Source: Eledone cirrhosa (taxonomy: Eukaryota). From it: a DNA stretch of 64,000 bases. The stretch lies in assembly GCA_964016885.1 (NCBI GenBank), contig OZ024742.1, positions 110,236,001 to 110,300,000 on the forward strand, given 5' to 3'. Under the pieces are notes generated by a model. That model searched no databases. It was not told the DNA's origin and was given only the letters and a program-made list of their open reading frames with translations. The translations under genes and the position numbers were made by a program. Of the stretch, positions 1-64,000 are shown in pieces; positions within the stretch are counted from its first letter, which is position 1, and each line of letters begins with the position of its first letter.

Positions 1-228
1 AGAGGGCACTTGCCTTGGTGGTCAGGGTCACTGTGGCTTTTTACTGGGCTTTCTCCACAAATGTCCCTCCGAAGTCTCCCCCCTATTGGGGAATTTTTCA
101 TTGTTATTTTTTGTTACATCCTCTGTTTTTGTTTTTTACACGCAGAAATGCCCATTTGTACCGTCCTGCATTGTCCTGCACTGTCCTTAATGTCTACTTT
201 ATGTAAACCCTTGTGGTTAATAAAGAAA

Positions 229-230
<2 letters not shown>
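1..230 (+). mobile_element. 3' UTR of a Tx1-like (L1 clade) LINE, ending in an (ATT)n tail
   Basis: Shares CTATTGGGGAATTTTTCATTGTT and CCCTTGTGGTTAATAAAGAAATC(ATT)n with the 3' end of the full-length element at 54770-54912. Confidence 0.75.
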
Positions 231-272
<42 letters not shown>

Positions 273-2924
273 TGCATTTATCTTGCTTTATGTTTATACG
301 AGTTATCACCAAGTCACAACCAGTGACCTCAAGAGACAACAAGGTCCGCCATGTTCAAGAAAGAACACACATATTCACACATGCATCCTTAGTGTTTAGA
401 CTTGTGATGTACGTATATTGACAGGATCTTCCTTAGTATATGGGCAGTTCCCATTAGTACTATCTTTTGTATTTCTCCTATACGCGGGTTTCCTGGGATT
501 TGCGATAAGTAGTCGTTAGACCCCTTAGGTATCATTCCCAGAGCGCCTACAACCACTGGTATTGTTTTAGTTCTCAATTTCCACATTTTTCCAATTTCTA
601 TCTCCAGGTCCTTATACTTGCTCAATTTTTCAAATGTTTTTATAGATACATTCTTGTCTATTGGAACAGACATATCAATTAGCAGGCATACCCTCCTTTG
701 AAAGTCCTTCAATATTATATCAGGTCTATTTGCATCTATTTTTCGGTCTGTTTGGATGCTAAAGTTCCACAAGATTGAGATGTGATCTTTTTCAAGTATG
801 GGAGGTGGTTGATGCTCCCACCAATTCTTTTGATGGGGCAGGTCAAAATGCTTACACATTATCCAATGTATGTATTGTGCAGCTCTGTCATGCCTGTTTA
901 GGTATTCGGTTGGAGCTATAGGACTGCACATTGAAATTATATGGTCAATGGTCTCTGGTTGTTTTTTGCATACACGGCATAATGGGCTGCACCCATTTTT
1001 TATTATGTTGGCTTGGTAATTTTTTGTTGGCAGACACTGATCTTGTGCGGAGATAATCAGTCCTTCAGTCTCCGATTTCAGTCCAGAGGATGCCAACCAC
1101 TGATGGGTTAAAGTTTTGTCAACATCAGGATTGTTAGCTCGCTCTGGGTATTTTCCATACAGAGGCTTTTCTTGCCATTTCTTAGCCAGTTTCTGTAGCA
1201 GTTCTTTCTTTGCAGTTACTTTTACCTGCTTTGCTTTTTCTGTGTTTTCCATTTCAGCAGTAAATGGGACTTCTGAAATTTGTAGTCCATTACTGTATCT
1301 TTGTGCATCTTTTGTAATGGAATATGATCTTTTGGTGCTTTCGTGTTTCAAAACGAGTTTGATCATCCAATCATGTGATTCCCTTAGATAGGTGGATAAT
1401 CCAATTGTTGCAGTTTTCAACGCAATGTCTAACTGGATTAACCCACGTCCTCCTTCTTTTCTAGGGAGATATATTCTATCTATGTCTGCCTTAGGGTGAT
1501 GCATTCTGTGCATGGTTAAGAATTTTCGGATTTTTGTATCGAGCCTACGGATCTCTGTGCTTGACCAGTTGATGACATTGTAACTGTAGGTTACTACTGG
1601 TATGGCAAGCGTGTTTATGGCATCGATCCTATTCCTTGCATTCAATTCCGTTCTTAAGATTGCTCTGACTCTGCGGTAACATTCCTTCCTTATCCTTTCC
1701 CTCATTGTCGAGTGCTTGATTCCGTCTCCTTCACAAACACCTAGATATTTGTAAGTTTGTTCTTGATCAAGCTCTCTTATCACGTTCCCCCGATCAAGAT
1801 TAATGTCTGAACTCTTCAGCAGCTTTCCTCTGGTGAACGTTGCTTTGGCGCATTTATCCAGTCCAAACTCCATTTTAATGTCATCACTGAACTGCTTCAC
1901 AGTGGATAATAGCCCTTGCAATTGTTCATCATTTTTTGCGAATAGTTTCAGGTCATCCATGTAGAACAGGTGATTAATGGTTTTGTCATAGACTCTATAT
2001 CCATGTTTTGTTTCATTGAGCATTTTACTTAATGGTATAAGTGCGATGCAGAATAAAAGCGGTGATAAAGAGTCACCCTGAAAAATTCCACAATTAATGT
2101 TAACTTCTCCAGCTTCCAGTGATTTTGTTTCACTATTCAAAAGGAGTGTCGTTCTCCATGTCCTCATACTGAATGACAAAAACCTCCTGACAACGGGGGA
2201 TATTTTGAAAATCTCTAAACATTTTTCAATCCAACTGTGTGGCAAACTATCAAATGCTTTTTTATAATCTATCCAAGCAATCGATAGATTTTTGTGTCTA
2301 TTATGACAATCTTCCAGTATCATTTTGTTAACCAGAAGCTGATCCTTACAGCCATATGAGCCTCGTTTACACCCTTTCTGCTCAATGGGAAATAGGTCAT
2401 TTGTTATCAGGTGGTCATATGTGTATTCAGTTAGGACTGATGTTAAAATTTTATACATTGTGGTCAAGCAGGTTATCGGTCTGTAATTTTTGGGATTGTT
2501 TGTCTCATCATTCTTCGGTAGCAGGAATGTAATGCCGTTAACTAGCCATGATGGTATCTTTTCTGGCTCCTTAACTATTTCATTGTAAAGTTGGGCCAAC
2601 AGCTCATGAGACTCTGTGAAGGCATTTATCCAAAAGTTTTGTATTTTGTCTTTTCCTGGGGATTTCCATTTGCTGGTTTTTCTTAGAGCCAAGCGCAGCT
2701 GTTCAACTGTTATATTTTCCCATGTTTGTTCTTCAAGGTGAGCTGTTTCTTTCATTTGTCTGTCTATCCATGGGGCATGTATGTTATGAACTTTTTCTTC
2801 GGCCCAGATCTTTTCCCAGAATTCTTGCACTTCCTCCTTGGGTGGTATTGATTTAGCAGTTATTGTTGACTTACCAATTTTTCTGTAGAAGTTTCTTTGG
2901 TTGTTTTTGAACATATTATTGTCC

Positions 2925-2926
<2 letters not shown>
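273..2926 (-). mobile_element. 5'-truncated Dong/R4-clade non-LTR retrotransposon inserted in (TAA)n
   Basis: Flanked by (ATT)n at 231-272 and 2927-2972. Contains an RT + RLE ORF and a ~115 nt 3' UTR. Confidence 0.9.
389..2926 (-). CDS. Reverse transcriptase + CCHC zinc knuckle + restriction-like endonuclease (R4/Dong); N-terminus missing
   Basis: Motifs NYRPITCL, GIFQGDSLSP, FYMDDLKL, CRVC..HIISMC, RHD, RPDI..IDMSVP..KLSKYKDL. No stops over ~845 codons. The poly-Ile N-terminus in the ORF track is microsatellite read-through. Confidence 0.92.
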
Positions 2927-2972
<46 letters not shown>

Positions 2973-3429
2973 GCCACATGCTGTTTACAAACGTACGACA
3001 CTTCATCTGCCAAAAGCTTATTGTTTTCCATCTGTGTGTAACACTTGTATTGTTGAAATTTTGTTCAATAATTTTCAATAAGTTGCAACACTATTTTTTG
3101 AGTGGGGCAACTTCAAATTTCCACCGCATTAGTATTTTCAAAAACAACATGGCGACGGGCTTTCATTATAGCTAAGTCTTGCACAAAAGTGATTTCCACC
3201 CTCTACCATATGTAAAGCAAAACATCTCCATCGCCACCTAAATCAAAATAGTCCACAGTAGCGCTAAAAACGTCACACAACGACATCATCAGCAACCCCA
3301 CCTCTTTATGTATTAGTTTTAGAGACTTTTCTGCAGAGAGAATGGAAATCTTGAGAGCAATTCCACTTGAATATGATCACAGGAAAACCGTGTCTGAGTA
3401 CACAGATTAAGTCAAAAAGAAAATGGTCT

Positions 3430-4180
3430 CTTACACTTCAGACATAGAGGCGGTCGGCACTAGAAGAATATCAGCAGGTTACGGGGACATGCATTAACCC
3501 GGATAAGTCGGTGGGCTTGCGACTCAGCATGTAAAAAGATAGACCTATGCCGGCCAACAGAAATTTCTGCCGCTGAACCAACGGCCCAGTTAAAGTGTTT
3601 GGAGAGAGGCTTGAACCAGTCCTCCAGGCAGACAAGAGATGGGAGTAGGTCATGAACTACGTAGCCATTCTTCAAAGGTCGGGTGGATGTGGTCAATACC
3701 TACATCACTTGGGTGATATACTAACGCCTAACAATCGTAAAATGACTCCACGACGATCGAAAAAACAAAACAAATATAAAACATCTAACCAAATTGGAAC
3801 ATATATTCTACTTTTAAAGTCCCGCTGGTCAAAAACCCCGTATGCTATCACCTTCTGCTCCATGAGAGCAACGAAATTGATGAAGTTCAATGGGCTTAAT
3901 CTGACGGTGCTTTTCTAATGACGAAAATAAATTGAGAGGGGCACCTTCAATGCTTTTGGCGATACATAGTAATCGATTTTTGTGAAGTTTTTTCACTCCA
4001 AATTTCTCTAGATGCCCCCCCCCCTCCCCCCATAAGGAATTCACAATACGATTGCATTTATAATTTTTGTTGATTTCGAATCTTTTTACTTAATGTAAAC
4101 TCAAATCTGTGTTATAATTCGTTTTTATATTGTTCCCAACGTCTTGGATACTTTTGGCCAATTGAAGAAATCATTATTAT
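3430..4180 (+). mobile_element. Degraded, internally deleted Tx1-like LINE (ORF2 remnant + 3' UTR)
   Basis: 3460-3670 aligns by eye to 53360-53560 (LEEY..TG..INP.KSVGL, GPVKVFG) and contains stops. Ends GGCCAATTGAAGAAATC(ATT). Confidence 0.75.
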
Positions 4181-6479
4181 TGAAGTAACACTGATCGTAC
4201 ACATTGTCACTCCTTCAGTTTATATGTTCTTTTTTCGATTTTCTCCGACAGAATTTTGAAATTTTATTAAGTTTGTTCACAACTTTCTAAGTAAAAAGTG
4301 GTTTAAAAACACTTCATGTCTTCTCTAATTAGAGAAAACATAGCTAGTTCCCGCCGTTGTCTGCTGTCAACAAGCAGTCAAATGTCAACAACAGCGCTGA
4401 CGTTTATGTGAAAAGAGTTGTAGGATGTAGTCAAGACAGGGCAGCAATCTCTTTGAAGCTGACTCTCGACTCTCGAAAATCTTACCAGTAAAGCGGAAAA
4501 TGTGATTGGGTCAGAATATGTTTCAGAGACATTTTGGAACAACATTATCAACGGCAACATCAATACCTCTATCACCATCATCTCTATCAATTCCTCAAGT
4601 GGCAACAGTGGCAGCAATTACACAGGATAAGTCACCTTAATATGCAAGTAGAGACTGTTATATCAACCGACAACAGAATCATAAATAACAGCAACATCAA
4701 TGTGATACAGGGCAAGAAGAAACTATCCCCAGTATTACCACAATTACAACAGTCACAACTGACATCACAGCTACTATATGCAGCAACATTGCCTTCACCA
4801 TTACCTCCGTCGACAAAGGCAATAATGTTAGTACTAAAGTCATCTCCAACACAAACGTTGGTAGAACATTCGCTTCCTTTTGGGGCATAATTCAGTCGAA
4901 GACATACACACGGCTACCAGAAATAGAACGAGAAATCATCCGAAGAAAGACTTTATGCTATAGCTATATCAACAGAAATAACAAGGTTGACAACACTAAT
5001 CCTGCCCAGGTTAAGAAAAGTATAAGGGATGTGTGAGTTTCGATTTAACACGTGAAGAGAGGAAGGCAATGTCGGAGGGTTGTACCACTATGCTTCAATT
5101 AATTACTTGCAATAATAATTGTTTTACAATGTGCTCCCCACTAGAAGTATTTATTGTTTACCTTCTATAATAGGGGATGAGTATCTAGAGCGACATTCAA
5201 CAACGTACTGGAGTAGATTTAATCTACGATTCCTTCACTCAAATTTCTCGCCTTGCTAAAAATAATTAAGGCGGTATATTGATATAATCACTTAGGTGTA
5301 GGAAAAAGTACTTAGCGGTTATTTCCTTCGGCTCAAATCACACCGAAGTAGCTAAAATAAAGTAACAGTAACGCACAAGAGTGGATATAACATTTAGGCA
5401 GTTGTGTTCAATTTAGAAATTCTTGGATTGACAGAATCGTTAGAATGTCAAACAAACTGCTTTGCGGAATTTAGTTACTTTCCGAGTTCAAATTTCACCG
5501 AAGTCAGCTTCGTTTTTCACATACGTCACACGTGTATCGCTTCGACTATTGTAAATTTCTTGTTTTCATTGTTTAAAGCACACAATTTGTCTGTTATTTT
5601 CTTCTTAATATAGCACTCTACTTCACACTGCAAAGAGGATAACTCCTATTTTGCACCGTATGGGGAAAAAATCTTAAAAGAACATATTGGATTCTTGGTT
5701 GAGGAAAGATCCAACAATATGGCGTCAAAACCTCCTTGTCCGAGAAATGATATAAGACACCATGATATAAGACAGCAACAACAACAATAGTAACAAAACA
5801 CGTGAAGGCATAACAGAAAGTTAAGTTTCGCTCTCTGCTTTGGTAACAACTAACCAGACACCGTCACCACTACCACCACAACAATAAAAGCTTACGCTAG
5901 CAACAACAACAACAACATTATTAGCAGTGGCGACAAAAACAACAACAGTATTTGTATTTTAAAACCAAAAGTCAACACATTTTTGTTGAGTAATAGTCAG
6001 AACAATACCATTGCTACTGTCAGCTCTACAACAACAAAACATCATTGAAAAAAAAAATAATAGCAGCAACTGAAATAACAACAACAACACCAATAGAAAC
6101 AATACGAACAGCAGTAGCAGCAGCAGCAACAACAACAACAACAATAATGGCAACACTAATGGTAAACAACAACATCACCACCAACACCGTTACACACTAC
6201 CACTATTACTTACGGCAAAAAGAAAGGAAACATCGACATGAACTTAAAACAAAACAATGACAACGCTAATCACCACCACCACCACCGCCAACACCGCTGC
6301 CGCTACCACTAACCCCATCATCACCACCAAAGCAAAAAAATCATGCTAACACCAAACATTGTGTTAGTGAGAAAGACAAAGAACTGATGTTCCTCATAGC
6401 ACAAATTTGAAACCAACAAGTTGTCACAAAGTTTAAAAATGATGAAACCGAGCGTATCAACTTACAAAACAATGAGATA

Positions 6480-6775
6480 GAACATTTCATACGACATTAG
6501 ATACATAAACCCAAAGGCCATCAGTCGGTTCTAAAAGAGTTTCTTGAAGAAACCGCAAACAGACTTGGAGATCGAATCACCCGATCCCCACCAGTACCAA
6601 GAGGGTAAGTAGACCCCACTACATTTTTCTCCTCTCTCTTTCCTGCAAACATGGCAGCTCTAAAAGTAGGAAGCTTAAATACACATGGCTTGGGCTCAAC
6701 ACAAATGCAAGGTTACTTTCTCAACAACCTCAGGTCACTAGTTATAGATGTGGCAACTGTTACCGATACCAGATA
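6480..6775 (+). mobile_element. Tx1-like ORF1/ORF2 junction fragment
   Basis: Homologous to 51100-51360: GGTAAGTAG..ATGGCAGCTCTAAAAGTAGGAAGCTTAAAT..AACCTCAGGTCACTAG. Confidence 0.75.
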
Positions 6776-6799
6776 GAAGTGAGAAAGACATGATAGAGG

Positions 6800-6955
6800 A
6801 AGAATAAACCCCAGTACTGGACTAATAGTTATTTATTGTCCTCGAAAGAATGAAAGGTAAAGTTGACCTCGGCGATATTTGAACTTAGAGAGCCGGAACA
6901 AACGTTGCAGAACATTCTATTCCAGTTGTAACGACTGCCAATTTGCTGTCCATAA
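6800..6955 (-). mobile_element. Old tRNA-derived SINE
   Basis: GAATGAAAGGTAAAGTTGACCTCGGCGATATTTGAACT core matches the young SINE family. Confidence 0.65.
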
Positions 6956-7184
6956 TTGTTTTAATTAAAATCTAACTCGGAATAATTTCATATCTTTTCA
7001 TTTAGCTGCTGCAAAGTATTATAACTATTTGGAATGGCGATGTCGATAATTAGTATGCTGTTGTCATTTTCATCACGGTGAATGATGTTAGACAATTTAT
7101 GTACATTCTATTGGACTTAGTCTATACTAAAGTACCATGGTATTTTCGCATTATCATTTTCTAAGACAAGCCATGGTTTATATA

Positions 7185-7392
7185 GACACATTTTACAGGC
7201 AAAGCCAATCAGCGAGAGATCCAGAGGTAGACCACGAGCAAAAGGATTGGATAACAACCATGACCTTGGTTAGTTTCGTTTGGAGATCCAGCTGGATAAT
7301 TTTGAGTCGGCTGTTTCTGACAGGTCTCTCTGGAAGGTGTATCTGAGGACTCTGCCCCGATGACACCTCCAGACAGAAGAGAAGAAGAAGAA
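7185..7392 (+). mobile_element. RTE-clade LINE 3' end with (AAG)n tail
   Basis: Translates to ..RSRGRPRAKGLDN.., typical of an RTE C-terminus, followed by a short-repeat tail. Confidence 0.55.
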
Positions 7393-7439
7393 GGATGATG
7401 ATGATGATGATGATGATGATAATGATGATGATAATAATG

Positions 7440-7625
7440 ATTTCTAGTACAGGCACAAGGCCAGTAATTTTTTTTTGGGGGGGAGGAGTTGATTAAATCG
7501 ACTCCAGTACGTTACTGGTGCTTTATTTCATCGACCCCGTAAGCTAACTTCGGCACGATTTGAACTCAGAACACAAAGGGTCGCAACTCTATACCGTAAA
7601 GCATTTTGTTCGACGATCTACTAAT
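7440..7625 (-). mobile_element. tRNA-derived SINE
   Basis: TTTCATCGACCCC..TTTGAACTCAGAAC core. Confidence 0.65.
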
Positions 7626-7654
7626 ACAGCTAAATAACAATAATAATAAGCCTT

Positions 7655-8020
7655 GAGTGAAGTAAATATCAAGTCTTTTTCTTGAAACAGTAAAATGTGG
7701 TGGCTAGGCACATTATTGTGTTCCCAAGTACATTTTGTTGGCGCTAATGTGGGATATTCTGATACAATGTAGTGTATTGTTTCTACTACAAAGGTGATAT
7801 TTGTCATTTATACTGTAGGAGTTGTGAATATTCCTTTTAATATACCTAGAGCTGGTGGCTTGTTGCTCTATCTCGAATATTGTTGCCTCTGTTGCATATT
7901 CAGTCAGGATTTGGGTATCCAGGTCAAGGATAGTCTTTTAACTTAAACATACATGCAGTTTGTGAAAGTGTCTTTAGCATGTGAGTATAATGTGTAGTTT
8001 CCTGGGTTTAAACATCAAAA
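7655..8020 (-). mobile_element. Degraded Dong/R4 fragment
   Basis: ETIHYIVSEYPTLAPT resembles ETIDHIISMCSPIAPT of the 389-2926 ORF. Confidence 0.55.
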
Positions 8021-9497
8021 TCCAAGCAACAACAATAGCAACAACAACAAAAATCAACACAACAGAAAACAGAAAACAACAACATCCTAATCTTGGATGC
8101 TGGACTTAAATGACCCCTGAGAACATTTAGCAGTCTCCAGTCAGTTGCAAACATTCGGAGTAAGTCTCTGATTGGATTCTACTACCAACTTTCTCGCACC
8201 AAACTGCGGGGCCCAGAAAAGAGTCTTTGACTAAACAGTAAAAAAATACATTATTTTAAAGTATACCTAATATTTCTCTTTAAAGTTACCTTGCAATTAA
8301 AACTAATCTCTTCTTTTGTTCTACGGTCAATACAATGCTAATTCTTTGTGTTAACCCTCTGTAGTGAAATCCGAATCCTTTCTATTTCTCTTCAGTTAAT
8401 GCGATGTTAATATCCCGGTATTTCAATGTAGGCGAACTAAATTCTTTCTGATATCATATAATTATTATTATATTAATTAAATCTTTCGATTTTAAAAAAA
8501 TGTTGCTTCGTAATGTATTTATGTTGGATATAATCCATCTCAGTAGCTATAAAGCTGGTAAATACTGTGTCAGTTCTTCCACTGTGATATATCACTCGTT
8601 CGATAGCTCGTAAGTTGGCAAAACCGTTCAGATAATGACACCTTACTAACTACATCTTAATTAGTATACACTGCAGAACTAATTAGCAGAAATATATTTA
8701 ATGCAGCATGTCAATTTCTTCTCCAATCACACCTTTATCATCCTCATCATCCCCCGTCATTCATGATCAACATAAACCACCCCCATCCCCGTCCTTATCC
8801 TCTTCTTCCGACACATCATCAGCAATAACATACTCGCCATCATTATCATCGTCACCGTCGTTATTTTTGTCGTCATCATCGTTTCCCCCATCCACCCCCT
8901 TCTCCTCCTCCACCACCACCATAATCATTATGATGATGATCATCAAGATCATCATCCCAACTACAATGACGTCGACACCCCCCCCCCCCCATACCATCAA
9001 AAGCGCCATCTACCACCATCATGATCGTCATCACCACTACCGTAGCCACTGCTATCAGTAAATTTATTGATTTCTGAAATGTATCTCATTAAGTAACGTT
9101 TCTGGTAATAGTATGGAGCGAAATAGCTGACCACTTCATTAAAACTAACTCTGAAGGGAACACGAATTGACTTTCACATACACAATCACACGCACACTAT
9201 CACACTCACACGCATCAACCACACTCACACAATGACACACATACACATTCATACACACACACATACACATTCACACACACACATACACGCACTCACACGA
9301 ACGCACGCTACACGTGCACACAACAAACGTATACATCTCACATATCTCATATAACACATACGGTTGCATATATGAGATTCTAAACACTTCTAACACAACG
9401 ATTTATTAATCATTTTGTTATTATACACACACACGCACGCACGTACGTATGCATGTCCCCCCCCCAGATACACACACGCGCACACACACACACATAT

Positions 9498-9541
<44 letters not shown>

Positions 9542-10020
9542 TCCTTGTTGAAATAGTTAATCTGAGTGGGAGTTATTTGTTACACTTAGCACTCAACGTA
9601 ATTCCTACTAATTGATAGTGGTAAGAAACATTTTATAGTAAATCATTCACATATATTTCCTCCCCCAAGAGGGAACGTAATTTCCATTACCTTTTAAAGA
9701 CAGTTAATATTTCTTGTCGATAAATAAACTGACAGCTTCGTTTCGGTTTTTATATCAACAGCCCACGATTTTAACAACACTTTCATAATGTATGTCTAAC
9801 AACGTATGTTCATAATGTATGTTCCAACAACGTCTGCTGTGCTGAATAATCTGGTTTTCTACGAAGAAACTGGTGGTAGATATTTCATATTTTTTAAAAG
9901 TTGTACCCCATTTTCTCATCATACAGAGAGATGGGGAGAGCGAAAGAGGTGGAGGCGATGACAGTGGGATTTCAGCTCTTCCACGTTCGGATCATATCCT
10001 TGTGGTTGTGCTCATTATCT

Positions 10021-10205
10021 TGGATTGGCAGTATCGGTAGAGGGTCGGACGCCATGCTTTGACGCATAGAGTTACGGCCCTTGCCATTCTGAGTTCAAAT
10101 CCCGCCGAGGTTAACTTTGCCTTTCATCCTTATGGGGTCGATAAAATAAAGTACCAGTAATACACTGGGTAATTGCTGGCCTTGTGCCAAAAGTAGAAAC
10201 AATTA
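10021..10205 (+). mobile_element. Young tRNA-derived SINE (~185 bp)
   Basis: A-box-like TGGCAGTATCGG, B-box GAGTTCAAATCC, tail GTAGAAACAATTAT. Near-identical copies at 27561, 27801, 36839 and 47900-48700. Confidence 0.85.
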
Positions 10206-10768
10206 TCTATATAACAAACCACTATACATCCCACCTCCTAGCATTCACATTATGCCACTCCTTACGCTCATTCTTACATTGCCAAACCTTACGCTAAATA
10301 CTTATCGTTCTTGAAAGAGAATTTAAAAGATCAAGTTATTGTCCTTGGTGATTTAGTGGAAAATTACAATTTTATTGTGAAGTCGATTCTTCCTATTTGT
10401 TTAATTCACAGAGCTACAGGTAGATATAACATCAACTACTATTTGTGTCATGGAGCATTCTTAGTGAATAGATGTTTTGTAAATATTATAAAAATCAAGT
10501 AAATGCTAAGTAGGAGAATAGCATGGAATCACGAAAACTGCTTATGTCATTAACTAATATTACATTATGTTTAATGTAAAATTCAAAGTTGATGTTTGTA
10601 TGTGTGTTTTCGAAAGATAGTTGAATGTTAATTGTACTAATGGTTAGAAGTTATATAACATTGGTCAGAAAATGAGAAATTGAATAAGAATATGTATTAC
10701 ATTTAAAAGTGGTAAGTGAGACAATAGCTTTGTAAAGAGGATTTATGTCGGTTATCTGATATAATATG

Positions 10769-10906
10769 TGGGACTATAACGTGAGATATGCCGTAGATTT
10801 TAGTATAAATTCTATTTATTATTTCTTGTTGATATATGGGACTATAACGTGAGATATGCCGTAGATTTTAGTATAAATTCTATTTATTATTTCTTGTTGA
10901 TATATG
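10769..10906. repeat. 68-bp tandem duplication
   Basis: GGGACTATAACGTGAG...CTTGTTGATATATG present twice (10770 and 10838). Confidence 0.9.
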
Positions 10907-11774
10907 TTTCCACTTCGTATAGTTTTGTCAGTTCCTGATCAATGTGTATACCAACCACTCAAACTGTGCTGGTAAACGCGTAACTATTTTTAATTCAACA
11001 GCGAATAACTAGGTAAATTGTCATCAAAACAGAGTCGTTCATACTTAGTTATGATACAAAATTTCGGAGCCTTGGGTCCCCAGGTGGCTGTCTCTGCAGG
11101 TCAAGCCACCTAGAGTTAAGTTCTTTTACCACGCCAAGGTAGAGCCTATTAAGCGAGTGTTAAGGATTAGTTTTGGCAGTGTATCGTGTATTTAGTTTTG
11201 TTGAAACATAGGTCTTCACAAGTGAGGTCTAATTTAACCGTCACCGCTAGATTTCAGATTGTTCAGAGAGACATAACACTGACTGGCGTATTAATTGAAA
11301 AAAAACTAACGAGAAAAATGCCTGGTCCTCATTGTTCTATGAACTATTAATAGTTAAAATGTTTGTTAGTATACTTGCTGTAGTAAGCCGAAACATTTTA
11401 ATAAATTAGCAAGATAACCGTAGCAAAGAAAAGAAACTATTTCATGAAAGAATCCTTTTCGACGTAATATGTAAGTGTACAAAGAAATTTAATTAAATAA
11501 ATCAATTAAATGTGGAATCCTTTTTTTTTTAGTTAGTTTGCTACTTAAATGTTTGTTATAGAACATTCAATATATCTCTCATCAACTAAGATCTTGCAGC
11601 AGCGGTAAGACCATGTTTTTCTAATGAGGTCTTACCACACAGAAACATGTCAGGTGTTATCAATACGCTGCTCATTCTTCGGTGCATTCCATATTTAAGA
11701 AATTGTAATTAATTAAAATTTCTTGGCTCGCTAAAACAAGCCGCTAAAATAAGCATGTTAGCGCGCACGTTAAT

Positions 11775-11823
<49 letters not shown>

Positions 11824-11827
<4 letters not shown>

Positions 11828-11975
11828 ATATAGAAATGGCTTCTACAGGACTAGAACCGTTTCATTCGGAGGAAACAGTTCTAGTCCTGTAGAAGCCATT
11901 TCTATATTGAATTACTTTTACTCTGCTATGTACCTTACTTACTGTGGTTATCCTCGATTTAACTCGGAATCTACA
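11824..11975 (+). mobile_element. Family A Penelope-like short element with inverted 5' arm
   Basis: 37-bp inverted repeat (11827-11863 / 11872-11908). Contains the hammerhead 3' half GAAACAG-ttctagtc-CTGTA. TA-flanked; homologous to 12890-13047 and 62951-63140. Confidence 0.7.
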
Positions 11976-11980
11976 TATAT

Positions 11981-12015
<35 letters not shown>

Positions 12016-12166
12016 CACACGCACACACACACACATATATATATAGGACGGCTTGCAATGTGAGTAAATGGTATTTTCATCATTCTATTACCTTTGTATT
12101 TCTTTGCAATTTTTTTGCTGCTGTAACATGGCCACAGTCTAATGAAAACCCTCAAATGAAAGACAT

Positions 12167-12245
<79 letters not shown>

Positions 12246-12889
12246 GAATGTGTATATATATATACACACACATACACAAACACACACATACACACAATAC
12301 CACGTACACACAATACCACGTACACACACTCTACCTTCCCTAGTAATTTGCTCACCATCTAACCAGCCGGTGAACAAAAAACAAGCAAATAAGCAATATA
12401 CAATAAAGTGAATCCTAATAACATTATCTTCAATTTGTAAGTGTGTGTGTGAATGGGTGCCTGCGAGTTTGAGTATACGCGATTTATTTACGGGGACATA
12501 ATTTCAATATTTTAGTTTATCAACACGAATTGCTGCTTGTCACATTTCAAGTAGCTTGGAAGTAGAATATTAACAAGCCAAAACTTCACTATAGTATCTC
12601 ACCAAACCCACTCTGCGCACCCACATAATCTACCTCCCATCTGGTGCTTATCGTTCGCTAGAATTACCTTAATCAACGTCACAATCACTGATATATACCA
12701 TCAACCCTTCCTAGCCATAATCTGCTGTCTTATAGAATTTAAATAACACCCTACCAACCAACCTGGTTACAACCAGCTCTAACGGTTAATTCTGTCCTTA
12801 GCTGTTGTCTTCTGAATTCTCATTACATACACACAAACACACACCCGTCCACACACACACACACACATATATATATATAAACATACGTA

Positions 12890-13047
12890 CGTTATTCCGG
12901 GTTGAATCGGAGGTAACCACAGTAAGTAAGGTACTCAATACATTGCAGAGTATAAAAGTTTTAATATAGATGAGATTCTACAGGACTAGAACTGATGATT
13001 TCTAAAGAATGAAACAGTTCTAGTCCTGTAGAATCTCATCTATATAA
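12890..13047. mobile_element. Family A element, fold-back; hammerhead core at 12992-13033 (+)
   Basis: CTGATGA-tttctaaagaat-GAAACAG-ttctagtc-CTGTA. The 5' strand of stem I is replaced by the inversion junction. Confidence 0.7.
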
Positions 13048-13408
13048 ACATATATATATATATATATATATATGTACATAGATGTGGATGTGTTTTTATA
13101 TATGTATATCTATGTTATCTATGTATCTATGTATATATGTGTGTATGCATGCATATATGTACACACTCACACACACACACACATATATATTTATATATAT
13201 ATATATGTGTGTATGAGTGTATGCGTTTCTATATATATAGCTATGTATATCTATGCTATCTATGTATATATATGTGCGTGTGTATGCATGCATATATATA
13301 CAAACACACACACAAACACACAAACACATAAACACACACACACACACAAAAACACACATGTATATATATATATATATATATATATTTTTCACTTTTCACT
13401 TTCCCACG

Positions 13409-13449
<41 letters not shown>

Positions 13450-13753
13450 ATGTGTGTGTGTGTGTATAAACAGAAATTCAGCTTGAGATTGATAAAGTAA
13501 TTAGGAGTAAAATATTTTGTAAAATTTGTTCAAGTACTTGAAAAGTATTGTGAAGATGAGTGTAGTGGGAAGAGGTGGGGGTTTAATTGTGCGACTTTGA
13601 TTGCATGCTTGTTGTTGTTCTTTTAATGAATGCATTCAGTCACCAACATTCAGGCACATATATCCATATACACAGTACTTTCCATGTATGTATGCATGTA
13701 TGTATGTATGTATGTATGTATGTATGTATGTATGTATGTATGTATGTATGTAT

Positions 13754-14760
13754 CTTAATTTCGAGTATATTTTTGACCGGCCACCTTCCTGGTGGCAAGG
13801 TGTAAAAGAAAAGAAATTGTCATCCCTTGAATCGCAAGAATGTTTGGCAAATTTTGAAGGTGCCAGCTATCGCAGCCATTTGTAGACTATGAATTAGGGA
13901 GCTGAGCTCTTTGTCCGCAAATCCAAGCTCAGTTATACTTTGGTCCAAGCGGGTTGGTATATAACCCGTAGCTCCAATAATGATGGGTGTGAAGCTAAAG
14001 GTGTATCTTGGATACTGGATTTGTAAACTCCTCATCAATGGTCCGTAGATGTCCTCCTTCTCCTCTATTTTTCTGACAACGTTTACATCAAGTGGGCAGC
14101 TGATCTCCACAACAGAACACATTTTCAATGTGTGGTTCCAAACAACAATATCAGGCCGGTTGTGCTTTAATTTGGTGGCAGTTTTTATTTTCAGGTTCCA
14201 CCAGTATGCCTTAGTGCCATCTGTCTCAATATATTCTTCCTCGTTTGTTGTTAATTTTGTTTTCCGAAGTGCGTCCCAGATGGTTCTAGCTATCCCATCG
14301 TGTCTCATGGGGAGGTAGTAGCGAGATGACATTCTTTCGCAGCTGGCAACAATGTGGCTTACATCTTCGATCTTTGTTTCACATAGCCTACATTTATTGT
14401 CAGCTGATGGCCCTCCTCTTTTGTGCAGCAGATATTTGGTAGGGAGTTCTTGTTCCTGTATTGCATAGAGATATCCCTCAAGATGTGATGTCATAACCTG
14501 TCGGAACTCCATGCCAGGCTTTTTGAGTGGTTTATCTCCTCTATGGTCTGTGTTTTACGTCTCAAGTATCCATGTACAACTTTTTCTGTAAATTGATCAA
14601 TTTTTTCATCTTGTTAGAATAGGATCTTCCGATTTCTCTGGGTGAGAGATTTATATCAGGCTTTATTCCATATCTCTCCTCCAGATCAGTGGCTATCCTA
14701 ATGATATTTTTGCTCATAAACCTGGGCAAGATGATTGCCAACCCTTTTCCTCTGTTGAAG
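13754..14760 (-). mobile_element. 5'-truncated R4-like RLE-LINE inserted in (TATG)n
   Basis: ORF 13820-14512 has CRLC..HIVASC, RHD, RPDIV..VEISCP. (TATG)n on both sides. Confidence 0.85.
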
Positions 14761-14851
14761 ATGTATGTATGTATGTATGTATGTATGTATGTATGTATGT
14801 ATGTATGTATGTATGTATGTATGTATGTATGTATGTATGTATGTATGTATG

Positions 14852-17800
14852 TTCTTCTGGTTTTATAATTTCACAAAGTTTTACCAAGAGAGAGAGAGAG
14901 TCGGTTTCTAACATAGACACAAGACTCTCTCATTGGAATTTACACAACATCAACTATGTATGTATGTATGTATGTATGTATGTATGTATGTATGTATGTA
15001 TGTATGTATGTATGTATGTATGTATGTATGTATGTATGTATGTATGTATGTATGTATGTATGTATGTATGTATGTATGCATGTGTAGATATGGATGTTAT
15101 TGTATGTGTGGATGTGGATGTTTTGAGTTGTATGTGTGCATGTGTATATGCTTTGCATCTGTATACGTGTATATGCAGTTATTAGATGCAAAATATTTGG
15201 AATGTCTTACATATTTTTTACAGTTCCATTAATGGATTGTAATTGTAATTTCCTAACTAGTTTGTTCTTTCTGTTCCTGTGAAGCCCAGCTTCTCAAGAT
15301 TTGTATTGAGGCAGTTACTAACATATCCCAGTACCCCAATAATCACAGGCATAAATCTGAAGGTGTAATCAGGTTGGAGTATCTGCAGATTTCTCATCAG
15401 TTCTGCATAAATATTCTCCTTTTCACTAATCTTTGATATTATATTGGCATCTGCTGGGCAGCTAATTTCCACTGCTGTGCATACTTTCTTCTCCCTGCCC
15501 CATATCATAATATCTGGTCTGTATGCCTGCATTTTATTGGGGTTTTTACTGGAACATTCCACCAGTACTCTTTCATATTATGTACATGGATGTCTTCCAC
15601 ATTGCTGTAGCTTTTAATGTGTTTATTATCGTGGGCTATCTTTTTTTACGAACTGCATGGTACAGCGTTTTGACCACTACATCATGCCTCATAGGTAGAT
15701 AGTACCGCGATGACATCTTTGGACAGCTGCTGATGACATGGGTGATATCATCCATGTTAGTTCTGCAGAGTCTGCACTTGTTATCACATCTAGGTGTTTT
15801 GCCTGCATCCCTATCTCTTTTGTGAATCAGGTATTTCGTGCTAATCTCCTGTTCCTGGATTGCAAAAGCGTATCCTTCAAAGTGGGAGCCAATATAGCAG
15901 TTGTTGGTCCAAGATAGACTACTTTCCTTATCTATATTACTCTCACTCTGGAGCTTCCTGGCAACATATCCATGCATGATTTTTTGTTGATAGGCATGGA
16001 TTCACTGCGATACTGCTGAGCGACATCCCTGGGTGTGAGTTTTTGATTATCACACAGGGAATATCTCTTGAGGAGTTCCTTCCCAACTCTCATGATCTTA
16101 TCTGTTTCATGCAGATAGACTTGCTCGAGAAACGGGCTCCTACGCTTCGAGGTTCGTAGATGTTGTCGGAGAGATATGATGCGACATTCAAATGTTGTCT
16201 GGACTGATGTTAGGCCTCTGCCTCCCTGCTCATATTTCAAGTAAAGGCGGTCTATGTCACTGTTGATGTGGAAGTTTCCGGTGTTGTTCAGTATTTTTCG
16301 AGTTCCAACATCAACTGCTCGGATTTCGTCTATCGTCCAATTGAGTATTCCAGACGTTGGTGTTAGGACAGGCACAGCAAACACATTGTGAGCCACTGTT
16401 TTGTTTTGCGCAGAGAGTTCCGATGACCAGATCTTTCTTAATCGGGTGTAGTATTCCTTGGTTACGCGTTCTTTATTACAGATACCATTATAGGATATGT
16501 TCTCCTCTATCCCCAGTTATCTGTAGCAGTCCTCATCAGATATCGGTGAAACAGTTAGGCCATTGATGATAATGTTGCTAGATTGGGTTGTTGTTTTTCC
16601 CCGCTTTACAGTCATATATGAGCATTTATCTTGGCAAAAATCCATTCCTATATCCTTTGAGAACGTTGTAACCAGGTCAAGATTTTTTTTCATCCCATCC
16701 ATGTTCTTGGCATAGAGTTTCAGATCATCCACAAAGAAATTATGGGTTAGGTACGTATTTTTGTCCTCCTGTGAGCCAATGATGTATCCCTCACATTTCT
16801 TGAGCAGAAAGGACAAGGGGTTTAATGACAAGATGAATAATATCACAGAGAGACTGTCCCCCTGAAATATACCCCTGCAATATTTTATTTTATCAGTGAA
16901 AATAGAGTCCTCCCTCTCTGTCTTTAACCTTAGGATAGTAGCCCAAGAAGAAGACAGCCTCTCTATGGCTCTGATAATAATATCTGGGACTTTAGCAAGT
17001 TGGAGGGCCTCTATCATCCAAGAGTGGGGAACAGAATCCAAAGCTTTCCTGTAGTCCAGCCAGACTGTAGCCATATTCCTCCTAAGTTGTCGCACCTCCG
17101 ACATCGCAGTTTTGTTGATTAGGATTTATTCAGCTCATCCCAAACCCCTTTCTTTCCAGCTGCTTGTTCATCTGTGATGATGTTATTATTTTCACAGTGA
17201 TCTTGGAGGAATAGGTTCAGGCAGGCTGTATATATCTTATACATCAGGTTCTGGCATGCAATGGGTCGGTAGTTTTTTGCCAAGTGGGTGTCTTTGTTCT
17301 TGGGGACCAGTAATGTTTGTGCTAATGTCAACCATTCTGGTATAAGTGTATCTCCCTTAAGAACTTGTTATTAGAGGTCAGTAAGATACCTCCGATAGAA
17401 TATCAGTTTTGTGTACCAGTAGCCGATAATCATGTCTCTTCCTGGTGTTTTCTTATCTTGGTATTTCCTATCACAGTCTCAAGGGTATCCTCACTTATTT
17501 CGTATGTTTTTGTTGTAGTGTAGGAGCAATAGTTCTTTTGGATTTCTTTTAGCCACACTGCATATTGGTTGAAATTCTTCTTTTCACCCCATATTTTTCT
17601 TGTCTTTCTGGGATGGGGCCTCAGTGACACTTATTATTTTGCCCTTCATATCTCTATAGACTGATGTTTGGTTTCGTCTGAATCTTTTATTAAGCACTTT
17701 TCTTTCAGCTACCTTCTTCAGGTATCGGCGTTTTTCGCTAACAGCTCTCAATTCTTGTTTGAGGGTGATCAGCTTATATTGAAGAGTTCTAGTTCTACTG

Positions 17801-19011
17801 TTACCAAACATCGTCTCTATTTTATTTTTCACTCTTTGTTGGTGAGGAGTGAGGTTTTTTTGTGTTTGTTTGCATGTAAGGAGCAATGTCACATATCCTA
17901 TGTTTTTTCGTAGGTCAGCAATCTTTTTTTCTATTTTAGTTATATATGATGGTATTTTTGGTGATGTTTTGTTCTTGTTAATATCTCTGCTATCACCAAG
18001 ATAATGCTTCACTGTCATTGCTAAGGCATATAAACAGGCGTTGATTTGCCAAAATGTTGGCGTTTTTATCAGTCGTAAATATTCATCCCCTATTTCGTCA
18101 ATAACACGTAATATTTCATTATTTGGTTTTTTATTCAACATTGTCGTTTAACACGTTCAGCAAGAGAGATATTTATACATGAGTTAATTTCTCTCTGGAA
18201 TATTTCATTGAGGGAAATTTTCAATTGTTTATACTTTTGATTATCATTATCGATAGTATTTTCCACAACAGTCGAGGTAGACTCGGATGGTACACGTGGT
18301 GTGAAATTTCTTCGATTATTATTATTATCGATAGTGTTTTCCCCAGCATTCGAGGTAGACTTAGATGGTACAGGTGGTGTCAAGTTTCTTACAGGCATAG
18401 TTGTTTCAAGACGCTGTTCGACCTGGCTGCTAGGAAGTCTAGTAGCATGGCGACCTGTAGCACGTGTTGTTGATAACATGTTTGTTGTGGGGGACTTACA
18501 ATTAATAATATTTATCTTATTTTTACGTTCAACAAACGTCGCTTGTTGGCGTAATTGTTTCGCTGTGAAATAATTTAGCTCTGGGTGCATTTCGTCCCAG
18601 TGTAGCTTCATTCTATTCATATAGCCAATGGAGGGATTGTTTTTGCCATTTTATAACAATTAAATAAATCATTATTAAGTTCGCAACTCCAAGAGAAATG
18701 CGATTTATAATTTCGTTTTTTTCTGTAGCTACAACTGAATAAAGTTTGATTGTCTTCCTTGTTATTTGTCTTCGATACTTCCTTAATTTTTTTTGTTGAT
18801 GTTTGTAGCAAATCCTTGTAAAATGAATTATGTATTTAGTCGGATATCTCTACGAATTCGAATAAAAGGTGTCTTCAGAAGGGATAGTTAGAAGAATAAC
18901 CAGTTATTCAACCTGGCTGTAGTTGTGACATTACTGTCGGAGATAGTATTCATCTTAAATTTAATAAATAGTCTCCCACGCCAAAATATGCGACTGATCG
19001 CGTTGACTGTC
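14852..19011 (-). mobile_element. Near full-length, frameshifted R4-like RLE-LINE (second subfamily) in (TATG)n
   Basis: Consecutive minus-strand ORF pieces: N-terminal W..ELN..L..CY and LHWDEMHPEL..QLRQQA, then NYRPIAC, GIFQGDSLS, FFVDDLKL, CRLC..HVISSC, RHD, RPDIM..VEISCP. The 3' UTR appears to contain a CATA tract, so the 3' end is probably 14852. Confidence 0.85.
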
Positions 19012-19168
19012 TATGTATGTATGTATGTATGTATGTATGTATGTATGTATGTATGTATGTATGTATGTATGTATGTATGCATGTATGTATGTATGTATGT
19101 ATGTATGTATGTATGTATGTATGTATGTATGTATGTATGTATGTATGTATGTATGTATGTATGTATGT

Positions 19169-19718
19169 CTCATGGTTGGGTCGTTGGCGACTAAACTGGC
19201 AACCCCACCAAGGTTTCTTGGTGAGGAGGGTGACTTTGGACATCCTGCAGGACTAAAAACAAAACCTGTCAAAGGAGCTCTTAAGAGTCAATGGCCATCC
19301 AAAATCACCGGGAGAGATGACCCCTTAGCCTTTGTCAAGGCAGAATTCTAGGAGAAGGAAAACTCTGATATAACACCTGCAACTCTGATGGTATCCAATG
19401 ATGTCGACTTGTTCTTCTTTTTGGTAAATATCATCTTGGTTAAGAAAGTGGGACTGGCTTTGTGCAGTGCCTTTGCTCACTATAAAAGCTTCACGGCACA
19501 GGCATTGCTTTATATCTGGAGATCTCTCTGCACTTGTCGTCACATGGTACCATGGGCCCAGCACTATATGTCAATAATTGTCACAAGTGTAGTGTTTGTA
19601 CCAGAGTTTTCAAGTCGCTGGCTGGACTAACAAGTCACACTCGTTCAGCGCATCGGTAGGAGTTCTCCTACATGGATATAAAGTAGTGACCGTACTCGAA
19701 AACGAGTTGGCAGCCACC
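19169..19718 (+). mobile_element. Internally deleted RTE-like element (5' UTR-like part + 3' end) with (ATGT)n tail
   Basis: CTAGGAGAAGGAAAACTCTGA resembles RTE 5' UTRs. 19582-19659 encodes HKCSVCTRVFKSLAGLTSHTRSAHR*, the C-terminal C2H2 finger of RTE ORFs. 3' hairpin CTCG-AAAA-CGAG. Confidence 0.6.
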
Positions 19719-19820
19719 ATGTATGTATGTATGTATGTATGTATGTATGTATGTATGTATGTATGTATGTATGTATGTATGTATGTATGTATGTATGTAT
19801 GTATGTATGTGTGTGTATGT

Positions 19821-19881
19821 TATTCACTTTCTTTTAATTTCGAGTATATTATTGACCGGCTACCTTCTTGGTGGCAAGGTT
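19821..19881 (-). mobile_element. ~60-bp 3' terminus of the 13754-type R4-like LINE
   Basis: Matches 13754-13803; TATG on both sides. Confidence 0.8.
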
Positions 19882-19950
19882 GTATGTATGTATGTATGTA
19901 TGTATGTATGTATGTATGTATGTATGTATGTATGTATGTATGTATGTATG

Positions 19951-20253
19951 TTCTCTCTTTTTCTTAATTTCGAGTATATTTTTGACCGGCCACCTTCCTG
20001 GTGGCAAGGTTGTAAAAGAAAAGAAATTGTCATCCCTTGAATCGCAAGAATGCTTTGCAAATTTTGAGGGTGCCAGATATTGCGGCCAATTGTAGTGTAT
20101 GAATTAGGGAGCTGCGCACTTTGCCCACAAATCCGTGTTCAGTTATACTTTGGTCCAAACGAGTTGGTATATACCCTGTAGCTCCAATAATAATGGGTAT
20201 GAAGCTGAACGTGTATCTTGGATACTGGATCTGCAAACTCTTCATCAATGGGC
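19951..20253 (-). mobile_element. ~300-bp 3' fragment of the 13754-type R4-like LINE
   Basis: SPLMKSLQIQYPRYTFSFIPIIIGATGY..FLRFKG is highly similar to the 13820 ORF end; TATG-flanked. Confidence 0.85.
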
Positions 20254-20599
20254 TGTATGTATGTATGTATGTATGTATGTATGTATGTATGTATGTATGT
20301 ATGTATGTATGTATGTATGTATGTATGTATAACAAGAACAACAACAGCATCAAAACGATAAAAAGTCAAACAACAACAACATTAACTGCCATCACCACCA
20401 CTCAATCAAATCGATCAACGAACACCAACATCTGCAACAACAACAACATCAAAACGAACACCAACACCAATATCTACAACAACAGCATCAAAACGAACAA
20501 CACCAACATCTACAACAACAGCAGCATCAAAACTAAAAAACAAAACAACATCAACTGCCACCACTAGTTGCGGATATTCGGAGAGTGGTACTTGCATTG

Positions 20600-22020
20600 T
20601 ACAAGCGTTTACCACTATAATATACTCATGTACAGATGTCTCCTACATTTTTCTTCGTCTATCCTATTTCTGAAATACTGCACCCTGAGCTTACTTTGCC
20701 TCACTCGAGCAGAATAAGAATAAAGCAAAATGCAAAAGAAATACGCGAAAGATATAGTCAAACTGAACATTTGTTGCTGGAACGTTAGGACATTCCTAGA
20801 CAGAAACTCATCTGAACGTCCGGAGCGTAGAACTGCACTTGTGACAAAAGAACTCAGAAGATTGAACATAGACATAGCAGCTTTATCTGAAACACATTTA
20901 GCGGGAGAAGATCAATTAACAGAAGTAACATCAGGCTTCTCTCTTTTTGGGGTAGATAAACCCATAGCTGAACGGAGAGAGGGTGGTGTTGGCTTCGCCA
21001 TTAGAACGTCCCTGCTTAATCGAATGTCCTACTGGACTGGTGTAACCGATCGCGTTATGAAGCTTCGTATTCCACTGAGACATGGCCGTTATGTAACACT
21101 TTTATCTGTTTATGCACCAACCCTACAGGCCAGTGAGGTGATCCTTGATTCTTTCTATGAGTCTCTTCGTGCTGTTATTGCATGTACACCTGCTGACAAT
21201 AAATTATTACTTCTAGGTGATTTTAATGCTTGTGTGGGTAGTGATCACATGACGTGGGGCACCCTCGGTCCATTTGGTATTGGCAAAATGAATACCAGCG
21301 ACCTGAGGTTGCTTGAACTCTGCTCAGTACTCAACTTAACCATCTGCAACACTCCTTTTCACCAGAAGCTCAAATATAAAGCTACCTGGTATCATCCAAG
21401 ATCCAAGCATCGACACATGATTGATTTCATCATCACTTGTAAACGAGATCTAAGTGATGTGTGTACAGTGCGTGTGTTGTGTAGTGCAGAATGTGGCACT
21501 GACCACAAATTAGTACGAGGATTGAACTTTCAGTAGCTAATTGATATTAGGATTAGAATTCGTATGAGTGGAGTGAAAGTACCGAAACGCATTGATGTCA
21601 CCAAACTGAGGCAAGCAGATGTGAGTGCAACCCTAAGTGAAAAACTTGATGGTCTTGATTTTGAAGGCACCTGGGAAAACTTTAGAGATTAAGTTTACTC
21701 AGTGGGAGCTGAGGTACTTGACTTCAGAACCAAGAAACACCATAACTGGTTCGATGACAACAATCCTAATATCAATTAGCTACTGAAAACCAAGCACACT
21801 CTCTATGAAAAGCTCCTGAATCAGAATCCCGTAGCACAACCAGCTGTCAGGAAAGCCTACAAAGATCACAAGGCAACGCTGCAACGTAAACTCCGCAGGA
21901 TACAAAATGAGTGGTGGAGTAATATCTCTTCGGAAATCCAACAGGTTTTTAACACCAAAGATTCGAAGTCATTTTGCTCATTGACAGGCCAAGTTTTCGG
22001 CCCACCAACATCCTCAGCAG
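20600..22020 (+). mobile_element. RTE/BovB-like LINE, 5' portion (APE endonuclease ORF 20730-21536, then degraded)
   Basis: CWNVRT..RPERRTALV..L.RLNIDIAALSET, SVYAPT, LGDFNA, HMIDFII, TDHKLV. Confidence 0.85.
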
Positions 22021-22059
22021 CATACATCAATACATATAAAACATCTCGAAATAAATATA

Positions 22060-22770
22060 TATATAACATATCGTTGACCTGGTGCTCTAAATCACGAGAA
22101 AAAATTAAGGCAGATTTAGAAAAAGACAGAAGCGATACTATTCAAACTTAACTTTTCTTGGGAGACTTTAACCATTCCAATGTCAGAAATCTCACTGAAT
22201 GAACAAATACAAGCAGAAATTTTGCTCGACATCTCCACACAAGGATTATAGCTAGTCAGGTTCTCTGCCTCACAAGTAACGTAACACGGAACTTATCCAT
22301 AAGGTGAAAAGGGCTCTGATGATTCTAACAGACCACATCATAGTAGAGATTTCAATGAATGGTCCGAGGGATATGCATATAGACCGTGCGGAAAGCACTC
22401 GAAGTCTATCGGGTCTGAACTTTAATAAAGCTAACAGGAAATTGATTCAGGAAGAGATATCATACAGAACAGGCCAAAAGTCACTATATACAAGAAAATG
22501 ACATTGAACTTAAGAATTGTATATCAATAATGCAACCCATTTGCAGGAAAAATGTGTCAGAGGAAAGACCAGCACACGCAAACATGTAATTCCCAGAGAA
22601 CGAAATGCTGTGATGAGATGAAAAAGAAAGATCTCTAATCGCTTAAATAAACGATTAAAAGACGATTAAAAGTCCCAAAGGACACACGGAGACAACATAT
22701 TACAGGATCATCAATTACCAGAAAGCTCACTGAATGTAGAAGGGTGTTTTTATTAATATGGGTATTACAA
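22060..22770 (+). mobile_element. Highly degraded CR1/L2-like LINE remnant
   Basis: LGDFNHS, TDHIIVEI and FNKAN motifs in broken frames. Confidence 0.4.
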
Positions 22771-22936
22771 TACATTATTACGCATAAACATGTACACAAG
22801 TATACCTACCATTTATTACATACAATTGTGTTTTCTATAATTTAGTATTTTATTTCATGATGAACATCCTGGTAAATGCCATGAGTGACACTCCCTCAAA
22901 TCGGTACTGCATAAACAAATACCTACACATGTGCAG

Positions 22937-23670
22937 AAAATACGAATTAGACATTATGTTACCTTGGTAAAATTTATTATTCCTAATATATTTCGGATTA
23001 CCATCCATTATCAAAGAATTCATTAGGAACACACAGACACACGCGCACACAGACACACGCGTGCACACACACACACACACGCGTGCACACACATACGCGT
23101 GCACACACACACGCGTGCACACACACACGCGTGCACACACACACACACACACACACATTTTGACTTAACTCTTGACTATCAGGGGTTTCAAGACGAAGAT
23201 ATCTAAATCATTAGGTTTATTTCAGAAAAGTAAAATAAAATGGAGATTGGCGTTTGGGGTTATGCAGCTAAGGGCTATCATTGGCCCGTTAAGGTCACGT
23301 AGGGGTGTTAATGAGTCAGCGACAGCATGAGAAAGTTTGCGTCTCGGTGGCACCATTATTATCAATGAAATCTAGCGGCATTAAGCATGCGTCAGTGAGT
23401 CTGGTAGCTCCGCGTATCCTGTGTCATTGGCGGGTTCAAAGGTCAGTTGATATATATGGTGACTTTCGGTACGCCTGATGTTTGTATTTCTACGGTATTT
23501 GTGCTGTGTGGTTGTGTGGATAATCTTGACTAGGCTACACACAGGCTTAGAAAGGTCCTCTCCGATATTCTCCGAGGTTCCTAATGAATCTTTTGACAAT
23601 GGATGGTATTCCGAAATATATTGGGAATAATAAATTTTACCAAGGTAACATAATGTCTAATTCGTATTTT
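22937..23670. mobile_element. Inverted-repeat element with U3-A8 hammerhead in both arms
   Basis: ~94-bp arms (22937-23030 / 23577-23670). tctt-TTGACAA-t-gga-tggtat-tcc-GAAA-TATA-TT-ggga at 23589-23626 (+) and its mirror at 22981-23018 (-). Confidence 0.6.
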
Positions 23671-24078
23671 CTTCTTCACTCCTTCTTTGCACTCAACTTC
23701 ACCCCTTTCATTCCTAATTCAATTTGGTTATTTCAATATCTACAACCACATCTGCATTGTAGCGACCCCCCCCCCCCCACACACACATGTGTTTTAGAAC
23801 TATATATTGGTAATGTAATGTAAGTAATATTTTAATGTTTGTTGGTTCTATAATTTTTGCAAAACATTAAAAATGGTGTATCCATAACATTATCTGTATG
23901 AAGGCGGTCTTTTTTTTTTTTCGCTAAATTTACATAACATTATCTGTATGAAAGCGCCAAAGTATTTTCACGCCAAATTTACATTGAGTGGTTCTGGAGC
24001 AGCGATCCGATATTTTCCATATCGATATAAATTCATTTGTGTGTGTATGTATATATATAAATATATATATATATATAT

Positions 24079-24454
24079 ACGATATTAACAAATGGAAACT
24101 ATATTTATAAAACCATATTTATTTCATTATACATATTTCAAGGACACCAAGTTAAATTATGGTGTGCTTTCATCAGATAAAATATAATATAGAGCTTCCA
24201 ACTGTAATGGTTGCATTCTTTAAGGGTATGTCAATATTTATTTATAAAACTGCTCTATATTATATTTTATCTGATGAAAGCACACCATAATTTAACTTGG
24301 TGTCCTTGAAATATGTATAATGAAATAAATATGGTTTTATAAATATAGTTTCCATTTGTTAATATCGTATTTTTACTCCAATTATTTGTTGAGTGCTTTA
24401 TATCAGTTATAAAAATATTTGCTTGTTGTATCCCAACAATTTAAATAGAACTTC

Positions 24455-24458
<4 letters not shown>
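24079..24458 (+). mobile_element. Family B hammerhead element with ~116-bp inverted 5' arm
   Basis: Arms 24080-24195 / 24252-24367; (TA)n on both sides. Confidence 0.8.
24263..24327 (+). ncRNA. Type-I hammerhead ribozyme (mirror copy 24120-24184, - strand)
   Basis: Stem I TATTTTAT/ATGAAATA; CTGATGA; stem II aagcacacca..tggtgtcctt; GAAA; quasi-palindromic stem III ATATGTAT; AUA site. Confidence 0.75.
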
Positions 24459-24529
<71 letters not shown>

Positions 24530-24532
<3 letters not shown>

Positions 24533-24705
24533 AACCAGTAAGACCCCGACAGCTGAGCTCAAGCCGTTTCGACGGCTAATTCTGTCGAAACGGCTTGAGC
24601 TCAGTTGTCGGGGTCTTACTGGTTCCTATTACCCACTCTACTACCTCAAGTATTGAGTACTTTGGTGCGTTATGGTCCACCTGGTTCCTTACCACATTTC
24701 CTTCG

Positions 24706-24707
<2 letters not shown>
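24530..24707 (+). mobile_element. Family C fold-back element with hammerhead 3' half
   Basis: Inverted repeat of ~45 bp; GAAACGGCT-tgagctc-AGTTGTC. A related fragment lies at 62647-62696 (-). Confidence 0.65.
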
Positions 24708-24750
<43 letters not shown>

Positions 24751-24769
24751 TGTGTGTGTGTGCGTATAT

Positions 24770-26330
24770 ACATCATCCGACTATTCTGCGGAGGGCCAAC
24801 ACCCGCCAAGAACAACAATTACCCTATTACGAAACCGACCAGAAGAAACCAGACTGCTCAACATCGCAACGGACACCTTCACGCCCTTGCCCAACAAGAA
24901 ATTGACTTAGGCTACAAAATTCGTGTGCCGCATGGAATCTCTTGTCACTCCTTCGCCCCTGGCAACCACTCTGCTGTCCAGAGAGCTATCTACTACAACA
25001 TCACATTAACGGCACACTGCGAGACATACTGGTCTGGCAGCGGCGAATTAATCACGGGAGACCACTGCCTCATCTCCAGTAGCCCAGGGAACCGCACGGG
25101 CCTCTGTAGCGTAGCACTCGCCATGCCAAAGCACATCTGCAAGTCGCTCATGAGCTGGAACCCAGTGAGTGACCGTTTGCTGTTCGCCCGTTTCTCAACC
25201 GGCACGGGAAGATGACTATCGTCGTTGCCTATATCCATAAAGACGCCGCAGAGGACATTGTCAAGAACGACTAGTACAACCAGATCCAACAGGCTTTAGG
25301 ACAAATCCCATTTCATGAGATCACGTTCATCAACGGACGCCAATACTACCATCTCCTCTTCCGTCAGGTTCCCTCCAACCGACCCATTGCAGACTCAGCC
25401 CTTTGGGACAGCCTTCGCTGACCCATCCACCAATGACAACAGTAATCGCCTGCTGCTTCTGTGCTACTACAACAATCTCTATCGCCGACACCTGATTCTC
25501 CCACAAGCTCATCCATCACTGGGCTTGGTAAAGTCCGGACGGCTACACCCGGAAGGCGATCGTCCACATCGTCATCTCCCGCCGCTGGAGGTCGATTGCC
25601 ATCAACTGCCGGGTCTACAGAGAAGCTCAACTTGGCAATACCAATTGCTGGTTAAAGATGAAGTTGCGGGCGGACCCTGTCACCAAGTACCAGCACCTTG
25701 ACTTATCCTGTCCCCGTGATCCCAACATCACCTCTACATTTGCATGCTCCAACACCAGTCGATTCAGTGCCCTGGCCGAGGACGAGATTGACAACTGGGA
25801 GATCTTGAAATCAAGCGTTGACCAGTCTGCACGTGATGTCCTGGTAAACTTTTCTCAAACGGCCCTGGATTTCACTTCGGACGTGGGAGATAATTAACTG
25901 CCACAGCAATACTCACCTGCACGGCGACATGAGTGAGTGCTGTATACGCAACAAGACCGTTACGGATGACTGGGAGAAGTTTTGGGTGGAAGATGCCTTG
26001 CGCTTGGAGGCTTCAGCAAGGAACAACAACCTCAGCCAGGTTTTCATCACACTCCGCAGAGTCCGTGCCGGTTCCTGGATCAAAACAGCCCTGGTGATGG
26101 ATATTTATGGCAACGTCGTCACCACAGAAACCACATCTCTCAAACGCTGGAAAGAGCACTTCAGCCTTATTCTTCATCACTCACTCCTCCCAATCGATCC
26201 TTGGCTGACCATCACCATAGATACAGCTACATCCAACGACACTTGTAGACTCGATTTTGTCACCCCCGATGAAGTCAGAGCCGCCCTGAATAAGCTCAAC
26301 AAACGCAGGATGTGGCGTTGCTACATGTTT
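24770..26330 (+). mobile_element. Degraded RTE-clade LINE (endonuclease to start of RT)
   Basis: LNIAT, SWNPVSDRLLFARF, RWKEHFS, TPDEVRAALNKLN in broken frames. Confidence 0.75.
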
Positions 26331-26339
26331 CGACACGGT

Positions 26340-26692
26340 GTTAAGAGATTGGCTGAATGACAATTTCTGTTACTGGATTGGAAGACGTGGTCATCTGGAA
26401 TGGTCTCCTTGCTCACGTGACGTTAGCCACCTTGACTCCTTGACTTCTTTTTCTGGTGTATGCTAAAGGGGAAAGTGTAGTCAGTGAAAATCACAGATAC
26501 AAGATACTTGAGGGAAGGCATCATGGATGAATGGAAAGTTAATGCATTGGGTTCAGGGGAACCTCGCTAAACGTATCGAACTTTGCATCACAAATTTTGA
26601 AAATCACATTGAAGATGTTATTAATATCTTAATTGAATTAAATATTGAATTTTTTAATTGAAAAATTAATTTTTCCCACGTGCCCACCCTGC
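26340..26692 (+). mobile_element. 3' remnant of a Tc1/mariner-superfamily transposon
   Basis: WIGRRGHLEWSPCSRD..DFFFWCMLKGKV, similar to WIGRRG..WPPRSPDL..DFFLWG; ends CACCCTG before TA repeats. Confidence 0.65.
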
Positions 26693-26733
26693 ATATATAT
26701 ATAAGTGGTAACACTACAGTTAGTTCACCATAC

Positions 26734-26774
26734 CGAGAACAATCGTTTCACCTTAGCGGATCCTCCTCAGCTCG
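26734..26774 (-). ncRNA. Hammerhead ribozyme motif (partly degenerate stem II)
   Basis: cgag-CTGAGGA-ggatccgctaaggt-GAAA-CGATTG-TT-ctcg. Confidence 0.55.
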
Positions 26775-26839
26775 TACCACTTCTACCTAACTCGTCCCAT
26801 GGACTGAGTGCTCTACCACTACGGATATTACCTTCCAGT

Positions 26840-27084
<245 letters not shown>

Positions 27085-27116
27085 CCATATAATAAAAGAT
27101 CTACATGGCTGAATAC

Positions 27117-27775
27117 AATAAATGTAATCTGAGATTTTCGAATATTAATAATAATATTCGATTCGTTTGGAATTATGCAAACAGCCTCTTTTATAAAGCC
27201 ATGTCAGTAGAATGAGACCCTCATTAATTGCTCGTATACAGGAAACTGACTGGCCAGTCCACTGATATGCCCATCTGGCTGATCAGTGGATCTGCTGATA
27301 TGCATATCTGACTGATCGGCCTTTCTGCTAATATGCAAATCAAGCCGATCAGTCACTGTATATTTTCGAAAATATATATACACTAGCTCTGACAGTTGGC
27401 AGGTGAACAGTGAACTACACTGATGAAGGGTAATACCCAGTTCTGTTTACATGCCAACACAAGAGCAATAATAAGGGGCTCATTCTACTGACATGGCTTT
27501 AAAAAAGAGATTGTTTGCATAGTTCCAAACGAATCGAATAATATTATTATTAATATTCGAGGACGGTGGATTGGCAGTATCGGTAGAGGGTCGGATGCCA
27601 TGCTTTGACGTATAGAGTTACGGCCCTTGCCATTCTGAGTTCAAATCCCGCCGAGGTTAACTTTGCCTTTCATCCTTACGGGGTCGATAAAATAAAGTAC
27701 CAATAATGTACTGGCCTTGTGCCAAAAGTAGAAACAATTATTATTAATATTCGAAAAACTCAGATTACATTTATT
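27117..27775. mobile_element. Inverted-repeat element (~117-bp arms) with a SINE inserted in the right arm
   Basis: Arms 27117-27233 and 27463-27560 + 27739-27775. Internal ~33-bp triplication and a truncated CTGATGA-AGGG-TAATA-CCC. Confidence 0.65.
27561..27738 (+). mobile_element. Young SINE with TSD ATTATTATTAATATTCGA
   Basis: Duplication visible at ~27543-27560 and ~27737-27754. Confidence 0.85.
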
Positions 27776-27800
27776 ATATATATATATATGGTAATAATAA

Positions 27801-27989
27801 TTGTTTTTTCTTTTGGCACAGGGCCAGCAATTACCCAGTACATTACTGGTACTTTATTTTATCGACCCCCGTAAGGATGAAAGGCAAAGTTAACCTTGGC
27901 GGGATTTGAACTCAGAATGGAAAGGGCCGTAACTCTATGCGTCAAAGCATGGCGTCCGACCCTCTACCGATACTGCCTATCAACCGCCA
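27801..27989 (-). mobile_element. Young SINE with TSD-like TATATAT(A/G)GTAATAATAAT
   Basis: Full-length reverse-complement copy. Confidence 0.85.
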
Positions 27990-28429
27990 TCTATATAGTA
28001 ATAATAATAATGAAAAAACAATGTTGTCTCTGATTTGTAACTGGATTGTACACACACATACATACATGTATGTATGTGTGTGTGTGTACGTGCGCGTCTG
28101 TATAGATTGATAGATAGATAGAGAGAGGGGGAGAGAGATAGGTATGTCGGTTATATAAACGACTCCATATTTATGTATGTACATATTTGTTTGTGTATAT
28201 GAGAAAAAGGGACAATTCCTGGTCCTTAAGCCAGAGCATGCTATAAAATTCCCAAACCTTATAATTGAACTAAGATACACGGAACATGTGTGTCACACTC
28301 TCTTCAGCTGCTCCTATAAAAATGAAAAGATATATATGTTAAAATATTATTTGTTATCTGTATTCATTTATGTGTCTTGGGTATGCATTGCATGGTTTGC
28401 ATTTATGCACGAAACGCATATTTACATAG

Positions 28430-28534
28430 TTAGGGAAAGAAGAGAGAAGAGGAGAGAAAGAGAAAAAGAGAGAGAGAGAAAAGGAGAGAGGGAGAGAGAG
28501 AAGAGGTGAGAGAGAAAAAGTAGAGAGAAAGAAA

Positions 28535-28591
<57 letters not shown>

Positions 28592-28945
28592 AGAGAGAGA
28601 GAGAAGACGAGAGAGAAGAGGAGAGAGAGAGAGAAGAGGCGAGAGCGAAAAAGTAGAGAGAAAGAAAAGGAGAGAGAGAGAAGAAGAGAGAGAGAAAAAG
28701 TAGAGAGAAAGAAAAGGAGAGAGAGATAGATAGAAAAGGAGAGAGAGAGAGAGAAAGAAAGAGAGAAAGAGAGAACATGGATAGAGAAAGAAGGAGAGAG
28801 AGAAAGAAAGAGAGGGAGAAATAAAGAAAGAAAGAAAGAGAGAAAGAGAGGGAGAAATAAATAAAGAAAGAAAGAGAGAAAGAGAGGGAGAAAGAAAGAG
28901 AGAAAGAGAGAAATAAATAAAGTGAGAGAGAGAGAGGGGGAAATA
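28430..28945. repeat. GA-rich microsatellite/minisatellite
   Basis: Purine-only strand with recurring GAAAAAGTAGAGAGAAAGAAAAGG units. Confidence 0.9.
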
Positions 28946-29688
28946 GTGTAAGTAAAAGATAAATGTTGGAAGCGTGTTGTATTAACACACGATGTGTACC
29001 ATTAGTAAGACAGTATTTAAATATTAAACACAGCGATGTATACTTCTTTGTAAAATTGCAGATAGGAGGATAACAGGTAACCGATCTCTCTATATATCTC
29101 TTCTCATCCCCTCACTCTCCATCGATTACGTAATATACATCATATACATCTCTGAAAGTAAAGGTATGATGATACGTGAGTTAATTAAAATTAGATATTG
29201 AACAAAAGGTTTTTCCCAACAGATTTACTAATTCACGCTGTGATTTCCACTCGTCTTCACTGAAATATCTGTACAAAAATCTATATTTTAGGAATAATAT
29301 AAGCTCTCGCTATAAGTAAGTGTGTGTGTAGACACGTGCATGTGTTATATATTAAATATATATTTATTGTACATACCTGTGTATACGTCGTTGTTACTGA
29401 GCACTTTTCTCTATGTGTGTGATATGTGTGCGAATAATATATGCTTTCCTTTCTACATCGCTATGCGTGTGTGCGTTTGTGAGTGAGCGTGTCTTCGATT
29501 TACATTGAAAATGGTATGTTATTCTTCTGTATGTTTACGTGTACGCGTTGTTGTGTTTATATATGGTGCGCGCGCGCGCGCGCGTGTGTGTGTGTGCGTA
29601 TGTATACGCATTTTCTTTAACAGTATTATTGAATTATTGAATTCTAACTTTGGCCAAATGTCCCGATATTTTATAGAGAAAGTGATGG

Positions 29689-29770
<82 letters not shown>

Positions 29771-30983
29771 AGTGAGTGAGAAAATAAGAAGGAGAGGGAG
29801 AGACAGTTGTTAATTCAATCGACCTCCATACGTTACTAGCATTTACGTATATTATCAACTTCGGGTATATGGAAGTTGAAGTCGACTTTGACGGAGTTTG
29901 AACTCATGTTACCAATTTGAACAAAGACCATTTAGTTCGGCAAGCTACCACTTTGACCACTCCATTGCTCAATATCACCGCAAGCCCAAGTGCCGCATAG
30001 ATCAACTATCTGAATGGTCTTTACTTCATATCGTGTCAGCAGCAGTACTGTACGGACCTTCATCGGTGAACGAGCGGCTTCACAGTAGCCGTGTGGTCAT
30101 AAAGTTCACTTCGTCTGACTATATTCTATCTAACTGTGTAACATTTTAAGCAAGTATCTTCTACCGTAGACCTTAGGCCGATACAAGCCACGTGAGTGAG
30201 ATTGGGTAGACAAAAATGATTTGCAGTATTTGTTCCAGCTATTTGCTTTCTGAGTTTTGGGGGCGGTAAATGTAACTTACCACTTGGTTTAACATCATCA
30301 CCATGTCCATGGTTATCTTTAGCAGAGCTCATTTTGATGCAGACATTTCTCCACCAGTTCTCCAGTTTGGGGTCAAATTTTTCTCTTCCTCTCACCAATT
30401 TTAGATCCCCGAAAAAACAAGAGTTTAAAAACATCGGATTCTTTGTCCAAGCACTTGTAACAGATTAAAGTTTTCTAAATCTTACATGCTAAAGGCACTC
30501 ATTGAACATGTTGTTAAACCGGATGACAGATTAAGTCTACCCCGCAAGAACAGGTTCAATCATCACAGTGGAAGCATCCATCGTCACTAAGGCCCCCTAA
30601 AACATGTCAGGTGCGGAGTAAAATTGAGGTGATATTGATTGTTTTTTTCTCCGACACTCGAGGTATTGTGCATCGCAGATAAGCACCAGAAGGGCAAACA
30701 GTTACAAAGGAGTACTAACAGGAGGTTTCGCGATGTTCAGTGTAAGAGACCGGATCTTTGAGTCTCCCCCCCCGCTCCCCCCCCCAAAAAAAACAACAAA
30801 AAACGAAAAACAAAACATGACAACGCCTTCTGTCCGCTTTCTTAGTTTAAGTTTGGATACTTCAACAGACATCGTACACGCACACACACATACAAATGCA
30901 CGCACACTCGCAGCACACACACACACAAACATACATATATATATATACACACACACATATATATATATATAGAGAGAGAGATA

Positions 30984-31183
30984 GAAAAACCACAGACGCT
31001 GCATCTCAATTCTACTTTTGAAAAGCAGAAGAACTGCGAAACCGGTAAAGGAACCAAATAAATATATATTTAAAAAAAAAAAGACTCCAGTTGCATTTTC
31101 GATTTCATCTTTCTTCCTTATACTTTCACTCGTGTAGTACACCTCGGTTATTTTTCATTTTGTAAAAAAAAACCTCACTTTCT
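30984..31183 (+). mobile_element. Family D element with U3-A8 hammerhead at 31014-31051
   Basis: actt-TTGAAAA-gcag-aagaa-ctgc-GAAA-CCGG-TA-aagg, followed by AATAAA. Homologous to 62284-62617. Confidence 0.7.
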
Positions 31184-31319
31184 ATTATATATATATATAC
31201 GAGTATGTTAATTATTAATTCGACATAACTATTTTTTCCTTGCTCTAAAATTACATAAAACCTCACACATCATATGAATTAATAATTTCTCGATAAAAGA
31301 AGACTACAATCTCCACAAT

Positions 31320-31457
<138 letters not shown>

Positions 31458-31790
31458 AACACACACACACACATTCACGCAAACACACACGCTTATAGAT
31501 GTACATACATACACACTTTCATGCAAACACGCTTATAGATGCACATAGATATACGAAGAAACTAAGAGTGAAGCGGAAATAGAGAAAGAAACGACAGCGG
31601 TAGAAATAGGTTAGAATGTCGTTCTTCATTGTTTTTGCCTAGAAAGACTGTTAACAAAACATATAGTAGCACTTCACAAGAGCTCACTTAACTCTACAAC
31701 GTAGGAGTAGATTCAATTGGCCAGAATCATTAACAGATTGCTCGTAGCAGATTCGAAACCATGACACCTATAGAGAAGGTCAAGTACCCT

Positions 31791-31926
<136 letters not shown>

Positions 31927-31997
31927 ATAGTTGCGTGTGTGTATGAGTAATCGGAAAAAAAGCAAACAATGCAGTATGATTGCGATATATATATATA

Positions 31998-32133
31998 TTA
32001 GTTTAATGCTTGATATAGTAGGAAAAGAGTCATAACGTTTCGGATGCTAGTCTTTCTTCAGAATATAGAATGAGAAAGAAAAGAAATAGAAAGACAGAGG
32101 GGAGTAAATAAGGCACACACACATGTTTTTTGG

Positions 32134-32135
<2 letters not shown>
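31998..32135 (-). mobile_element. Short Penelope-like 3' end with degenerate hammerhead (32030-32066)
   Basis: CTGAAGA-aagactagcatcc-GAAACGTT after a CT-rich tract; TA-flanked. Confidence 0.5.
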
Positions 32136-32230
<95 letters not shown>

Positions 32231-32489
32231 CAAAAAACACAGTTGGAAAAATTAAAATATTGGAATGTGTGCGTCCCAACGCAAATGGCAATAATAATAG
32301 CCAAACAATATAAATAATAGTTGAGAAAATTGGGTAAGTATCCAGTGGATAGACAAAATTGGTAGCCAGTGGTTCCTTAATGCAGTGGTTACCGCATTAT
32401 AAACTATTCTTTCTCAACTATTATTTATAGTGATCGACTATTATTTTAGCCATTTACGTTGGGGCGCACACATTTCTTATTTCAATTGT

Positions 32490-33540
32490 CCATATATATG
32501 ATAATGGATTCTCCTGTCGTATTTCCACGTATGAAGGTTCGACAGTAATTATAGTTTATTTTTATAGTTATACCTTAAATGGTACTTCAGTCCAGCTGCT
32601 GATTTAGACATCAAACCACATATAATGTGGATGACAGGATTATGAGTGGAGCAGGATGAAAGGTTTGATCGAATCTCTTTATACCTCCATGGCAGACAGC
32701 TCTACACTATCTACAGTCAGCTTCAAAAGAAGTAGGAGGTATGTTCTCAGATTTAATAGTTTTCTTCAGTTTGTTTTTGTATTTGAGTAATGGTCTGCCT
32801 ATATTACGAGCACCATTATGAAGTTGACTGTATAACAGTGCCTTGGATGTGCGGTCCTCAGTCATCCGTAGGACATGACCAGACCATCTAAGTTGGCATT
32901 GCATCAGAAATGATTTAATCCCACTGATGTTGCACCTCGTGAAGAGATCGGCTTTGGAGACTGTCAGAAAGTGCACAACTACAATTAAATCGAACACATT
33001 AAGCTTATAAATGTGTGTAATAAAGTATTCATGACTCCGAGCCGTATAAATGTGTTGTTAGTACCTCTGCACGACAGACTGCAGCTTTCGTTTTTAGGGA
33101 TATACTTTTGACACCCATAGACGATAATACAGTTTGCCAAAGGCGTCAGTTGCTTTGGAGACGCGATTGACGATCCCATCATCCATGATGAAAAGAGATT
33201 CACCTTGCTGTCAAGGTAAGTAAAGGAGTTCACATACTTTAAAACCTTGCCAGCAACAGTGATGGGAAGACGAGGATGCCCGTGCCCTATCTGTCCCTGC
33301 TTAACATATATTTGTCTGTAGTGGGGGAAGTTGGTTTTGGTTGATAAACCATCTCAGTCTTTTTAACGCTGATTGTTACACCAAACACCCTACAGGCAGG
33401 CCAGATACGGTTCATCAATTCTTGTGCCCCATCGAGGGATGTTGCAACAGGTGCATTATCATCAGCAAACGAATAAACCTTGTTCGTGTATGAGTTTTAG
33501 CCTTGAAGTGGTGTTGGTTGAATAGCATACTTGACTCATG
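32490..33540 (-). mobile_element. Degraded RTE/BovB-like LINE, 3' part
   Basis: FADDNA, FTYLDSKV, QLRWSGHVLRM..KALLYSQL..GRPLLKYK, and a C2H2 remnant. Confidence 0.8.
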
Positions 33541-34362
33541 GTGGTGGGTGTGCTGGCTGGGACTCCCAATCGAAATCTTTACTCTATATCCCATCCTAAT
33601 ATCTTATCGAGTTAAATAAACAAATCTTTTTCATATAAGACTCTCTCCGTAAGTTCGTTAAATAAATAAATCTCGCTACCTCTATTTTTCAATTTACCAT
33701 TTTGCAATATAATATTTTTAATTTAATTTATTTCATCCTATAACTCGCAACATAAGTTTAGCGTTCCAATCTTCGGTTCACACATTAGACTATACAGACA
33801 CCCATTATAGATTCTTTGGGTAGCATTTTTTCGCGGCATTTTCTAACATGAATGTAGTTTGACCCTTACACTACATTTCTTTCTCCCTTTCTTTCTTTCT
33901 TCCCCTTCTTCTTTGACGGAGTGGTGGTAGTACATGATAGGCCTGCGCCCCCTTACCAGATATTCACTGGTAGTTTTCGGTTGCAAACACTTTGAGGGCG
34001 GCTGGCTGTGAGGCTAGTTGGTCAGCCGCCCTATCTATCTCTGGTTTCTCGGACCCATGGTTTTTCGGACCCATGGCTTTTTACATATTCCTTTGTTATA
34101 TTCCAATACCTGATGATATCACCGGATTCATATGGAACCCGGTCATTGAAATGATCATAGTATAATAAACCTTTCAAGGATTTACACCAGTCCAGCCTCC
34201 TGTTATTTCATTTATAATTAACTCCGTATTCGCACCACCAACTACACAAACGAAGATGGGTGAACTGCACTGCGTTGAGTACTCTTCACAATATTACACC
34301 AGGATTGACCATACGGAATGACCAGTTCTATCCAGTGGTGAACCAACAAACCTTAAGATATA

Positions 34363-34650
34363 TATATATATCTTCCACCACCTGTTTTACTCTACGTGTA
34401 TTTTTAATTTTATTTTGATCATGCCTTTATATTTAATTTCATTTGTACCGTTTCCTCTCACCCTCTTTTTTCTATATGTCTCTCCACCACTCCCCTACAC
34501 ACCCTTGGAACTCTCTTCCCACACACTTTTCACCTGAAGAAGGGCTTATGCCCGAAACGTCGTTCCCCACCACCACCCACTCTCAAGAGCGTGAAACTAA
34601 TAAACCTTTGTTCGTACTGCCTCTCTGTTTTGTTCCCGTTCAATTTTTTA
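34363..34650 (+). mobile_element. Penelope-like pLTR fragment with minimal hammerhead at 34531-34564
   Basis: cac-CTGAAGA-a-gggc-ttat-gccc-GAAA-CG-TC-gt, then AATAAA; (TA)n on both sides. Confidence 0.75.
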
Positions 34651-34724
34651 CTATATATATATATATATATATACATATTTATATCATATATATATGAACC
34701 CCTCTCTCTCTTTTTATATATATG

Positions 34725-34801
<77 letters not shown>

Positions 34802-34885
34802 GTAATTATATATACATATATACACATATATATGTATATATATATATATGTACATATATATGATATAAATATATATGTATGCATA

Positions 34886-34924
<39 letters not shown>

Positions 34925-35230
34925 TATATATATATATATACAGATACAGACATGCGAGTTCCGAGGTGGAATGGTACAATTAAAAGATGATTTATAATCC
35001 ATCAATCAACGTTAGATATATCACTCGGCATCGACCTAAACCCATTCACACACACACACCCACCCACATACACCCACACACACACCCACATACACCCATA
35101 CACACCCACGCACGCACACACACACACACGCGCGCATACACACATATATATATATAGATATATTCATACATACGTATACATATATATGTACATACGAACG
35201 CAAAGATACATACATACATATGAACATACA

Positions 35231-35381
<151 letters not shown>

Positions 35382-35389
35382 GTACGTAC

Positions 35390-35481
<92 letters not shown>

Positions 35482-35505
35482 GTACGTACATATATATATA
35501 TATAC

Positions 35506-35627
<122 letters not shown>

Positions 35628-35740
35628 GTACGTACATATATGTGTGGTTGTGTATATGCATGTAATAATCTATTTATGTATTTATGTGTGGTTGTATGTA
35701 TGTAAGAAAATATGTAGATAAGTACATAAGTATATGTGGA

Positions 35741-35785
<45 letters not shown>

Positions 35786-36217
35786 TCTTACATACATACA
35801 AACACACATAAATACATAAATAGATTATTACATACATATACACAACCACACATATATGTACGTACATACATTGGCATAGGCGGACCAGCGACTGTCCACA
35901 ATTACGTTTTCAGATTATCGAAGATGAACGAAGTTGGAATGAGAAGTGTACAGACATACTGGTGCCGGACTGTGAAACATTGAATGAGGCCATCCAATGA
36001 GTATTAATATAATATGTGATAACATCTATCTCACTGACAGATTATGGCAATGATGGATGTCTTACTGAAAGAGTCGGCTTACAGTTTTCTGTGTATTTGG
36101 TATGGGTTTGTGCATGTGTCTGTGTAAATATATTTATGTATGTATGTATATATAAATATATACTTATAGACACACGCACACAAACACACACACACACACA
36201 TACACACACACACACAG

Positions 36218-36253
<36 letters not shown>

Positions 36254-36387
36254 ACGCACGCACACACACTCGCGCGCGCCCACACACACATACACACACT
36301 CTCCCTCTCATACACTATATATATATATATATATGTACGTGTGTGTGTATGTCTATAAATATATATACCTATATATACATTTATATA

Positions 36388-36421
<34 letters not shown>

Positions 36422-36838
36422 CGCACACACATACATAGATACACGTATACATACATATATATTTAAAAATATACATCTATATGTACACAGATATACATAT
36501 ATTTATAGACAGAGAGAGGAATATAGTCGCTCCAACACATATATAGGGTGAATCAATTCAAACACTTCGTCCCTTCACTTTACTCAGCCATCTCTCACAC
36601 CAATAGTACATAAGACATTATTGACTGTAACACTAACTGCGTCATTCTACCTTGACTTGTTGCAGAGAATCTGAAAAGTGTTTTTGTCATGTGTTCTGAC
36701 ACAGATGGAGATAGAAACGTTAGTGTAGACGTATGTATACATATAGCCAGGCTGATAATAAAGATATATATTTAGCGGGTGCCAACCGCTTTTTCCGCCT
36801 AGGGAATTTTACCCGATCTTCTGAACTATTATATATAG

Positions 36839-37108
36839 TAATTGTTTCTACTTTAGGCACAAGGCCAGCAATTACGCAGTGCATTACTGGTACTTTATTT
36901 TTATCGACCCCGTAAGGATGAAAGGTAAAGTCAACCTCGGCGGGATTTGAACTCAGATCGTAAAGTGACGTAACTATGCTGGAAAGCATGGCGTCCGACC
37001 CTCTACCGATACTGCCAATCCACCGCCCTATATATATAGTAATAATGCTGTAACTATGCTGGAAAGCATGGCGTCCCACCCTCTACCGATACTGCCAATC
37101 CACCACCC
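36839..37108 (-). mobile_element. Young SINE plus duplicated 5' head (37050-37108)
   Basis: TATATATAGTAAT repeated at the flanks. Confidence 0.8.
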
Positions 37109-37252
37109 ATTATATATAGTAATAAACTGTATTCACAGTTATTTCTTATGTTCCGGATTTTCTATATTTTCTAAGCATTTCAACTCACTGGACGTTCTGT
37201 TTATCTACAAATATATAGTGTAAATAAGTAATAGTGTGAATAAAATATATGG

Positions 37253-37327
<75 letters not shown>

Positions 37328-37940
37328 CACACTCTCGCGCGGACATATATATAATCAATGAGTGTCTCACTCTTATAAAATGCGATTAAGCTGTATATAT
37401 TACCGCTAGGTATTACGAAACAACACATACTCAAACGTATGTCTGTATGAGATATCACTGATTTTCTCAATCTCAGGTGAGGTATGGTAATTATAGTTTA
37501 ACGTTTCTTATATACACTTCAGTTGATTCTGTTGGATTCGCACTGGAGGGAATTACTGGTTCAACGTTTGAGCATATTACAATGTGTAAAAAATAAATAG
37601 ACTGTTATAAAACTTTCTTTAGAGCAAGTTCTACAGATAAGGTCATTTGCTATAGAAATTTCTTGGGCGGATAATGGTGTGGTACTTGGTCTTGTTTTTA
37701 ATGATTTTTGTCTAAAAGCCGAGCTTTTCTCCAGCATTAAACATTAAAAACCCCTAAGAATAATGTTCAAAGTAATACTTTTCCGGTTCTTTTTTTTTAC
37801 TGTTGGATCCAGTATCCACTTGATGACTACATCGGCTGCAGTGATATCTGTCGAACCGATAGGCTACCGCTCATAATCACATACACATATATATATATAT
37901 TATATACTATATACTATATACTATATACTATATATATATA

Positions 37941-38534
37941 TCACTGACGAAGGACTAATATTATCATATGTAACCCATGTGCAACCACGCAGTATTCTTC
38001 TTTCTTCTCATGTTTTTTATATATATTTACCTCGGCTGCGTTTGTCTGTTTCTCTCTTACTGCTTCCCCGTTCTCTCTGTTGCTCTCACCTTCTTTCGCC
38101 CCCTCTGTCAGTTACACTTTCTTTCGACTGACCTCTTCCTCGCACTTCCACTCACTCACTCTCTGTTTCTCCCCTTCTCACTTCCTCCCGTTTGGCTAGT
38201 AGTGGGTTCTCTTCTTGCTCACATCTCACTCACGTCGGACGGTCTGTATCTTAATCGCTCATGAAATCCACCCAGCTTATGCTGACCGGATAACCATGTT
38301 GCTTGTTTATTCCCATCTTTGCGTTGCTTCATCCTTCTATGTTGTTTACTTGTCTCACTCGCTTTACGCGATTTACTTGTCCCAATAGGTTTTTTTAGTT
38401 ATTGCTCGCACCAACCTGAGGTATATGATTTTTAAAGCGATGAAATATCAATGATGGTTGGCAAATCACTGACGAAGGACTAATTTTATCATATGTAACC
38501 CATGTGCAACCACGCAGTATTCTTCTTTCTTCTC

Positions 38535-38540
<6 letters not shown>
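37941..38540 (+). mobile_element. Family F partial tandem (525-bp unit, ~1.15 copies)
   Basis: TCACTGACGAAGGACT..CTCATGTTTT at 37941 and 38466; TA-flanked. A third piece lies at 39207-39311. Confidence 0.7.
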
Positions 38541-38609
<69 letters not shown>

Positions 38610-38820
38610 TGTTGAAATGTTGGGTAAGTACTCTATTGGGGTCACCGCGAAGAGGCCACTTTCGGTTATTTATCAAATATTTCTTCATAGGAGCCTTTAT
38701 TCTTATAGCCTGGTCTAATTGATTTTTTATATTGTTAATTATGCTGATTGGGAGAGGAAATGGTATATATTTTATCTAATAATTCTAAGGACATGATTTA
38801 TGATATATATATATATATAT

Positions 38821-39209
<389 letters not shown>

Positions 39210-39304
39210 AGGAATTATCAATGATGGTTGGCAAATCACTGACGAAGGACTAATTTTATCACATGTAACCCATGTGCAACCACGCAGTATTCTTCTTTCT
39301 TCTC

Positions 39305-39360
<56 letters not shown>

Positions 39361-39364
<4 letters not shown>

Positions 39365-39434
39365 TTTAGTGTGAAGGTTGGGTTTGAAATAAATCTTTTG
39401 TGACATCAGTCCTGGAACGTTTCTGACACACCTC

Positions 39435-39435
<1 letters not shown>
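39361..39435. mobile_element. Orphan 75-bp mariner TIR in (TA)n
   Basis: Reverse complement of 39864-39938. Confidence 0.85.
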
Positions 39436-39496
<61 letters not shown>

Positions 39497-39502
<6 letters not shown>

Positions 39503-39832
39503 GTTTGAATATGTGTAATAAGGCCAAGACGATGCAGGTATGGACATAGAAAAAAGAATGCTGACCGGAAATAGTACTATTTCCGGTCAGCATGGCTTGG
39601 CTAGAGATTTAAAGATGCTGGTTTGAGACCTTTACTTCCCTCCGAAGAAGAGATATTATCTCGAAAATTAAGGACATTTAAATAAATTCAAGGTGAAAGA
39701 CGAATTCTCATCAATATCTTTCACTATTGCATTCTTTTTTCTATGTCCATACCTGCATTGTCTTGGCCTTATTACACATATTCAAACGTTTATACCTCAT
39801 TACACAATGCTTCAAGTGAACTATAACCTCCT

Positions 39833-39836
<4 letters not shown>
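39497..39836 (+). mobile_element. Penelope-like element with inverted 5' arm and degenerate hammerhead (39639-39673)
   Basis: Arms 39497-39561 / 39730-39794; cct-CCGAAGA-a-gaga-tatta-tctc-GAAA-AT-TA-agg; perfect palindrome at ~39559-39593. Confidence 0.6.
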
Positions 39837-39863
<27 letters not shown>

Positions 39864-41154
39864 CGAGGTGTGTCAGAAAAGTTCCAGGACTGATGTCACA
39901 AAAGATTTATTTCAAACCCAAACTTCACACTAAAAGTTTTATCCTTCAAAGTAATCCCCCTGGAGTCTAATGCAATTTTCCATCCTTTTCTGCCACGCTT
40001 GCATGCACTCCTGGAAGGATTCTTCCGGGATCCTCTGCAGTCCCGTCGTCACGGCCTTTTTGATGTCGTCCACGTCTTCAAAACGGGTCCCCTTGATGAC
40101 CCCATTGAGCTTGGGGAATAGGAAAAAATCACACGGAGCCAGGTCGGGGGAGTAAGGAGGTTGCTCCAGCACGGCGATGTTCTTCTCGGCCAGGAACTGT
40201 CGGATGCTCAGGGCATTGTGAGCAGGCGCGTTGTCATGGTGAAGCAGCCACTAGTTGTCCTGCCACAACTCTCGCCTCTTCTCACGCACTGAACGAAGCA
40301 AACGCTGCAGTATCTCTTTGTAGACATGTTGGTTGATCATCTGGCCCTGTGGCAAGAACTAGCAGTGGACGATCCCCCTCACATCGAAGAATGTGATCAA
40401 CATGACCTTGACTTTGGACTTCGACTATCGTGCTTTCTTCGGCCTTGGCGACGACGGACTCTTCCACTGAAGGCTCTGGCGTTTGGTTTCCGGGTCGTAC
40501 TCGAAGATCCATGACTCATCAACGGTGATAACTGTCCCTAGTAAGTCTGGTTCGGTTTCAAGACGCTCGAGGATGTCTTGGCACACTTGCATGCGTCTAC
40601 CTTTCTGGTCATCGTTCAGCAGTTTTGGCACCATCTTCGCGCAGACTTTCCGCATGTCCAAATCTTCAGTGAGAATCTTCCAGACGCTGTCCCGATTCAT
40701 GCCCAGCTCATTTGCCATCAGTCGAACAGTCAGCCGACGATCTCTACGCACCATCTGCCTGATGCGCTCAACGTTGACCTCAGTCCTGGTTCTTGAGGGC
40801 CTTCTGCTCCTGGGGTCATCTTCCACGTCCTCGCGTCCTTCTTTAAACCTCTTGCACCACTCAAAAACACGTGAGCGTGACATCGTCTCATCTCCATACA
40901 CTTGCTGCAGCAATCCCAGTGCTTCTGGCGGAGTTTTCAAGTTTGTTCGTTGCTTTGTGCTCATTGCTTGACGACCTGAAACAGAGGACATGTATATAAA
41001 ATTATGAAGAAAAAAGATTGATCGCTGCAGAGAGCTAAGATTACAGTTACATACTTCAGGGGGATTACTTTGAAGGAGAAAACTCTTAGTGTGAAGTTTG
41101 GGTTTGAAATAAATCTTTTGTGACATCAGTCCTGGAACTTTTCTGACACACCTC

Positions 41155-41155
<1 letters not shown>
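39864..41155 (-). mobile_element. Mariner (DD34D) DNA transposon, ~97-bp TIRs, TA target
   Basis: TIR CGAGGTGTGTCAGAAAAGTTCCAGGAC... at both ends, inside (TA)n. Confidence 0.95.
39939..40965 (-). pseudogene. Mariner transposase with premature stops
   Basis: VCAKMVPKLL, ITVDESWI, HHDNAPAH and PYSPDLAPCD; 34 residues between D2 and D3; stops at ~40425 and ~40250. Confidence 0.9.
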
Positions 41156-41201
<46 letters not shown>

Positions 41202-41328
41202 CAAAAAAGTGTTGGTAAAATCCAGTACTTCAGTATGCAGATAGGGAGCACTCAACGAAGATATAAATTCCGGAGTTATAATAGTGACGAAACATAAGTC
41301 AATTGTATGAACTCATAATCCTTTATTT

Positions 41329-41384
41329 ACCGCTATATATATTTCGATGATAGCCATTGTATGGCTATGACCTCATCAGGCAGT
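41329..41384 (-). ncRNA. Type-I hammerhead ribozyme in a Penelope-like 3' end
   Basis: actgc-CTGATGA-ggtcatagcca-tacaa-tggctatcatc-GAAA-TATATA-TA-gcggt, followed by AATAAA and ..TTGAGTGC.. then (TA)n. Confidence 0.75.
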
Positions 41385-43452
41385 CAGTAAGTTCTTAGAT
41401 ATGCCAGCTCTGGGTTTTTGGTTTTGATGGATTTAGGGCCTTGGAACATATGAGCCTGTTAGGGATAATTTAATGTTGTCAGCAGGAATAATATTAATTC
41501 TCATTGGTCAGTTTGTAGATGCTAGTAGGATTGGTATTTTACCTCAAAGAGGTCGGTGGTGTTGTAAAGTTCAAACCGTCAGGCAAGATGACAATAGTTC
41601 CATATGACTGATTTTCACAAAAAGCATTCCTGGTCAGATATATATTCAATTGAGGTTTATAGTATGAAATTCGATACTACAGGGCATTCTTAAATTGAGG
41701 AATTTATGTGGGGTGGTAATACTGAAAATTATGGTTAGAGTCAAATACTTAGAAAGTTTACATATAAAAAGATTTATGTTGGTTGACTTGTACATACACT
41801 CACACCCACCCCCACAAACAGACACACACAAATCCATACAGATGCGTATATACATGTATGTACACACAAGTGCGTATATATATACAAAAGAGGCCCCCAA
41901 ATCCAAGTGTATGGTAGACATAGAACGAGGTGGGTGTTATTTTTAAAGAAAAGTAAAGTGGGTGTTTGCAAAAAAGAAAAATTATTGTTTAGACTAGACA
42001 AAAGTAGGGTGTGGTATATATCTTCACAGCAATAGCTTAGGGGCTTTGGAGCTTAGGCGATTCCCTTAGTACAGACATATACAGGTACACGCACCCACCC
42101 ACACTTGTATACCTCTGGATGCGTGTATATGTCTGTATACACAAGTGCATTCATACAAGAGAGCATACACAAATATACTTTTCAAATGCAACCTGGGGTA
42201 TTAGTATTTCGTTGCGTTCACATAAGTGCATACATTCACCTAATCCTGGTATACACACACAACGCACGGTTAGTACCTTAGTATAATCGCTCTTCTTGTG
42301 TGGGCCACTCCCGGGGGGGGGGGGGGGGGTTAATCAGGTTCAGAAAACGGGGTTTTGCTGACTCCTAACCAGTAGAGGATCTGGTGATGCATATTTCGAG
42401 CCAACAAGAAATATACCCGAACATTATGTTCATTTTTGACTTGTAATATTTGCCCTAGTCCAAAACCTTCACACAGAGGGACAAATTCTCACCAAAATTA
42501 ATCCCGAAATACAACTTTGTTTCAGCTTTATAATCTTTTTGTCAACAAAATTTCATCTATCAACTCTGGTTTCTAAGAATTTGCTCGGTGAAAACGAAAA
42601 AAATCCAAGGTGATAATGTTGAATTTAATGTAACGGTGTGTGTCTTTGTTCCACGCTATACATTATATTTTTGTGTGTCTGTGAATATGCGTATAGTTGT
42701 TCCGATAAAATAGCATATTATCTTACACGATCGCACATAGGCGGCAATCTAACACGTGTGCCTGTGTATACGGTTGTTTCCAGTGTGTATGTCTGTGAGC
42801 GTGTGTGTCTGTGATTGAGACGGCTACCATGCAAACAAATTGTTAAATATTCACTATTAAGAACACCAATGAAACAGTCAACAGCAAAATCAACATCAAT
42901 ACCAAAAACAACTACAGTACCTGCAGCATTACCAACAACAATAGAAAAATTACCTATAAAAATTACCTGTAAAATATTTTACAATATGAAAAAAATTAAA
43001 ATGAAGTAAAAATATATATTTCTCTTTCATAAAGAATAATGGTGATCATGACTATGAAGATGTTGATGGTGTCGAAGATAGTAATGATGGTGACGATGGT
43101 GGTGGTGGAGTGAAAATGGTGGGTGAAATGATGAAGTTGATGATCATAATAGTATGATGATGTTGCTGCTGGTGTTGTTATTGTTGATGATTGGTTATTA
43201 CGATGATAGTAAAGACAATGGCAATGATGATGATGATGATGGTGATGATGATGTTGATGATGATAATGATGATAATGATTATGGAAATAATAATAATGAT
43301 GACGATGACGATGATGATGATGATGATGATGGTGATGATAGCGGAAATAATAATGTTTGATGGTGATAATGACGATGATAATGGTGATGATGAAGTTGGT
43401 GGAGACGTTGGTAAAAATGATGATGATGATCACGATGATGATGATGGTAATA

Positions 43453-43510
<58 letters not shown>

Positions 43511-43775
43511 GAATAACGGTTGTGATGATGATAATGATAATGAAGACGCCAACGATGATGATGTTGATGTTGATAATGATTGTTCCGTTTGATTTTTTTC
43601 TTAAGTGAAAGCCATGGTGTATTTCATTAGCTTGCAGGGAATAGTTAGCTGAGATCTGTCAATAAAATACGGAAGAACTGCTTCAATCAGCTTTCTGCAA
43701 GCCCGCAGTTATTAATTTCTTCACTAACCTAAACTGACATACATATATTATCACTCTTAAATAGCTATTTCATTT

Positions 43776-44067
<292 letters not shown>

Positions 44068-44155
44068 TTATCTGTCTGTCTGACTGACTGTCAAGTTGTC
44101 TGTCTGTCTTATGTCTGTCTGTCTCTCTATAGAAGGACACAAGCACACATATGTG

Positions 44156-44226
<71 letters not shown>

Positions 44227-44649
44227 TATATACGTACATATATATATATATACGTTCGTTTATATATATGTACATACATATATATATATGTAACATATAT
44301 ACATATATATGCATATACATATATACATAAAGGGAGCGAGAGAAATAGAGATAGATAGATAGATAGATAGATAGAGAGATAGAGAGATAGAGAGATAGAG
44401 ATAGAGATAGAGAGAAAGAGAAAGATATATACACATATATATATATATGCATATATACGTACATATATATACGTTCGTTTATATATATGCATATATATAT
44501 ATATATATATATATGTGTAACATATATACATATATATGCATATACATATATATGCATATGCATATATACATAAAGGGAGAGAGAGAAATAGAGATAGATA
44601 GAGAGATAGAGAGATAGAGATAGAGATAGAGAGAAAGAGAAAGATATAC

Positions 44650-44693
<44 letters not shown>

Positions 44694-46319
44694 GGAGGGA
44701 GAGAGAGGTGTTATTAATAGCTAATGCTATTTAAGACGATTAGAAAAATACCCTAGTTTCAGTAAGTGAAGAAATTAACACTAGGATGTGAAGAATCAAA
44801 CGGCCAAATGCAACTCAACTTTGTATTAATGTAAGTCTTGTTTAAAATATGTAAACTAACTGGATTAGATAAAAATTAAAGGAATATATCAAAATAATCT
44901 TATATTCAAATTACGTCGAGGTCAACTTTGCCTTTCAATCTTTTGAGGCTGATAAAGTACCAGTCTAGTACTGGGGTCGATCTTTCTCTATATCTATTTC
45001 TCCCTTCATCTTCCACTCTCTCTCATTCTCTGCAAGAAATCGGCTATGTTCAGACCTGAAGTGGGGATCAGCCCCGCCATGTTTAAAATGTAAAAAAAAA
45101 AATAAACGCCATATATCACTGCGGCGTCCCTATGACTTCACGTGGACTAGTGGCAGTATTAGAGTGTCGGAAAAAATGCTCGGGGGGGGGGGGGGTATGT
45201 TTTTTAAGTGAGAGTTTGGCTGTCAGTTACTACAATTAATCGATGATGACGATAGTGGTGGTGGTTTAATTAAAATAATGGTTTCTAATTCAGACACAAG
45301 GCCATGGATTTTGGGAGTGGGAGGGAAAAGTCAATTGCATCTAACCAAACACTCAATGAGAGCTTATTTTATGGACCCCAGCAGGATGAAATGCAAAGTT
45401 GATACCGGCGGGACTCGAATTCAGAACGTAAAGAGCCGGGACAAATACCGCACAGAATTTTGTCCGATATTTTACTGCTGCACATACTCGGTGAATGTCG
45501 TAAATGCATTAGAAGAAATTCAACGGTTTCGTGATATGTAAGACACGTGCAAAGAGAATGTTAACAACCAACAACAATATGAATTACAACAAAAACGTTA
45601 TCATCAATGGCAACAACTAAAACAACACCACTAACAACAACTACTACATCATCATCGCCAAGGATGGCAGAAACAGCAAAACTAATAAAAAAAGCACCAA
45701 CAATAAAGGAAACTAAAGCAAAAGCAACATAAATAAATAAATAAACAACAGCAACGAGATAAATATATAAAAAAGGAACAGTAACAAAAATGACGGCAAC
45801 GACAGATTGGTACTTCTTTTATTGATGAAAGTTTACCCCGACGGAATTTGAACACAGCGTATTGATCGGGAACAAATACCACAAGACATTTTGTCTTTCG
45901 CTCTAATGACTCTGCCAATTCTATCATAGGTTCACTGGAACAGGTCTGGCTTGGGAATAAACAACAATATGAACAGAGGTAATAATAACAAGCAACATCA
46001 TCAATCTGCAACAATAACAGCGCAAACACAAGTTGACTGTTACAAACGAACCAAATGCAAATTGACTCCCTCTAACATGTCTACTCCCTTCTGTTATCTA
46101 TATTTCCCCTGTTGTCTTTTCTACCTTCACTTCGATGTCTAACAACAGTAACACAATAGTAATTACACACACAAGTAGAAGGTTTTGAATATTGCAATTC
46201 TAACTTCTCTTCCTCAACACTACCACCATTACCATCGTTCATACTTTTGTTCAACTTCTCTGCCATCACCTGAAACAATGCCACTGCCAACAATATCAAC
46301 AACAATAACAATCAACCTC

Positions 46320-47670
46320 ATCACTCACCCCCGCCTTCATTTGTTCCACTATCACCACAACTATGACCGTCACCACTACCAGAAATGTCACCACCACCAA
46401 CAATACAACTATGACAACGCTCACCCCAAAATAACGCAACTATCACCACGACAATCATGAACAGCACAACTACCATCATCATTAACATGATATTCACCAC
46501 CACCAACAACACAACCAACACAACATCGACCATCCCACCCCCATCCCCACCAACCATCATCACCAACACAACCAACACAACCAACACAACCAACACAACC
46601 ATCATCACCAACACAACCAACACAACCAACACAACCATCACCAACAACACTACCATCACCACCACCACCACTAACAACACAACCAACACAACCATCTCTA
46701 CCACCACTACCAACAACACAACCAACACTACCATCACCACCACCACTACCAACAACACAACCAACACTACCATCACCACCACCACCACTAACAACACAAC
46801 CAACACAACCATCTCTACCACCACTACCAACAACACAACCAACACTACCATCACCACCACCACTACCAACAACACAACCAACACTACCATCACCACCACC
46901 ACCACTACCAACAACACAACCAACACAACCACCACCACCAACAACACAACCAACACAACCACCACCACCACCACCACCAACAACAACAACACAACCAACA
47001 CAACCAACACAACCACCAACAACACAACCAACACAACCAACACAACCATCACCACCACCACCACCACCACCACTAACAACAACACAACCGACACAACGAC
47101 GGCCACCACCACTACCAACAACAACACAATTCCCATCACCACCATCACCACCACCACCACCACCACCACCACCAATAACAACCACTATCACCACGAATAT
47201 GACAAACACCACCAACAACAACCACCCCACCACCCCCACCACCACCAGCACGAATATGACAGCCACCAACAACCACCATCACCACCACCACCATCACCAC
47301 CACCACGACCAACAACCACCACCACCAACAACCACCAACAACCACCACCACCAGCACGAATATGACAGCCACCAACAACCACCATCACCACCACCACGAC
47401 CAACAACCACCACCACCAACAACCACCACCACCACCAACAACCACCAACAACCACCACCACCATCACCCCCACCACCACCACCAGCACGAATATGACAGC
47501 CACCAACAACCACCACCACCAACAACCACCACCACCAACAACCACCACCACCACCACCACCATCACCCACCGACGACACCAGTACGAATATGACAGCCAC
47601 CACCACCACCACCACCACCACCATCGTATGACAGCCCCCACAACCACCACCAACATCTCTAACCATTACC
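46320..47670. repeat. (ACC/AAC) low-complexity array with higher-order units
   Basis: Recurring ACCAACACAACC and CACGAATATGACAGCCACC units. Confidence 0.9.
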
Positions 47671-47899
47671 AACAAGACATCTTCGTCTCCCTTCTCTTAT
47701 AATCTAATTGCAATTTTCCTCTTTAGTAAACGAACGACTGAAGGAAGCCTAAGAAACAAGCAATTCCGGATAAGCTGCTTGCTGAAAACCCAGAAATATA
47801 TCTTCTAAACTAATGACATTGCTTTCTTAATTGGATCTATTCATACATATTCATGTTTTAATACAGTTTAAACAGCACAAATATACAACTATTATTTTA

Positions 47900-48701
47900 T
47901 GGATTGGCAGTATCGGTAGAGGGTCGGACGCCATGCTTTGACGCATAGAGTTACGGCCCTTGCCATTCTGAGTTCAAATCCCGCCGAGGTTAACTTTGCC
48001 TTTCATCCTTACGGGGTCGATAAAATAAAGTACCAGTAATGCACTGAGTAATTGCTGGCCTTGTGCCTAAAGTAGAAACAATTATTTTATTATAAGGGCG
48101 GTGGATTGGCAGTATCGGTAGAGGGTCGGACGCCATGCTTTGACGCATGGAGTTACGGCCCTTTCCATTCTGAGTTCAAATCCCGCCGAGGTTAACTTTG
48201 CCTTTCATCCTTACGGGGTCGATAAAATAAAGTACCAGTAATACACTGGCTTATTGCTGGCCTTGTGCCTAAAGTAGAAACAATTATTTTATTATAAGGG
48301 CGGTGGATTGGCAGTATCGGTAGAGGGTCGGACGCCATGCTTTGACGCATGGAGTTACGGCCCTTTCCATTCTGAGTTCAAATCCCGCCGAGGTTAACTT
48401 TGCCTTTCATCCTTACGGGGTCGATAAAATAAAGTACCAGTAATACACTGGCTTATTGCTGGCCTTGTGCCTAAAGTAGAAACAATTATTTTATTATAAG
48501 GGCGGTGGATTGGCAGTATCGGTAGAGGGTCGGACGCCATGCTTTGACGCATGGAGTTACGGCCCTTTCCATTCTGAGTTCAAATCCCGCCGAGGTTAAC
48601 TTTGCCTTTCATCCTTACGGGGTCGATAAAATAAAGTAACAGTAATGCACTGGATAATTGCTGGCCTTGTGCCTAAAGTAGAAACAATTATTTTATTATA
48701 A
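47900..48701 (+). mobile_element. Four head-to-tail SINE copies, 202-bp period
   Basis: TGGATTGGCAG starts at 47900, 48102, 48304 and 48506; spacer ATTATTTTATTATAA. Confidence 0.95.
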
Positions 48702-49299
48702 CCATCGTGTCTTCATAATAACGAATCATCGTCGCCATAGTCGATTTGCTTGGAGCGGTCGATTTTCATTGTTGTTGCTATTGTTGTTGTTCTTAATGTT
48801 ATTGTGGTTGTTGTTGTTGTTGTTGCTGTTGTTGTTGTTGTGGTTGTTTTTGTTGTTGTTATTGTTGCTATTGATGTAGTTGTTATTGTCATTGTTGTTA
48901 TTGTTAAAGTTGTTGTTGCTGTTTTTGTTATTGTTGTTGTTATTGTTGTTGTTGCTATTGTTGTGGTTGTTGTTGTTATTGTTGTTGTTGTTGTTATTGT
49001 TAACGTTGTTTCTGCTGTTGTTGTTGTTGTTATTGTTGTTGTTGTCATGGCTGTTATTGTTGTTGTTATTGTTGTTATTATTATTATTGACGAAAGTGGA
49101 TGTACGTTTTTTGAAGCTCCGTGAGTAAGCAATTTTTTGAGGATTAATTGTAGAGAATTGTTTATTTTTTGTACCGCTGAAGCATTATAAGACATTAATT
49201 TGTATCCTGTGAAGGAATAACTCATAATATTTGGGCCTTTTGGCCCAAATATTTGAACTTTATTTTGAAAAAAAATAATAATTTTTTTCTCAAAAAAAC

Positions 49300-51210
49300 A
49301 TGGCGGAGCCACGCCCCCTAGAGGCGGGTCTGCTGTCGTGCAACGGCGACTTGAGCGTTGAGAGGAGAGGTGAGGCGAGGAGCGCCACCAGCACGAATGT
49401 GAGCAGCGACAGTGCCAGCACCAACGGGCCGAGCGGCGCGGAAGGTGGTAACAGCGACAACACCAACACCAACAAGCCGAACAGCGCAGAAGGTGGTAAT
49501 AGCGAGAGCACCAACAAAACGAACAGCACAGAGAGTAATAGTAGCGACAGCAACAGCACCAACAAGGCCAACAGCACAGAGGGTAACCACGACACAGGGG
49601 AGAACAACAACAGCAATAGCAGCAGCAACACCAACAAGAACAACAACAGTGACAACACCAACAAGAACACCTTCGCTGCTGTGGCAGCGGCTAAAAGGAG
49701 ACCATGCTACAGCATCGACTTAACCAACAGAGAGGAAAAGTTGGCCCAGGCCTGGAAAATCATAAATCAAGAGCAGACCTGGGCAAACTTAACTGTCCCG
49801 GCAGAAGCCATTGAGGCAGTGGAAAAAAGAACGGTGCATTTCAGATGCATCTCAGTAGAGACAAAGAGGGCAGCGATAATCGCCCAAGCTGATATAGAAG
49901 CCGCACTGAAATACATCAGAGAGGACACAGACTTCATAGAGAGGGGCAGGCAATACGGCACCGTTTCGGTGCTGTTCAAGTCTGAAGCCCTCGCTGTGAA
50001 GCATTCAATGACCCCTTGCAAAACCAGCAAGGTTATAATGTACCCCTCCCACATGGGAAAACGAATAGCACGTGTGCGCATTCCCAGGATTCCACCAGGA
50101 CTTGATATGTGGTGGCTCCTGGGTTGCGTAATCGTGGAAGGAACGGATACAGTCCCGGTAGAGGCAACGAGAACTGCCAGGGACGACTGGTCCGGGGTTG
50201 ATCTGGAGATACTGCTCCAAATCAGACCCGAAAACGTAAAAGCAATCCCGGACCACATCCGCCTCCAAAACGGGAGGGTGTTGCATATAATGACTGAGGG
50301 CAAAAGGCCGCATTGTTTCCTTTGTGGGGAAACGACACACTTGCGAGCCTTCTGCCCTCAACTGCCGAAAAGCGCAAGGGGTCGAAAGATTCCACTGCTG
50401 GCGACGCCGGGACAAGGACCACCAGCAACACCATCAACAATGGAACCACCAAAATTGCACACCCAGGGGGGAAACGAGGAAAGCTCTCCCATTCCCCCTC
50501 CCCCCCAAAATACACACACGAACAAGAACATAAACACTCACTCAGACACAAACACGCTCACAGCCACAGACCCCTCATCCTCCAGCAGTGAAGATGAGGG
50601 AAAACCAAAGTCCCCCAAAATACAAAAAACAAAACACAAAAAAAAAAGAAATCCACAAAGCACAAACACCCCCACAAAATAAAATACACACACCACCCAC
50701 ACAAACATTTTCCCCACAGCATCACCAACACAACCACCAAAATCCCCCAAACGCAAACAAGCTAAACAGACACAAGAACAAATAGACACACAAACATCAG
50801 AAACTACAGACACCCCACCCACAACAAACGCAGACACAATAGAAACAACACTAACAAAGCTATCACCACCACAATCACACGAACAAATAAAACCCGAGCA
50901 ACAAAACATTAAAAACTTCGTGCTTGCCAGAAGGGCCAACAAGGAATTGATGGCCCATGTAGCACGAAGCACAAACATCGAAAAAGACGGGGAAACATTT
51001 GAAGCGAGCACATTTCGCGTACCAGATAATTTGCTTCTGATGCGAATGTCGCTCGCTTCATACAAAGAAATTCGAAAGAGCTTTCCTCGGGATGTGGGAA
51101 CCCCGAACGTAAAACCCACGTCAAGACTATTAAAGGGGTTCCCAAAAGAAACCCCACAAACCATGGAGGTCGAACCACCCGACCTTCACAAGACCCCGGA
51201 AGGTAAGTAA
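49300..51210 (+). CDS. ORF1 (gag-like, CCHC knuckle) with one in-frame TAA at 50680-50682
   Basis: CFLCGETTHLRAFC (CX2CX4HX4C). The frame stays open from 50683 to 51210 and joins the 50920 ORF. Confidence 0.85.
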
Positions 51211-51239
51211 ACCTTTCCTCTCCCATTCATCCTGCCAGC

Positions 51240-54200
51240 ATGGCCATAAGAGTAGGAAGTTTAAATGTTCGTGGCCTGGGGTCGCCCTGGAAGCAAGGTC
51301 ACTTGCTCAACGACCTCAGGTCACTAGGAATGGATGTAATTGCCATCAGCGAGACCAGAATTTCCGACACACGCGCACTGGCGCCGATTTTCGACGATTA
51401 TCAGATCTTTGCATCTGTTAGTCGGCCGGGAATGGGAGGTGGAGTGGCTGTGCTGTTTAGGAAATGTCTGGATCTCGAGGTAAGGTCAATCTTCCGGGAT
51501 CCTGACGGAAAGTTGGTGGTCCTGGACGTGAGCAATAGCGAAGGTGGTGCCTTTAGACTGGTGGCCGTCTACGCCCCTACTGGGGCCGGTCGGCTGGACT
51601 TCTTTAGGCGCCTGGAAAACTTTCTGCTTACGTCTCGCCCTTTACTGTTAATAGGGGATTGGAATGGCATCTTAGAAGCACGCTGGGATTGTGTGGGAGT
51701 ATCTGATAGGAGCGGGGGGTGCAAAAGCCTCAAGTACCTGATCAGCCAGTTTCAACTGTCTGACAGGTACCGACTAGATTTCCCTAATGCGCCAGTATGG
51801 ACCTGGACCAATCGCATAGGGTCATCTAGATCGTACATAGATAGGATTTTCATTAGGAAAAGAGATAGAAATAGTGTAGGATGTCCACATTTTAAAACGG
51901 TTGCCTATTCAGATCACAAGCTTGTGATCTGTATGGTCGACCTAGATAAGACACGTAGGTTAGGACCTAGCTACTGGAAGCTAAACATGTCGTTTCCGGC
52001 ACGTAAAGCTTACAGGGACCGGGTCAACAACTTAGTTAAGCAAAAGTTGACAGGGGGGGTTGTCAACAACAGGTGGTGGGGGGCACTCAAAAGAGAGATT
52101 AGAGCAACCTCGATAGGATTTAGCAAAGAAGTAGCAATAGAGAAAAATAGAAAGGAGGAGGGGCTGATAGCTAAGTTAGACGAGGCTATTTGTAGTGGCA
52201 TTGCAACAGACGTGCTAGCGGCGAGAATGGCACTAGACCATTTCTTCAATGCGAAACACGAAGGTTGCATTGTCAGAGCTAAGGCGCGTGCTCTGAGGAA
52301 CGAGGGAACCAAAGCTGCCCGATGGGCTCGCTTTGCAGAGACGCAGCGTGGAAATAAAACCACAATTCGGTCTTTGACGGATCGAGATGGACACGAACTG
52401 AGCGATTCCAAGCAGATGTGTGAGGCCTTTCGCCAGCACTTTGCTCGATTGTTCGGGAGGATGGGTGAGTCGGAGACGGCGGCGGACTTCAGTCCCTACC
52501 TCGACGGCTTGCCACGCCTCTCGACGGCCGACGCTGAGCGCTGCGAAGAGCCGATAACATCAGCCGAAATTCAGGACGCCCTTGTCGGCTGCTCGAGTCG
52601 CAAGTCACCCGGTTTGGATGGTCTGCCCTACGAGCTTTACGTAAATATGCCAGACTTGTTCTCCGATCTCCTCGAAGCGCTCTACTGCAACTGGCAGCAG
52701 AACGGGAGCATTCCCAGTTCTGTGAGCCGTGGCGTAGTGACGCTGATAAGGAAAGACGAGAACAAGAGGGACACACTAGATAATTTCAGGCCCATAACCC
52801 TGCTCAACACAGAGTTTAAGATTTTGGCCAAGGTGTTAGCGAAAAGGTTGGCGCTTGTCGTCAAAGATTTGGTTGGGGAGGCGCAAACTTGCGCAATCCC
52901 GACCAGGTCCATACACGACAACCTCCACCTCATGCGATACATCATAGAGAGGGTTGGGTGCAAACCTGGCTTCGGTGGGGCTCTGATCAATTTAGATCAA
53001 TCGAAAGCATTCGATAGGGTCGACCATCGGTACTTGGAGGCTGTCCTCGAGGCGGCTGGCTTCGGCCCCGTCTTCAGAAGCTGGATCGCTGCAATGTACA
53101 GCGGCATCCGCTCGGTGGTCAAAGTTAATGGCCACCTCTCGGAACCGTTTCAGATCTCTCGATCGGTCCGTCAAGGGTGCCCTCTCTCCTCACTTCTGTA
53201 CGTATTGACTCTTGAGCCTCTACTGCGGAAGCTGGAGTTGTTGCAGGGCATCCCGCTCGAACCGGGACGTAGAAAGGCTGCGTCCGCTTATGCGGACGAC
53301 ATCACCGTGATGGTGTCGGACACCTCGGAAATCGAGGTGATCCGCACCCATTTGGAGGAATATGAAAGGTTGACGGGAGCAAAACTTAACCCGGAAAAGT
53401 CGGTGGGCTTGCAGCTCGGCACCTGGAGAGGCAAGTCCATGCCGTCCAACAGCGTCGTTGGGCGCTGGACAGACGGACCGGTAAAGTTGCTCGGGGTTTG
53501 GTTCGGACCAGACCTCCAGGTGGATAAGAATTGGGACGAGGTGACGAGCAGGATAGCCAACCTCACCCAGAAATGGGCTGAGAGAAAGCTATCACTGAAA
53601 GGGCGGGCGGAGGTGGCGAACGCGTACATCGCGTCCGTCATCTACTACCGCCTGACCGTCGTGCCTTGCCCCCGTCCACGCCTCGCCAATTTGGAACGGC
53701 TCCTTTTCAAATTTTTGTGGAGGGGACGGGTCCCGTTGGTGAGGCGGTCCATCTGCTGCCAGCACCCTCTTCGTGGAGGGCTGGGCATGCCGTGGCTAAT
53801 GATGCGCAGACATGCGCTGAGGCTGCGACATCTCCAGATATTTTGCCTAAACGGTGAACAGGTGTGGTCGCCGTTTGTTAGACGGGCCTTTCCGCAGCTC
53901 ATCTCTTTGACTGAGCTGCAGTCCTGGGTCAAGAAGAGACCGAGACTGGGCGACTGGCATCTGGAATGTTGCCAGGCGCTCACTGCACTCTGCAAGGTGG
54001 GCAATGCGGTCAGTGGAACTTCCACTCAAGATTTCTATAGAGGATTAGTGGAGGGCAAGTGCGATGACGTACTAGGAGAGGCTCTGGGCGTCAACGAAGT
54101 AGAACTGACCAGTATGTTCCGGAGGACTTTCGAGCCGGGGACGATGGATAACTTCCAGAAATCCCTCGCTTGGCAGTGCTACCGGGGGGCGCTGCCGGTT

Positions 54201-54659
54201 CGGGATAAACTCTACAGGCACGGAAGTGCTGTCAGACGAACCTGCCCGAGATGCGCGCAGAGCGACGAAACCGTTCTGCACGCACTCGTCCAGTGTCCGT
54301 GCATTGCTGACTTGTGGGGTTATGTCGAACAGCTATTGTCGCGTGTAGAACGGATCCGGCTATCGTCCGAGTCCATAGTGAAGATTGACCCGCCGCCTTC
54401 TTTTGGTCAGGAAGGGCAGGCAATTTTCCTCTGCCTGGTGGCAGTAGCGAAAGAGGTTGCATGGTGGACCAGGTTGAAAGGACTGAAGACAGACACTTTT
54501 CTCTTCGGCCAATCCCTCATCAACTTCTTCAAGTTTCACTTGGAAAGGAAGGTGAGGGTGGAGAGAGAAGTGCTGCCCCCCAGTACATTTACTGAAAGGT
54601 GGGTGAATGTGGCGAGAATGGCCCGCGTGAGTGGGCCTACTCTGATCATGCGCCTGTAG
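51240..54659 (+). CDS. ORF2: APE endonuclease + reverse transcriptase + C-terminal zinc finger (1139 aa, intact)
   Basis: SLNVRGL, SET, GDWN, IDRIF, SDH; NFRPITLLN, DQSKAFDRV, RQGCPLS, AYADD; CPRC..ETVLHALVQC. Confidence 0.95.
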   Translation: MAIRVGSLNVRGLGSPWKQGHLLNDLRSLGMDVIAISETRISDTRALAPIFDDYQIFASVSRPGMGGGVAVLFRKCLDLEVRSIFRDPDGKLVVLDVSNSEGGAFRLVAVYAPTGAGRLDFFRRLENFLLTSRPLLLIGDWNGILEARWDCVGVSDRSGGCKSLKYLISQFQLSDRYRLDFPNAPVWTWTNRIGSSRSYIDRIFIRKRDRNSVGCPHFKTVAYSDHKLVICMVDLDKTRRLGPSYWKLNMSFPARKAYRDRVNNLVKQKLTGGVVNNRWWGALKREIRATSIGFSKEVAIEKNRKEEGLIAKLDEAICSGIATDVLAARMALDHFFNAKHEGCIVRAKARALRNEGTKAARWARFAETQRGNKTTIRSLTDRDGHELSDSKQMCEAFRQHFARLFGRMGESETAADFSPYLDGLPRLSTADAERCEEPITSAEIQDALVGCSSRKSPGLDGLPYELYVNMPDLFSDLLEALYCNWQQNGSIPSSVSRGVVTLIRKDENKRDTLDNFRPITLLNTEFKILAKVLAKRLALVVKDLVGEAQTCAIPTRSIHDNLHLMRYIIERVGCKPGFGGALINLDQSKAFDRVDHRYLEAVLEAAGFGPVFRSWIAAMYSGIRSVVKVNGHLSEPFQISRSVRQGCPLSSLLYVLTLEPLLRKLELLQGIPLEPGRRKAASAYADDITVMVSDTSEIEVIRTHLEEYERLTGAKLNPEKSVGLQLGTWRGKSMPSNSVVGRWTDGPVKLLGVWFGPDLQVDKNWDEVTSRIANLTQKWAERKLSLKGRAEVANAYIASVIYYRLTVVPCPRPRLANLERLLFKFLWRGRVPLVRRSICCQHPLRGGLGMPWLMMRRHALRLRHLQIFCLNGEQVWSPFVRRAFPQLISLTELQSWVKKRPRLGDWHLECCQALTALCKVGNAVSGTSTQDFYRGLVEGKCDDVLGEALGVNEVELTSMFRRTFEPGTMDNFQKSLAWQCYRGALPVRDKLYRHGSAVRRTCPRCAQSDETVLHALVQCPCIADLWGYVEQLLSRVERIRLSSESIVKIDPPPSFGQEGQAIFLCLVAVAKEVAWWTRLKGLKTDTFLFGQSLINFFKFHLERKVRVEREVLPPSTFTERWVNVARMARVSGPTLIMRL

Positions 54660-55722
54660 GCTGGTGAATTCGAGAAGGAGAGGGGTGCCCTTCCCGGGTG
54701 CCCTAGGAGCGTCGGGTGGCTCAGGACTGGTGGGGTGCTTGAGTCAACCCTGGGTGGTGATCCCTCTTATTGGGGAACTTTCATTGTTGTATTTTTATTG
54801 TTATTTTGTTTTTTTTGTTATTTATACTTACTCGATCTCTATGTAAACCCCCACTGTCCCTGTCTATTGTGTTGTCCCCTATATGTCGGCCCTTGTGGCC
54901 AATAAATGAAATCATTATTATTATTGTTGTTGTTGTTATTGTTATTGTTGTTGTTGTTATTGTTTCTGTTGTTGCTGCTGTTGCTGTTATTGTTATTGTT
55001 GCTATTCTTCTTATTATTGTTGTTACTATTGTTGTTGCTGCTGTTGTTGCTGCTGTTGTTGCTGCTGTTGTTGTTATTGTTGCTCTTGTTGTTGTTATTG
55101 TTGCTATTCTTCTTATTATTGTTGTTACTATTGTTGTTGCTGCTGTTGTTGCTGCTGTTGTTGTTATTGTTGCTCTTGTTGTTGTTATTGTTGTTCTTAT
55201 TGTTATTGTTGTTATCGTTGTTGTTGTTATTGTTGTTGTTATTGTTGTTGTTATTGTTGTTGTTATTGTTGTTATTGTTATTGTTGTTGGCGTTGCTGCT
55301 GTTGTTTGTTCCATTCTCCCTCTTTTAGTTATCGTTATAGCTATTATTATTGTTGCTGTTGCCTTTGCCGTGTTTGTTGTGCTTATTTGTTGTTGTTGCT
55401 GTTGCTGTTCATGGGTATATTTGACGTTTCAATTGTTCTAATTTCATCCCTTCATCACCAATTCCCCACCCCCTCAATGTGTCTCCTGTGTCCCGTTCTC
55501 CCCCTCCAAACTCTCGTTAATATATTTGTCTAGCTGTCGCCTCTCTCTCTCTCTCTCTCTCCCTCTCTCACACATACACACGCACATACATTCACACAGT
55601 GACACACATACACACACACATGCATACAAACACTCACACATCTATGTATGTGCGTTTGTATGCATGTATATATATATTTATATTTATATATATTCATATA
55701 TATATAAGTATATATGTATATG

Positions 55723-56444
55723 TGTTTACAAACACACCGAGCATTATAATAAATCTTTGGTGAACCCATACGTACATATATATATATATGTGTGCATGTA
55801 TGTATATATATATATACATACTACTGTACGTCTGTATACATATATGTATGTACGTATACATACTTATATTTAAGTAACAGCCGTACTAAGAGTGGGAAAT
55901 GAAATTTCGTTTCATTTTTTTCCGTTTATCGTGTTCGGTGCGCCCGGCCGATTAACTCACTCGATATGCAAATTAAGCTACTCAGCCGTTAATACGCATA
56001 AGGAAAGTATATACTTTCAGACGTTCAATCATCTGGCAGGAAGGTATACGTTGCTGACGATAGCTAATAAGCTTGAAACTAGTACAGCGTTCCTTTGTCA
56101 GGGTTGAACAAATGAACAACGATGGTTGCTAGACACTGTACGGCTTAATTCGGGATGTTTGTTTACAAACACACCGAGCATTATAATAGATGTTCGGTGA
56201 ATCCATACGTACATATATGTATATGTGTGCATGTATGTATATATATATACATACTACTGTACGTCTGTATACATATATGTATGTACGTATACATACATAT
56301 ATGTATATGTGTGCATGTATGTATATATATATACATACTACTGTACGTCTGTATACATATATGTATGTACGTATACATACTTATATTTAAGTAACAGCCG
56401 TACTAAGAGTGAGAAATGAAATTTCGTTTCATTTTTTCCGTTTA
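55723..56444 (+). mobile_element. Family E retrozyme-like partial tandem (437-bp unit, ~1.5 copies)
   Basis: TGTTTACAAACACACCGAGC at 55723 and 56160; single hammerhead; ends CCGTTTAT then (TA)n. Confidence 0.8.
56048..56090 (+). ncRNA. Minimal type-I hammerhead ribozyme
   Basis: acgttg-CTGACGA-t-agct-aata-agct-t-GAAA-CTAG-TA-cagcgt. Confidence 0.8.
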
Positions 56445-56723
56445 TATATATATACGATAAATTAACGGAGCCATAGACTCTCGTTATTCGCTGTCAATAA
56501 TGTGCTCAAAGGAAAAGGTATCCTGAGCTCTTTAAAATACAATATGTTGAAAAGGTAACACACTAGAGAGAGATAGTGCGCCATCAACAAAACAGGGAAA
56601 AACCACCAGTGTATGGAATCTATAACATATGAAGGCAGGGTAGACACAATAATTAAATATATATATTAAAATGTATATACGCACCTCTATAACTATATAA
56701 CACACGCGTACAAAACCATATGT

Positions 56724-56777
<54 letters not shown>

Positions 56778-56781
<4 letters not shown>

Positions 56782-57639
56782 TAAAGTTGGTCCTTCATCA
56801 GTGATCTTCCAACCATCATCGGTATTTCTTCGCTTTAAAGACCATATACCCCCGGTTGGTGCGAGCAACGGCTAAAGAAAGTCGTTGGGACACGTAAATA
56901 AAGGGAACAGCGAGAGTGTAAACAAACAAAGATGGTAAAGCAACGAAAAGTGAGGAAGAACGAGTCAAGTCCCAAATTTCCATGAATATAAGTTCGGTGA
57001 AATCGTGAACGAGAGAGAATAAAGACCATCAAACCTGGTTGAAATGTGAGCAAGGAAGGAATTCCGCACAGGTCAAACGGGAGGAAGAAGGAGTCTAGTC
57101 TGTGAATTCGGTGAACATAAGTTCTGTGAAATCGTAGACGAGAGAGAGAAAAAAAGGGAACCGGCCTGGCCAAGCGTGCGAAAGAAAAGAATTACGCACA
57201 GGTCAAACGGGAAGAAGGAGGAGGAGGAGAGGTAGTAACAGAGAGTGAGTGAGTGAAGGGTGAGGAAGAGGCTAACAGAGAGAGTAACTGTTAGAGAGGG
57301 TAAAGATACAGAGAAAGAGGAAGCAGTAAGAACGAAATAGACGGGTCACAGCGGGGGAAAAATATATGTGTAAATATGAGAATAAACGTGCTGCGTGGTT
57401 GCAAATGGGTTACATATGAATAAAGTTGATCCTTCATCAGTGATCTTCCAACCATCATTGGTATTTCTTCGCTTTAAAGACCATATACCTCAGGTTGGTG
57501 CGAGCAACGGCTAAAGAAAGTCGTTGGGACACGTAAATAAAGGGAACAGCGAGAGTGTAAACAAACGAAGATGGTAAAGCAACGAAAAGTGAGGAAGAAC
57601 GAGTCAAGTCCCATATTTCCATGAATATTTCGGTGAAAT
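56778..57639 (-). mobile_element. Family F partial tandem (639-bp unit, ~1.35 copies)
   Basis: ~220-bp direct repeat at 56778 and 57417; homologous to 37941-38540; TA-flanked. Confidence 0.75.
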
Positions 57640-57654
57640 ATATATATATGCCAC

Positions 57655-57800
<146 letters not shown>

Positions 57801-58322
57801 GTATATATATAAATATAAAGACAGAGAGAGTGAGAGAGAGAGAACCATGTGATAAACAAAGTTACAATGAATGACGAATAGTGATAGATTGCTCTCTCTC
57901 TCTCTCATTCGCTCTCTTTCTATCACTCTCTCTCTATACATTATATATTATATATATATAATCATACAGTCTAGAGTCACCTCACATATTCTCTCCACAA
58001 TCTTGTAACACATGCAATAGCTCACACAACACATTCATTTACTATGGTATCACATCAAAATCTCTGTCAACAACATAAATATCTAATACTTACATTCTTA
58101 AATCTCTCTTCTTTTGATGTTCTCTCACTTAAATTTTACATTTATTCACCTTAATGTCTTTATTTCTATTTATTTAGATGTTCCATTTACATTAGACACA
58201 CGCATACACACACGAATACACACACACACGCACACACACACACATACACACACACACATGTATAAAGTGATTGTGTATGCGATCTATCTATCTATCTATC
58301 TATCTATATAACTAAAGAAATA

Positions 58323-58433
<111 letters not shown>

Positions 58434-58471
58434 CTATATATCTATCCCTCTAACCCCCCTCTCTCTCTCTG

Positions 58472-58502
<31 letters not shown>

Positions 58503-59151
58503 CGTAAAATAAGAAAATTATAAAATTAACTTACTTACTTAAATTTCACTCCCAACTAATTAGTTTCTGAAAGGGATTAAACGTACTTTCCGAAGAGAGC
58601 ACGGAGAAGCCTTTCGTCATCAGGGAAGTCTATTCTCAGCTAAGTTTCCAGGCAATACGTGCACACAGGGAACTTTATATATATATATATGTTTATCTCC
58701 TGATGATTTCCAACCTCGTTGATTTATCCAAGATCGGATATATCCCAAAACGGAATGAAACTGCCGGTAGTAGAGATGTATTGATGAGTTTGGTATGTTT
58801 ATGTGCATTTTTTCTTCTAACTTTGATTTTGCAACTAATTATGTATGGTTAACTATATGTCTAGTCAATTTCTACAGGCTATCAGAAATAATGGGTAAAT
58901 TTTCTATAGCTGTGAATCGCGGATAAAGAGCTGTATCATTCTCTTCATAGGTATATTTAAAACCTATCGCCTCGTTTAAATGATTTTTTGTGTGGTTAAT
59001 TTATCACATATACTATCCCACTATTTCCCTATGCCACTCTCCCCGAACACCTCTCACCACCTCAGCTTTCTTCTATGGATCACATAGTGTCACTGTCTAT
59101 TCTCATATAAACCTTCTTTCAATCTCTTTACATTTCTTTCTAACAATCTCC

Positions 59152-59735
59152 CATAAACGGAAAAAATGAAATTTCATTTCTCACTCATAGTACGGCTGAT
59201 ACTTAAATATAAGTATGTATACGTACATACAAATATGTATACAGACGTACAGTAGTATGTATATACATACATACATGCACACATATATATATGTACGTAT
59301 GGGTTTACCGAACATTTATTATAATGTTCGCCTTGTTTGTAAACAAACAGCCCGCATTAAGCCGTACAGAGTTCGGCAACCATCGTCGCACTTTTGTTCA
59401 ACACTGACAAAGGAACGATGTACTAGTTTCAAGCTTACTAACTATCGGCAGCATCGTATATCTTCCTGTCAGAGGATTGATGCTGACGATAGCTAATAAG
59501 CTTGAAACTAGTACATCGTTCCTTTGTCAGTGTTGAACAAAAGGGCAACGATGGTTGCCGAACTCTGTACGGCTTAATGCGGGCTGTTTGTTTACAAACA
59601 AGCCGAACATTATAATAAATGTTCGGTAAACCCATACGTACATATATATATGTGTGCATGTATATACATACTACTGTACGTCTGTATACATATATGTATG
59701 TACGTATACATACTTATATTTAAGTATCAGCCGTG
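59152..59735. mobile_element. Family E fold-back pair; hammerheads at 59478-59518 (+, intact) and 59415-59457 (-, core CTGCCGA)
   Basis: Long inverted arms on either side of ~59470. Confidence 0.8.
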
Positions 59736-59929
59736 TACATCTGTATATATATATATGTATGTACGTATACATAGTTATATAATCTCCCATAATTTCTCCA
59801 TATGACTTACATCTGGCTCTCTGTCCTTTCATTCATACATCTCTCTATCTCTATCTCATCATATCTCCGATAGTTATGACACATCGACAGTCAAATCGAA
59901 CCGAAGAAACAATGTTTTTAATTGCTAAT

Positions 59930-60076
59930 ACTCTCTATTGGTCGCAACTCCAGCTAGAAGGAGTAACGTAAAATAAAGTGTCTTGCTCAAGGACATAACG
60001 CATCGCCCGGTCTGGGAATCGAACTCACAACCTCACGATTGCGAATCCAATTCTCTAACCACTCAGCCACGTGCCT
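59930..60076 (-). mobile_element. tRNA-derived SINE of a second family
   Basis: GGCACGTGGCTGAGTGG (A box) .. GAGTTCGATTCC (B box) .. GTGTCCTTGAGCAAGACAC-type core. Confidence 0.75.
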
Positions 60077-60244
60077 TATCACACATGTATGACTATATAT
60101 ATAACATACATAGTCTCACATACCTCTGTATATTTATATATAATTCTATCTTTGTGTCGACTAGTTTCCTTCTCTCTCTATATATATATATGTTCTTGTA
60201 TATCCATATATATATTTTCTAGTATATCTATATTTCTGCATCAT

Positions 60245-60323
<79 letters not shown>

Positions 60324-60325
<2 letters not shown>

Positions 60326-61035
60326 GATATTAAATAAATGGAAACTATATTTATAAAACCATATTTATTTCATTATATATATTTCAGGGATATCATATTA
60401 ACAATATGTTATGCCTTCCTCAGACAAAATACAATATAGACAGTTTTATAGATAAATAGATTTGACATACCGTTCAACATCGACTTGTATTTGAAAAAGT
60501 TGATTTGGCAGTGAAAAAATTGTAAACAGAAAGAAAGAAAGAGAGAAAGAAGGAAAGAAAGAAAGAAAACGAAGAAAAAGAAGAAAAAGAAGAAATACAT
60601 GCAACAAAATAGAGAGATGGAATGATAGATAAAGAGAAGAACTTCATGTAAAGAAACAGAGAGAGATATATATAGAGAGAGGAAATAGATAGAGATAGAT
60701 ATATATAGAGAAAAGTAGGTAGTTGAACATCCGTTGAATGAACGTATCAATGATACATTTATTTATTTATTTATTTATTTAGCTCTAGTATTAATGTAAG
60801 GGAGATATATGTGGTTAGGAAAAAAACTGTCTATATTGTATTTTGTCTGAGGAAGGCATAACATATTGTTAATATGATATCCCTGAAATATATATAATGA
60901 AATAAATATGGTTTTATAAATATAGTTTCCATTTATTTAATATCGTAAGTATACTCTAAATACTTGTTGAGTGCTTTTATATCAGTTATAAATATTTACT
61001 AGTTGTAACCCAACAATTTAAATATAACTTTCCAT
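60324..61035 (+). mobile_element. Family B variant with ~122-bp inverted arms; hammerheads at 60839-60904 (+) and 60366-60431 (-)
   Basis: tattttgt-CTGAGGA-aggcataacatatt-gtt-aatatgatatccct-GAAA-TATATA-TA-atgaaata. Confidence 0.8.
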
Positions 61036-61067
61036 AAATATATATATATATATATATATGTTATATG

Positions 61068-61175
<108 letters not shown>

Positions 61176-61300
61176 CACTGTCAGATCAACCAATACATGC
61201 TAATGTGCTTTTCACATAAGTAATCCTAAACGCACACACAAACGCCTACCCATCCAGAAAACACACACACACACACTCACATATACATACATACATACCT

Positions 61301-61387
<87 letters not shown>

Positions 61388-61389
61388 AA

Positions 61390-62045
61390 TACGATATATT
61401 AACAAATGGAAACTATATTTATAAAACCATATTTATTTCATTATACATATTTCAAGGACACCAAGTCAAATTATGGTGCGTTTTCATCAGATAAAATATA
61501 ATATAGATCAGTTTTATAAATAAATATTGACATACTCTTAAAGACCATTTCTGTTGGAAGCTCCCGGATAGTGGGGTTATTAAATTTATTTAGTCTATTA
61601 TGCAAATTAGTGTCGGATATGTTTAAATCACAGTAGATTTAAAATAGGCCGTTGGAGTATGGAAAAAGAAAAAAGGAAAAGAGAAAGAAAAGAAAAAAAA
61701 GAAAAAGAGAAAAGAAACTGTGATTTAAACATATCCGACACTAATTCGCATAATAGACTAAATAAATTTAATAACCCCACTATCCAGAGCTTCCAACAGA
61801 AATGGTCGCATTCTTTAAGGGTATGTCAATATTTATTTATAAAACTGATCTATATTATATTTTATCTGATGAAAGCGCACCATAATTTGACTTGGTGTCC
61901 TTGAAATATGTATAATGAAATAAATATGGTTTTATAAATATAGTTTCCATTTGTTAATATATCGTATTTTTACTCCAATTGAGTGCTTTATATCAGTTAT
62001 AAAAATATTTGCTTGTTGTATCCCAACAATTTAAATATAAGTTCT

Positions 62046-62048
<3 letters not shown>
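61390..62048 (+). mobile_element. Family B element with ~245-bp inverted arms; hammerheads at 61858-61922 (+) and 61434-61498 (-)
   Basis: Arms ~61390-61634 / 61717-61965; same ribozyme as 24263. Confidence 0.8.
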
Positions 62049-62141
<93 letters not shown>

Positions 62142-62205
62142 TTATATGTATAAATATGTTTATGTATATGTACATATATATATATGTATATTTATTTATA
62201 CATAA

Positions 62206-62283
<78 letters not shown>

Positions 62284-62289
<6 letters not shown>

Positions 62290-62613
62290 GTGAGGTTTTT
62301 TTTACAAAATGAAAAATAACCGAGGTGTCCTACACGAGTGAAAGTATAAAGAAAAAGAGATGAAATCGAAAATGCAACTGGAGTCTTATTTAAAAAAAAA
62401 ATATATATATTTATTTGGTTCCTTTACCGGTTTCGCAGTTCTTCTGCTTTTCAAAAGGTGAGTTGAGATGGAGGGTCTGAAAAACCACAGACCCTCCATC
62501 TCAACTCACCTTTTGAAAAGCAGAAGAACTGCGAAACCGGTAAAGGAACCAAATAAATATATATATTTAAAAAAAAAATAAGACTCCAGTTGCATTTTCG
62601 ATTGCATCTCTTT

Positions 62614-62617
<4 letters not shown>
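62284..62617. mobile_element. Family D fold-back; U3-A8 hammerheads at 62509-62546 (+) and 62421-62458 (-)
   Basis: cctt-TTGAAAA-gcag-aagaa-ctgc-GAAA-CCGG-TA-aagg; arms ~62352-62479 / 62488-62617. Confidence 0.8.
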
Positions 62618-62650
<33 letters not shown>

Positions 62651-62725
62651 AAAAAGTATGACCCCGACGGCAGAGCTCAAGCCGTTTCGACGGCTATTTC
62701 TGGAAATTTATATTTAAATATAAAT

Positions 62726-62847
<122 letters not shown>

Positions 62848-62898
62848 CTATATCTATATGATATATATCTATATCTATATCTCTCTCTATATATATAT

Positions 62899-62939
<41 letters not shown>

Positions 62940-62950
62940 GATATATATAA

Positions 62951-63140
62951 GTTATTCCGGGTTGAATCGGAGATAACCACAGTAAGTAAGGTACTCAATA
63001 CATAACAGAGTATAAATATTTTAATATAGAAGAGCTTCTACACGACTAGAACTGTTTCATTCGTGAGAAATCATCAGATAAAACAGTTCTAGTCCTGTAT
63101 GAAACAGTTCTAGACCTGTAGAAACGCTTCTATATTAAAA
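62951..63140 (-). mobile_element. Family A element with inverted and stuttered 5' junction
   Basis: Minus strand reads CTGATGA-tttctcacgaat-GAAACAGTTCTAGTC. The plus arm repeats AAACAGTTCTAG twice. Confidence 0.7.
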
Positions 63141-63229
63141 AAAAAATATATATATGTATATATATAAGTATATATATATGTATATATATATGTATATATG
63201 TATGTATATATTTGTATATATAGGTACAT

Positions 63230-63317
<88 letters not shown>

Positions 63318-63320
<3 letters not shown>

Positions 63321-63750
63321 TGAACGTCTGAAAGTATATACTTTCCTTATGCATATTAACGGCCGAGCAGCCTAATTTGGATATCGAGTGAGTTTAGTCG
63401 GCCGTGCGCACCGATATGCAAATTAGGCTGCTTAGCTGTTAATATGCATAAGGAAAGTATATACTTTCAGACGTTCAACCATCTGGCAGGAAGGTATACG
63501 ATGCTGATGATAGCTAATAAGCTTGAAACTAGTACATCGTTTCTGTGTCAGTGTTGAACAAAAAGGTGATCTGGTTGCCTAAACACTGTACGGCGTAATT
63601 CGGGCTGTTTGTTTGTTTACAAACAAACCGAGCATTATAATAAATGTTCGGTAAACCGATACGTGCATATATATATGTGTGCATGTATGTATATATATAC
63701 ATACTACTCTACGTCTGTATACATATATGTATGTACGTATACATACTTAT
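63318..63750 (+). mobile_element. Family E element with inverted 5' arm; hammerhead at 63498-63540
   Basis: acgatg-CTGATGA-tagctaataagctt-GAAA-CTAG-TA-catcgt. Confidence 0.8.
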
Positions 63751-64000
63751 ATATATATATATATGTATATATACATACATATATATATACAAATATGTAT
63801 ATAAATACGTATGTACATATAATATATAAATATATATGTAGATATATATGTATATATATATGTGTGCGCGTGTGTGTATATAAGACATTCAGATTATATT
63901 TTTTCTAAATTATTTTAATTTTTTTATTTTTGAATCTTTTTTTAAAAGTTATTATACAGATATGTATAAACGTTTCTATGTAAGTATGTATATGCAGGTT

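Follow-up and report, generated by a model that had tools for sequence, protein, structure and literature searches.

A very abundant ORF-less hammerhead repeat of Eledone cirrhosa with Penelope-type insertion anatomy and a probably circular RNA template

We analyzed a 64-kb stretch of Eledone cirrhosa DNA (hereafter the window), in which insertions of one short repeat were found at three places (Table 1). The focal insertion, 55723-56445, consists of the 3' part of a unit (207 bp) joined directly to a whole unit, as an earlier note on this sequence had described. The joint is indeed seamless, with CCGTTTAT ending at 55929 and CGTGTTCGG beginning directly at 55930, and the second CCGTTTAT ends at 56445, after which (AT)n follows. 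Alignment of 55723-55929 with 56160-56445 revealed 5 substitutions, three indels of 1 to 2 nt, and one large gap, the latter because of an 84-bp duplication in the TA-rich part. The unit size given in the earlier note, 437 bp, holds for the start-to-start spacing, but it leaves this duplication unmentioned, and the end-to-end length is 516 bp (432 bp without the duplication). The 3' end that the focal copy was said to share with a copy near 59152 was found there, on the minus strand at 59153-59160. GC content is 33% for the whole focal insertion and 36% for the family unit, the longest frame of which has 63 aa. No target-site duplication was discernible at the (TA)n flanks of the focal copy. 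Just downstream of the focal insertion lies a 218-nt direct repeat (56772-56989 and 57411-57628, 97% identity, 639 bp apart), which is another partial-tandem element. By eye, the open frames at 51207-54659 (+, 1150 aa) and 49282-50682 (+, 466 aa) are like a non-LTR endonuclease/RT plus ORF1, and the 891-aa frame at 389-3064 (-) resembles a non-LTR RT with a C-terminal endonuclease.

Table 1. Coordinates of repeat-family features in the window (u, position on the unit ruler)
Feature	Position	Strand	Remarks
Partial second round (u230-433), 207 bp	55723-55929	+	5' end adjoins TA-rich microsatellite
Whole unit, 516 bp including 84-bp internal duplication (432 net)	55930-56445	+	without long ORF
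Type I hammerhead motif	56039-56093	+	stem I 56049-56053/56085-56089, extension 56039-56042/56090-56093
Hammerhead core, CUGACGA and GAAA	56054-56060 and 56075-56078	+	stem II closed by U.U mismatch
Hammerhead stem III, 2 bp in palindrome ACUAGU		+	predicted cut after GUA at 56084
Two copies of TA/TG-rich segment of about 84 nt	56205-56372	+	local duplication in focal copy
Start site B (ACTTATAT), second preferred 3' end of the family	56379-56386	+	read through here, also at 55862-55869
59-nt "tail" between sites B and A	56387-56445	+	hairpin 56413-56430; ends at site A (CCGTTTAT), then (AT)n
Second insertion, A-ended arm (u95-433)	59153-59480	-	ribozyme core mutated
Partner arm of second insertion, head-to-head (u122-389 followed by rearranged TA-rich sequence)	59481-59734	+	core intact
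Third insertion, short inverted arm	63321-63414	-	irregular end (about u97)
Third insertion, B-ended arm (u32-374)	63412-63752	+	intact ribozyme at 63504; runs into (AT)n

The hammerhead reported earlier for the focal copy is intact: one type I motif is present with all core bases, and the predicted cut falls at 56084^56085. Its helices appeared in the predicted fold of the whole unit, and when the unit was folded as a circle (z -7.5, a value exaggerated by self-complementarity within the TA-rich part), the ribozyme was likewise present, spanning the joint. The isolated 71-nt motif was no more stable than its shuffles (z -0.46). Among the 150 of 240 Rfam matches listed, there was no hammerhead family, only below-threshold miRNA-type matches to TA repeats. 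Since the motif alone is not unusually stable and no Rfam hammerhead was listed, the ribozyme call rests on anatomy and variation. With a loose pattern, other hammerhead-like motifs, belonging to several families, were seen in the window at 12992+, 24176-, 24271+, 26770-, 32061-, 34110+, 34534+, 41379-, 58623-, 60423-, 60847+, 61490-, 61866+, and 63077-, three pairs of which are head-to-head (24176/24271, 60423/60847, and 61490/61866).

Genome-wide, the 31-nt ribozyme core was matched exactly 10,573 times and 34,633 times with at most 2 mismatches in the 3.0-Gb, microsatellite-rich host genome, while the reversed-pattern control gave 0 matches, indicating that the motif is not due to chance. 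The unit closes on itself, with 3,281 exact read-through junctions compared to 3,083 exact A ends (that is, ends at CCGTTTAT) running into ATATAT. Unit length is 432 to 437 bp in the focal copy, in agreement with the size range of non-LTR retrozymes (about 150 to 450 bp), so that the label proposed in the earlier note fits; it is 406 to 435 bp in arrays and reaches about 510 bp in older subfamilies. This ORF-less hammerhead repeat is a new, very abundant non-LTR retrozyme family, on which our literature search found nothing.

Sampling was confined to the first 100 places listed, which all lie on contig C1, and is biased to young copies. The 172 loci fetched represent 150 distinct ones with 235 segments, most of them short; 8 loci were left out as hand-found duplicates, 14 as the same place, and L173 because its anchor was unmapped. 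Segments wholly inside the TA-rich part were also left out, and B arms (arms ending at site B) under about 110 nt are therefore invisible. At least two ribozymes in tandem were found at 25 of the 150 loci and at 11/78 ribozyme-picked loci. Two long arrays contain 10 and at least 21 ribozymes, and their units are heterogeneous, with 0 to 26 differences between units in about 320 sites. The arrays L203 (G000:C1:49583000-49592900; L143 is the same place) and L062 each show a two-unit higher-order repeat of their own (420+422 bp), and in L203 every second ribozyme carries a changed base beside stem II. A heterodimer template common to L062 and L203 was rejected, as their units do not match.

A sister retrozyme family was recognized at L269 and at L245:5495-5660, the latter having been pursued as a lead to a partner element before it turned out to be a sister retrozyme. 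Its 465-nt unit is about 66% alike over half the unit and presents site B, tail hairpin, site A, and ribozyme in matching order; the core is kept, and stem II is different and fully paired. The sister family gave 4,999 pattern matches genome-wide, many in long arrays. Both families keep the motif ATGCAAAT, located just downstream of site A at 55965-55976 of the window, which we take to be octamer-like and which may act as a promoter element or belong to a hairpin. In copies of the main family picked without regard to the ribozyme, variation at core positions was 1.5%, compared to 4.3% (median 2.2%) elsewhere, in a pooled set missing some minus-strand arms. The stem I pair 56051:56087 was U-G in 121, A-U in 31, and G-U in 27 of the 188 copies listed, a set from which some minus-strand arms had been dropped at de-duplication. 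Judging from this change on both sides of stem I, and from a sister family with the same core and another stem II, the ribozyme looks to be under selection.

The 3' ends of the family fall mostly on two sites, A and B, 59 nt apart. At the 150 loci, part of which were picked by end A, we counted 126 A ends, 78 B ends, and 27 others, and 0 ends lay within 5 nt of the cut. The ribozyme-picked sample alone (n = 115) gave 51 A, 47 B, and 17 others, and (TA)4 directly followed the 3' end in 83/115. Priming at the RNA 3' end, as the earlier note had it, does not agree with these positions: copying started instead inside the unit, at a position either 220 or 279 nt downstream of the cut, and what was taken for the unit start is therefore simply the base after site A and no RNA end. 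Two 3' end sites, mostly leading into (TA)n, are the signature of the Penelope "tail," shown by Frangieh et al. to span the interval from one internal RT start site to the other (PMC11167929) and described in the literature on Penelope-like elements (PLEs) as often being present at one end only (PMC8557442). Partial tandems, an inverted 5' copy, a tail at one end, and a microsatellite target were all seen in the family, and no terminal repeats distinct from the unit were found in the mapped family loci. From this insertion anatomy, we infer mobilization by a PLE.

Elements combining an RT with a C-terminal GIY-YIG domain are abundant in the genome (10,597 first-look candidates, frames of 844 to 1096 aa). 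In 50 GIY-YIG loci (150 scored of the 10,597 candidates), no PLE had an end in common with the unit, and the unit matched these loci only through stretches of 16 to 33 nt and embedded family copies. The abundance of such elements, one family of which also has (TA)n-ended, 97% identical copies, would suit the reading that the repeats are 5'-truncated ends (pseudo-LTRs) of an ORF-bearing PLE, and Xenopus retrozymes match PLE pLTRs according to a preprint (bioRxiv 10.64898/2026.07.22.740005). This reading, which the earlier note had named as one of its refuters, is nevertheless hardly credible here. Indeed, the unit is closed on itself by the 3,281 junctions set beside 3,083 A ends, the 5' ends are evenly spread, and across 204 family loci no PLE frame abuts the unit (a PLE protein match was present in only 8; segments were mapped in 7 of these, and in none did the match lie at a unit boundary). 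The unit has no RT or GIY-YIG ORF, and no PLE protein match was found in the window. An ancestral origin of the retrozyme from a pLTR is possible. Among the PLEs, we observed a young family (L235, L236, L240, L243, L244, and L246) with 97% protein identity and frames up to 938 aa. PLEs of the L235 type have a 3' UTR of over 1.2 kb, a (TA)n end, and, close to that end, what may be a variant ribozyme, and L246 ends about 65 to 75 nt earlier than its relatives, perhaps with a tail of its own.

Reverse transcription through the cleavage site, proposed for the focal copy, was borne out family-wide. Among A arms chosen irrespective of the ribozyme, 56/85 reach the cut, 55 of which pass while 1 stops within 5 nt (1.6 expected); a second cut is passed by 10/11 and a third by 2/2. 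More than one unit is covered by 37/85 A arms, and more than two by 5. The partner B arms behave similarly: 34/37 reach the cut and 0 stop there. Overall, 2 stops occurred in 103 encounters with the cut, which is no excess. Deletions across the cut numbered at most 1 per position in about 122 passes, the joint is without indel scars, and the 5' ends are evenly spread (128 ends, 2 to 9 per 20-nt bin, in a pooled set lacking some minus-strand arms). Passage of the cut without excess stops or joint scars makes a cleaved linear monomer, with or without jumps, an unlikely template, and the read-through in 55/56 A arms and 34/34 B arms agrees with the earlier note on this point. Template jumping does occur in other retroelement RTs, and an enzyme that, on reaching the 5' end of a linear cleaved monomer, switches to the 3' end of that monomer or of a different one would produce longer-than-unit copies and occasional mixed rounds. 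We consider this very improbable, as it is largely refuted already by the lack of a 5'-end excess at the cut (2/103), by the absence of joint scars, and by rounds that have a common haplotype (see below).

The inverted arms follow a strict rule. Out of 72 head-to-head insertions, 54 pair an A arm with a B arm, 0 are A+A, and 0 are B+B; in the others, one end is irregular (15) or the insertion is truncated by the boundary of the locus (3). When sampling did not depend on the end, A+B pairs accounted for 24/31 head-to-head insertions and like pairs for 0. Seven two-armed loci of the sister family, found by a query spanning such a junction, have A+B-type pairing as well. The A arm extends past site B in 31/37 pairs, and 21/54 A+B pairs consist of arms neither of which is contained in its partner, so that fold-back copying is excluded. 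If the tandem and inverted shapes had been made at the DNA level after a monomer-length insertion, through slippage, unequal exchange, or fold-back, the higher-order repeats of L203 and L062 and the 84-bp duplication in the focal copy would be accounted for; such an origin is, however, extremely doubtful for the family, in which 37/85 A arms are longer than one unit and their 5' ends are dispersed, containment is lacking in the 21/54 pairs, and the ends are fixed at two sites. In L1 twin priming, two target ends prime on one RNA to give head-to-head arms; unlike in L1, the second site is fixed here and the arms overlap in sequence. No published count of A+B pairing, or use of it for a retrozyme, was found in our search, outside of which most subscription papers lay.

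In 16 loci with both comparisons, round-to-round divergence was 138/3072 and arm-to-arm divergence 151/3583 (P = 0.63; rho 0.76 per locus). Since the divergence between rounds equals and tracks that between arms, the rounds were alike at insertion. At polymorphic sites, rounds differed in 9%, arms in 7%, and unrelated loci in 43%, and rare alleles were common to both arms at 13 of 6,702 sites, compared to 80 of 1,014,627 between loci. These values suggest that both arms of an insertion were made from one template, or from one source. No arm junction recurred among the 72 head-to-head insertions and no host 5' flank was common to any of 88 lone segments, indicating that short copies are not re-copied as linear transcripts. 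Four multi-round copies (L103, L173, L178, and L188) have clearly unlike rounds, for which one circle is therefore insufficient without template switching. At least 2 round-to-round differences were common to 21/2628 locus pairs, with at most 5, in a set without some minus-strand arms; a permutation null gave 89 versus the 21 observed and was set aside as probably ill-calibrated.

Could the focal copy by itself have told the nature of the template? According to the earlier note, its 1.5-mer suggests a circle and is expected from a ligated circle or a multimeric transcript; this shape is usual for Penelope-type insertions, and the focal copy alone cannot separate a circle from a multimer. Considering the family, we infer a circular RNA template. 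With a probability of roughly 0.6, a PLE-like RT/endonuclease copied a ligated RNA circle of the ORF-less, approximately 430-bp hammerhead repeat into (TA)n; the ribozyme is kept and there are no stops at its cut, for which cleavage followed by ligation is the simplest account. Circular RNAs have been demonstrated for retrozymes from coral, mussel, and axolotl (PMC7229834), and the model itself was put forward in 2014 and 2020 (PMC4209133, PMC7229834). Other work counts against a circle. In vitro, unprocessed RNA was the dominant template of an anole PLE, insertion persisted when the ribozyme was mutated, and read ends were absent from the ribozyme site (PMC11167929); of 9 Xenopus retrozyme dimers, 8 failed to cleave in vitro (bioRxiv 10.64898/2026.07.22.740005); and according to Craig et al., hammerheads are possibly mere parasites of PLEs (PMC8557442).

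The same Penelope-type enzyme might alternatively have copied an uncleaved linear multimer from a young homogeneous array, the ribozyme cutting late, rarely, or being otherwise used. Read-through, two internal start sites, and like rounds are equally predicted by such a template, unprocessed RNA is favored by the anole PLE (PMC11167929), and the arrays of 10 and 21 or more units, the 11/78 ribozyme-picked loci with tandem ribozymes, and the mixed-round copies are all present. We nevertheless regard it as rather unlikely. Sources with identical units would be needed, yet the long arrays seen are heterogeneous or have DNA-level higher-order repeats; no locus pair has a large common set of differences (21/2628 share at least 2, at most 5); copied 5' flanks or arm junctions are absent; and the retention of the ribozyme would be left unexplained.

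For the circular template, we propose the following sequence of events. Arrays with at least two ribozymes would be transcribed, and the transcripts would cleave themselves, probably with the palindromic stem III pairing two ribozymes into a dimer; a host ligase would close the monomers into circles. At a (TA)n target, a PLE protein dimer would then nick each strand, with priming at A from one of the ends and at B from the other. Each polymerase would circle the template until it dissociates, and the ends of the two cDNAs would be joined head to head. More tentatively, one circle may be copied twice at once, with the dimer assigning A and B per target strand and the polymerases displacing each other's product. 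The focal copy would represent one A-primed run of about 1.5 rounds without a recognizable B arm and is a dead-end product; with its single ribozyme, it cannot release a unit-length monomer. A faint inverted match upstream of 55723 was considered as a hidden short B arm and is not claimed, because the motif occurred upstream of 3/37 lone arms versus 2/37 in the control. If the dual-copying proposal is true, the A+B pairing, the common haplotype, and the scar-free passage of the cut would be, in thousands of copies, a genomic record of it, and one mechanism would unite tail, inverted arm, partial tandem, and hammerhead. The mechanism of tandem and inverted PLE insertions and the role of the hammerhead are stated as open in PMC8557442 and PMC11167929.

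The element type and the idea of a circle are already published, and the added value lies in the family-wide read-through without stops and the strict A+B pairing. The family offers a protein-free, 430-nt substrate that is present in tens of thousands of copies and has two mapped starts and a one-of-each arm rule, which makes the question of circle versus precursor testable by counting and in vitro. Furthermore, it ties a retrozyme to the PLE machinery through insertion anatomy and not through co-occurrence.

Our findings are in good agreement with the metazoan non-LTR retrozymes, which, according to Cervera & de la Pena 2020 (PMC7229834), are likewise short (150 to 450 bp), low in GC, non-coding, and tandem, with PLEs in the same genome. 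Similarly to the coral, mussel, and axolotl Rtz_353 retrozymes, our unit has a type I hammerhead and a strongly self-paired predicted circle in which the ribozyme is free to fold. Its 2-bp helix III and the U.U mismatch at the base of helix II are as in HHR_Amex2 of the axolotl, a ribozyme with better cleavage in dimeric form (PMC7229834). Unlike those retrozymes, this family is known from sequence and consists mostly of dispersed 0.5- to 2-mers rather than long arrays; its fixed 3' ends and paired inverted arms have no counterpart described in the part of PMC7229834 that we covered. Partial tandems, an adjacent inverted, 5'-truncated copy, a one-end tail, two internal RT starts, AT-rich or (TA)n targets, and a hammerhead are shared with insertions of endonuclease-positive PLEs (Craig et al. 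2021, PMC8557442; Poseidon PAc, Frangieh et al. 2024, PMC11167929). In contrast to these PLEs, the family has no RT/GIY-YIG ORF, its tail is 59 nt instead of 30 to 40 nt, and its hammerhead is canonical instead of minimal. Both of its start sites precede (AT)n matching their TTAT ends, whereas the PAc start is non-homologous to the target (PMC11167929). Finally, the family is comparable to Chlamys MRC1 in being non-autonomous, probably PLE-mobilized, and inserted as multicopy head-to-tail units. According to PMC8557442, non-autonomous Chlamys elements of the MRC1 type generally share 3' sequence with an autonomous family, unlike here, where no partner match was found in the GIY-YIG loci screened, and most Chlamys lack a hammerhead, whereas this family keeps its ribozyme.
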